Of a stretch of 64,000 nucleotides of DNA, positions 1-64,000 are shown piece after piece. The number at the start of each line of letters is the position of its first letter. Positions within the stretch are counted from its first letter, which is position 1. Where the stretch lies: contig JAFTPS010000013.1 of the NCBI GenBank assembly GCA_017463185.1, positions 3,826-67,825 of the forward strand. The letters run 5' to 3'. The DNA is from Alphaproteobacteria bacterium (lineage in GTDB: Bacteria > Pseudomonadota > Alphaproteobacteria > Rs-D84). The notes beneath the pieces were generated by a model. It did not search any database and had not been told where the DNA came from. It was given only the letters and a program-made list of their open reading frames with translations. A program made the position numbers and the translations under genes.

Positions 1-1385
1 GACGCACAACCGCAGAATATAATAAAAATGTTGGTGCGTATAACAGTCAACAAGGGAATATATTGATAAAAACTGCCCCACAGGGTGTAAATGTAAATAA
101 TAATAATCCGGGTGTTGATGGTCAACGTGGACACTATGCACGGTGGGATGCGACAACGGCAACTTGTTACATTCGTGTTGCGGCTTATAACAAAGATAAG
201 CATATTACCAACAGTTGGTTGTTCGGCGCGCTGGGGGATGATAAGCCGGCCGAGGTATGGAAAGCTGCGGGTGATACGTTCAGCTGTAATAAAGATTTGT
301 TTGGATTTTCCCTGATGAATGATACCAGCACAGTTGCCGTTGTTGGGGTTGGTGGTGGAACACTGGTTGGTGCGGGGGTTGGTGCTATTGCAGGACATGG
401 AAAGCGTGATTTTGATTGTACGCGTGAAAGTCATTTGAAAGAACTGACCGAACAATTGCGCGCCACGGGCAAGATTGGAACATTGAACCAATATTTGGAT
501 ATATCCGACCGCGTGTCCACAACCGGCGGCCAGATTACGGTGTCCCAGTGCGAAGCGATTTTGGATTTGTATAACACATATGATGAATATGCGGTTGCGG
601 TTGAAGCGTGCCAGGATGTAGAGGTTTATAGGGAAGAAGTGTCTTTGGAAATCAGCTTGGGTTGTGAAAATTATACAAATATAGACGAAGACTGTTTTGC
701 AGAACACGAAGTGTCAAAAGCCTGTGTCGGACACAACTTTAAATCGGCGCAAGAATGTCTGGATTTCCTGGCAAAAGAATTTATGGCCGGTGCAGGTGTG
801 TCGGGCGAATGCACGTTTAAGCCGTTTAATCTGGATAAATTAGAGGGTACTGGAATTTATTGCAGTGCCAGTGCCAGTACCGGTTGCCGTTTGCCAGGCG
901 AGATTCGCAAAGAACTGACCCCGTTGGATGGAATCTTTGAAAGCCTGACTATATTAAAAGGTGAAAAATCCAATATGGCAAAAAGTATTGGAATTGGCGC
1001 CGCGGTTGGTGCGGGAACGGGTGGCTTGGCCACGGCGATAACCGCGTTTGTTGAACGCAATAATATCAACTGTCGCGTTGGTGATGGTTTGGAACAGGTT
1101 GGTTTTGGTAAATCACATTCAATCGGTTCATTAAAAGATTTCTATGTAAAATGGAACTTGCGTCTGCCGGATACGGTGGCACCAACGGCGACGATTACCG
1201 ATTGTGCATCGTGGAAAAATACATGTGCGACATTTACTGATTTGGGGCAGTGTACCGCCGCGCAATTTAACTATAAACCAGTTGATGCGCCAACGGTCAC
1301 ATTGGTTCGTTCCGCTTGTGCGGTTTCGGGCAGTGCCTGTGTTGAAAATTATCCTGTTGCTAAGTCGTATGGCGCGTGTGAATAA
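1..1385 (+). CDS. Cys-rich secreted/envelope protein with two glycine-zipper segments, 5' end cut by window edge
   Basis: Frame starting at nt 3 is open from the window edge to the TAA at 1383-1385; the track start at 63 is an internal TTG. Many Cys. Gly/Ala zippers VAVVGVGGGTLVGAGVGAIAGHG and IGIGAAVGAGTGGLATAITAF. A terminator follows. Confidence 0.6.
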   Translation, partial: RTTAEYNKNVGAYNSQQGNILIKTAPQGVNVNNNNPGVDGQRGHYARWDATTATCYIRVAAYNKDKHITNSWLFGALGDDKPAEVWKAAGDTFSCNKDLFGFSLMNDTSTVAVVGVGGGTLVGAGVGAIAGHGKRDFDCTRESHLKELTEQLRATGKIGTLNQYLDISDRVSTTGGQITVSQCEAILDLYNTYDEYAVAVEACQDVEVYREEVSLEISLGCENYTNIDEDCFAEHEVSKACVGHNFKSAQECLDFLAKEFMAGAGVSGECTFKPFNLDKLEGTGIYCSASASTGCRLPGEIRKELTPLDGIFESLTILKGEKSNMAKSIGIGAAVGAGTGGLATAITAFVERNNINCRVGDGLEQVGFGKSHSIGSLKDFYVKWNLRLPDTVAPTATITDCASWKNTCATFTDLGQCTAAQFNYKPVDAPTVTLVRSACAVSGSACVENYPVAKSYGACE

Positions 1386-1386
1386 A

Positions 1387-1411
1387 AAATCCCCGAAAGG
1401 GGATTTTTTTG
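1387..1411. terminator. Rho-independent terminator, bidirectional
   Basis: aaaaaATCCCCgaaaGGGGATttttttt lies between convergent genes, with A-run and T-run flanks. Confidence 0.8.
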
Positions 1412-1462
1412 TGATAAGTATCTTGGATAAATTTTTTGCTAATTTTTGTTTTCTTGCGCTAA

Positions 1463-2038
1463 TTAAAATAAGCTTATTAAACCAATTCCTAAAATTGCTG
1501 CAATAATTGCACCAATGGTCAATGGCCAAAAGTATTTTTTTACAATTGCGTTTGCGCGTTCTTGGAAAAAATATAACAGTGCGGCGATAATCGCAAAGCG
1601 ACCTGTGCGGAATATTGCAGATACAGCTAAAAATAACCACAGTGGATAACCGATAAAGCCTAACCATATTGCCAGCAGTTTGTATGGAATTGGGGTGACC
1701 GCGGTCAGGACGATTATCATTATGCCGTATTTGCTGAACATTGGTTTGATTGTAGATTCTATCAATTCTGGGTTAGAGAATGTTTCAATCAGCCAGATTC
1801 CGACCGAATCGTACAGCCACATACCAATCATATATGCAATCGCACCACCGACAATGGACCCCAGGGCCGCCGCAATGGTGATTGGAATGGCGCGTTTCTT
1901 GTTCGCAATAATGGGTGGGGTCATAAATACTTCTGGTGGGATAAAAAGGAATATAGATTCGCATATGGTTAAAAAGAAAACCAACCACGAATATCCGCGT
2001 GATTCTGATTTTTGTAAAATAAATTCTGAAAATTTCAT
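1463..2038 (-). CDS. DedA/YqaA (VTT-domain) family membrane protein
   Basis: 191 aa and polytopic. N-terminal LVFFLTICESIFLFIPPEV and the G-rich AAALGSIVGGAIAY resemble the YqaA/DedA family. Confidence 0.65.
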   Translation of the reverse strand: MKFSEFILQKSESRGYSWLVFFLTICESIFLFIPPEVFMTPPIIANKKRAIPITIAAALGSIVGGAIAYMIGMWLYDSVGIWLIETFSNPELIESTIKPMFSKYGIMIIVLTAVTPIPYKLLAIWLGFIGYPLWLFLAVSAIFRTGRFAIIAALLYFFQERANAIVKKYFWPLTIGAIIAAILGIGLISLF

Positions 2039-2132
2039 TCCCTAATCCCTTTGCTTGAACAAAAATTTACTTGATTGTAATTTAATATTTACTAATTTAC
2101 AATAATAATAAAGCAAGACAGAGGCAAAAATA

Positions 2133-2495
2133 ATGGCAAAACGTCAATTTAATTCCAATCGTGGGGAACGTGTTGCGGCCAAGGTGCAAACCCTGGTGGC
2201 CGAGATTCTGCGTGATAATTATGGAGATGACCCGGTTTGTGCGGGTGTGTCGCTGGTGGGGGCGGTGGCGCACGGCGGATTACAATTTGTGCGTTTGTTT
2301 TATTATACGCGCAACACAGATATTGCAACGGTGCAGGCACGTTTGGACGAAATTACGCGCAGTGTGCGCTTTGAATTGGCGGCGCGTATGGACCAGAAAT
2401 ATGTCCCAGATATTAAATTTGCATATGATGATACGCTGGAACGTGCGGCACGTATTGACCAATTGCTGAATAATTTGGATGTGGGTAATGATTAG
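2133..2495 (+). CDS. rbfA: Ribosome-binding factor A
   Basis: 120 aa. RVAAKVQTLVAEILRD...VRFELAARM...YVPDIKFAYDDTLERAARIDQLL is the RbfA pattern. Confidence 0.8.
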   Translation: MAKRQFNSNRGERVAAKVQTLVAEILRDNYGDDPVCAGVSLVGAVAHGGLQFVRLFYYTRNTDIATVQARLDEITRSVRFELAARMDQKYVPDIKFAYDDTLERAARIDQLLNNLDVGND

Positions 2496-2901
2496 ACGGG
2501 TATTTAAGTTAGAGCGTGGATTGCTCTGGGATTGTTATTATATTGTGAATACTTTTATGGACGCTGGGTCCGGCGGGGAATGGGTGACATTAAAATATTT
2601 GGTGGATTCTGGGCAATCTGTTATGTTTGTTGATGAACGGGCAAATGGATTTGTAAATGGCTTTTTAATTGGAAATGTAAAATCAGACTGTGCTACGGTT
2701 GATAATTTATTTGTGGATAAAAAGGCGCACAGGGGCGGTATTGGGTCCGCTTTGCTGAAAGCTTATGAGGATTATTGTATTGGTGTTGGGGCGCGGCAAA
2801 TAAAACTAAAATCGCGACCAACCAAGCAGGCGTTGGAATTTTATCAAAAGCACGGATATGTTAAATTAAACTGGGAATACCAAATGCAGAAAAGTTTATA
2901 A
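2479..2901 (+). CDS. GNAT family N-acetyltransferase
   Basis: VDKKAHRGGIGSALLKAYEDYC...ALEFYQKHGY is an acetyl-CoA binding motif A. Overlaps the rbfA stop; an alternative start at 2488 is possible. Confidence 0.7.
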   Translation: MWVMIRRVFKLERGLLWDCYYIVNTFMDAGSGGEWVTLKYLVDSGQSVMFVDERANGFVNGFLIGNVKSDCATVDNLFVDKKAHRGGIGSALLKAYEDYCIGVGARQIKLKSRPTKQALEFYQKHGYVKLNWEYQMQKSL

Positions 2902-2958
2902 AATTTCACCTTGCGAATGCATGAATACTGGTATATCATTGCCGCATAAGGAAACTGA

Positions 2959-2981
2959 GTGGTTAGTGTAAGTGGTTAGTG
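2959..2981. repeat. Left inverted repeat of the four-helix-bundle gene cassette (GTGGTTAGTG-type)
   Basis: gtggttagtgtaagtggttagtg matches the reverse complement of 3339-3361 at 22 of 23 positions. Confidence 0.85.
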
Positions 2982-2997
2982 GCTAGTGGTGGAATAC

Positions 2998-3363
2998 ATG
3001 AAATCAGTCAAGGATTTAAAAGTTTATCAATGTGGATTTAAATTGACGATTGATGTATATAGGGTTACGGCTTGCTTTCCACCGAATGAACAATTTGGGT
3101 TAGTTTCACAGATGCGTAGGGCCGCTGTGTCTGTATGTTCTAATTTAGCAGAAGGGGCGGCGCGTGGAACAACGAAAGAGTATTTGCATTTTGTGTATGT
3201 AGCAAAAGGCTCGGCTGCGGAACTGGAAGCACAAATAGATTTAGCGACTGCATTAGGGTTTGTTGAAAAGGCCAAAGCAGGACAAATACATAAAGATATA
3301 ACGGAAGTTTTAAGAATGTTATCAGGATTGATTCATTCACTAACCACTAACACTAACCACTAA
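2998..3363 (+). CDS. Four-helix-bundle protein (23S rRNA intervening-sequence protein family)
   Basis: LKVYQ..F.L...VY.....[23 protein letters not shown]...GTTKEYLHF....GSAAELEAQ is the family signature. ATG at 2998 (the track start at 2986 is GTG). Confidence 0.8.
3339..3361. repeat. Right inverted repeat of the four-helix-bundle gene cassette
   Basis: cactaaccactaacactaaccac. It encodes the protein C-terminus (LTTNTNH) and pairs with 2959-2981. Confidence 0.85.
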
Positions 3364-3377
3364 CAACTGGTAATAAC

Positions 3378-5171
3378 ATGAAGCAATCTAATATCCGGAA
3401 TTTTTCAATTGTTGCACATATTGACCATGGCAAGTCCACTTTGTCGGACCGTTTAATTGAATTTACGGGCGGTCTGCAATCGCGCGAGATGAAGGCCCAA
3501 GTCTTGGATTCTATGGATATTGAACGTGAACGCGGTATCACGATTAAAGCGCAGACGGTGCGCCTGAATTACAAGGCAAAAAATGGCGAGGTTTATCAAC
3601 TGAATCTGATGGATACGCCGGGGCACGTAGACTTTTCGTATGAGGTGTCACGGTCGTTGGCCGCGTGCGAGGGGGCTTTGGTGTTGGTTGATGCAACCCA
3701 GGGGGTGCAGGCACAGACGTTGGCGAATGCGTATCTGGCGTTGGATAATGATTTGGAAATGTTACCTGTGTTGAACAAGATTGACTTGCCGTCCAGTGAT
3801 GTTGCCGCCACACGTGAACAGATTGCTGATGTTATCGGTCTGGATGCGAACGAGGCGTTAGCCGTATCGGGCAAAACCGGTGATGGTGTACCAGAATTAT
3901 TGGAAGAGATTGTAAATAAATTGCCCGCGCCGCATGGTGATGAAAATGCACCGACACGTGCGCTGTTGGTGGATTCGTGGTATGATTCATATCTGGGGGT
4001 TGTTATTCTGGTACGTGTGGTTGACGGTAATTTATCGCGCGGTCAGAAAATTAAATTTATGGCAACCGGGGCAGAATATGTTGTTGATAAAATTGGCTAT
4101 TTTACACCCAAAATGGTAAATGTTGATGCGTTACATACCGGGGAAATAGGTTTTATTATCACGGGAATGAAAACAATTCACGATTGCAAGGTTGGCGATA
4201 CAATCTGCGATTCGCGGGCGGAAAATATGAAAATGTTGCCCGGTTTTAAGCCGTCTGTGCCGGTGGTGTTTTCGTCATTCTTTCCGGTAGAGGCGGATGA
4301 TTATCCAACGTTCCGTGAAAGTGCGGAAAAGTTAGCTTTGAATGATGCTTCGTTTATGTTTACTGTTGAAAAATCATCTGCGTTGGGGTTTGGTTTGCGA
4401 TGTGGATTTTTGGGATTGTTGCACATGGAAATTATCAGTGAAAGATTGGCGCGTGAATTTAATCTGAATCTGATAAATACCGTGCCCAGCGTGCTGTACA
4501 AGATTCATTTGCGCGATGGCAGTGTCATAGATTTGGAAAATCCCGCTGATATGCCGGACCCAACACGAATCGCATCTATTGAAGAACCGTGGGTGCGTGC
4601 AACGATTATGATGCCCGATAAATATATGGGCGGAATTATGTCGCTGTGCTCGGAACGACGCGGAATCCAGGAAAATATTTCATATGTTGGTAATCGTGCG
4701 GTATTGGTATATCAGTTGCCGTTGGCGGAAATTGTGTTTGATTTTTATGACAGAGTAAAGTCTATTTCGTCAGGCTATGCGTCGTTTGATTATGTTGTAT
4801 TCGGATATCAACCATCCGATTTAGTAAAGGTTTCTATTCTGGTGAACGAGGAAAATGTTGAGCCTTTGTCATTTATGTGTCATCGGTCTTTTGCGGAAAA
4901 GCGTGGGCGTCAGATTGTTGAAAAATTAAAAGATTTAATTCCGCGTCATCAATTCAAAATTCCGTTGCAGGCAGCTATTGGTGGCAAGATTATTGCAAGA
5001 GAGACTATTGCTGCATATCGCAAAGATGTGACGGCAAAATGTTATGGGGGGGATATAACCCGTAAACGTAAATTGTTGGAAAAACAGAAAGAGGGTAAAA
5101 AGCGTATGCGTACCTTTGGTAATGTGGAAATTCCGCAATCGGCGTTTATCAATGCATTAAAGGTATCTTAA
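3378..5171 (+). CDS. lepA: Translation elongation factor 4 (LepA)
   Basis: 597 aa. [34 protein letters not shown] and the LepA-specific C-terminal region. Confidence 0.97.
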
Positions 5172-5182
5172 AAGGATTTATT

Positions 5183-5593
5183 ATGAAATGGTTTGATTAT
5201 TTGAAAAAAACACCTGTGGTACAAATTGTTGCAGATTGGCAGGAATACAGAAAATTAAAACAAGAAACTAATGCAGCACGGGATGATGCGGATTCTGCAT
5301 ATTTGTCTTTGAGACGATTTTATCCCATTGAAGCAAATATAAACAGTGGTAATGCGTGTGTAAAATGCAAACGAATTATTGATGACTTTGATGTTCTGAA
5401 TCAATCGCCGTGCAATTATTTTGTTGTATATTGTCCACATTTTGCGCCTCGGGACCAGGAAAAGAAATGTTCAAATAATTTGTGTGTGGGGTATCGGGCT
5501 AACAATCGTTATTATGATGCCAGGGTTCGGTATGATGCGTTAAAGGCAAAGTCTGATGCGTTTTGGAATAAAAAATTTGCAAATGTAAAATAA
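5183..5593 (+). CDS. Hypothetical protein with CxxC and scattered Cys
   Basis: 136 aa, good RBS (aaaagga), CVKCKR...C..(8)C...C....C. No family recognised. Confidence 0.5.
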   Translation: MKWFDYLKKTPVVQIVADWQEYRKLKQETNAARDDADSAYLSLRRFYPIEANINSGNACVKCKRIIDDFDVLNQSPCNYFVVYCPHFAPRDQEKKCSNNLCVGYRANNRYYDARVRYDALKAKSDAFWNKKFANVK

Positions 5594-5612
5594 AAATACA
5601 AAGGGGGCCGAA

Positions 5613-6620
5613 ATGGCGCACCAGTTTTATTTTAATCCGTATATCTTGGATAACTTGCCTGCGCCAAGTTCGGGGTTTGATGTTGTTCAGGATATGTCTG
5701 AGCCGCGGTTGCGTATGTATATTACCAGTCGTGGGGTTAAAACTTTCTTTGTGCGCAAACGTGTTCATGGCAAAGATAAGCGCATTTTAATTGGCAACTA
5801 TCCTGATATGGATATAGAGGATGCGCGCAGTGCGGTTCCCACACTGTTGCAGGATGCGATGAAAAAGCCACCCGTGCGTCGTAAAAAAATTACATTTAAA
5901 AAATTTCTGGATTTATATTTAACGAATCGGGTTCGCCGGGGCGAGGATTCTCATACCAAACTGGTGCGGGCAATCAATCGTCATTTGTCTGATTTGTTTG
6001 AAAAAAATATTTGTGAAATATCAGCAACTGATATTCAAAATGTGATTTCACAAATTGGTGGGCCAGCCATTGCAGCGCGTATGCAGGAATTATTGCAGAG
6101 TATTTTTAACTATGCGATAGAAACTGGGTATGTGAAAAAAAATCCAACCGCCAATATTCAAAAGGTTCCACAAAATCGCCGTGTGCGTCCATTAAATCGT
6201 GCGGGCTTGCATCGCTTGATTGCAGCCATAGACCAATATCCAGACCAGACATTGCGGGCGGCATTCTTTATGTTGATTTATGGTTTTGTGCCGCGCTCAA
6301 AAGTTTTTTCTATGGCGTGGGAAGATTTAGATTTTAATCACGATATGTGGTTGGGGCGACCTTTGTCGGACCGTGCCATTGTTTTGTTGCAGGATTTACC
6401 CCAGGATGGACATTGGGTTTTCCCGGGACGGGGCGGTATGCATTTGATGGACCCGCGTACAGCCTGGCGACGCGTTGCGGTGGCGGCTGGGATTCCGGGA
6501 TTGACAATGGATGATGTGTATAAATTCCTGATGCGTCAGTTGGTTTGGGCGTCCGACCGCGAGGATTTTCGTGCAAATATAAATTCATTGTTGGATGATA
6601 TATTTTCCCAAAACATATAA
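5613..6620 (+). CDS. Tyrosine-recombinase (phage integrase)-like protein, catalytic motifs degenerate
   Basis: The N-terminus (LRMYITSRGVKTFFVRKRVHGKDKRILIGNYPDMDIEDARS) looks like a P4-type integrase arm-binding domain. The C-terminal domain keeps box I (YGFVPRSKVFSMAWEDLDF) but has LTMDDVYKFL where HxLR is expected, and no terminal Tyr motif. Confidence 0.6.
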   Translation: MAHQFYFNPYILDNLPAPSSGFDVVQDMSEPRLRMYITSRGVKTFFVRKRVHGKDKRILIGNYPDMDIEDARSAVPTLLQDAMKKPPVRRKKITFKKFLDLYLTNRVRRGEDSHTKLVRAINRHLSDLFEKNICEISATDIQNVISQIGGPAIAARMQELLQSIFNYAIETGYVKKNPTANIQKVPQNRRVRPLNRAGLHRLIAAIDQYPDQTLRAAFFMLIYGFVPRSKVFSMAWEDLDFNHDMWLGRPLSDRAIVLLQDLPQDGHWVFPGRGGMHLMDPRTAWRRVAVAAGIPGLTMDDVYKFLMRQLVWASDREDFRANINSLLDDIFSQNI

Positions 6621-6752
6621 TTTACGCTTTGTCAAGCGTTTGTTATCGTTTGTTATAATTCCTTGACACGGTACCTATAAAATGATAGTTTATTAGATAA
6701 TGACGGTCATGGTATGGACCAGAAAGTTTAACATAAACAAAGGAAAAGAAAT

Positions 6753-6986
6753 ATGACAACTTTTGAAAAAGTAAAAAAAATCGTAGCTGAAAAACTGGGT
6801 GTGCCAGAAGAAAAAGTTACAGAAGAAGCAACATTCGTAAATGATTTGGGTGCTGATTCTTTGGATGTTGTTGAATTTGTTATGGAAGTTGAAAAAGAAT
6901 TTGACATCACAATCCCAGACGATGCAGCTGCGAAACTGGAAAAAGTTGGTGATGCAGTTAAATATATTGAAGAACACAAAAAATAA
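6753..6986 (+). CDS. acpP: Acyl carrier protein
   Basis: 77 aa. [26 protein letters not shown] contains the phosphopantetheine Ser motif. Confidence 0.96.
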
Positions 6987-7013
6987 TATTTGTTTCAGTA
7001 TATAAAAAACTTT

Positions 7014-7047
7014 ATCCGTCGGTGCAATTGTGCCGGCGGATTTTTTT
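7014..7047 (+). terminator. Rho-independent terminator or attenuator after acpP
   Basis: GC-rich hairpin tccgtcggtgcaattgtgccggcgga followed by T7. Confidence 0.6.
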
Positions 7048-7117
7048 ACTGCAATTTAATTATAAAAAGTTTATTATATGCCCGTATGTTAGTTAAAATA
7101 CATAAGGAAAGAATATA

Positions 7118-8368
7118 ATGAAAAGAGTTGTTATTACCGGAATGGGTATTGTTTCCCCCGTGGGGACCGGAATTGAATATGCATGGAAAAATATTTTGGC
7201 GGGTAAATCAGGGGTTCGCAAAATAGATACTTTTGATGTGTCTGACCTGGCGTCGCAAATCGCTGGTATTCCACAGCAGGGGACAGACGAAGGGATGTAT
7301 AATCCAGATGCAGTGGTTGATGCGCGTGAACAGCGCAAGTTAGATAAATATGCAGTCTATGGTATGGTTGCGGCAGATGAAGCAATCAAAGATGCGGGAT
7401 TGGATAAATATGATGGCGATATGACACGCGTTGGGGTGTCTATTGGCAGTGGTATTGGTGGTTTTAATACAATTTATGATAACTGTATTGAATTGCATAC
7501 TGGTGGTCCGCGTCGCGTTAGTCCGTTCTTTATTCCAAAGGGCATTATCAATATGGCGGCGGGCAATATTTCAATAAAGTATGGTTTAAGGGGGCCAAAT
7601 ATTTCTGTGGTGACGGCGTGTGCGACCGGTGCGCATTCTATTGGCGAAGCCGCACGTATGATTAAATATGGTGACGCAGATATTATGGTATGTGGTGGCA
7701 CCGAAGGTGCGGTCAGTCGTATTGCATTGGCGGGATTTTCCGCGATGAAAGCATTAAGTACGCGTAATGATGAACCTGAAAAGGCTTCACGTCCGTGGGA
7801 CAAAAATCGTGACGGTTTTATTATGGCCGAAGGTGCCGGTGTATTGGTTCTGGAAGAATATGAACATGCGGTTGCGCGTGGCGCAAAAATCTATGCCGAA
7901 GTTGCAGGGTACGGTATGTCCGGGGATGCGTATCACATTACTGCGCCCGCCCCAAATGGCGAGGGTGGCGCACGTGCAATGGCGGCCGCATTAAAGGATG
8001 CTGGCTTAAATCCGTCAGATGTTGATTATATAAATGCGCACGGCACATCAACGGGACTGGGTGATGTTGGTGAATTGGCCGCGGTTCAGGGATTGTTTGG
8101 TGATGTGCCGGTTTCTATGTCGTCAACAAAATCTATGACAGGGCATTTGTTGGGGGCGGCCGGTGCGGTAGAGGCTATTTTCTGTGCGCTGGCAATTCGT
8201 GATGGTATTGTTCCGCCGACAATCAACCTGGACGAACCAGAAGATGTCGTTGGCAACTTTGACCTGGTGCCGCATGTTGCAAAATCACGCAAGGTTGATG
8301 TTGCGTTGAGTAACAGTTTTGGCTTTGGTGGAACAAATGCATCTATTGTGTTGAAAAAATTAAAATAA
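7118..8368 (+). CDS. fabF: 3-oxoacyl-ACP synthase II
   Basis: 416 aa. VVTACATGAHSIG (active-site Cys), NAHGTSTGLGD, GHLLGAAG, SNSFGFGGTNASIV. Confidence 0.96.
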   Translation: MKRVVITGMGIVSPVGTGIEYAWKNILAGKSGVRKIDTFDVSDLASQIAGIPQQGTDEGMYNPDAVVDAREQRKLDKYAVYGMVAADEAIKDAGLDKYDGDMTRVGVSIGSGIGGFNTIYDNCIELHTGGPRRVSPFFIPKGIINMAAGNISIKYGLRGPNISVVTACATGAHSIGEAARMIKYGDADIMVCGGTEGAVSRIALAGFSAMKALSTRNDEPEKASRPWDKNRDGFIMAEGAGVLVLEEYEHAVARGAKIYAEVAGYGMSGDAYHITAPAPNGEGGARAMAAALKDAGLNPSDVDYINAHGTSTGLGDVGELAAVQGLFGDVPVSMSSTKSMTGHLLGAAGAVEAIFCALAIRDGIVPPTINLDEPEDVVGNFDLVPHVAKSRKVDVALSNSFGFGGTNASIVLKKLK

Positions 8369-8391
8369 GAATAATCGTTTTTTAATTTTTT

Positions 8392-8418
8392 ATCCCCCAG
8401 AAATTTTGGGGGATTTTT
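8392..8418. terminator. Bidirectional rho-independent terminator
   Basis: ATCCCCCagaaattttGGGGGAT with T-run, between convergent fabF and 8420-8875. Confidence 0.8.
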
Positions 8419-8419
8419 A

Positions 8420-8875
8420 TTATTTCTGATTTTCTTTCAGTCTGTAAATTATATTGAATAATTGTGCGGAATTGTCGGTCGTTTGAATTTTGCCAGTAAT
8501 ACGTTTTTCTGCCATATCTAGTGTCTTAAAGAATTTAGGTGAACGCACGCGTGTAATAAAGCGTTTCAAATCGCATTGTGTTTTATCCAATGCGCTGCCG
8601 ACTTCGTGTTTTGTTCTTTCGTCCAATAAACTGTGTTGCGGATTTAGTGATGTGCCGCGTTGCAGGCTAATATGACCCTTATATTTCATTTTTGGATATG
8701 TTCCAATTTTATATGGTGCTTTACAGGTTGCGCTGATAATCAGGCAATATGGGTAATCGGCCAGACCGCGTTTTGTAAATGTGTAAAGAATATCGTCGTT
8801 GCTGATATATGCGTCGGCTTGTGTGTCTTTGTCCATGATAAATGCGATTGCGATATCATAAATTTCGTTTTTCAT
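8420..8875 (-). CDS. Hypothetical protein
   Basis: 151 aa, RBS aagagg upstream of the ATG. No recognisable motif. Confidence 0.5.
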   Translation of the reverse strand: MKNEIYDIAIAFIMDKDTQADAYISNDDILYTFTKRGLADYPYCLIISATCKAPYKIGTYPKMKYKGHISLQRGTSLNPQHSLLDERTKHEVGSALDKTQCDLKRFITRVRSPKFFKTLDMAEKRITGKIQTTDNSAQLFNIIYRLKENQK

Positions 8876-8925
8876 TTTTTAACCTCTTATTTGTTATTCC
8901 TGTGATAGGTATAGCACAAAAAACA

Positions 8926-8953
8926 TTGTTTGTCAATAGGTAGGTTTTATAAT
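8926..8953 (+). promoter_or_regulatory. Sigma70-like promoter (TTGTTT-16-TATAAT)
   Basis: ttgttt at 8926-8931, tataat at 8948-8953. Positioned to start the GC-rich structured RNA. Confidence 0.4.
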
Positions 8954-8959
8954 TTATTT

Positions 8960-9250
8960 TTCCTTGTTTTTATGGGGCGGGTTTGGTAGAATTTTCTGTG
9001 AAACCATCAGGGATTGTGGTTTCGGGGCCTTAGAAAGCCTACTTTGCGCCGACACGGTGTTTGTGTCGTTCCCTACGCATAGTATGGGGCGCATTGTGCG
9101 CCATTTATTATGCACTAATCACCCGGACCTTTGTGTCGGGGTGCCGCCGGTGTATGCAACAGGGCGCATGCGCCCAAAGACCGGCGGGAACATGCAAAGT
9201 GTTTTTCTAACACCCCGACCGTCAATTCCATTGGCGGTTTTGTTTTTTAT
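8960..9250 (+). ncRNA. Candidate structured RNA (sRNA, or riboswitch-like leader of the VirB2-like gene)
   Basis: GC-rich island in AT-rich spacer. Hairpins at 9000-9023, 9050-9068, 9088-9102. Nested helices 9135-9143/9211-9219, 9144-9151/9180-9187 and 9162-9175. Intrinsic terminator 9218-9248 just before the RBS at 9255. Confidence 0.35.
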
Positions 9251-9265
9251 ACAAAGGGGTGAAAT

Positions 9266-9628
9266 ATGAAATGTCAAAAAATGCTTGTGGGACTGGCGTT
9301 ATCATTGGTTGTGATACCGGCGTTTGCCGCGGCGAATATTGATGGACTATGTGGACTGATTGCCGAAATGCAGGGAATTTTCAAAATTCTGCGGACATTG
9401 GCATTCGCGGGGGCGGGATTTATTCTGGCCAAATATGCGTGGGAAGCAATCAGTACTGGTAAATTAAATGGTGAAGCAGAACTTATCAAAGGGGTACAGA
9501 AAACAGGTATTCCAATGCTGGTGGGGCTAATTTTGCTGTTTATGATTGGCACTATATTACAGGTGCTAAGTTCTGCTTCTGGGGCCAGTGTGTTGGGGTG
9601 CAGTGACGAGTTGTTTCAAGGATGGTAA
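9266..9628 (+). CDS. Small membrane protein, TrbC/VirB2 pilin-like architecture
   Basis: 120 aa. Signal peptide (LALSLVVIPAFAAA) plus two hydrophobic helices separated by a short polar loop, as in T4SS pilins. Assignment rests on architecture only. Confidence 0.35.
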   Translation: MKCQKMLVGLALSLVVIPAFAAANIDGLCGLIAEMQGIFKILRTLAFAGAGFILAKYAWEAISTGKLNGEAELIKGVQKTGIPMLVGLILLFMIGTILQVLSSASGASVLGCSDELFQGW

Positions 9629-9643
9629 ATAAAGGGGGGTAAA

Positions 9644-9739
9644 ATGAGAATTACATATGAACATAAAAAGTGTATAGTTTATTATGTTGCCGTCGTTGCA
9701 ATATTGCTGTGCGGCGTTATGATTGGAATAGGGTATTAA
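9644..9739 (+). CDS. 31-aa single-TM mini-protein (not in ORF track)
   Basis: Strong SD aaagggggg 6 nt before the ATG at 9644. MRITYEHKKCIVYYVAVVAILLCGVMIGIGY, stop at 9737-9739, terminator immediately after. Confidence 0.4.
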   Translation: MRITYEHKKCIVYYVAVVAILLCGVMIGIGY

Positions 9740-9767
9740 AAATCCCGCCATTGGCGGGATTTTTTTC
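9738..9767 (+). terminator. Rho-independent terminator
   Basis: aaaaATCCCGCCattGGCGGGATttttttt. The hairpin is identical to the one at 32811-32837. Confidence 0.85.
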
Positions 9768-9768
9768 A

Positions 9769-9835
9769 GTGGTTAGTGTAAGTGGTTAGTGAATAGTGGC
9801 GGAATACATAAAAAGTTATTAGTGTTTTGTTATTA
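9769..9835 (+). repeat. Solo remnant of the four-helix-bundle cassette 5' end
   Basis: agtggttagtgtaagtggttagtgaatagtggcggaatacataaaaag aligns with 2958-3004, but ATG has become ATA and the ORF is gone. Confidence 0.75.
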
Positions 9836-9892
9836 TAATGTGTGATACGACCATCAACACTGGCATAAAATTAAAATCGCCACAGGGGCGAT
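9828..9892. repeat. Direct repeat copy 1 (about 65 bp, includes a terminator hairpin)
   Basis: The 49-bp core gatacgaccatcaacactggcataaaattaaaatcgccacaggggcgat is identical to 10001-10049. Flanks are partly conserved. Confidence 0.9.
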
Positions 9893-9896
9893 AAAA

Positions 9897-9990
9897 ATGT
9901 GTCGTGCCTGGGCTGTAATTCCCACCACTTTGTGGCGGGCCCCTTTCACTTCGCGTGCAAGCACGCCTCGTTCCGAACCACACATTATTG
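9897..9990 (-). ncRNA. Candidate small RNA between duplicated terminator modules
   Basis: GC-rich, about 95 nt. Hairpins CCCGCCAC-AAAG-GUGGUGGG and GCGUG-CUUG-CACGC on the minus strand. Followed by the same terminator that follows tRNA-Pro. Identity unknown. Confidence 0.25.
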
Positions 9991-10049
9991 CATAATGTAT
10001 GATACGACCATCAACACTGGCATAAAATTAAAATCGCCACAGGGGCGAT
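9984..10049. repeat. Direct repeat copy 2
   Basis: See 9828-9892. This copy lies directly downstream of tRNA-Pro on the minus strand. Confidence 0.9.
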
Positions 10050-10059
10050 TTGAATTTTA

Positions 10060-10136
<77 letters not shown>

Positions 10137-10266
10137 TTAAACAATGCGGACCTGATTATGCAATTAAAATTTATAAAAATCAATCTTTTTTGTTGAATTT
10201 TTCCCTTGTATTTTTGCCTTTATCGCACCATATTTATCTTTGCATACAACAAAAAAAGGAATAAAT

Positions 10267-11946
10267 ATGTTTGCATTACGTTTTTTACAAAAAAATAAAT
10301 TTGATAATTATGATGATTATCGTAAAAACGCAACGCCAACTGTTCCTGATAACTTTAACTTTGCGTATGATGTTATTGACGTTATGGCAGACGAGACGCC
10401 AGACAAAGTTGCATTGTTATGGGTCAACGACAGTGGTGAAAAGAAATCAATCACATTTAAGGCTTTGTCACGAATGTCAAATGCTGTGGCGAATTTTTTA
10501 AGTGCGCGTGGTTTGAAAAAGGGTGACACGGTTTTATTATTTTTGCGTCGTCGGTGGGAATATTGGGTTTTGATGATGGCGATGCATAAATTGGGGGTAA
10601 TTCCAATTCCGTCAACCAATCAATTAAAGGCCGAGGATATTGAATATCGTATTGATACCGCGGGTGCACGTGCAATTATTGCGTTTGATGATGGTATGGT
10701 TGTCGGAGAAATCAAATCTGCCATTGGGGACCGTGATGTCCAGCTGATTGACTGTGCCGAGATTTCAGACGCAGCCGAAAATGGAAATCCGAAATTGGAA
10801 CGCGTGCCGAATGAAACATTGGATACTATGGTGATTTATTTCACCAGTGGCACAACCGATTTACCAAAAATGGTGGCGCATAATTTTGCATATCCATTGG
10901 GACATATCAATACGGCTGTGTTCTGGCAAAGATTGACGGATGATGATATTCACTTTACATTGTCTGAGTCAGGTTGGGCAAAATGTTCGTGGGGTAAAAT
11001 GTATGGCCAGTGGTTGGCAGGTGCGACTGTGTTTGTGTTTGATTTCAGTCGTGTGTTTACTGCGCACGATTTGTTGACCGCAATTGCAGAAAATCGTGTG
11101 ACGTCGTTCTGTGCGCCGCCGACCGCGTATAAAATGATTATTCATGCGGATATGAGTAAATATGACCTGTCGTCGTTAAAGAAAGCCGATATTGCGGGTG
11201 AAGCCCTGAATCCAGAAGTTTATGAACGTTTCCTGGAAAAGACCGGTATCAAGATGCGCGAAGGTTTTGGTCAGACAGAAACCTGTGTAATGTTGTTTAA
11301 CAATGAATGGATTGAACCAAAACCAGGGTCTATGGGTATGCCTGCGGCCGGTTGGGATGTTCAATTATTGGATGAACGTGGTCGTCCGGTTGCTGATGGT
11401 ACGGTGGGTGAAATCTGTGTTTGCCTGAAAGATTCACGTCCGATCGGATTGTTCCAGGGGTATCACAAAAATGAAAAACTGACCGCGGCGGCATATCGCG
11501 ATGGTTATTATCATACGGGTGATGTCGCATACCGTGATGCGGATGGGTATTTCTGGTTCGTGGGGCGCAATGATGATTTGATTAAAAGTTGTGGATATCG
11601 TATCAGTCCGTTTGAGGTGGAAAGTGTTCTGTTGGAACATCCCGCCGTCCGCGAGGTTGCCGTCACCGGTGTTCCCGACGCGGCCCGTGGTCAGGCGGTT
11701 AAAGCAACCATTGTTTTGAATAAATATTTTCAGCCGACTGATGTTGTAATGCGTCAATTACAGGACCATGTAAAATCCCGCACGGCGCATTATAAATGTC
11801 CGCGTGTGATAGAATTTGTGGACAGCCTGCCGATGACTATCAGTGGGAAAATTCGTCGTGCGTTGATTCGCACCCTGGACAGTGCCAAGGAAACAATCGT
11901 TGACCCAGTTAAAAATACGATTGGCCTGGGCAAGAAAGAGGAATAA
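10267..11946 (+). CDS. AMP-forming acyl-CoA synthetase (medium-chain type)
   Basis: YFTSGTTDLPKMVAH (AMP-binding), GYYHTGDVAYRDADGYFWFVGRNDDLIK, SGKIRR. ATG at 10267 after aaaaagga. Confidence 0.85.
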   Translation: MFALRFLQKNKFDNYDDYRKNATPTVPDNFNFAYDVIDVMADETPDKVALLWVNDSGEKKSITFKALSRMSNAVANFLSARGLKKGDTVLLFLRRRWEYWVLMMAMHKLGVIPIPSTNQLKAEDIEYRIDTAGARAIIAFDDGMVVGEIKSAIGDRDVQLIDCAEISDAAENGNPKLERVPNETLDTMVIYFTSGTTDLPKMVAHNFAYPLGHINTAVFWQRLTDDDIHFTLSESGWAKCSWGKMYGQWLAGATVFVFDFSRVFTAHDLLTAIAENRVTSFCAPPTAYKMIIHADMSKYDLSSLKKADIAGEALNPEVYERFLEKTGIKMREGFGQTETCVMLFNNEWIEPKPGSMGMPAAGWDVQLLDERGRPVADGTVGEICVCLKDSRPIGLFQGYHKNEKLTAAAYRDGYYHTGDVAYRDADGYFWFVGRNDDLIKSCGYRISPFEVESVLLEHPAVREVAVTGVPDAARGQAVKATIVLNKYFQPTDVVMRQLQDHVKSRTAHYKCPRVIEFVDSLPMTISGKIRRALIRTLDSAKETIVDPVKNTIGLGKKEE

Positions 11947-11969
11947 AATCCCCCATTTGGGGGATTTTT
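11945..11969 (+). terminator. Rho-independent terminator
   Basis: ATCCCCCatttGGGGGAT followed by T5. Confidence 0.85.
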
Positions 11970-12030
11970 ACTAGTGAATGCTGAACAGTGAAAATGGAAT
12001 TTATAAAATATCGTCATATCAGCGCGGGCC

Positions 12031-12056
12031 TCTATCCACTAACGACTCGCCACTAA
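12031..12056. repeat. Degenerate remnant resembling the cassette right IR (CCACTAAC-type)
   Basis: tctatccactaacgactcgccactaat, shortly after a terminator. Confidence 0.4.
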
Positions 12057-12105
12057 TTTTATTTGTGGTTGCAATTTGGCTTTGTTTTGTAATAATCCAT
12101 ACACT

Positions 12106-13125
12106 ATGGCACGCAAGAGAGAGATTTTTCCAATTCGCGTTTTAATTCAGATGATAGTTATTCCGGTGCTGATTATAGTGATTGCGCTGGGGTATATGTT
12201 TTGTGTTCAATCAACGGTTAAAAACGATTCTGTGTACAGTATTTCCCGTGGTGATACCGTGTCGGGGACGGCGACGCAATTAGTGCGGCGTGGGTTGGTC
12301 GATTCGGAACAGGTTTTCAAAATGTCAGTGCGCCTGAATGGTGGTCAGATTCAAAGTGGTGAATATGATATACCTGCCGGGGCCAGTAGTTGGCACATTG
12401 CGCGTATGTTTGCACAGGGCGATGTTGCCGCCACAACGGTCGTTATACCAGAGGGCTTGACCATAATCCAAATTAAAAATTTATTGTTAAATGCGCCTGG
12501 GTTGTCTGGTGGGGTTGAATGCGCGGCGGACAATATGGCATTGGTGTGTGGTCTGCGCGATGGTGATATTTTCCCGGATACTTATCGTGTGGCAAAGGGG
12601 ACTGCGCGTTTGGCGGTGCTGGAACTGGCGCGTAAAAAAATGGTTTCTGTTAAAGAAGCGTGGGGAAAAACGAATCGCAGATTGCCAAAACCACTGCGGG
12701 ATTGGAATGATGTTATAACATTGGCGTCTATTGTTCAGAAAGAAACACCCCAGGCGCGTGAAATGCCAATTGTTGCCAGTGTTTATTTGAACCGCTTGAA
12801 TAAAGGGATGCGTTTGCAAGCCGACCCGACCGTTGTTTATGCTTTGACGGGCGGTCTGGGGGATATGCAGGGGGCACCACTGTTGCGGGGGCATCTTAAA
12901 ATTGAAAGTCCTTATAATACATATAGAAATGCTGGTTTGCCACCAGCACCAATTGCTAATGTGGGCCAGAATGCGATTCGTGCTGTGTTAAATCCTGCAG
13001 ATACAAATTATTTGTTTTTTGTTGCCGACGGGCAGGGTGGGCATAAGTTCGCACGCGACTATGAAACGCATATGAAAAATCATAATGACTGGCGTGTAAT
13101 AAAAAAAATAAAAAATAAAAATTGA
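12106..13125 (+). CDS. mltG: Endolytic murein transglycosylase MltG (YceG-like)
   Basis: N-terminal TM segment. ASIVQKETPQAREMPIVASVYLNRL, LQADPTVVYAL, SPYNTYRNAGLPPAPIANVG. ATG at 12106 (the track start is TTG). Confidence 0.9.
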   Translation: MARKREIFPIRVLIQMIVIPVLIIVIALGYMFCVQSTVKNDSVYSISRGDTVSGTATQLVRRGLVDSEQVFKMSVRLNGGQIQSGEYDIPAGASSWHIARMFAQGDVAATTVVIPEGLTIIQIKNLLLNAPGLSGGVECAADNMALVCGLRDGDIFPDTYRVAKGTARLAVLELARKKMVSVKEAWGKTNRRLPKPLRDWNDVITLASIVQKETPQAREMPIVASVYLNRLNKGMRLQADPTVVYALTGGLGDMQGAPLLRGHLKIESPYNTYRNAGLPPAPIANVGQNAIRAVLNPADTNYLFFVADGQGGHKFARDYETHMKNHNDWRVIKKIKNKN

Positions 13126-13382
13126 AAAACCGTCACTTGATTAAAAATAATAATTATTAAAAAGTATAACGAATTATAACAAATCTAAAAAATACCCAGG
13201 AAATCTGGGCGTTTGAAAATATTATGGGATTAAAATCCGATTCGCGTACGCGTGGGATAGTATCATATTTTTTTGGGTTTTGCAAAAATCTTTGGTGTTG
13301 CGGGCGGGATTTTGGTCCTGGTAAAATTGTAATAACTAGACCAAAAGCATCTAGTGGTTTAATCTTAACGAAAGGAAAGAAT

Positions 13383-14168
13383 ATGAAAAAATTAGCTTTA
13401 ACATCTTTATTGGCTGTATTTGCGGTATCTGGTGCACACGCGGCAAACATTATTGATGGTAATCCATTATACCGCCCAGGTGAAGGTCGTTTTTACAGCA
13501 ATTTTGCGGTAGAATCGCATTCAGAGGCAATTGAAGATTGGGGCATTACCGAAGAATTTGGCTATGGTATTACAAATGATTTGGCTGTATTTATGAAGAC
13601 AGGGGTGTCAGAAGCAGAAGGCTTTGATGCAATGTCTTGGGATGAATTTACAGTTGGATTAAATTATCGTGCGATTGATATGGGCAACTGGAAAGCTGAT
13701 GTGTATGGCGTGTACAGTTTGGACCCTGTATGGGGCGACCATGTTCCATTCTTGGACAAAGATATGACGGAATATACATGGACGTTAGGTATTCGTGGTG
13801 GTTATGTCGGTGAAGGTTGGACATTGGCCGGACATGTAGACTTTGACTATCTGAACAGCGAATCGTTCAACTGGGGTGACGATGGTATGCATAAATTGAG
13901 TGTCGGTGTTGATGGTCAGTTGGTGCTGTGTCCAAAATGGAACCTGATTGCAGGGGTTGAATATACCGGTGTTCTGGATGATGAAACACCAGCAGGTATT
14001 GAAATCAAAGACGCTGGTAAATGGACCGGTAAATTTGGCGCCAACTATAACCTGGACGAAACAAAATACATTGGTGCATATGTCATGGGTGAAATGGAAC
14101 ATTCTACCGGTGATTGGGAATGGGTTGATGGATTTGGGTTTGGTGTCAACTTTGGCATTGAATTCTAA
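13383..14168 (+). CDS. Outer-membrane beta-barrel protein (porin-like)
   Basis: ATG at 13383 after aaaggaaag. Signal peptide MKKLALTSLLAVFAVSGAHA, alternating amphipathic strands, C-terminal ...GVNFGIEF (terminal Phe). Confidence 0.7.
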   Translation: MKKLALTSLLAVFAVSGAHAANIIDGNPLYRPGEGRFYSNFAVESHSEAIEDWGITEEFGYGITNDLAVFMKTGVSEAEGFDAMSWDEFTVGLNYRAIDMGNWKADVYGVYSLDPVWGDHVPFLDKDMTEYTWTLGIRGGYVGEGWTLAGHVDFDYLNSESFNWGDDGMHKLSVGVDGQLVLCPKWNLIAGVEYTGVLDDETPAGIEIKDAGKWTGKFGANYNLDETKYIGAYVMGEMEHSTGDWEWVDGFGFGVNFGIEF

Positions 14169-14199
14169 AAATAAAATCTAATGGCGTGTCTGCGTCAAA

Positions 14200-14250
14200 G
14201 AACCGCAACCTTATGTGTATATTGTACACTGTGGTTGCGGTTTTTGTTTG
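14200..14250 (+). terminator. Rho-independent terminator (long hairpin)
   Basis: aaccgcaacc...ggttgcggtt followed by tttttgtttg. Confidence 0.7.
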
Positions 14251-14339
14251 CTGCTTTCTTTTGAATTTTTTACTAGTGCCGGATGCCGTGTACACCGACC
14301 GCTCTAAATTATTTTTATTTATTTTCCCAAGGCAGCGGT

Positions 14340-14972
14340 TTAATTTGTATAATAGCAATTGTTGCTGAATTCATATGTGCCGCTGGTATCTTGTATGGAT
14401 TGTGCGGATGGTATATAGCAGGAAGTTATTGAAGTCGCGCCACCAGATGCGGTTGTGCCATATACATCGCCGGATGATGGACAACGTGCACAAGTATTGC
14501 CGTTTTTATAATAGCCTTGGTTGCAACTAAATGTTGTGCCGCCATCACAGGTTGCGTTACTGGGGCAAATTGTGCAGCCTGTGGATGAAGATGTGGGGCT
14601 GCCATAATATCCGGTTTCGCAGGTGTAATCCTGTATTGTGTATGTGGTGCATTCGGCTGGTGTGTTGTAATCCTCTTTTTCTGGGCAGGTCGTAAATTCA
14701 ATTACGCGCCAGTTTGATGTTATAACATGTGAAGAATAATTAGTTGTTGTGGATGTTGGAACACCGCGATAGGGTAGCCATTCTTCACATTCCATCATAC
14801 ATGGGTCGTCCATTGTATACCAACCGCCTGAATCATTGATTGGTTGGCAGGCGCTGACGTCTACATAAGCGCACGGATTTATTGGGTAAAGGTTGGAATA
14901 TTGAGCGTATATGTTTTTTGTTGTAATACAGGCAATGCAAATATACGCACTTGTGATAATTTTTTTGTTCAT
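14340..14972 (-). CDS. Secreted Cys-rich protein with furin/ephrin-receptor-like (CxxGYY...CxxCP) repeats
   Basis: 210 aa, RBS aggag, signal-like N-terminus. CETGYYGSPTSSSTGCTICPSNATCDGGTTFSCNQGYYKNGNTCARCPSSG. Confidence 0.7.
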   Translation of the reverse strand: MNKKIITSAYICIACITTKNIYAQYSNLYPINPCAYVDVSACQPINDSGGWYTMDDPCMMECEEWLPYRGVPTSTTTNYSSHVITSNWRVIEFTTCPEKEDYNTPAECTTYTIQDYTCETGYYGSPTSSSTGCTICPSNATCDGGTTFSCNQGYYKNGNTCARCPSSGDVYGTTASGGATSITSCYIPSAQSIQDTSGTYEFSNNCYYTN

Positions 14973-15218
14973 TTGTTCTATCTCCTGTGTTTTTTGATTA
15001 AAAGCAAAAAACCGTCAATTTTTTTGACGGTCAGGAGGTTAGTAACAATCCATAGAATTGCGTGCTTATTTATGTATATCGCAACCCTCCTGACCGATGG
15101 TCAGGAGATTTTTTCGTCACAGACAATAAAAAAAGACGCGTTTTTGCGCCATTTTAAGTCTTGTTTGTTGACGCTATGGCAGAGGTTACTACGCCTCATC
15201 GTCAGAATACCTGACGAC
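14973..15218 (-). promoter_or_regulatory. Conserved structured 5' leader, copy A (homolog of 44365-44603)
   Basis: The minus-strand core at 15005-15115 is about four-fifths identical by eye to 44477-44588. It has a CUCCUGACC-nnn-GGUCAGGAG hairpin, a downstream CCUCCUGACCGUC, and a terminator hairpin with a U-run. Confidence 0.55.
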
Positions 15219-15224
15219 GTTTCT

Positions 15225-15253
15225 ATTCTATCAAATCAAGTTTTTTTATGCAA
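15225..15253 (-). promoter_or_regulatory. Sigma70-like promoter (TTGCAT-17-TAGAAT) for leader copy A
   Basis: Minus strand ttgcat at 15253-15248 and tagaat at 15230-15225. Confidence 0.5.
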
Positions 15254-15373
15254 TATTGAATTTAACAAGGGATGTTGTACGGATTAAAAATTTGTCATTG
15301 TTGTGAGTAGGGTAAAATCCTAATTTTTCGCGCTTTTCAAGCGGAAATCTTATATTTTTTTCCTAGTTTTTTC

Positions 15374-15402
15374 TTGACAATGCGGGGGGCTGAGTTTATA
15401 GT
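15374..15402 (+). promoter_or_regulatory. Sigma70 promoter of the str/ribosomal operon (TTGACA-17-TATAGT)
   Basis: ttgaca at 15374-15379, tatagt at 15397-15402. Confidence 0.7.
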
Positions 15403-15554
15403 ATGTTCGCTTTCCGTGTAAATAAGGAAGGTATAAAATACAGAAACCGCTTTGATTTTACAGATTTATAATCCGGCGTTAAGTCGTTGAAATAAGTCTG
15501 ATAGGCGGGGTTTGTGCAGACTAAAAAACGAGTAGAAAAACAAAGAGATTTTGA

Positions 15555-15926
15555 ATGCCAACAGTAAATCAACTGATTCGGAAACCTCGTAAAAAAGTCG
15601 TAGTGAAAAGCACTGCGCCTGATATGATGGAAAACCCACAGAAACGTGGGGTTTGCACTCGTGTTTATACGACGACTCCGAAAAAACCTAACTCGGCGCA
15701 GCGTAAGGTTGCCCGTGTAAAACTGGCAAACGGCCGCGAAGTAACTGCTTATATTCCTGGCGAAGGTCATAACCTGCAGGAACACAGCGTTGTTATGATT
15801 CGTGGTGGTCGTGTAAAGGACTTGCCTGGTGTTAAATATCACATTATCCGCGGTGTTTTGGATACCAAGGGTGTGGATGCACGTAAACAGGGTCGTTCTT
15901 TGTATGGTGCCAAAACCAAGAAATAA
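15555..15926 (+). CDS. rpsL: 30S ribosomal protein S12
   Basis: [10 protein letters not shown]...[16 protein letters not shown]...[13 protein letters not shown]. Confidence 0.98.
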
Positions 15927-16000
15927 TAAAAAATAACCACACGTATGTAATGTACGTGAGTAATTCGCACATGCGGATGAAGTGAAAAAGGAAAATAAAT

Positions 16001-16477
16001 ATGTCAAGACGTAAAGCTGCAACTAAACGTGAAATCTTGCCAGATTCCAAATATAATAATCTGGTTGTTGCAAAGTGTATAAATGTTGTTATGTGGGACG
16101 GCAAAAAAGAAGTTGCCGAAAACATCGTATATGGCGCATTGGATAAATTAAAAACATTGGCCAAAGATGGTAAAAGTGAATTGGATATGTTCCTGGAAGC
16201 GGTTGATGCTTTGAAACCATCAGTAGAGGTCAAAGGTCGTCGTGTAGGTGGTGCAACATATCAGGTCCCGGTTGAGGTAAGACCGGCGCGTCAGCAAACA
16301 ATGGCCCTGCGTTGGTTGGTTATGTTTGCGCGTAAACGTGGTGAACGCAGCATGGAAGACAGACTGTTTGGCGAATTGCGTGATGCCTTGAATGGTCAGG
16401 GGGGCGCATTTAAAAAGAAAATTGACACACATAAAATGGCAGAAGCGAACAAGGCGTTTGCTCACTTCCGCTGGTAA
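16001..16477 (+). CDS. rpsG: 30S ribosomal protein S7
   Basis: [18 protein letters not shown]...[19 protein letters not shown]...AHFRW. Confidence 0.98.
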
Positions 16478-16504
16478 TAAAAACAAAGGCAAAGGAAAGA
16501 TACA

Positions 16505-18586
16505 ATGTCAGTCGGAAAAACCGCACCTTTACATATGTACCGCAATATCGGCATTATGGCCCATATTGACGCGGGTAAAACAACAACTTCTGAACGTATC
16601 TTGTTCTATACGGGTAAAACATACAAAATTGGTGAAGTGCACGATGGTGGTGCAACGATGGACTGGATGGCCCAGGAACAGGAGCGCGGTATTACAATTA
16701 CATCTGCAGCAACAACTTGCTTTTGGCGTGACCATCGTATCAATTTGATTGATACCCCGGGGCACGTGGACTTTACAATGGAAGTGGAACGTTCTTTGCG
16801 CGTTCTGGATGGTGCAGTTGCGGTTTTTGAATCTGTGTCCGGTGTTCAGCCACAAACAGAAACAGTATGGCGTCAGGCCGACCGTTATGCGGTTCCGCGT
16901 ATTTGCTTTGTAAATAAAATGGACCGTATTGGTGGTAATTTCTTCCGCTGTGTGGATATGATTCGTGAACGCTTGGGGGCAAATCCATTGGTTCTGAATT
17001 TCCCAATCGGTGCAGAATCTGATTTCCGTGGCGTCGTTGATGTTATTGAAATGAAGGGTATTGTCTGGGAAGATGATATGGGTAAAGAACCACATATTAT
17101 TGAAATTCCTGATGATTTGAAAGAAAAAGCCCAGGAACTGCACGACAAATTGATTGAAGAAGTCGTGACATTGGACGATGAAATTATGGAAGCATATATG
17201 GAAGGGAATGTTCCAGATACAGCGACCATTAAAAAATTGATTCGCAAAGGTACAATTGGCCAGAACTTTAACCCGATTTTGTGCGGTACCGCGTTTAAGA
17301 ACAAGGGCGTTCAGCCATTGTTGGATGCGATTGTAGATTACTTGCCAAGTCCATTGGATATTCCTGCTATTAAAGGTACAAAAATGGACGGTGAAACGGC
17401 CGATGAACGCAAGCCGGACGCCAAGGAACCATTTAGTGCATTGGCATTTAAGGTTGCAAACGATCCATTTGTTGGAAACTTGATGTTTATCCGTATTTAT
17501 TCTGGTAAATTGGTATCGGGTTCGTACATTTATAATTCCAACCGTGATAAACGTGAACGTGTTGGTCGTATGCTGTTGATGCATTCCAATAACCGCGAAG
17601 AAATCAAAGAAGCATCGGCTGGTGATATTATCACATTGGTTGGTATGAAAGAAACAATCACAGGGGATACACTGTGTGATGAATCTAGTCCAATCTTGCT
17701 GGAATCAATCCACGTACCAGAGCCGGTTATGAGCATCGCAGTTGAACCCAAGACCAAGGCGGACATTGAAAAAATGTCTTTGGGGTTGCAAGCGTTGGCC
17801 AAAGAAGACCCGTCGTTCCGTGTATCGGTTGACGAAGAATCTGGTCAGACGATTTTGTCGGGTGTTGGTGAATTGCACTTGGAAATTTTGGTTGACCGCC
17901 TGTTGCGTGAATTTAAAGTTGATGTGAACGTTGGTGAACCACGTATTGCATATCGCGAAGCTTTCCGCAAGCCGGTCACAGAAGAATATACACACAAAAA
18001 ACAGTCTGGTGGTTCTGGTCAGTATGCCCAGGTTAAAATTGAATTTGAACCATTGGAACCGGGCCAGGGCTATGAATTTGAAAACAAGATTGTTGGTGGT
18101 GCTGTTCCAAAAGAATACATCCCAGGTGTTGAAAAAGGTTTGAAGATAGCGCAACAGACAGGTGTTCTGATTGGCTATCCAACAGTGGATTTCAAGGCTA
18201 CATTGGTGGACGGTAAGTATCATGAAGTTGACTCTAATGTATTATGCTTTGAAATTGCGGCGCGTGCTTGCTTCCGCGAAGCGATGAAGAAAGCATCACC
18301 GAAATTGCTGGAACCGATTATGAAACTTTCGGTCAACACACCGGAAGAATACGTCGGTGACATCATTGGGGACTTGAACAGTCGTCGTGGTCAGATCAAT
18401 GGTATTGAAACACAATTCGGTAACCAATTGATTTCTGCGTATGTACCATTGGCAAATCTGTTTGGGTACGTAAAAACATTGCGTTCTTTGTCGCAGGGGC
18501 GTGCAAATCCGTATATGGAATTGTCACACTATGACGAAGTCCCGACAAACGTTGCTGACGAAGTAATCAAGAAGCTGACGAAATAA
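16505..18586 (+). CDS. fusA: Elongation factor G
   Basis: 693 aa. [38 protein letters not shown] domains IV and V. Confidence 0.98.
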
Positions 18587-18632
18587 ATAACAAGAGTTTT
18601 AAACTAACAAAAACAAGCCTAAGGAGAAAACT

Positions 18633-19820
18633 ATGGCAAAAGAAAAGTATGTAAGAAGCAAACCGCACGTCAATATTGGTACGATTGGTCACGTTGACCA
18701 CGGTAAAACAACATTGACTGCTGCTATTGTTCACTACTATGGTGTTGGTGCTGATGCTGCAAAGGGCGTTGACCAGATTGACAATGCACCAGAAGAAAAA
18801 CAGCGTGGTATTACAATCAACACTGCCCACGTTGAATACGAAACAGAAACACGCCACTATGCGCACGTTGACTGCCCAGGGCACGCGGACTATGTTAAAA
18901 ACATGATTACCGGTGCGGCACAGATGGACGGTGCTATCTTGGTTGTTGCGGCGACTGATGGTCCAATGCCTCAGACACGTGAACATATCCTGTTGGCACG
19001 CCAGGTTGGTATTCCAAAAATCGTTGTTTTTTTGAACAAATGTGATTTGGCAAATGACGCTGAATTGTTGGAATTGGTTGAGATGGAAATCCGTGAATTG
19101 TTGTCTGCAAATGACTTTGACGGTGATAATGCTCCAATTATCCGTGGTTCAGCTGTTTCTGCTGTTGAAGGCAAAAACGACGGTTTGGGTAAAGAATCCA
19201 TTGATGCTTTGTTGAAAGCATGTGATGAATACATCCCAATGCCAGAACGTCCAGTTGACAAACCATTCTTGATGCCAATTGAAGACGTGTTCTCTATCAC
19301 AGGTCGTGGTACAGTGGTCACAGGTCGTGTAGAATCTGGTGTTATCAAAGTTGGTGACGAATGTGAAATCGTTGGTCTGCGTCCAACACAGAAAACAACA
19401 GTTACTGGCGTTGAAATGTTCCGCAAATTGCTGGATCAGGGTGAAGCCGGTGATAACGTAGGTTTGTTGTTGCGTGGTACCAAGAAAGAAGATGTAGAAC
19501 GTGGTCAGATTATCTGCAAACCAGGTTCCATCACACCACACACAGACTTTGAAGCTGAAGTTTATATCTTGACGAAAGAAGAAGGTGGCCGTCATACAGC
19601 ATTCTTCTCTAACTATCGTCCACAGTTCTTCTTCAGCACAACAGACGTAACTGGTACAATTACTTTGCCAGCAGACAAAGAAATGGTTCTGCCTGGTGAC
19701 AACGTTCGTATCACAGTGCAGTTGATTGCACCTATTGCTATGGACGAAGGTCGTCGCTTTGCTATCCGTGAAGGCGGACGCACAGTTGGTGCAGGTGTTG
19801 TATCAAAAATCATTAAATAA
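18633..19820 (+). CDS. tuf: Elongation factor Tu
   Basis: 395 aa. [40 protein letters not shown]. Confidence 0.99.
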
Positions 19821-19896
19821 TTAAACAGTCGTGGGCGGTGTAACTGAATTAAAAGTGTCAGTGATTACCGCCCAGACAACTATAAGGAAACGAATA

Positions 19897-20208
19897 ATGG
19901 TACCTGCATCTAAAATTCGCATCAAGTTGACGGCATTTGACCACAGAGTCTTGATGGAATCGGTAGAAGAAATCGTTAAAACAGCCAAGCGCACCGGCGC
20001 AGATGTCGTTGGGCCAGTTCGCTTGCCGACACTGATTCAAAAATTTACGGTAAACCGTTCACCACACGTTGATAAAAAATCACGCGAACAATTTGAAATC
20101 CGCAATCATAAAGCGGTCGTAGATATTGTGAACCCAACCCCTCAGACAGTAGATGCCTTGATGAAGTTGGATTTGGCGTCCGGTGTAGATGTAAAAATTA
20201 AATTATAA
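19897..20208 (+). CDS. rpsJ: 30S ribosomal protein S10
   Basis: ATG at 19897 after aaggaaa. [21 protein letters not shown]...HKAVVDIV is S10. The track ORF is extended 5' from a GTG. Confidence 0.95.
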
Positions 20209-20287
20209 AAAAATAATAAACTGTTAGTGTTGGTGGGGAAGTATTCTGAGCCCCGCTAACCTCTGACATAAACAAAGGCATAAAAAA

Positions 20288-21013
20288 ATGAAACGTAGCG
20301 GATTAATTACAACAAAAATAGGTATGACGCGTTTGTATGATGATGGCGGCGTCGCACATCCAGTCACAGTTTTGGCGGTTGGTGATTGCGCGGTCATTGG
20401 AAATCGTACGCAGGAAAAAAATGGATATGTTGCGAACATCTTGGGTTTGCGCGAAGCCAAGGCAAAACATGTTGCAAAGCCACAATTGGTTGCAGCGGAA
20501 AAGGCAGGTGTAAAACCGTATCGCAAGGTAGTAGAGTTCCGTGTATCTGACGATTGCATTATCCCAGTGGGGACTGCGTTGTCGGCGTCTCATTTTGTTG
20601 TCGGTCAGTTCGTTGATGTCCAAGCGACAAGCAAAGGTAAAGGCTTCCAGGGTGCTATGAAACGTCATAACTTTGGCGGTAAGGAAGCAACACACGGTGT
20701 TTTGAAAGCACATCGCTCTATTGGTGGTACTGGTATGCGTGAATGGCCGGGCCGCGTATTAAAGGGCAAAAAAATGGCGGGGCAGATGGGTAATGAAACC
20801 GTCACCGTCCAGAATTTGAAAGTATTTGGCACAGACGAAGCAGAAAACTTGATTTTCGTAGAAGGCGCAGTTCCGGGTTCTAACGGTACTTTCGTCTTGG
20901 TCACAGACGCAATCAAGAAAGAACACAAAGATTTGCCTGTTCCGACAAAATCTGTATCCACAGACCCTGTTGAAACAGAAACAGCAACCGAAACAGAAGC
21001 TGTGGCGGAATAA
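20288..21013 (+). CDS. rplC: 50S ribosomal protein L3
   Basis: GLITTKIGMTRLYD...FQGAMKRHNFGG...GRVLKGKKMAGQMG. Confidence 0.97.
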   Translation: MKRSGLITTKIGMTRLYDDGGVAHPVTVLAVGDCAVIGNRTQEKNGYVANILGLREAKAKHVAKPQLVAAEKAGVKPYRKVVEFRVSDDCIIPVGTALSASHFVVGQFVDVQATSKGKGFQGAMKRHNFGGKEATHGVLKAHRSIGGTGMREWPGRVLKGKKMAGQMGNETVTVQNLKVFGTDEAENLIFVEGAVPGSNGTFVLVTDAIKKEHKDLPVPTKSVSTDPVETETATETEAVAE

Positions 21014-21049
21014 TATAACAACAGCGACAGCAAGAGTGAGGTAATTAAA

Positions 21050-21670
21050 ATGCAATTAGATATTATAAATTTTGATGGCAAAGCAGTCGGCAAAGCAGAA
21101 TTGTCCGATGCTGTCTTTGGTTTAGAACCACGTGCTGATATTTTACACCGTGTTGTGACATGGCAACGTGCAAAACAACGTGCCGGTACACATGCTGTTA
21201 AAACTGTTTCTGATGTAGAAGGCAGCGGTAAAAAAGCCTTTAAGCAAAAGAAAACAGGTAATGCACGTCAGGGTGAAAAGTACAATGTTCATATGCGTGG
21301 TGGTGGTGTAGTTCACGGACCAGTTGTTCGCGATCACAGCATTGACCTGCCTAAGAAAGTACGTAGCCTGGGTCTGAAAATGGCTTTGTCTTCTAAGGTA
21401 AAAGATGGCAGCCTGATTATTATTGATTCTGAAAAATTGGCGGCGGCGAAAACAGGTGCATTTGCAAAACAGTTGAAAAAATTGGATATTGTATCTGCTT
21501 TGTTCGTTGGTGCAACAGAATTGGATGAAAACTTCAAGAAATCCGCGGCAAATATCGCAAATATTGATGCTTTGCCAACAATCGGTTTGAATGTACTGGA
21601 TATCTTGAAGCATGAAAAATTGGTTTTGACAGCCGATGCAGTCAAAGCGGTAGAAGCAAGATTGGCGTAA
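21050..21670 (+). CDS. rplD: 50S ribosomal protein L4
   Basis: 206 aa. HRVVTWQRAKQRAGTHAVKT...KQKKTGNARQG. Operon position. Confidence 0.96.
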   Translation: MQLDIINFDGKAVGKAELSDAVFGLEPRADILHRVVTWQRAKQRAGTHAVKTVSDVEGSGKKAFKQKKTGNARQGEKYNVHMRGGGVVHGPVVRDHSIDLPKKVRSLGLKMALSSKVKDGSLIIIDSEKLAAAKTGAFAKQLKKLDIVSALFVGATELDENFKKSAANIANIDALPTIGLNVLDILKHEKLVLTADAVKAVEARLA

Positions 21671-21695
21671 TCAATCAAGAATTGAGGTAAGCAAA

Positions 21696-22028
21696 ATGGC
21701 AGAAAAGAAAGTAAGTGCAGAGAAAAAAATCGTTGCGACCGCTGGTATTTATGATATACTGCGTCGTCCGATTATCTCGGAAAAGGCAGCAAAACTGTCT
21801 GAAAGCAATGGTGTGGCTTTTGAAGTTGCAGCAAATGCAACCAAAGAAGATGTTGCCCGTGCGGTAGAGGCAATTTACAATGTAAAACCAACCAAGGTGA
21901 ACATTGTTGTTGTTAAAGGGAAAGTTAAAACTTTCCGTGGTCGTGGTACAGGCACACAGCGCACTGTTAAAAAAGCGTATGTATCTTTGCCGGCAGATGC
22001 AAAACTGGATTTGTCCGCAAATATATAG
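21696..22028 (+). CDS. rplW: 50S ribosomal protein L23
   Basis: YDILRRPIISEKA...FEVAANATKEDVARAVEAIYNVKPTKVN. Confidence 0.95.
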   Translation: MAEKKVSAEKKIVATAGIYDILRRPIISEKAAKLSESNGVAFEVAANATKEDVARAVEAIYNVKPTKVNIVVVKGKVKTFRGRGTGTQRTVKKAYVSLPADAKLDLSANI

Positions 22029-22104
22029 TATAATAAACGGCCTTGGCAGAGAACCCAGAATATTTGGATGCTAGTGTCAAGGCATAAACAAAGGTAAGAA
22101 AAAA

Positions 22105-22938
22105 ATGGCATTAAAGCATTATAAGCCAACAACACCAGGTACACGTGGTTTGACACAGGTTGACCGCAGTGAATTGCACCGTGGTGCGCCGGAAAAGGCA
22201 CTGACAGTTGGTTTGAAGTCCAAAGGTGGACGTAATAATTTTGGTCACGTAACCGTTATGCATCAAGGTGGTGGTCATAAACGTAAATATCGTTTGATTG
22301 ACTTTAAACGCAAAAAGATGGATGTCCCTGCGACAGTTGTGCGTTTGGAATATGACCCAAACCGTACTGCTTTTATCGCATTGATTGAATATACAGACGG
22401 TGAACGTGCGTATATCCTGGCACCGCGTGATTTGAAAGCTGGTGATGTTGTTATTGCGGCTGCACACGCTGATATTAAACCAGGTAATGCTATGCCATTA
22501 AAAAATATGCCAATCGGTACAATCGTACATAACGTTGAATTGAAACCTGGTGCTGGTGGTCAGTTGGCTCGCAGTGCAGGGTGCTATGCTCAGTTGATGG
22601 GTAAAGATGGTGTTTATGCACAGATTAAAATGAACAGTGGTGAGTTGCGTAAAGTTCATTCCGAATGTTTGGCAACAGTTGGCAGCGTTTCCAATCCGGA
22701 CCAACGCAATGTCAACTTGGGTAAAGCTGGTCGCGCACGTTGGTTGGGCATTCGTCCGTCCGTACGCGGTATGGCTATGAACCCTGTTGACCATCCGATG
22801 GGTGGTGGTAATGGTCATTCTAAGGGCCACGAACCGGTATCACGTACAGGTATTCCAGCCAAGGGATATCGTACCCGTAGCAATAAACGTACTGCTAAGA
22901 TGATTATTCGCAGCAGACATTTGGCGAAAAAGAAATAA
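22105..22938 (+). CDS. rplB: 50S ribosomal protein L2
   Basis: 277 aa. [23 protein letters not shown]...[16 protein letters not shown]. Confidence 0.98.
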
Positions 22939-22957
22939 TAAGAAATAAACGGAGTAA

Positions 22958-23245
22958 ATGATGTCTCGTTCAGTATGGAAAGGTCCTTATGTTCATCCGT
23001 CTGTTTTGAAGAAAACAGCAACGGCTATTGAAAAAGATGACCGTAAACCAATTAAAACTTGGTCTCGTGGCAGCACAATTGTGCCACCAATGGTTGGATT
23101 GACGTTTGAAGTGCACAATGGTAATAAATTTATCCCTGTGTCTATCGTAGAAGATATGATTGGTCACAAGTTGGGTGAATTTGCGCCAACTCGTACTTTC
23201 AAGGGTCACGCAGCGAATAAAAAAGCCGCAGCAGGCAAAAAATAA
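22958..23245 (+). CDS. rpsS: 30S ribosomal protein S19
   Basis: [11 protein letters not shown]...[10 protein letters not shown]...[18 protein letters not shown]. The start may be the second ATG at 22961. Confidence 0.96.
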
Positions 23246-23259
23246 TAAGGTAAGCAGTT

Positions 23260-23664
23260 ATGACAGCAAGATATGGAATTAAAGAAAACCAGGTTCGTGC
23301 ATTCAATAAAATGATTCGCGTTAGCCATCAGAAGTTGAATCTGGTTTGCGATTTGGTTCGCGGTTTACCAGTTGAACGCGCGGTTGATGTCTTGAAATTT
23401 TCCAAGAAACGCGTTGCTGGGGAAGTGTTGAAGACTTTGTTGTCTGCGGTTGCAAACGCAGAACACAACAAAAACCTGCCGGTTGATACTTTGTATGTCA
23501 AAGAAATTTGGTGTGGCAAAGCGTTGACGATGAAACGCATTATGGCGGGACCACGTGGCAGTGCACGTCCGATTTTGAAACCATTCTCAAACTTGACAAT
23601 TGTTTTGGAATCTGGGGTTGCTCCTTCTAAGAAGAAAGCCGCAAAAAAGGAAACAACAAAATAA
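23260..23664 (+). CDS. rplV: 50S ribosomal protein L22
   Basis: VSHQKLNLVCDLVRG...VDVLKFSKKR...ANAEHN. Confidence 0.96.
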   Translation: MTARYGIKENQVRAFNKMIRVSHQKLNLVCDLVRGLPVERAVDVLKFSKKRVAGEVLKTLLSAVANAEHNKNLPVDTLYVKEIWCGKALTMKRIMAGPRGSARPILKPFSNLTIVLESGVAPSKKKAAKKETTK

Positions 23665-23755
23665 GGTAAGATGTGTGGGGCGGTATGGAATGAAATTTCC
23701 TGAATAAAGTCATCAGACTTCAAGAACGCCCCCATTAAATTTAAGGAAAAAGAAA

Positions 23756-24457
23756 ATGGGACAGAAAGTATCACCTATTTCATTGCGTGAGTTTATCAAC
23801 AAGATTACAGATTCACGTTGGATTGCAGGTAAAAAAGACTATGCGGCATTGTTGGCAGAAGACGTTAAAATCCGCAAGTTTATTGAAAAGAAATTAAAGA
23901 AAGCCGGCTTGGCCAAGGTTGTTATTGAACGCTTTGCCAAAAAGGTTGTCGTGACTATTCATACCAGCAGACCTGGTATGATTATTGGTAAGAACGGTGC
24001 TGATATTGAAGCTTTGCGTAACGATATCAAGAAACTGGTGAAAAATGACCAGGTTGTCGTAAATATTTACGAAGTTCGCCGTCCGGACCTGAATGCACAG
24101 TTGGTTGCGCAGAATATTGCGCAGCAGATTGAAGGTCGTGTTTCTTTCAAACGCGCTATGAAAAAAGCTGTGCAAAATGCTCAGAAAGCTGGTGCCCAGG
24201 GTATCAAAGTTATGTGCAGTGGCCGTTTAAACGGTGCTGAAATTGCGCGTAGCGAACAAATCCGTGAAGGTCGTATTCCATTGCATACTTTGCGTGCGGA
24301 TATTGATTATGCTTCTATCCAGGCAAAGACAACATACGGTGTTATCGGTGTTAAAGTTTGGATTTATACTGGTGATGTTGTAAACAAGGATAAGTTGGCC
24401 TCTGAAATGGCGCGCCCGACCGAATATGCCGGCAGCAGCGAAAGAAAACACAAATAA
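23756..24457 (+). CDS. rpsC: 30S ribosomal protein S3
   Basis: [11 protein letters not shown]...KH domain...[30 protein letters not shown]. Confidence 0.98.
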
Positions 24458-24494
24458 TAATTGTAGAAATTATTAGAAATAAAAGGTTTGTATT

Positions 24495-24908
24495 ATGTTA
24501 ATGCCAAAGAAAACAAAATTTCGCAAACAACACAAAGGCCGTATTCACGGCGTTGCGAAAGGTGGCAGCGAATTGGCGTTCGGTTCTTTTGGATTGAAGG
24601 CTATGTCACCAGAACGTGTTACTGCGCGTCAGATTGAGGCGGCACGTCGTGCAATCACTCGTCATATGCGCCGTATGGGTAAACTGTGGATTCGTGTATT
24701 CCCGGATGTTCCCGTCACCAAGAAACCAGCCGAAGTTCGTATGGGTAAAGGTAAAGGTGCGGTTGAATACTGGATTTGCCGTGTAAAGCCAGGTCGCATC
24801 ATGTTTGAACTGGATGGTGTAAAACCAGAAGTTGCATATGAAGCATTTGCGTTGGCGGCGGCAAAACTGCCGGTGAAAACCAAAGTTGTTGAACGCAAAA
24901 TAAACTAA
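24495..24908 (+). CDS. rplP: 50S ribosomal protein L16
   Basis: [16 protein letters not shown]...[12 protein letters not shown]. Confidence 0.98.
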
Positions 24909-24962
24909 TGGAATTGCGCACCCGGGGAATAACCCCGGGGCAGGGCAAAAAAGGTAGTTAAA

Positions 24963-25154
24963 ATGGCTGAAAAGAAAGTTGAAAACGAATTGACGATGGA
25001 AGCACTGGAAAGTAAATTGGCTGATTTGAAAAAAGAACAAATGAACCAACGCTTTCAGCACGCTGCTGGTCAGATGCCAAAAACACACGTTATGCGTCAG
25101 ACCCGTCGTGAAATTGCACGCGTAAAAACAAAATTGAACGCTGCAAAAAAATAA
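24963..25154 (+). CDS. rpmC: 50S ribosomal protein L29
   Basis: 63 aa. LADLKKEQMNQRFQHAAGQ...RREIARVKT. Confidence 0.93.
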   Translation: MAEKKVENELTMEALESKLADLKKEQMNQRFQHAAGQMPKTHVMRQTRREIARVKTKLNAAKK

Positions 25155-25314
25155 AAAAATTGCTGATTTTTGTTGAGATTTCTAAAATTTTAGATATTAT
25201 AGGCAGGGTCAGAAAAGTAAAAACAAGGATTTAGTCCGTGGGTTTTGTGCCGTAAAATATGAAATTTGGTGCTAAAATCCGCGGGTTAGATAAACAGTAT
25301 AAGGGACAATAGTT

Positions 25315-25584
25315 ATGCCAAGACGTATACTGCAAGGAACGGTTATCAGTACAGCAAACGATAAAACTGTCGTTGTAGAGGTGGAACGTCGTTTCCGTCA
25401 TCCGCTGTATGGTAAGTTCGTAAAGCACAATAAAAAATACAAGGCGCACGATGAAAACAATGAATATAAAATTGGTGAAATCGTAGCGATTGAAGAACAT
25501 CGTCCAATCTCTAAGACAAAATCTTGGGTTGTAAAGGGGCGCGTTGGTGTTTCCAAAGACGATGCAGTTGAAGTAGTTGACTAA
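25315..25584 (+). CDS. rpsQ: 30S ribosomal protein S17
   Basis: [31 protein letters not shown]...KAHDENN. Confidence 0.96.
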
Positions 25585-25691
25585 TAATCAACGGGTTCTT
25601 TGAGGTCGGTTCGGGAAAGTATAAGGCGACAGTCGGAACCCATAACAAAGCGGTGGGGGATTGCTCCGTGCGCAGGTAAAGGATTAAAGTT

Positions 25692-26066
25692 ATGATTCAA
25701 AATGAAACAGTTATGACGGTTGCAGACAACAGTGGTGCGCGTAAAGCAATGTGCATCAAGGTGTTGGGCGGTTCTCATCGTCGTTATGCAACAGTTGGCG
25801 ACAAAATTGTCGTTGCCATTAAAGAGGCCATTCCACGTGGTAAAGTTCAAAAAGGTACTGTACAGCGTGCTATTATCGTTCGTACAAAGTTCCCTGTCAA
25901 ACGTCCTGATGGTTCCATCATTCGTTTTGACGACAATGCGGTTGTTTTAATCAATAAAAACAATTTTGAACCAATTGGAACCCGTATCTTTGGGCCGATT
26001 GCCCGTGAAGTTCGTCGTAAATACGATGTGCAGAAAATCGTGTCTTTGGCACCGGAAGTAATCTAA
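25692..26066 (+). CDS. rplN: 50S ribosomal protein L14
   Basis: [18 protein letters not shown]...[11 protein letters not shown]...[10 protein letters not shown]. Confidence 0.98.
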
Positions 26067-26086
26067 TAACAGATGGAAGGCATAAA

Positions 26087-26389
26087 ATGAAAATTAAAAA
26101 AGGCGACGAAGTCGTAGTTATTTCGGGAAAATACAAAGGCGTTAAAGGCAAAGTTCTGGAAGCGCGCCCGTCTGAATCACGTGTTGTTGTTGAAGGTGTC
26201 AACCGTCGTAAATGGCACATCAAACCCACACAGGAACAGCCTGGTCATATCATTGACCGCGAAGCACCGGTTCATGTATCCAATGTTGCATTGGTTGACC
26301 CAAAAACCAAAAAGGCAACACGCGTTGGTTATAAAGTAGAAGCCGGTAAAAAGGTTCGCGTTGCAAAGAAATCTGGTGCTGAGATATAA
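26087..26389 (+). CDS. rplX: 50S ribosomal protein L24
   Basis: [22 protein letters not shown] (KOW motif). Confidence 0.96.
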
Positions 26390-26397
26390 GTAAAAAA

Positions 26398-26427
26398 TTG
26401 TTGCCCGCTGTTACGGGGACACAACAA
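26398..26427 (+). promoter_or_regulatory. Conserved hairpin CCCG-CUGUUA-CGGG immediately upstream of rplE
   Basis: ttgttgCCCGctgttaCGGGgacacaacaa. The same 14-nt core recurs at 28367-28388. Confidence 0.4.
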
Positions 26428-26440
26428 AAGGAATAAAGAA

Positions 26441-26986
26441 ATGCAAAGCAGATTGCGTGAAATTTATGAAAAAGAAATTGTGCCTGAATTGAAAAAAGAA
26501 TTCGGATACACAAATGAGTTGGCGGTTCCAAAACTGACCAAGATTGTTTTGAATATGGGGGTTGGCGAAGCTGTTTCTGATAAAAAGAAATTGGATTCCG
26601 CAGCGGCTGATTTGACCGCGATTGCAGCCCAGAAATCAGTTATCACACGTGCGAAAAAATCCATCGCGACATATCGTCTGCGCGAAGGTCAACCTATTGG
26701 TACCAAGGTGACACTGCGTGGAAAACGTATGTATGATTTCTTGGATAAACTGATTACAGTTGCTTTGCCACGTGTAAAAGACTTCCGTGGTCTGTCAAAA
26801 TCTAAATTTGATGGTCGTGGCAATTATGCGTTCGGTATCAAAGAACATCTGATTTTCCCGGAAATTTCCGTTGATAAAATTGATGCTATTCGCGGTATGG
26901 ATATCGTTATCGCGACAACAGCAAAAACAGATGACGAAGCACGTGCATTGCTGACCAAAATCGGCTTGCCATTGGTTTTGAAATAA
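26441..26986 (+). CDS. rplE: 50S ribosomal protein L5
   Basis: [16 protein letters not shown]...[23 protein letters not shown]. Confidence 0.98.
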
Positions 26987-27004
26987 TAAAAAAGGTTAAA
27001 AAAG

Positions 27005-27307
27005 ATGGCGAAATTAGCTTTAATCAACAAACAAAAAAGACGTGAAAAACTGGTCGCACAATATGCCAAAAAGCGTGAAGCGATTAAAGAAAAAATGTCT
27101 GTCAATGCAACACCAGATGAACGTATGGATGCAATGAAGAAATTGGCAAAATTGCCACGTAATGCAAACCCAACACGTCTGCGTAATCGTTGCAGCGTGA
27201 CCGGCCGTTCTCGTGGGTATTCCCGCTTGTTCGGTCTGTGTCGTCAGCAGGTTCGTACAATGGCAAGTGAAGGTAAATTGCCAGGTGTACGTAAATCTAG
27301 CTGGTAA
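27005..27307 (+). CDS. rpsN: 30S ribosomal protein S14 (long form)
   Basis: 100 aa. [21 protein letters not shown]...LPGVRKSSW. Confidence 0.97.
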
Positions 27308-27384
27308 AATAAAACAATCCAACTGTGGACAATGCAGTTGTGGAAACAGTGCAGGGCGTTGCCCTGTAACGTAAGGAGTAAAAG

Positions 27385-27783
27385 ATGTCATTATCACACC
27401 CAATCGGCGATATGGTTACCCGCATCCGTAATGGTCAAAATGCAGGTAAAGAAACAATCGTCGTTCCAAACAGCAAATTGCGTCAGGCAGTTTTGTCTGT
27501 GTTAAAAGATGAAGGTTTCATCACAGATTTCCGCATTGAACAAATTGACGAACATCGTTCTAATTTGGTCGTTGAATTAAAGTATGTCGGCGGAAACGGT
27601 GCAATCCAGGAAATTTCCGTAGTATCCAAACCGGGGCGCCGCGTATATTCTGGCAGTGCAAAAATGCCAAAGGTATTGAATGGCTTGGGTATTGCGATTG
27701 TCTCTACACCAAATGGGGTTATGACTGACCACAAGGCGCGTCTGATGAATGTCGGCGGTGAAGTATTGTGCAAGGTTATCTAA
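27385..27783 (+). CDS. rpsH: 30S ribosomal protein S8
   Basis: PIGDMVTRIRNGQNA...GIAIVSTPNGVMTD...GGEVLCKV. Confidence 0.98.
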   Translation: MSLSHPIGDMVTRIRNGQNAGKETIVVPNSKLRQAVLSVLKDEGFITDFRIEQIDEHRSNLVVELKYVGGNGAIQEISVVSKPGRRVYSGSAKMPKVLNGLGIAIVSTPNGVMTDHKARLMNVGGEVLCKVI

Positions 27784-27802
27784 TTAAAGTGAGGATTTAG
27801 TT

Positions 27803-28354
27803 ATGTCTCGTGCAGGAAAATATCCAATTAAATTGAAAGACGGCGTATCGGTCGCAATTGTGGACAATGCGTTGGTCGTCAAAGGCCCAAAGGGTGAATT
27901 GAATTTGCCACTGAATACAAAAAACGCTGGCTTGGTTGATATAGCGATTGAGGCTGACCAAGTTGTTATCACACCAAAAGATGCCGAGGATAAGGCTTCT
28001 CGTGCAATGTGGGGAACAATGGCGCGTAATGTTCGCAGTGCAGTGGAAGGCGTTTCAAATGGTTTTGAAAAACCTATGTATATGAAGGGTGTTGGTTACA
28101 AAGCATCGGTGAAGGGTAATCAGTTAGTTTTGGTTGCTGGCTATTCTCATGATGTTGTTATGGACATCCCAGCGGGTTTAACCGTTGTTATGGGTGATGC
28201 GCCAACAGAATTTACTGTCAAGGGTATGGACAAGTGTTTGGTTGGTCAGTTTGCGGACAAAATTCATAAGGTACGCAAGGCAGATCCGTACAAGGGTAAG
28301 GGCATCTTCTATAAGGGCGAAAAGATCCGTCGCAAAGAAGGTAAAAAGAAATAA
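27803..28354 (+). CDS. rplF: 50S ribosomal protein L6
   Basis: MSRAGKYPIKLKDGV...VKGPKGEL...PYKGKGI.YKGE. Confidence 0.97.
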   Translation: MSRAGKYPIKLKDGVSVAIVDNALVVKGPKGELNLPLNTKNAGLVDIAIEADQVVITPKDAEDKASRAMWGTMARNVRSAVEGVSNGFEKPMYMKGVGYKASVKGNQLVLVAGYSHDVVMDIPAGLTVVMGDAPTEFTVKGMDKCLVGQFADKIHKVRKADPYKGKGIFYKGEKIRRKEGKKK

Positions 28355-28366
28355 TTGTTAAACTTT

Positions 28367-28388
28367 GATTCCCGCTGTTACGGGAATC
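28367..28388 (+). promoter_or_regulatory. Second copy of the CCCG-CUGUUA-CGGG hairpin, upstream of rplR
   Basis: gattCCCGctgttaCGGGaatc in the rplF-rplR spacer. Confidence 0.4.
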
Positions 28389-28408
28389 GGAAAAAAGGGA
28401 AAAAGAAA

Positions 28409-28765
28409 ATGTTGAAACATTTGAACTCGGAAGAAAGACGCACGTTAGCAAATCGTGGTGCGTTGAAAAGAAAAAATCCTGGCAAGATTCGTTTGTCAGT
28501 TTTCCGTTCTGGCCGTCATATTGAAATCCAGGCCATTGATGACACCAAAGGTCACACAATCTGTGCTGCATCTTCTAAGGAAAAGGGATTTGCTGGTAAA
28601 GGTTGGAATGTTGCCGGTGCTGAGCTGGTTGGCAAGGCGTTTGCTGAACGTGTAGTTGCGGCAAATGTTGCTGACAATTGTTATTTTGATCGTGGTGGTT
28701 ATCGTTATCACGGTCGTGTAAAGGCACTGTGCGAAGCAATCCGCGCTGGTGGCGTTAGAATATAA
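28409..28765 (+). CDS. rplR: 50S ribosomal protein L18
   Basis: ATG at 28409 after aaaaggga. [18 protein letters not shown]...[15 protein letters not shown]. Confidence 0.95.
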
Positions 28766-28788
28766 TTTGAATAAGACGGAGTATTATA

Positions 28789-29343
28789 ATGGCACGTTTT
28801 GATGATAAAAAATTGCAGACGGATAATTTGGTAGATAAGTTGGTTTCTATCAACCGTGTATCTAAGACTGTAAAGGGCGGTCGCAATATGTCTTTTTCGG
28901 CCTTGGTTGTGGTCGGTGACAAAGCAGGTCGCGTTGGTTTTGGTAAAGGTAAAGCATTGGAAGTTCAGTCCGCTGTACAGAAAGCGACAAAAGCTGCCAA
29001 GGCTAAAATGATTCGTGTTCCTTTGAAAGAAGGTCGCACATTGCATCACGATATTGCATCTAAATATGGTGCAAGCAAGTTGGTTGTACGCAGTGCTGTT
29101 CCTGGTACTGGTATAATTGCTGGTGGTGCGTTGCGTGCGGTATTTGAATGCTTGGGCGTCCAGGACGTTGTTGTAAAGTCCCAGGGGTCAAATAATCCAA
29201 ACAATATGATTCGTGCAGCTTTCTTGGCGTTTAATAAAATGAATTCGCCAAAAACAGTGGCGGCGCGTCGTGGTAAAACTGTGGCTGAAATCATTGCTGG
29301 TCGTGATGGCAAGAAAGTAGAAGTTGCCGAAGAAGCAAAATAA
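28789..29343 (+). CDS. rpsE: 30S ribosomal protein S5
   Basis: [38 protein letters not shown]. Confidence 0.98.
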
Positions 29344-29372
29344 TCTGGGTAAAGATAATAGGAGTTTTAATT

Positions 29373-29552
29373 ATGGCTAAAATAGTTGTAAAACAGGTTA
29401 AAAGTACTATCGGTCGCCCAGAAGCACAGGTCAAAATAGTGAAAGCTTTGGGCCTGGGGCGTATCGGTAAAACCAAGGAAATTACAGATTCTGAATCTGT
29501 TCGTGGTATGGTTGCCAAAGTTTCTCATTTGGTTGAAATCGTTGAAAAATAA
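29373..29552 (+). CDS. rpmD: 50S ribosomal protein L30 (59 aa, below the track cutoff)
   Basis: aggag RBS, then MAKIVVKQVKSTIGRPEAQVKIVKALGLGRIGKTKEITDSESVRGMVAKVSHLVEIVEK. Expected position between rpsE and rplO. Confidence 0.9.
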   Translation: MAKIVVKQVKSTIGRPEAQVKIVKALGLGRIGKTKEITDSESVRGMVAKVSHLVEIVEK

Positions 29553-29629
29553 AAATTAAACCGAGTATGTAAACAACACTTGTTTATATGCGACAAAGAA
29601 CTACATAGGTAGTTATAGGAGTAAAAGAA

Positions 29630-30088
29630 ATGAAATTAAATGCATTGATGGATAATTTTGGTGCCCGTAAGGATGTTAAACGCGTTGGTCGCGGTATGGC
29701 GTCTGGTTATGGCAAGACAGCAGGTCGTGGTCACAAAGGTCAGAAATCGCGCAGCGGTTCCCGCAAGCAGGCGACTTTCCAGGGTGGTCAGATGCCGATT
29801 TTGCGTCGTTTCCCAAAATTTGGTTTTAACAATCCGTTTGCTAAGGAATATGTAACTATCAATCTGGGCGATATTGAAAAATTTATTGCGTCTGGCAAGA
29901 TTGATGCAAGCAAAGATATTACTGTTGATTCTTTGTTGGCTGCAAAAGTTATCAATCGTAAAATGGATGGTTTGAAAGTTTTGGCTAAGGGCGAAATCAA
30001 AAACGCTGTAAATGTTGTTGCGGACAAGTGGTCCAAAGCAGCAGAAGCCGCGATTGTAAAAGCCGGTGGCACAATTAAAAATAACTAA
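29630..30088 (+). CDS. rplO: 50S ribosomal protein L15
   Basis: RVGRGMASGYGKTAGRGHKGQKSRSG. Confidence 0.97.
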   Translation: MKLNALMDNFGARKDVKRVGRGMASGYGKTAGRGHKGQKSRSGSRKQATFQGGQMPILRRFPKFGFNNPFAKEYVTINLGDIEKFIASGKIDASKDITVDSLLAAKVINRKMDGLKVLAKGEIKNAVNVVADKWSKAAEAAIVKAGGTIKNN

Positions 30089-30129
30089 TTGTTTTATATT
30101 TGCACCTGGGGGAACCTGGGTGCAAGTCA

Positions 30130-31467
30130 ATGGTTAAAATTCATAACGCAATGAAATTCTTAAAAAACTTTTTCGGTAACCTTAGTGATTTGCAGAAGCG
30201 TATTCTGTTTACGTTGGGGGCACTTATCGTTTATCGTATTGGTTCGTTTATTCCGTTGCCTGGTGTAAATGCATCCGCTGTTTTGCATTTATTCAGTGGC
30301 GATAATGGAATGATGGGAATGTTTGATATGTTCAGTGGTGGCTCTCTGTCACGTATGTCTGTTTTGGCATTGAACATTTTCCCGTATATTTCCGCTTCTA
30401 TTGTTTTGCAGTTGTTGACAGCAACCAGCAAATCTTTAAGCGAATTACGTAAAGAAGGTGAATCTGGTCGTATCAAAATAAACCAGTATACACGTTATTT
30501 GGCGGTGTTTTTGGCGGTTGTACAGGGATGGGCCGTTATTCGTGGGCTTGAAGCGATGGCCCCTGTCAATGGTGTTTCTGCGGTTGTAAATCCGGGTTTT
30601 GCGTTTGAATTATCCGCTATTATTGCATTGGTTGGCGGTACAGTATTTGTTATGTGGCTGGCCGAGCAGATTACCGCACGTGGTATCGGACAGGGTGCAT
30701 CTTTGCTTATCTTTGCGGGGATTATTGCCGAAGTGCCGGGTGGACTGGCCAAGGTTTTCTCGCTGGGGTCGGTTGGACAGATTTCACCGGCTATGATTGC
30801 ATTGATTGTTGTGTTTGTGGTTGGCATTGTAGCGTTGATTGCGTTCTTTGAACAGGCTCAGCGTCGTATCCAGATTTTATATCCACGTCAGGTTATGGCA
30901 AATGGTGTTATGAATACTAATGCATCGTATTTGCCAATTAAAATCAATATGTCTGGCGTTATGGGACCGGTGTTTGCTTCGTCTATTATGATGTTGCCCG
31001 CATTTGTTCAGCGTTTTGTGCAAAGTGAAAATCTGTGGGTTCAGAATGTTATGGCATTCTTTACCTATGGTACGTGGTCATATATTATTACATTTACGGT
31101 ATTGATTGCGTTCTTTGCATATTTTCAGACGGCGGTTATTTTTAATTCTGAGGAAACCAGTAATAATTTGAAAAATGCTGGTGGTTATATCCCGGGGGTT
31201 CGTCCGGGCGAACAAACAATTCATTATCTGGATAATGTTGTTTCCCGTACGACGGCGATTGGTGTGGCGTATCTGATAGTTGTGTGTGTGTTGCCTATTA
31301 TTTTGAATACCCACGCGGGGATGCCTTTGGCAATTGGAGGAACCAGCGTTTTGATTGTGGCGGGCGTTGTGCTGGATACAATGAATCAGGTTCAGTCATA
31401 TTTGGTGGCAAAACAATATAGTGGCGTTATCCAAAAGGCACAAAAGAAAGGTCGTTTCCGTGGCTAG
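30130..31467 (+). CDS. secY: Preprotein translocase subunit SecY
   Basis: 10-TM protein. LQKRILFTLGALIVYRIGSFIPLPGV, ITARGIGQGASLLIFAGI. Start uncertain: ATG at 30130 or 30151; the track start at 30100 is TTG. Confidence 0.95.
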   Translation: MVKIHNAMKFLKNFFGNLSDLQKRILFTLGALIVYRIGSFIPLPGVNASAVLHLFSGDNGMMGMFDMFSGGSLSRMSVLALNIFPYISASIVLQLLTATSKSLSELRKEGESGRIKINQYTRYLAVFLAVVQGWAVIRGLEAMAPVNGVSAVVNPGFAFELSAIIALVGGTVFVMWLAEQITARGIGQGASLLIFAGIIAEVPGGLAKVFSLGSVGQISPAMIALIVVFVVGIVALIAFFEQAQRRIQILYPRQVMANGVMNTNASYLPIKINMSGVMGPVFASSIMMLPAFVQRFVQSENLWVQNVMAFFTYGTWSYIITFTVLIAFFAYFQTAVIFNSEETSNNLKNAGGYIPGVRPGEQTIHYLDNVVSRTTAIGVAYLIVVCVLPIILNTHAGMPLAIGGTSVLIVAGVVLDTMNQVQSYLVAKQYSGVIQKAQKKGRFRG

Positions 31468-31623
31468 GTCCGTGGGACGATAAACAAAGATTTGACTTTT
31501 GTCGTGTTTTGTATAAAATTATGCGGCAAAATAAAAATAGCCCACGATAAAAAAATCTTGGGTTTGGGTATCGGGGTGCGGGTGGACTCGCGCTTCGCAG
31601 TTAAATAAAAAGGAAAATAAAAA

Positions 31624-32001
31624 ATGGCACGTATAGCAGGTGTTAACATTCCGACAGAAAAGCGCATTGAAATTGCGTTGCAATACATTCACGGTATTGG
31701 GCCAGCAAAAGCGGCACAAATTTGTGAAGCGTTGAAATTAAAAGACGGTTTGCGCGCAAAAGATTTGACGGACGCGGATGTTATCAAAATTTCTAATTAC
31801 ATAGAAGAAAACTTTAAAGTAGAAGGTGATGTTCGTCGTGAAGTTACAATGAACATTAAACGTCTGCAGGATTTGAAAACCTATCGCGGTATTCGTCATC
31901 GTAACCGTTTGCCGGTTCGTGGTCAGCGTACACAGACAAATGCTCGTACCCGCAAGGGCAAGCGCGTGGTAGTCGCTGGTTCCGCAACCAAGGGGAAATA
32001 A
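31624..32001 (+). CDS. rpsM: 30S ribosomal protein S13
   Basis: [26 protein letters not shown]...[22 protein letters not shown]. Confidence 0.98.
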
Positions 32002-32162
32002 ATTTAATCTAATGTCATATCTGCTTGTTGGTGGCTCGCTCGTGTAGCATTTGTACACTTCGCTCGCCAACAACGGCGCATCTATAACATTATCTTAAAT
32101 TTAATAATAAGGTAGAGATTAACACCATAGTTAATTGAAGACATCTAGAAAGGTAAAATAAA

Positions 32163-32546
32163 ATGGCAGTTACAAAAGCTAAAAAGAAAGTTGTAAAAAA
32201 AGTATCGCACGGCATTGCACACGTTGTTGCGACTAATAACAATACACGTATTACAATCACAGACCAGTCTGGTGCCGTGTTGACCTGGGCCACCGCTGGG
32301 GCAAATAATTTTAAGGGCGCGAAAAAGTCCACACCATATGCCGCAACAATCGTTGCAGATGCAGTTGGTAAAAAAGTCGCCGAAATGGGTATGAAAACAG
32401 TTGATGTTTTGATGCGTGGTATTGGTCAGGGTCGTGAATCTGCTGTACGTGGATTGGCAAACGCCGGTCTGATTGTGCAGTCCATTACCGATACAACGCG
32501 TATTCCGCACAATGGGTGCCGCCCAAAGAAAGTGCGTCGCGTGTAA
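32163..32546 (+). CDS. rpsK: 30S ribosomal protein S11
   Basis: GIAHVVATNNNTRITITDQSG...KGAKKSTPYAA...DTTRIPHNGCRPKK.RR. Confidence 0.98.
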   Translation: MAVTKAKKKVVKKVSHGIAHVVATNNNTRITITDQSGAVLTWATAGANNFKGAKKSTPYAATIVADAVGKKVAEMGMKTVDVLMRGIGQGRESAVRGLANAGLIVQSITDTTRIPHNGCRPKKVRRV

Positions 32547-32549
32547 TAA

Positions 32550-32578
32550 AAATCCCGCCAACGGCGGGATTTTTTTTA
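32550..32578 (+). terminator. Strong rho-independent terminator directly after rpsK
   Basis: aaaaATCCCGCCaacGGCGGGATtttttttt. Confidence 0.9.
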
Positions 32579-32597
32579 TCGTCATTCGTTATTAGTA

Positions 32598-32706
32598 TAT
32601 TCTTTTTTGTCATTGCGAGCGAACGCGCCTGCCATACGAAGCCTTGGCGTAGTGTGGTGGCAAACCAGTAAATTAGTGTAAGTTGTTAGTGGATAGTGTT
32701 GAAATT
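32598..32706 (+). repeat. Degenerate remnant of the four-helix-bundle cassette 5' region
   Basis: gtcattgcgagcgaa...taaattagtgtaagttgttagtggatagtgttgaaat is similar to 2936-2996. No ORF. Confidence 0.5.
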
Positions 32707-32810
32707 CCGGGGTGGGGGGGGGAAAAGATAGAAATACCAATCCCCCACCCAGGTTTTACTAATTCACTGTCGTTCATAAGTAAAACCGTCCCGCCCCACA
32801 AGGGGGCAGG

Positions 32811-32837
32811 GAAAATCCCGCCATTGGCGGGATTTTT
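32811..32837 (-). terminator. Terminator of the Cys-rich operon (hairpin identical to 9738-9767)
   Basis: ATCCCGCCattGGCGGGAT just beyond the stop at 32840, with A and T runs on both sides. Confidence 0.75.
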
Positions 32838-32839
32838 GA

Positions 32840-35800
32840 TTATTTACATTTCCCGGCAACGACCTGGACATTTACACGGCGACAGCTTTCGTCGTTTGGT
32901 TGCGGATAGGTTGCCTTTGGACATTCGGTCTCGCCCGCGCCACTGGTTTGTATATTGGCGGCAGGGATGGTGTTATTCTTGATCAATACATTTTTGACTG
33001 CATTGGCACGGGCCAGGGACAGACGGGGGTTGTTCCAGGTGCTGTCCTCTTTGAATTGTGTACGGTCGGTATGTCCCGTGATTTTAACACAATAGTCGTT
33101 ATTCTTTAACAAATCGCTTTGTTCCGACAATTTGTTATTAAAGTCATCTAAGAATGCTTCGGCTTTGTTGTTGCTTATCTTTGCGCTGCCACTGGCAAAA
33201 GTCGTGTCGGCCTTGATATTAATTTCAGCAATAACATCGTCTTTGGTAAGTATAGTGGCGATTTCTTCACACGTGCCGTTGTTATCCAAATCCTGATATC
33301 CGGTTTTGCAGACGCATTTATTATCTTTGATTTCTTTGTTTTCAGCGGTACTGCAAACACATTGTGCATTATCTTCAGTAAAGCCGTTGTTATAATCACA
33401 GTCGCAAATATTTTGACTGTCCGCCACCGCATATTGCGCACAGGTACAATCGGCACTGGTTGGATTTTTGACCAGGCCCGTATAGTTGCATTCTTGGGCT
33501 TTTTCAATGCATTGGCCATTGGACTTTACGCGTGGAGGCGTGCATTCACAGGCATCTTTATTTATGTTTACCGTGTATCCATTGGTACAATCCACACAAC
33601 CCTGTTCCATATTGAAATATGCATTTTCGTTTGTGCAAGTACAGTTTGGTGCGGTGCCAGACCCCGTTGTACCAGTAAACTCAGAACACTTTTTCACGGG
33701 CAGGCTGCGCTGTTCCTGTTCAACCTGTTGGAAAATTTGTTTCAATGGTTCGTATTTTGCCAGAATTTCATCTGTTTTATCTTGTTTGTTTTTTCCGGAA
33801 TTGATGGCCAGGTTTCCCGCCAAAGACGCAACCGCGCCTGTACCCGCAATGATTAAACCGGTCTTTTTCTTGTCCGCGGTGTCGGCCTTTTGTTGTGCCC
33901 AAGCCACCGCGTCCGCCGATGTTTCATCCGACAGTGCGCGTGCCAATGATGTGTATGCACCACCCGTTTTTCCGGTCGCGATATCGTCATAAAGACCGGT
34001 TTGTGTTTTGTCAAATACTACCTCGGATTCAATGCCGGGGCGCATATCCAGTGCCGTTTTGCGAATTTTCAAATCGGATGCCAATTGTAGATATTCGGCG
34101 TATAATGGTGTCAGTTCATTGCCACCCGGTAATTCAACCGCCATTTCACCGCCAACAATGTTTTTCCCCCCACCATAGTTGCAATGCATTGTGGCCAGGT
34201 ATGCTTTCATATCTTGTTCGGCATCTTCGTCGGCGGATTGTTCGGCGGACGCGGACATAGTCTGCATCAAACCAATACCGGTTGCGCCCATTCCAACCGC
34301 ACCCAATAATTTATTTTCGGTGGATTGTTCCTTGTCCTTCATTTTTTGGGCGTTTTCACGTAATTCGGCAATTTGTTTTTCCGAATCTTCTTTGGATAAT
34401 TTAGCCTTAGGATTCTCGGTGCATGATTTTTTATCATCGCTGACGCTGTACCCGCTTTTGCATTCATCAATTATGCAGACTTCTGAATTGGATGCGGTGT
34501 CAAATTCACGATGTGCCTTTTTGGCGTTTTCCGGTTTGTCAGCGCAGTCGCCCCCAATAGAAATACATGCGCCTTTTGATACCTCAAAACCACTGGCACA
34601 GGCGGTGGCATAACATTTACCTTTCTTTAATTCACCGGCGGTGGCGTTTTCAATTGCCTTTACCTGGGATTCAGAGCAGGGACCTTCGCTGACCTCGCAC
34701 TTGGTGCCGTTATTATCAGGCAAGTATCCGTCATTACACTTTTTAATTACGCAGGTCAGTTTATTATTGACCATTTCGTATTTAGCCGTTTTGACATTTG
34801 GGTCATCGTGGGTGCATGTTTCGCCCGATAACTTTTCACATTTGTTTGTGGTTTCGTTTAATTTATAATTATCGGCACATTTGGTAATTTTGCAATATGT
34901 TTTGCCGTTATCACCGCAGGCCTTGGTTGCGGCAACTGCATTCTTGGGCAGTTTGGGTTTTGTGTTGCTTGTGCAGGCTGTGTCGGTAATTGTCACACAT
35001 TTGCCAGATTTAACTTCGTAGCCGCATTTACATTCGGTTGCGATACATTGTTCTTTTTCATCAATCCCGGTTTCCACCGCATTTGGATGCTGCTTTTGTT
35101 GGTCTGCGGTACAGGATTTTAATTTTTCAATACATGCATCGCCATTTTCGTCTGGTTTCCAGCCTTCTTTACATTCCAGTACACGACAGGCCTCGTATTG
35201 GCCATTGCAATAGCGTTGGGTTTTTGTTGCGTGTTCTGGAACACTGATGCATTTTGTTCCCTTGTTGCATATACCATTTTTTAGGTCGTATCCACATTCG
35301 CATGCACTGGCAACACATTTTGTTTGTTCGCCAACCATTTGCCAGGTGGCAGCGGTTGCGTTGCTTGGTTTTTGATTACTGGTTATACAGTTCCGACCAA
35401 TATTGCTGGCTGTGATATTGACTTCATTAAGTGTTATGACAGTTGGTTTTAATTTAATTGATAATTTTGTGCTGGGGGATACAGTTGTAGTTTCATAACC
35501 CATATAGGATATTGTTATTTGCTGGTCCGCGGGGAAGTTATCCATTTTGAAAAAGCCGTTTACATCGGTGGTAGTGCCTATCTCCGTTGTTTTTTCCGGA
35601 ATAACGTGTGCACCGATAACTGGTTCACTGTTTTCGTCCAAGATAGTACCCGAAATAGTCATTGTTTCGGCAGATGTCGCCGTGTTGGCCGCATTTATAG
35701 TTGCAGAATTATTTTGACCAAATATTTGTTTGCACGCTTGGTCAATCCACTGTGTTTTTTCAGCTTCTGATACGTCTAATATTAACGTGTGGATATCATT

Positions 35801-36136
35801 ATTCTTTGCATCACATGCAATTTGCCCGTATGCGGTGGCAAAATCATTCCGTCGTTGTTCTGTAATCAGTACATCCATCGCACAGGGGGCGCAATTTTCG
35901 GGCAAATCACCAACACTACATGTATATGATTCATAGTTACATGTAAATTTATGTTGTTCTGTAAACGGTTTATTAAATTCTGCACGCAGTGGTGTTTTGC
36001 AAGAATCAGGCAGTTTGCTGTACTTAAAGGCGAGAAATCCATCTGTCTGTCTATTTTTTACACATTCGTCTGTATACGCCATTGCGGGCAGGGTAGTAAT
36101 ACCGAATATTGAAAAGAAAACTAATAATTTTTTCAT
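32840..36136 (-). CDS. 1098-aa secreted mosaic protein: CarboxypepD_reg-like domain, EGF-like Cys repeats, glycine zippers, C-terminal OmpA-like peptidoglycan-binding domain
   Basis: Signal peptide MKKLLVFFSIFGITTLPAMA. ISGTILDENSEPVIGAHV...GFFKMDNFP...ISYMGYET (aa 161-232). At least 9 CxCxxG(Y/F/W)x4-8C units. FASGSAKIS...ITGHTDRT...NPRLSLARANAV...CRRVNVQV is OmpA_C-like. I hand-counted about 63 Cys. Confidence 0.75.
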   Translation of the reverse strand: MKKLLVFFSIFGITTLPAMAYTDECVKNRQTDGFLAFKYSKLPDSCKTPLRAEFNKPFTEQHKFTCNYESYTCSVGDLPENCAPCAMDVLITEQRRNDFATAYGQIACDAKNNDIHTLILDVSEAEKTQWIDQACKQIFGQNNSATINAANTATSAETMTISGTILDENSEPVIGAHVIPEKTTEIGTTTDVNGFFKMDNFPADQQITISYMGYETTTVSPSTKLSIKLKPTVITLNEVNITASNIGRNCITSNQKPSNATAATWQMVGEQTKCVASACECGYDLKNGICNKGTKCISVPEHATKTQRYCNGQYEACRVLECKEGWKPDENGDACIEKLKSCTADQQKQHPNAVETGIDEKEQCIATECKCGYEVKSGKCVTITDTACTSNTKPKLPKNAVAATKACGDNGKTYCKITKCADNYKLNETTNKCEKLSGETCTHDDPNVKTAKYEMVNNKLTCVIKKCNDGYLPDNNGTKCEVSEGPCSESQVKAIENATAGELKKGKCYATACASGFEVSKGACISIGGDCADKPENAKKAHREFDTASNSEVCIIDECKSGYSVSDDKKSCTENPKAKLSKEDSEKQIAELRENAQKMKDKEQSTENKLLGAVGMGATGIGLMQTMSASAEQSADEDAEQDMKAYLATMHCNYGGGKNIVGGEMAVELPGGNELTPLYAEYLQLASDLKIRKTALDMRPGIESEVVFDKTQTGLYDDIATGKTGGAYTSLARALSDETSADAVAWAQQKADTADKKKTGLIIAGTGAVASLAGNLAINSGKNKQDKTDEILAKYEPLKQIFQQVEQEQRSLPVKKCSEFTGTTGSGTAPNCTCTNENAYFNMEQGCVDCTNGYTVNINKDACECTPPRVKSNGQCIEKAQECNYTGLVKNPTSADCTCAQYAVADSQNICDCDYNNGFTEDNAQCVCSTAENKEIKDNKCVCKTGYQDLDNNGTCEEIATILTKDDVIAEINIKADTTFASGSAKISNNKAEAFLDDFNNKLSEQSDLLKNNDYCVKITGHTDRTQFKEDSTWNNPRLSLARANAVKNVLIKNNTIPAANIQTSGAGETECPKATYPQPNDESCRRVNVQVVAGKCK

Positions 36137-36166
36137 TTGTGTACCAACTGTTGTTATGTTGTTATT

Positions 36167-38065
36167 TTATCGTGTCCCCAGTGTGCGTGACCCCAGGTTG
36201 AAACTTGTGCCACCTGTTCCACCCAAACCAGACGATGGTTTTAATGTCGTGTTTAGCTTCAAGGTGCATTTACCATCTTTGTATTCTTGTGTTTGTGGGT
36301 CGCATTCACATAACATTGTTTTATTATTCCATTTACCGCCATTTGTACAGTCACAGGTATAAACATTCCATATCCCCTTAGCAAGTTCACAAGCAGTCTT
36401 TTGGGAACTGATATCTGCTGGTTTTTCACCATCGGCATATTCTTTACAGGTTTGTGTCCAATCGTCCCAACGGGCATTATCACCGCATTGTGGGTCTTTG
36501 CAAATGCCGTCTTCCCATTTGCCTTTGGCTTTTTTGCAATTTTTCTGGGCGGTTTTATCATCGGGACGGTCGGATGAATCATTGTCTGTACCCCCCCCTG
36601 AATCCTTTGATTTTACGCATTTATTTTTTGTGTTATCCCATGTTTTGTTGTTGTCACATTGTGCGCCAGTACATGTGTTAGTGGCAGAATCCCATGTTCC
36701 CTTTGCTTTTTCGCAACGCTTTTGGGCCTTGTCTGGTTTGTTATCGTCTTCGTCGTCATCGTCGGCGTTTTGGTCACTATCGTTGCCACTTGCGTCGGAT
36801 GCGCCGTCGCCATAGTTTTCATCATATTCTTTTTCGGCTTTTTTCAGGGCCTTTTCAGCCTTTTGACGGTCCAGTGCGCGGTCTATTGCGCCCGATGTTA
36901 TCGCGCCCACGCCCATACCAACACCGGAACCCAACATTGCCGATGATGCCGCCGTCTGGGACCGGGTCAGACGATATGCGTTTTCTTTGAATGTTGTTAC
37001 ATCTATGCCAAACCAATTTTGGGTGCAATCAAATGTTGAACCGGCGTATGCTTTCTTGGATGCAAACAGTGTGTTATCATCGCCAGCATAGAAATTCACA
37101 GTGTATACGCAATCCAGTGTACGTTCATCAAACGTTGCCCCCAGGCGTTGGCAGACCGATGCCATTTTATCGCGCAATTCATACAGGCGTTTTTCATCGG
37201 CTGCGACCTGTTTTTCCGCATCCAGGCGCAGTGTGCCAAACACATTCATTGTACGTGCGGCCAGGCCACTGTCTTGTTCGCGACAATCGTTGGCAATTTT
37301 TTTACATTTTTCAATTGCTGCATCGCCCGCCTTTTTCCCCAGGCATTTTGAAAATGTTGTACCACATTCGGTGACGATACAATCGTTATAATTATTTCCA
37401 CAATCAACAATTGCGTTATATGCGGAAATTTTTGCATTCATATCGCGGTCAGCCTTGATTTCCGCTGCAAAAATCGCGTATTCGTGCCCAGTACAGGTTA
37501 AATCACGACGGCACGCATCCATTTTTGTGCCCCACATAGTATCGGTATCGCCCGCGCATTTTGAAAAATCGTTTCCACATTTTGATTTCATACATGCACG
37601 CAACCCGGAATCACAGGAATTTGCGCCAGCGGCCACGGTTGATTTTTTTGCCGCGTCTGTTATGGATTGGGCATCCAATGCTGCACGCTGATTTCGTACC
37701 ATTTCGGCCAGGGAACTGGCCCCACCGTCCGTTCCCGATGATGTTGTTTTATCCAGAACGGTATCAAATTGGTCGGTTTTATCCTCTATTATAACTTCTT
37801 CGGCAACTTCTGTTTCCTCAACCTCTGGTTCGGTGGTGGTTGTCGTTGTTGTGGATGCAGATGTGTTATTGTTTGCCTTGTTCGTGGTGGTCATTGTTGG
37901 CATACGCGATGCGGCGGATGTATTGCCACGCGATACGGCAACGCGCCCACGCTGGGCCACAGCGGCATCAGATGTGCCGATACAAATCGTCCACACCAGG
38001 CCACAAATGGCAATGCGGGCGCAACTAAATAAAACTTTGTTAAAAAATGTTTCTGGTCTGGTCAT
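36167..38065 (-). CDS. 632-aa secreted Cys-rich protein with T/N/E-rich linker, glycine zipper and three C-terminal Cys/Trp repeats
   Basis: Signal-like N-terminus ending SDA|AVAQ. Cys domain at aa 150-245 is paralogous to the 296-aa neighbour. AMLGSGVGMGVGAITSGAI. Three CxKAKGxW...C...C...W...C repeats. Confidence 0.7.
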   Translation of the reverse strand: MTRPETFFNKVLFSCARIAICGLVWTICIGTSDAAVAQRGRVAVSRGNTSAASRMPTMTTTNKANNNTSASTTTTTTTEPEVEETEVAEEVIIEDKTDQFDTVLDKTTSSGTDGGASSLAEMVRNQRAALDAQSITDAAKKSTVAAGANSCDSGLRACMKSKCGNDFSKCAGDTDTMWGTKMDACRRDLTCTGHEYAIFAAEIKADRDMNAKISAYNAIVDCGNNYNDCIVTECGTTFSKCLGKKAGDAAIEKCKKIANDCREQDSGLAARTMNVFGTLRLDAEKQVAADEKRLYELRDKMASVCQRLGATFDERTLDCVYTVNFYAGDDNTLFASKKAYAGSTFDCTQNWFGIDVTTFKENAYRLTRSQTAASSAMLGSGVGMGVGAITSGAIDRALDRQKAEKALKKAEKEYDENYGDGASDASGNDSDQNADDDDEDDNKPDKAQKRCEKAKGTWDSATNTCTGAQCDNNKTWDNTKNKCVKSKDSGGGTDNDSSDRPDDKTAQKNCKKAKGKWEDGICKDPQCGDNARWDDWTQTCKEYADGEKPADISSQKTACELAKGIWNVYTCDCTNGGKWNNKTMLCECDPQTQEYKDGKCTLKLNTTLKPSSGLGGTGGTSFNLGSRTLGTR

Positions 38066-38087
38066 AGTGGTTCATATGCCTTTTGTA

Positions 38088-38978
38088 TTATTTAATTGTT
38101 CCGCAGGCAACTTCATAGAATTTGCACAGCAGTATTGCCATTGATTTTTCAGCCTCAAACCCGGGGGCGCATTTGTTTATCATATTGCTTTCGCATACGG
38201 TTTCAACGCATGCGTCGCGCGTGCCATTGTCCGCACAGCCCGATTTGATGTCGGCCAATTTCTTGTCACGGGCGGATTTGTATGACGCTGCCAGGTTGGT
38301 GATGTTAGCCTCTGCATTCTTTATTGCGTTATCGCGGTCGGTTGATAATTTTGTACGAATATCCGCCAGGTACGCATCGCACCCCGTGGCGGCAACACTG
38401 CATTCAGCAAAGAATTTATCAAAATCCGCGTTTTCACCGCACGCACGATAATCGCCGGTACATTTATTATCCTTTATCAGGCAAGATTTAACCTCTGACT
38501 GACAGGCGGATTGGGTTTTTGCCTTTTTCGCGGCCTTGGCCAAATTGGCCATTTCTGCCGATATCCCGGCGGCCTTGCATGATTGTTCAATCAAACTGTC
38601 GTATGTTTCGGATACATCGTCTGCGGTACAACCTGTGACCTTTTTAATACATTGTGCGGTTGCCCACGCATAGCGTTCGCCTGGGTCATCGGGTGCCTTT
38701 TTTAAATCCTTGGCTGAAATGTTATATTTCGCAGACGAGCCAACGGATACACTGCGCATACCGTTATCGGTTGGCGGTGTGCCCGCGCCGGATGTGCCGC
38801 AATACTGGCACCGGGCGGCCGGATTTGTTGATACGTTTATCGCACACGCAGAATCCAGGCATCGTGTCAAATTTGCGCGTGAACATGTCGCTGCCGCCTG
38901 GGCCGTAGCCACGCAAAGCGTCAACAGCAAAGCCATAAAGGCGGTTTTGCAATCAAAATGTAGTTTTGTGTTTTTCAT
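38088..38978 (-). CDS. 296-aa secreted Cys-rich protein (first gene of the operon)
   Basis: Signal peptide ...LLLTLCVATAQA. About 20 Cys in the mature part. Domain at aa 158-272 is paralogous to aa 150-245 of the next gene. Confidence 0.7.
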   Translation of the reverse strand: MKNTKLHFDCKTAFMALLLTLCVATAQAAATCSRANLTRCLDSACAINVSTNPAARCQYCGTSGAGTPPTDNGMRSVSVGSSAKYNISAKDLKKAPDDPGERYAWATAQCIKKVTGCTADDVSETYDSLIEQSCKAAGISAEMANLAKAAKKAKTQSACQSEVKSCLIKDNKCTGDYRACGENADFDKFFAECSVAATGCDAYLADIRTKLSTDRDNAIKNAEANITNLAASYKSARDKKLADIKSGCADNGTRDACVETVCESNMINKCAPGFEAEKSMAILLCKFYEVACGTIK

Positions 38979-38995
38979 ATTCTCTCTTGTGCCTG

Positions 38996-39024
38996 ATTAT
39001 ATCAAAAAAGCAAATGCAGCGCAA
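38996..39024 (-). promoter_or_regulatory. Candidate promoter of the Cys-rich operon (TTGCGC-17-TATAAT with extended -10 TG)
   Basis: Minus strand ttgcgc at 39024-39019 and tgatataat ending at 38996. Implies a very short leader. Confidence 0.4.
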
Positions 39025-39060
39025 AGGAAAAACAGAACAACAAAAATTTTTATCAAATGA

Positions 39061-39089
39061 TTGACAAATGACAAAAGTTTGTCTATATT
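39061..39089 (+). promoter_or_regulatory. Sigma70 promoter (TTGACA-17-TATATT)
   Basis: ttgaca at 39061-39066, tatatt at 39084-39089, upstream of 39123. Confidence 0.6.
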
Positions 39090-39122
39090 AAAGACATAAA
39101 ACCAATAAAAAGGATTATAAAA

Positions 39123-47867: not shown

Positions 47868-47941
47868 TGGTTGGGGCAGCTGGATTCGAACCAACACTGA
47901 CGGAGTCAGAGTCCGGAGTTCTACCATTAAACTATGCCCCA
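47868..47941 (-). tRNA. tRNA-Gln (anticodon CUG)
   Basis: 74 nt. UGGGGCA acceptor (U1-A72 as in bacterial tRNA-Gln), anticodon loop CUCUGAC, GGTTCGAATCC T-arm, encoded CCA. Confidence 0.9.
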
Positions 47942-48106
47942 ATGCCCGGCTATTATATGCATGACGATTACATTTTGCAAGCACAAAATTTAACACTTTT
48001 CACGGAAATTCACTAAACCCAACGGACACGACAAATTATTCACTGCTTTCCTGTGGATTTTTTGAAACCAACCCCTATGCTGAATTTATAACCAAAAGGA
48101 CATTCA

Positions 48107-48253
48107 ATGACAGAAAAATTACTCACCCCAAATCAACTGGCAGAAAACCTTGGGATCAAACCCTTCACCCTGTTGCAATACAGAATGAATGGCAAAGGGC
48201 CAAAATATATCAAATTGGGACACCTGGTGCGAAATAGGACTCGCCCCCAGTAA
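48107..48253 (+). pseudogene. AlpA/excisionase-type HTH gene, apparently truncated (48 codons)
   Basis: MTEKLLTPNQLAENLGIKPFTLLQYRMNGKGPKYIKLGHLVR then a premature stop. The normal family continues for about 15-20 more aa. Confidence 0.5.
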
Positions 48254-48341
48254 CAACATGTCGCACTGGTTCACGTCTGCCGGCATAGAACCCCAGCAAG
48301 AACAGAGCTGGAACGATTAAAAGCACGACTCTGTCTTTCAT
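48210..48341 (-). CDS. Possible 43-aa hydrophobic peptide (not in track)
   Basis: MKDRVVLLIVPALFLLGFYAGRREP.... The SD GGGAG 3 nt upstream is sequestered in the hairpin ACUCCC...GGGAGU (48342-48387). Convergently overlaps the alpA-like remnant. Confidence 0.25.
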   Translation of the reverse strand: MKDRVVLLIVPALFLLGFYAGRREPVRHVVTGGESYFAPGVPI

Positions 48342-48629
48342 CGACTCCCACATAAAAGACCACTCAACAAAGTGAGTGGTCGGGAGTTGAACAGTTCAAG
48401 AACAGAACTCCGTGCTTTCGGGATAAATCCCTATGGTATGGCAACGGCATCCCGACCAGAGTCGGGACATTAGAAGTTAAAGTTCTTGGGTGTTCAAACC
48501 CGTTTACACTTATAATGTCGCTTGTGCAATAAAATGCACAAGAACATTCTACTATAAAATATTAAAAAATCACCCCTGACATATTTTCTATTTTTATCAA
48601 GATTTCTTTGGTTTTTATTCATATAAAGT

Positions 48630-48658
48630 TTGTTTTTACCCCGTTTTTATGATACAAT
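48630..48658 (+). promoter_or_regulatory. Promoter (TTGTTT-17-TACAAT with extended -10 TG)
   Basis: ttgttt at 48630-48635, tgatacaat at 48650-48658. Confidence 0.5.
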
Positions 48659-48663
48659 ATTTG

Positions 48664-48848
48664 CCGACACAGGCGACTGTGTTGGGCGTTACAACCCATA
48701 ACATTAGGTGTCCGTGGGGACACAAAAAACCTCTAACCTTTGGTTGGAGGGCGGCGAATATACCGAATAAGCCCGCTATTTCCTAATGTTATAGTTGTAA
48801 ACCTCCAACCACCAAAGAATGCCTGTGTGGAATTAAACGGAGAGTAGC
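48664..48848 (+). promoter_or_regulatory. Highly structured leader RNA (multi-helix junction), riboswitch or attenuator candidate
   Basis: 9-bp hairpin with GCGA tetraloop (48664-48685). About 20-bp closing helix 48688-48708/48782-48802 enclosing three hairpins. Downstream ACCUCCAACC (48801-48810) can alternatively pair with 48742-48751. Confidence 0.4.
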
Positions 48849-49118
48849 ATGACAAAACAGAAACAACCCAGCAAAACAATGACCCTGCCAAAAACTCTGT
48901 GGGGATTTTATTTTAAGCACGCAATTCACGGTAATGGCTGGATGATTCTGGCAGGTGCAATTTTATCATTTGTTGTTGCTTTTGACCGAGTATTACAACC
49001 ACTTATTCAAAGTTGGACGGTGGCAGAGTTGCTGGAAGAACTGCGACCCGCGATTGAGATAATACCAGACAATCACATTAAACTGCGAATGATGGGGGGT
49101 ACGTACGGCTCTGCGTAG
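48849..49118 (+). CDS. Hypothetical 89-aa membrane-protein fragment (possibly the N-terminal piece of a transporter)
   Basis: LWGFYFKHAIHGNGWMILAGAILSFVVAF looks like one TM segment. Short and isolated, so a gene remnant is likely. Confidence 0.3.
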   Translation: MTKQKQPSKTMTLPKTLWGFYFKHAIHGNGWMILAGAILSFVVAFDRVLQPLIQSWTVAELLEELRPAIEIIPDNHIKLRMMGGTYGSA

Positions 49119-49194
49119 GCCACCTGAACAAGCAAATACGAATTCTGGAACAAGCACTCGGCAAACCAACATTTGTAGATATAAAGGCATAGAT

Positions 49195-49731
49195 ATGACA
49201 GACAAACCAAAAACACTTTATCATGGATCGCAACATGAAATTACAGATGGTTTTATCAGAATGAAACCTGGACGTATTGACGGTATGCGCACACCAATAA
49301 CTGCGGCTTTTGCAACCCCAAGTTACAGACACGCACGATTGTATGCCGTCATGCGAATAATTTCTAATGGATGGAAAGCGCCCACAGAAATAGACACACT
49401 GTATGTTGAATGTATAAATCCAAATATTACAAAACAAAAGGCGTATGTGTACGAAGTTTCTTCGGACGGTTTTATCCCAGATGGCGATGATTATTATTGC
49501 CTGAACGATGTGCCAATCTTGAAAACCTATGAAATTGATGTTATGCAAGAAATCAGAAATGGGAACATCAAGGTATATGTCCTGCAAGATAAAGTAAATT
49601 TTGACGGTCTGTCAGATGAAGAAAGTCTGGCTTTGTGGCAAAAAACAAAAAGGACCGGACATTTTGAACGATATATTCCAGAAGAACCCAAAAAAACTTT
49701 AACCTTTTTTGATAAAGGTCTAGATAGATAA
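49195..49731 (+). CDS. Hypothetical protein, YHGS-motif family, paralog 1
   Basis: 178 aa. KTLYHGSQHEITDGF...AAFATPSYRHARLYA...AYVYEVSS...IKVYVL aligns with the next gene. Confidence 0.55.
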   Translation: MTDKPKTLYHGSQHEITDGFIRMKPGRIDGMRTPITAAFATPSYRHARLYAVMRIISNGWKAPTEIDTLYVECINPNITKQKAYVYEVSSDGFIPDGDDYYCLNDVPILKTYEIDVMQEIRNGNIKVYVLQDKVNFDGLSDEESLALWQKTKRTGHFERYIPEEPKKTLTFFDKGLDR

Positions 49732-49747
49732 ACCTAAGGAATATCTT

Positions 49748-50353
49748 ATGAAGAAAGATGCATTTGAATATGGATCCAAACAAATAGAATCACGCACGTT
49801 TTATCATGGTTCCGCAACAAAAATAGACGGTGATTTTTTAGAACCCAAAGAACAATTTAACAGTGTTCAAAACAAACGTGTTGTCGGTGCATTTGTTACA
49901 TCAGATGCAGATTATGCAAAATTCTTTGCACTGGTAAAATGCTTGTCTGGTCGCGGTCAATGTAAGTTGCATGGCAAGAAAATATTCTTTGAACGAATAT
50001 CTGACAGTATAAAGCCAGAATTCAACTTGTATACAGTCGTCGAACAACCAGACGAAAAATTTATTCACGACAAAGGCACAGAATATTATTCGCCAACACC
50101 AATCAAGATATCCAAGCGGCAAACTTGTAATACGGTTGATGAAATAGAAAAGTTGGGGTATGAAATATACGTGCTGAACGAGCCATTAAAAAGCAAACCA
50201 AACAAACAGTCTAATGACAATTCACACGTTCAATCTGAAATGCACCAGGCGATTGCAAACGGTGCGTATCATCGTGTAGATGTTGCGGATTTAATCAAGC
50301 AACAAAAATCAAAAAGTATATTTCAGAAATTATTTAATTGGCAAAAAGATTAG
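49748..50353 (+). CDS. Hypothetical protein, YHGS-motif family, paralog 2
   Basis: 201 aa. RTFYHGSATKIDGDF...GAFVTSDADYAKFFA...NLYTVVEQ...YEIYVL. Confidence 0.55.
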   Translation: MKKDAFEYGSKQIESRTFYHGSATKIDGDFLEPKEQFNSVQNKRVVGAFVTSDADYAKFFALVKCLSGRGQCKLHGKKIFFERISDSIKPEFNLYTVVEQPDEKFIHDKGTEYYSPTPIKISKRQTCNTVDEIEKLGYEIYVLNEPLKSKPNKQSNDNSHVQSEMHQAIANGAYHRVDVADLIKQQKSKSIFQKLFNWQKD

Positions 50354-50354
50354 G

Positions 50355-50396
50355 AACTGTCTTTGAATTTGATATAAATAGATTTGCATAAAGGAA
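50355..50396 (+). repeat. Direct repeat copy 1 (about 43 bp)
   Basis: aactgtctttgaatttgatataaatagatttgcataaaggaaa versus 50882-50924 aacagtatttgagtttgatataaacagatttgcataaaggaaa. Confidence 0.85.
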
Positions 50397-50402
50397 AACA
50401 AT

Positions 50403-50918
50403 ATGAACGTGAAAATCAGAAATGCGGTGCCAGATGATGCGGCCGCAATACAAAAGATTATTGCAACCGGATATCGGCGGTCTTTTGCAGGCCTGCACAG
50501 TCCAGAATACCTGGAACAGAAGATTCAGGAATATTTAAGTCCGGCCAGAATTGAAAAAATGGCAAACATAATCCGCAATGAAAATTCTGTGAACATTGTT
50601 GCAGAAAATGAAAACGGTGTCGTCGTTGGCTCGGTCGGTGGAATGCAGGACGACAATAACAACTGGGAACTGATTGCGTTATACGTGGACGAAAATGTAA
50701 TTGGCGATACCAAGTTTGCACTATCACTGGTTCAAGAATTTGCCAAACGCATCAAGGATGCCGGTGCAACAACATTTACCACAGGCACATTGACCGGCAG
50801 TCGCGTATGCCGGCTGTACGAATTACTGGGTGGTAAAAAGATAAAAGAATATATCAACGAACGGCGCGACAACGTATCAGAAACAGTATTTGAGTTTGAT
50901 ATAAACAGATTTGCATAA
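50403..50918 (+). CDS. GNAT family N-acetyltransferase
   Basis: 171 aa. IRNAVPDDAAAIQKI...LIALYVDENVIGDTKFALSLVQEF...YELLGGKK. Confidence 0.7.
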   Translation: MNVKIRNAVPDDAAAIQKIIATGYRRSFAGLHSPEYLEQKIQEYLSPARIEKMANIIRNENSVNIVAENENGVVVGSVGGMQDDNNNWELIALYVDENVIGDTKFALSLVQEFAKRIKDAGATTFTTGTLTGSRVCRLYELLGGKKIKEYINERRDNVSETVFEFDINRFA

Positions 50919-50924
50919 AGGAAA
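50882..50924 (+). repeat. Direct repeat copy 2 (covers the GNAT C-terminus and the next RBS)
   Basis: See 50355-50396. Confidence 0.85.
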
Positions 50925-50929
50925 TGTAA

Positions 50930-51190
50930 ATGAAGCCAATAATTGGGGAATTTTTGGGCTATGCATGCGGATTCTGCACAACGATTGCTTTTCTGCCCCA
51001 GACGATAAAATCAATACGCAGTCGCAATGTGTCGGGGCAGTCGCTGTCAATGTATGTAATATACTGTATCGGGCTGATTTTCTGGATACTGTATGGGGTA
51101 TATTTACACTCGTTCCAGATGATACTGTTCAACGGCATTACATTAGTTATATTGTATCTAATTATCGCAAATATGGGACATAAAAAATGA
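50930..51190 (+). CDS. SemiSWEET (PQ-loop) transporter
   Basis: 86 aa, three TM helices, FLPQTIKSIRSRNVSGQS PQ-loop motif. Confidence 0.8.
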   Translation: MKPIIGEFLGYACGFCTTIAFLPQTIKSIRSRNVSGQSLSMYVIYCIGLIFWILYGVYLHSFQMILFNGITLVILYLIIANMGHKK

Positions 51191-51735
51191 AACGGCACTT
51201 TTACTTTTTCAGACATGGCCAAACAAATGAAAACAAGGCCGGCGCAACATACGGCAACGCGCTTGAGGCATATCTGACCCCGGACGGTATTGCCCAGGCG
51301 GAAAAACTGAGGGCGTATCTGGCGGATAAAAATATAGAAATCGTCTATTCCAGTCCATTGCACCGCGCCATTGAAACAGCGAAAATCGCAATCAATAACC
51401 CAGAAATTAAAATCAAAACAGATGACCGACTGATTGAAACGACCTTTGGATTCTGGTATGGAGAAACGGACGAAATTCAACAAAGAATCAATGATAATTT
51501 CAATCGCATAAAATCATGTTTGGATGACATTATCGCAAATGACAGCCGTACCAACATCGCAATCGCATCACATGGTGGGGTCACACGTGCATTGTGCTAT
51601 GCATGCGGTCAAAAAATCGGCGAAATCAAAAACTGTCAGTGTTTTCATTTTGTGCTGAACGGCGATCAGTGGGAATTTATTGAAGAATTTGATACCGGCA
51701 TAGTTGTTCACAACAAATCAGACATGCCAAAATAA
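51187..51735 (+). CDS. Histidine phosphatase family protein (PGAM-like)
   Basis: FFRHGQTNEN (RHG motif), IASHGGVTRAL. ATGA overlap with the upstream gene. Confidence 0.8.
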   Translation: MKRHFYFFRHGQTNENKAGATYGNALEAYLTPDGIAQAEKLRAYLADKNIEIVYSSPLHRAIETAKIAINNPEIKIKTDDRLIETTFGFWYGETDEIQQRINDNFNRIKSCLDDIIANDSRTNIAIASHGGVTRALCYACGQKIGEIKNCQCFHFVLNGDQWEFIEEFDTGIVVHNKSDMPK

Positions 51736-51746
51736 AAGGACACAAA

Positions 51747-52019
51747 ATGAAATATGTTAAAGATGGTGCAGAATGTAAACCCCAAGAATTAAGTATATTG
51801 GAAACACTGCAAGAACTGGAAGATGTGGTTCATATTGCAAAAACAATGTGTCGCAGCATTCATAAAGATGGCGGTACGCCGGATTCCGCGCGCGGGGATG
51901 CCAAATATGCCCATACCAATCTGGACGAGGCAGAAGAATATATATCATTCCTGCGTAAGAAAATAAAAATTGCGCTGGAACACGTACCAACCTACATAAA
52001 AAAACAGGAATACTTGTAA
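51747..52019 (+). CDS. Hypothetical protein
   Basis: 90 aa, RBS aaaagga. No motif recognised. Confidence 0.45.
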   Translation: MKYVKDGAECKPQELSILETLQELEDVVHIAKTMCRSIHKDGGTPDSARGDAKYAHTNLDEAEEYISFLRKKIKIALEHVPTYIKKQEYL

Positions 52020-52046
52020 CAAACCGCCCGATGGGCGGTGTTTATT
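52018..52046. terminator. Bidirectional terminator (near-identical to 53296-53325)
   Basis: aacaAACCGCCCgatGGGCGGTgTTtatttt. Confidence 0.8.
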
Positions 52047-53253
52047 TTACAACAAGTCTGACCTTGTTCAAAATCCAGAACAGCAATCCAGACATAATCA
52101 GCAAAAATACCAATGTTGTGGTAATGCCATAACCGTCCATTAAAAATTTTGCCGCAATCAGCATTACTGCACCACATAATGTGCCGACCATGGCACGTGT
52201 GGACAAAACCGTACCACGTTCAACAGAACGAATACTGTGGTGTATCAGTGTATTGTACTGCAATCTGTTCAATCTGTTAATAGATGGCACAGTTGCCATA
52301 ATTGCGCATGCAACATAAACCACCGCCATATTTGATGTATGTATTGCAACCAGCCCCATTATTGCCGCAACAATAACTGCAAAGATTGTTATTACAGACG
52401 CACGTATTTCCCCCAGTTTTTCACATATCTTGTACGCGTACTTGGAAAAGAATATGCCCGAAAATTGATTCACTGCGAAATACACACCGAACAAGGCAAC
52501 CGGCACGTGGGCGGTTTCCATAATCGGCTGCATAATCCATAACAGTACAATCGTAAAAGCGCCAAACATGGACGGGAACAAAATTAAATTCCGCAGTTTT
52601 GAATTTTGCAATGTTTTATACGTTATCCCAACGGCATCCGCAACGGCGGTTTTGTTTTTGACAGTGCGCTTAACCTCTAATAATTCCGGCAGGAACAAGA
52701 ACGCAAACACGCACATTACTGCAAACAATACTTGGAACCATAATAATCCAGATGCGCCCAAGGCAACAAACATAACACCGCCCAGGATAGATGCGATAAA
52801 TTCTGCAATACTGGCCCAGGTCATGATGCCGCCAAATTCTTTCAAGAATTGTTTCTGGCTTTTATTGCGTTTCATCAGGTCGTATGTGTATGCCTCCAAC
52901 GTGCCAGAAAATAATGCACTGCTGATACCCAGTAAAGCCTCGCCGGCGACAATTGCCCAGAATCCATAGGCGGCGGCAATGGTTGCAAACCCCATAATTG
53001 AACACAGCGCACCAAAAATCATTACACGGCGGCGACTGAAACGGTCGGACAAATATCCCGATGGAATTTCAAACAAAAATGCCGCCAGTCTGAAAATACC
53101 CTGGATTAAAAAGAAATCACCAACGGTTATGCCGCGCCCAGTATAAACCAATACAATTACGGGTATAACCGGCATAAAATTACGAAAGAACCACCCGATA
53201 CGCAACAGGCGTAATCCACGTTTAACAGATAATGATTTTGGACTTTTTTTCAT
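52042..53253 (-). CDS. MFS transporter
   Basis: About 12 TM segments. GYLSDRFSRRRVMIFG matches the MFS loop 2-3 motif. ATG at 53253 preferred over the TTG at 53277. Confidence 0.8.
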   Translation of the reverse strand: MKKSPKSLSVKRGLRLLRIGWFFRNFMPVIPVIVLVYTGRGITVGDFFLIQGIFRLAAFLFEIPSGYLSDRFSRRRVMIFGALCSIMGFATIAAAYGFWAIVAGEALLGISSALFSGTLEAYTYDLMKRNKSQKQFLKEFGGIMTWASIAEFIASILGGVMFVALGASGLLWFQVLFAVMCVFAFLFLPELLEVKRTVKNKTAVADAVGITYKTLQNSKLRNLILFPSMFGAFTIVLLWIMQPIMETAHVPVALFGVYFAVNQFSGIFFSKYAYKICEKLGEIRASVITIFAVIVAAIMGLVAIHTSNMAVVYVACAIMATVPSINRLNRLQYNTLIHHSIRSVERGTVLSTRAMVGTLCGAVMLIAAKFLMDGYGITTTLVFLLIMSGLLFWILNKVRLVVK

Positions 53254-53295
53254 ATTCGGAATTTTATCATATTTCAAGGAAATTGTCTAATTTAA

Positions 53296-53325
53296 ACAAA
53301 CCGCCCGATTGGGCGGTGTTATTTT
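53296..53325 (-). terminator. Terminator after the kinase-like gene
   Basis: AACCGCCCgattGGGCGGTgTT with a U-run on the minus strand. Confidence 0.75.
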
Positions 53326-54092
53326 GAATGGGGGCGCAACGCGATATTATGATAATTGCTTTCGTACAATTTGCGCGCGGCATCGGATTTTAAGACCTCT
53401 AAGGCACGCGGTTTCAGTTTTAATTGTTCCGCGCATTTCACACCACGCGACCGGGCGGCACGCATCAATTTGCCCATAATTTTTAATTCCAGTTCATAGT
53501 ATTCGGCATTATCGGGCATATCCGGAATATCGGTCAATAACAACAAAATCAAATCACCAATGTTGCGAATGTTTTTAACCGGGCGCAGGTCAATAATATG
53601 AAACCGCCCAGTCCCCGCATCAAACAGCATATTGCCTTCGGATGGGTCAATTGTGAAATTGGTCGTAGCCAAATGATTCAAATCATCAACCAGTTTGTTA
53701 TACGCACTTTGTGGCGCAGATGCCATTATGCGCATTTTTTCAATCGCCACAGATACCGCATCGGCCTGTTGTTGGGCGGTCAATGGTTCTTCGACCAAAT
53801 TATTTGTTGGGATGCCATCAACCTTTTTACAGACAGACAACACCACAGTTCCGGATATTGGGTCTGTTAGATTATACAATGGCTGTCCAAAATTGCGGCG
53901 ACCATGTACATTATCAGCACGCATGTAACGATACGCGCCGGATGACAGTTTGTCCCAAAACGCTTTATCAATCTTGACAGTATGCGGTACACGCACAACA
54001 TAAGAACCTGCATCGTATGTGGTGGCCTCGGTCCCCGAACCAATCGGTTTTTGTGAAATTGCGGACAAGATTTCAGAACTATTAAATTGCAT
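53319..54092 (-). CDS. Atypical protein-kinase-like / phosphotransferase-fold protein
   Basis: PIGSGTEATTYDAGSYVVRVP (Gly-loop-like), TIDPSEGNMLFD (D-x4-N catalytic-loop spacing), FHIIDL (DFG-position Asp). Confidence 0.5.
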   Translation of the reverse strand: MQFNSSEILSAISQKPIGSGTEATTYDAGSYVVRVPHTVKIDKAFWDKLSSGAYRYMRADNVHGRRNFGQPLYNLTDPISGTVVLSVCKKVDGIPTNNLVEEPLTAQQQADAVSVAIEKMRIMASAPQSAYNKLVDDLNHLATTNFTIDPSEGNMLFDAGTGRFHIIDLRPVKNIRNIGDLILLLLTDIPDMPDNAEYYELELKIMGKLMRAARSRGVKCAEQLKLKPRALEVLKSDAARKLYESNYHNIALRPHSK

Positions 54093-54673
54093 TACTTAGC
54101 CTTATATTCCGATTTTAGTTTCGAAAACAACAGATGATTCATATATGTGCCATCTGGCATTTTATTCGCAGCACGTTCAACACCATCCAGTTGATAGCCA
54201 GCCTTTTTAATCGAATTTACCGAACAAACATTGCCCTCCATCGCCTGACGACAGATACGATTTACCCCCAGTTCTTCAAAACCCAATTTATCAATCAGCT
54301 TATGCACTTCCTGATTAAAGCCTTGGCCGCGAGCAGATTTAATAAACCATACACTGGAACACTGTATCGTATCACAATGGTCTATGTAGTGAAACCGCTG
54401 ATATCCAACGAATTTGCCATTATGAAAGATATACCAGACAACGCCGTCTTTATAACCTGCCTCTCGCTGCATCAATTTTAACAGTTCATCAACAGATTCT
54501 GGCAAATGATTTTTGTATGATGCTGAATACCGCATATACTGATAATCGGCTGGATTTTCATTTTTCAACACATCCCACAACATCTGTGCGTTCGCAATAG
54601 TTGGCTTTAATACACGCAATTCCAAGCGTTCTGTTTTTATATCGTGATTAAATATTTCATAAAATTTTTCCAT
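54092..54673 (-). CDS. GNAT acetyltransferase (RimJ/RimL-like)
   Basis: 193 aa. LELRVLKP...VGYQRFHYID...ARGQGFNQEV...LGVNRICRQAMEGNVCSVNSIKKAGY. Confidence 0.75.
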   Translation of the reverse strand: MEKFYEIFNHDIKTERLELRVLKPTIANAQMLWDVLKNENPADYQYMRYSASYKNHLPESVDELLKLMQREAGYKDGVVWYIFHNGKFVGYQRFHYIDHCDTIQCSSVWFIKSARGQGFNQEVHKLIDKLGFEELGVNRICRQAMEGNVCSVNSIKKAGYQLDGVERAANKMPDGTYMNHLLFSKLKSEYKAK

Positions 54674-54730
54674 CTGCTTTTTCCTTTGATTATCCCAACA
54701 ATTTTATCATAAAAATCCCATATTCCCAAA

Positions 54731-54756
54731 TAAAAAGCCCCCAATCGGGGGTAATT
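54731..54756 (-). terminator. Terminator after the HExxH gene
   Basis: CCCCCgattGGGGG followed by cuuuuuauuu on the minus strand. Confidence 0.8.
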
Positions 54757-55569
54757 TTACTTTCGGTTTTCTAGCATTTGCTTCATCATAATTTGCAGTG
54801 TCTGTCGCGTTGCATTTTCATATTCATAACGCAACAATTTCAATTTTTCTCTTAACTTTTCAGGTACATCACAGCCAGAGTTGTACAATCCACGACCATT
54901 AAAAGTTAAATATGCACCCCCAACTGAATTAAAATTCTTGGAATACTGGGGTTGCAAACTGCCTAACAAATGTTGTTTTATTGTATCGTCATTCTGACCG
55001 GCACAAGCAAGCACGATACGGCGTTGAATCTGTTGCATGTGTTGGGCAAGGTACCAATTTTTTCTGCTCAACAAATCGTCAATGCCGTACGAAACCGCCA
55101 TACAAACCTCATCAAATGTTGGAACGCCTGTACCAAGATATGCGGTTGCATATGCAGAAACTTCATCAAGAGCATACAGTCCCGATATTTCATAATAGTT
55201 TTTCATGGTAAACAAAGGGTTGCCATATTTAGCATTTTCCAGATGTTTTGTTTCATGTGCAATCGTCTTTGGCTCTTCCATCCTCAATAATTCTGCAGTT
55301 TCCCGAATAACATCATCTGGCCCCAGAATTAAATCCGGTGCGATTTCATAACGGTAAACTATAACATCATTGCTGCCATAACAAGTGTCCCCACCAATCA
55401 TTGGCTGCCTTCCAGAACGATACGCATCGATATTTAAACTATTTATCGTCCTATTCACATATATAATTTTAACCTGTTTTTCGGGTTTGTTTTGTGGCGC
55501 ATCAAGAACAGACGACTGATTTGTCGTCTTTGGTTTAAAAAAATTCAAGATTTTTTCTATCGTTGCCAT
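54757..55569 (-). CDS. Hypothetical protein with HExxH zinc-metallopeptidase motif
   Basis: 270 aa. TIAHETKHLENAKYG contains HETKH at 55243-55257. No signal peptide obvious. Confidence 0.5.
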   Translation of the reverse strand: MATIEKILNFFKPKTTNQSSVLDAPQNKPEKQVKIIYVNRTINSLNIDAYRSGRQPMIGGDTCYGSNDVIVYRYEIAPDLILGPDDVIRETAELLRMEEPKTIAHETKHLENAKYGNPLFTMKNYYEISGLYALDEVSAYATAYLGTGVPTFDEVCMAVSYGIDDLLSRKNWYLAQHMQQIQRRIVLACAGQNDDTIKQHLLGSLQPQYSKNFNSVGGAYLTFNGRGLYNSGCDVPEKLREKLKLLRYEYENATRQTLQIMMKQMLENRK

Positions 55570-55576
55570 AGTAAAA

Positions 55577-55607
55577 TTATTGACAACAAAACACTCTTTG
55601 TCAATAA
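55577..55607. promoter_or_regulatory. Perfect 9-bp inverted repeat forming mirror-image divergent promoters
   Basis: TTATTGACA-13 nt-TGTCAATAA. Each strand reads TTGACA-17-AATAAT. Confidence 0.45.
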
Positions 55608-55674
55608 TTTAATTATGAAATTTCCACAAAATATGCTATAATTACTGGGACAAAATTAAAATACAGGACAAATT

Positions 55675-64000: not shown

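Follow-up and report, generated by a model that had tools for sequence, protein, structure and literature searches.

The leader at positions 48630-48848 of the window, by which we mean the whole 64,000-nucleotide stretch of DNA that was analysed, belongs to a large family of 5' leader RNAs that resemble riboswitches. The family is found in gut and rumen Alphaproteobacteria that are uncultured and have reduced genomes (order Rs-D84, Candidatus Enterousia and relatives) and, judged by Rfam 15 and the searchable literature, it is apparently undescribed. The window element very probably belongs to a conserved family of cis-regulatory attenuation leaders. We use the word riboswitch for a resemblance and no demonstrated identity: a conserved, covarying, aptamer-like structure lies in the 5' UTR, as it does in riboswitches. 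A riboswitch-like element is also what an earlier sequence-only reading of the window had suggested, and the homologues, the covariation and the absence of an Rfam match described below support that suggestion.

Promoter and fold of the window copy

All features of this copy lie on the forward strand. The promoter that had been read upstream of the leader, TTGTTT-17-(TG)TACAAT, is present in the sequence: a -35-like hexamer, TTGTTT (48630-48635), stands 17 nt upstream of an extended -10 box, TGATACAAT (48650-48658). The transcript probably begins at about 48664-48666, and in close homologues sequence conservation sets in just past the extended -10 box. The minimum-energy fold of the leader reaches -70.2 kcal/mol, compared with -47.8 +/- 4.6 kcal/mol for 200 dinucleotide shuffles (z = -4.86), none of which folds equally well. 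The reverse strand folds more weakly (z = -3.84).

The RNA opens with P1, a 5' hairpin of 9 bp (CCGACACAG-GCGA-CUGUGUUGG, 48664-48685) seen both in the sequence and in the minimum-energy fold, as had been described. Its GCGA cap is a GNRA loop in the window copy and is no family trait, since the other copies that we read have different loops. The 5' strand of the core, GGG-CG-UUACAA-CCC (48684-48697), supplies both sides of contact S1, in which GGG (48684-86) pairs with CCC (48695-97) and whose loop contains the 5' strand of P2a (48689-94). The pyrimidine of contact T1 is C48687, with G48775 as its partner. The 5' strand of P2b, AACAUUAGG (48700-48708), pairs with 48782-48790 and is followed by three hairpins: P3, UGUCC-GUGG-GGACA (48709-48722), found by folding and by the covariance model; P4 (48730-48750), which joins segment 1, CCUCUAACC (48730-38), to segment 2, GGUUGGAGG (48742-50); and P5 (48752-48773), a short stem with an A-rich GAAUA / GAAUAA internal loop and a variable tip. 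CGC-UAU (48774-48779) then provides the 5' strand of helix X (C48776-U48779), and a single continuous 3' strand (48782-48800) carries in turn the 3' halves of P2b (48782-90), X (AUAG, 48791-94) and P2a (UUGUAA, 48795-48800). The sequence-only reading had proposed a helix of about 20 bp closing three hairpins; this pairing exists (48689-48708 with 48782-48800, closing P3, P4 and P5) and is better described as P2a plus P2b, connected through a pseudoknotted core, than as a continuous rod.

Segment 3, CCUCCAACC (48802-48810), is perfectly complementary to segment 2 in the 3' arm of P4, for which it competes with segment 1, and the 3' arm of P1 is another possible partner. Segment 3 leads into a degenerate expression platform without a U-run terminator (48811-48838), inside which GCCUGUGUGG (48821-30) is the complement of the P1 5' arm. 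The ribosome-binding site that had been read just ahead of the gene is found as GGAGAG at 48839-44, followed by an ATG at 48849, and both signals (48839-48851) are unpaired in the minimum-energy fold.

A large family in reduced-genome Alphaproteobacteria

A two-block DNA pattern search, which selects copies by exact matches to segments 2 and 3, brought up hundreds of homologues elsewhere, with at least 120 further copies each from metagenomes and from reference genomes. The matches listed gave 220 unique full copies, which fall into 186 clusters below 88% identity. Seventy-eight of the 80 genome matches listed are MAGs assigned to Enterousia, Alphaproteobacteria, Rickettsiales, Proteobacteria/Pseudomonadota or an unclassified bacterium, and several genomes carry multiple leader copies among the matches listed. 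Genomes of this lineage are smaller than about 1 Mbp (PMC12306168).

We built a covariance model, R1, of 155 positions from 46 seed rows, comprising the window sequence and 45 from other loci; it covers P1, P2a, P2b, P3, P4 and P5 plus the CCUCCAACC tail. On the window, R1 matches 48665-48813 over model positions 1-155 of 155 with 133.1 bits (E = 4.5e-33), and the homologue in front of an intact operon (L011) obtains the same score.

R1 also revealed two further copies in the window, neither of which surfaced at the sequence level by BLAST and repeat search within the window. The second copy (44382-44565, forward strand; 53 bits, E = 3.4e-12) lies upstream of a small secreted ORF and a 597-aa secreted protein. 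The third (15034-15218, reverse strand; 86 bits, E = 7.6e-21) lies upstream of a 210-aa Cys-rich signal-peptide protein (14972-14340). Both have the same variant switch segments, CUCCUGACC / GGUCAGGAG / CCUCCUGACC, a clean terminator and a long insertion at P3.

Family members share the promoter as well. A -10 box matching at least 5/6 positions is found in 179 of 195 copies, with a peak 28-29 nt upstream of the RGG anchor, and 99 copies have the TG extension. Among the 179 copies having a good -10 box, 85 show a -35 match of at least 4/6 at a spacing of 16-18 nt. Of the pattern matches read, one or two (e.g. L029) depart from the common order of promoter, core and terminator and have the look of chance matches; all others keep that order, and the centre is reversed in none.

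Comparison of the whole window with Rfam 15 (4227 models) at gathering thresholds returned only two tRNAs and Alpha_RBS, and positions 48000-49400 gave no match at E <= 10. Likewise, 20 loci with family copies gave only scattered, unrelated weak matches at E <= 1. Literature searches by sequence strings and in papers mentioning Enterousia brought up nothing relevant, nor did the main text and first 200 of the 408 supplementary files of a catalogue of structured RNAs from the human microbiome (PMC8040213). Annotated phage and plasmid collections held no match to the leader.

Covariation and a pseudoknotted core

Covariation is very strong in every helix. In 107 copies of alignment A5, which is fitted to the nested structure of the model, 96.1% of cells in the nested helices are paired vs 69.3% after shuffling, and 28 of 37 pairs show double (compensatory) changes. 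The covariation score of these helices is 0.667, compared with 0.185 when shuffled and at most 0.083 with slid partners. G-U pairs far outnumber A-C combinations in the paired cells (315 vs 19), indicating that the structure is that of the sense-strand RNA.

P1 varies in sequence across the family, with compensatory changes in all 7 modelled pairs; the same holds for 5/5 pairs of P3, and covariation is seen in 6/6 modelled pairs of P2b and 3/3 of P5. Close homologues L001, L004 and L005 carry UGUUUUCGG / CCGAAAACA in place of the P2b strands of the window copy, and C48755:G48771 in P5 becomes U:A in L001 and L005. Variants of segment 1 in P4 are almost all wobble-compatible with segment 2. In a model-independent test of P2a, its 4-mer had an exact reverse complement in 193 of 196 copies, with 36 different 4-mers in use. 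RNAalifold on a 143-sequence MAFFT alignment, in which the variable helices are poorly aligned, recovered only S1 and the segment 2:3 helix.

Three extra covarying contacts, S1, T1 and X, give the leader a pseudoknotted core. The outer pair of S1 is GC in 52, GU in 25 and AU in 23; T1 is UA in 65, CG in 31 and AU in 4; and the middle pair of X is UA in 71 and AU in 28. A divergent subfamily has GAG:CUC at S1 and GCA:UGC at X. Taken together, the three contacts are 95.2% paired vs 83.3% shuffled, with a score of 0.373 vs 0.18 that 0 of 500 shuffles reach, and their states assort independently. P2b abuts X in 91 of 107 copies, and the length of the opposite-strand linker tracks that of P2b (rho 0.53, p 6e-9). 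That S1, T1 and X might take the place of P2b/P2a in a second conformer is less likely, given that the strands abut and that linker length correlates with helix length. The resulting core is about 150 nt long, with two pseudoknots and many invariant unpaired nucleotides; its three-dimensional arrangement is deduced from covariation and linker lengths only.

Three competing segments and a terminator

Alternative downstream pairings had been noticed in the window copy, and they prove to be a family-wide competition among three segments that is coupled to a terminator in most copies. Segment 1 (CUCCAAC) and segment 3 (CCUCCAACC) compete for segment 2. At least 144 of 220 copies have an intrinsic terminator whose 5' arm overlaps segment 3: the arm begins inside the segment, and the last 2-4 nt of segment 3 are common to both. 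The terminator sits directly ahead of the ribosome-binding site in most copies.

Segments 1, 2 and 3 change jointly in three variant copies, two of them paralogues: those at 15034-15218 and 44382-44565 of the window and that of L214. This joint change suggests attenuator logic. The segments are also much more conserved than the other helices in a sample of copies chosen by exact matches to segments 2 and 3, a conservation that follows from the three-way pairing constraint. In energy models limited to nested pairs, the segment 2:3 paired state is on average 6.8 kcal/mol less stable than the P4 + P2 state and never appears in the minimum-energy fold; these models ignore pseudoknots.

In the window copy and its ABC-exporter clade the terminator is absent: the CCAC/GUGG stem found there has 4-6 bp and no U run. 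Relatives with the same P1 have AACCGUCCGC..GACGGUUAUUUU at the position of the GCCUGUGUGG platform. The putative pairing of P1 with the downstream segment is specific to this clade and invariant, showing no covariation. An expression platform exclusive with part of the core holds for the family, and not in the same form for the window copy. A leader-peptide attenuator was rejected since there is no conserved leader ORF: an ATG ORF of at least 8 codons after a Shine-Dalgarno sequence occurs in only 48 of 196 copies and has no preferred position.

Genes downstream of the leader

The window leader stands in front of an 89-aa chimeric ORF (48849-49118, forward strand), in which the first ~59 codons are those of an ABC exporter and the tail is unrelated. 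The match to an intact 595-aa ABC exporter spans residues 1-59 and goes no further; at the DNA level, similarity to intact loci stops at 49025. The suspicion that the leader had lost its cargo was thus well founded: the exporter gene is cut short in the window, related loci have it whole, L011 with the intact operon, and leaders of this clade precede an ABC-exporter / S41-peptidase operon. The truncated allele is present on many contigs. With core and promoter intact and the exporter truncated, the window holds a well-preserved leader whose cargo is gone. Accessory genes, a tRNA gene and an AlpA-like fragment lie near it.

Across the family, 202 of 220 copies have a same-strand ORF downstream, and 170 of these ORFs start 25-99 nt past segment 3; the remaining 18 copies have no ORF within 400 nt. 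At L214 three complete leader units stand in tandem with no ORF between them. Among 148 downstream proteins, 23 are Flg_new and about 15-30 belong to XRE HTH families, while most are without a Pfam match. A few are restriction-modification (RM)/defence proteins, ABC proteins or glycosyltransferases, and only 2 are ABC exporters. The set thus consists of Listeria-Bacteroides-repeat surface proteins, XRE HTH proteins, restriction/defence proteins and mostly unannotated secreted proteins, and no metabolic theme is found among the 148. We rejected the idea that the leader travels with ABC-exporter orthologues, as the 58%-identical exporter at L014 has an upstream gap of 38 nt and no model match.

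Proposed mechanism and alternative explanations

The sigma-70-type promoter starts the RNA at the P1 hairpin. P2b, X and P2a then pair with one continuous 3' strand, S1 and T1 lock the 5' strand as pseudoknots, and P3, P4 and P5 branch from the top of the core. We propose that, with the core locked and P4 closed, segment 3 would be free, the terminator could form and the gene would be off. If segment 3 instead captured segment 2, the terminator would be weakened and RNA polymerase could read through. An effector would choose between these states, the leading guess being that termination is favoured when a small molecule, an ion or a nucleotide second messenger binds to the core. A segment complementary to P1 takes the place of the U-run terminator in the window clade.

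A small-molecule effector is plausible but somewhat less likely than not, and we hold it tentatively. Equally tentative, or slightly more so, is the full proposal: a new riboswitch class with a double-pseudoknot aptamer may sense a global physiological or host-derived signal (e.g. a nucleotide second messenger or an ion) through about 10 or more copies per ~0.9 Mbp genome, and may govern the variable part of the surface proteome, the small XRE regulators and the defence/RM islands of this bacterial order. If true, this would be a type of regulon that is not known to have been tied to a riboswitch before.

The same RNA family and switch could instead respond to a trans-acting macromolecule, either an antiterminator protein, possibly lineage-specific, or a trans RNA; we regard this as somewhat unlikely. 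The leader would then mark an accessory-gene regulon, like RAT/ANTAR, T-box or NusG-paralogue-dependent leaders. The downstream genes are indeed accessory (surface, XRE, RM, defence) with no common pathway, one global factor for many leaders would suit a genome smaller than about 1 Mbp (size from PMC12306168), and segments 1-3 are far more conserved than the other helices. The three-way pairing constraint, however, already accounts for that conservation; no partner protein came to light, and a search for trans partners found no candidate sequence elsewhere in the window, with no other occurrence there of GGUCAGGAG / CUCCUGACC or GGUUGGAG / CUCCAACC. Furthermore, protein-dependent antiterminator targets are usually short hairpins, whereas the core of this element is 150 nt long, contains two pseudoknots and has many unpaired bases that are conserved.

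It is improbable that the promoter, RNA and terminator form the gene of an independent, ~190-nt trans-acting small RNA for which read-through is secondary. The ORF-free tandem units of L214, the 18 copies without a nearby ORF and the intact window copy (133 bits), which lacks functional cargo and whose truncated allele recurs on many contigs, would all suit such an RNA. Tandem arrangement also occurs in true riboswitches, no target complementarity was found, and the prevalence and regular spacing of same-strand downstream ORFs (202 of 220, 170 within 25-99 nt of segment 3) speak against it. In the copies read, the gap after segment 3 is taken up by the terminator with the ribosome-binding site directly next to it, leaving no room for a separate promoter, and the downstream genes are therefore transcribed through the leader.

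A self-cleaving or otherwise catalytic 5' UTR RNA, with the core as a putative ribozyme fold and no sensor, is very improbable. It would agree with the compact double pseudoknot and its many invariant unpaired nucleotides, and with multi-copy genomes in which the leader lies beside accessory, defence and RM genes, contexts where small ribozymes are known. Yet Rfam gave no match, twister, twister-sister, hatchet, pistol, HDV-like, hammerhead and glmS ribozymes included, and terminator coupling with three-segment competition is the logic of an attenuator.

Hardly credible is the notion that the fold is merely apparent and the element is repetitive DNA (MITE, Correia-like or REP), an integron attC-like site or an invertible segment: long inverted repeats, many copies per genome, a place near accessory genes, the tRNA gene and the AlpA-like fragment, and a reverse strand that also folds well recall such DNA, but pairing is strand-specific (G-U 315 vs A-C 19), copies are highly diverged within and between genomes (the 186 clusters) with helices still complementary, orientation is fixed relative to promoter, terminator and downstream ORF, part order is kept in all but one or two matches read with the centre never reversed, and the P4, P5 centre is the most conserved part. 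Correia elements and MITEs are likewise multi-copy intergenic inverted repeats with promoter- or terminator-like features beside accessory genes, whereas the leader pairs strand-specifically, has diverged, covarying copies and keeps its orientation and centre; near-identical copies in either orientation, with no preference for a strand, would be expected of a MITE, Correia-like or REP element, and strand asymmetry, divergence and fixed orientation led us to reject the DNA-repeat, attC and inverton readings. An integron attC site was rejected also on account of the arms (GU-NNNN-AC / GU-NNNN-AAC), the highly conserved centre and the leader's own promoter upstream; attC sites have R''/R' core sites (RYYYAAC / GTTRRRY) around a centre that is not conserved, the opposite of this leader, and stand at the 3' ends of promoterless cassettes. 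The leader family is not a mobile repeat.

Returning to a riboswitch-like attenuator, the leader appears to gate surface and secreted proteins, small regulators and defence genes, and no metabolic pathway. Should the family prove to be new, as Rfam 15 and the searchable literature make it seem, then its hundreds of diverged copies, strong covariation, pseudoknotted core and readable terminator switch amount to a large orphan class of riboswitch-like RNAs. Its lineage (Rs-D84 / Candidatus Enterousia) is without a cultured member, and genomes there are below 1 Mbp. The identity of the effector would show how minimal gut symbionts time the display or change of their surface, and could extend the riboswitch repertoire by a new ligand or mechanism. 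In the annotation of these MAGs, the family can also mark promoters and accessory genes under regulation, and it lends itself to immediate tests by in vitro transcription, on synthetic RNA and in the rumen or gut metatranscriptomes that already exist.

Relation to known RNA elements

As in trp-type attenuators, three consecutive competing segments decide whether a terminator forms; as in T-box leaders, a multi-copy leader family combines a conserved switch sequence with variable peripheral helices. The family differs from these systems in lacking a conserved leader peptide and in having part of a pseudoknotted core, and no simple loop, between segments 2 and 3. A T-box leader was rejected, as there is no RF00230 match at permissive E-values and the regulon is unrelated to aminoacyl-tRNA.

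SAM-II and preQ1-II riboswitches and the glmS and HDV-like ribozymes resemble the core in stacking short helices coaxially on a shared strand. Likewise, linkers of 1-3 nt cross a helix of 6-9 bp, and linker length scales with the helix, as for deep-groove crossing in pseudoknotted aptamers and ribozymes. The leader differs from these in strand order, in its larger size (~150 nt, with three extra hairpins) and in showing no Rfam similarity to them.

Close parallels also exist with transcription-terminating riboswitches that have many copies per genome, such as the c-di-GMP-I/II (GEMM) riboswitches. The leader differs from them in having no sequence or structure match to any Rfam riboswitch and in a regulon that adds RM/defence genes. 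In a small sample of related loci (1.67 Mb), tblastn with approximate domain-consensus queries found CdaA-like genes and no GGDEF, EAL, HD-GYP or RelA/SpoT. The two groups have in common a promoter-proximal, covarying core followed by a terminator that shares core nucleotides, and both are found several to many times in a genome, ahead of genes for regulators and for surface, adhesin or secreted proteins. Furthermore, both occur as tandem units, in this family at L214 and among c-di-GMP riboswitches as a triple tandem that precedes an adhesin gene.

A structured leader precedes a truncated exporter gene

The plus strand at window 48630-48848 carries the promoter, hairpins and ribosome binding site that the sequence-only reading had described. 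A -35-like TTGTTT (48630-35) and a 17-nt spacer precede a -10 region read as TGATACAAT (48650-58), followed by P1, a 9-bp 5' hairpin with a GCGA loop (48664-85). A long helix then pairs 48689-48708 with 48782-48800, enclosing three hairpins (48709-22, 48730-50 and 48752-73), and a GGAGAG ribosome binding site (48839-44) stands ahead of an ATG at 48849. The two downstream segments with alternative upstream partners are likewise present, as CCUCCAACC (48802-10) and GCCUGUGUGG (48821-30). The plus strand folds at -70.2 kcal/mol, compared with -47.8 +/- 4.6 for shuffled sequences (z = -4.86), leaving the ribosome binding site unpaired in the minimum-energy fold; the minus strand folds more weakly (z = -3.84).

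Rfam 15 has no family matching the leader, whether searched with gathering thresholds or with E <= 10, and annotated phage and plasmid records contain no match either. Literature searches, which for a human-microbiome structured-RNA catalogue covered the main text and the first 200 of its 408 supplementary files, gave nothing relevant; the family may be listed in some bulk catalogue under no name. Attenuating, riboswitch-like leaders are a known kind of element; what appear to be new are this family, the pseudoknotted core and the regulon of accessory genes. Elsewhere in the window, Rfam's Alpha_RBS (alpha operon ribosome binding site) matched 31568-31656 (+), in a ribosomal protein region, at 38.0 bits, exactly the gathering threshold.

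The leader belongs to a large family

We built a covariance model of the leader family, R1, from 46 copies (155 positions and 37 pairs, in a nested structure of P1, the long-helix parts P2a and P2b, and the enclosed hairpins P3, P4 and P5). R1 matched the leader at 48665-48813 (+; 133 bits, E 4.5e-33) and two more copies in the window, at 15034-15218 (-; 86 bits, E 7.6e-21) and 44382-44565 (+; 53 bits, E 3.4e-12), which R1 alone detected, BLAST and repeat searches within the window finding no second copy. Both additional copies lie upstream of signal-peptide proteins and have clean terminators and a long P3 insertion.

The two-block pattern TGGTTGGAGGG-N35-65-AACCTCCAACC occurs in at least 120 stretches of metagenome contigs from rumen, human and animal gut, and in at least 120 stretches of one-genome-per-species contigs; all but one or two of the matches read share the whole architecture, beyond the pattern alone. 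The 220 unique full copies recovered form 186 clusters below 88% identity. Among the 80 genome matches listed, 78 are labeled Candidatus Enterousia, Alphaproteobacteria, Rickettsiales, Proteobacteria/Pseudomonadota or unclassified "bacterium" MAGs, and several genomes hold 4-5 loci each. The other two carry Bacteroidota labels (L142, a Bacteroides fragilis bin, and L154, a Muribaculaceae bin) and are suspected to be mis-binned contigs. The lineage carrying the family is Rs-D84, an uncultured order with genomes mostly under 1 Mbp and reduced metabolism (PMC12306168).

Covariation supports a pseudoknotted RNA core

In a test independent of the model, the 3' strand of 193 of 196 copies contains the exact reverse complement of the P2a 4-mer, a variable sequence with 36 different versions. 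Among 107 copies from reference genomes, aligned by a fit to the nested structure of R1, which is a caveat on the covariation figures, standard pairs fill 96.1% of paired cells (69.3% when shuffled), both sides change in 28 of the 37 pairs, and the covariation score is 0.667 compared with 0.185 for shuffles (0 of 500 reach it) and at most 0.083 with slid partners. Paired cells include 315 G-U and 19 A-C combinations, an excess that indicates the structure of a sense-strand RNA rather than of duplex DNA. The sequence-only reading of a riboswitch-like element thus gains support from a conserved, covarying leader family.

Three contacts outside R1, designated S1, T1 and X, also covary. S1 joins RGG to CCY around the P2a 5' strand (outer pair GC 52, GU 25, AU 23), T1 pairs the Y of GGG-Y-GU with the R of C-R-C just 3' of P5 (UA 65, CG 31, AU 4), and X pairs the C-W-A-U that follows C-R-C with an A-U-W'-G immediately preceding the 3' strand of P2a (middle pair UA 71, AU 28). 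In a divergent subfamily, S1 is GAG:CUC and X is GCA:UGC. The states of the three contacts assort independently, each flipping repeatedly between nearest neighbours. The possibility that these contacts form an alternative conformer is disfavoured, and coexistence with P2a and P2b is argued, by strand abutment and linker length: the 3' strands of P2b and X abut in 91 of 107 copies, and a linker of 1-3 nt, which joins the 5' strand of X to the 3' strand of P2b, is longer where P2b is longer (~1 nt for a P2b of 6 bp, ~3.7 nt for one of 10 bp; rho 0.53, p 6e-9). Because abutting strands and linker scaling are what an H-type pseudoknot requires, we infer a stack of P2b, X and P2a along a single uninterrupted 3' strand, met at one junction point by S1 and T1.

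Competing segments suggest attenuation

A -10 box matching at least 5 of 6 positions is found in 179 of 195 copies, with distances upstream of the core anchor peaking at 28-29 nt, which places the start of the RNA at P1. A hairpin of 5 bp or more beside a T run, its 5' arm starting from A9/C10 of AACCUCCAACC, is present in at least 144 of the 220 copies by a conservative count. Segment 2 (GGUUGGAGG), the 3' arm of P4, forms 7-9 pairs, often with wobbles, with segment 1 (CUCCAAC), and 9-10 perfect pairs with segment 3 (CCUCCAACC), which follows the core. The three segments change jointly, as competition between 1:2 and 2:3 pairing predicts: they read CUCCUGACC / GGUCAGGAG / CCUCCUGACC in the window copies at 15034-15218 and 44382-44565, and UCUCC / GGAGA / UCUCC in one copy of locus L214. 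The state with P4 and P2 is favoured by a mean of 6.8 kcal/mol, a nested-only energy that ignores pseudoknots and so does not fix the direction of the switch. No conserved leader peptide was found across the family copies. The element is very likely a leader of a new family that regulates in cis by attenuation; for its effector, a small molecule is our guess, given somewhat less than even chances.

The clade standing before ABC exporters (the window, L001, L005, L011, L143, L182 and L257) has no U-run terminator and carries ACC..GCCUGUGUGGAAUUAGACGGAGAG in its place, with GCCUGUGUGG complementary to the P1 5' arm; relatives sharing the same P1 retain a normal terminator. The P1/GCCUGUGUGG pairing is predicted and, being invariant in this clade, lies beyond the reach of a covariation test.

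Leaders precede accessory genes

A same-strand ORF follows 202 of the 220 copies, starting 25-99 nt past segment 3 in 170 of them. The largest BLAST cluster of downstream proteins consists of signal-peptide proteins (72 members) and the second of small XRE-type HTH proteins (34 members, with 8 more in a related cluster). Pfam searches of 148 downstream proteins found Flg_new repeats in 23, HTH_31, HTH_19 and HTH_3 in 15, 8 and 7, a few restriction-modification or defence domains (EcoRI methylase, HsdM, Mrr, UvrD, AbiEii) and two ABC proteins, most having no match. In L214 (2359-3023, -), three complete promoter-leader-terminator units, one being the compensated variant, stand in tandem ahead of a single signal-peptide gene, with spacers of 60-130 nt and no ORF between. 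Four IMG/VR contigs classed as viral (L255-L258) carry the leader; in L255 and L257 its neighbours are an EcoRI-like adenine methylase and a PLD-family nuclease, a context that looks like a restriction-modification island and not clear phage. Searches of 1.67 Mb of related loci (tblastn, approximate consensus queries) found no GGDEF, EAL, HD-GYP or RelA/SpoT; CdaA/DisA_N-like c-di-AMP synthase genes were located likewise, with an approximate domain consensus, at L145 2113-2466 and L037 9994-10353.

Two proteins of the window typify the surface or secreted proteins of no annotation that are tied to the leader family: one of 597 aa (44829-46622, +), with a signal peptide, many IPxxLFAG(I/V)xGAP-type repeats and no significant Pfam match, and one of 1297 aa (39794-43687, +), whose ankyrin matches are weak.

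The window leader has outlived its exporter gene

The ORF behind the window leader (48849-49118, +) encodes 89 aa, identical to a protein labeled "Alphaproteobacteria bacterium" MAG, and is chimeric: similarity to an intact ABC exporter of 595 aa (P0004) covers residues 1 to ~59 and goes no further. In L011 the intact order is leader, ABC exporter, 288-aa protein, two S41 peptidases and His_Phos_1 protein; in the window the stretch from exporter codon ~59 to the His_Phos_1 gene is swapped for other genes. With the exporter truncated and both core and promoter intact, the window copy is a preserved leader without cargo, in agreement with the suggestion that it had lost its gene. The exporter is intact in L011, L143, L182 and L257, frameshifted at codon 146 in L001-L004 (L001 gene 673-1113) and internally deleted after codon 43 in L005 (468-692). 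Frameshift, internal deletion and window truncation are independent inactivations in different populations. Leaders of the exporter-homologue loci are 85-99% identical to the window leader and show compensation in the long helix (AACAUUAGG / CCUAAUGUU versus UGUUUUCGG / CCGAAAACA) and the third hairpin (C:G versus U:A). We rejected the idea that the leader is bound to the exporter family, since another genome encodes a 58%-identical exporter that no leader precedes.

The surroundings are an apparent decayed island or recombination hotspot (47868-47941, -; 48107-48253, +; 48849-50918), containing tRNA-Gln(ctg), a 48-aa HTH_17/AlpA-like fragment and the chimeric ORF, then a weak ART-PolyVal-like protein, a 201-aa protein of no known identity and a GNAT. 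These last three occupy the place of the exporter, 288-aa and two S41 peptidase genes of L011. The stretch that separates the AlpA-like fragment from the promoter (48354-48620), most of which is missing from L005, has two hairpins, GACCACUCA..UGAGUGGUC, terminator-like on the minus strand, and CUUGUGCA-AUAAAA-UGCACAAG, as well as an imperfect 22-nt direct repeat with copies 82 nt apart.
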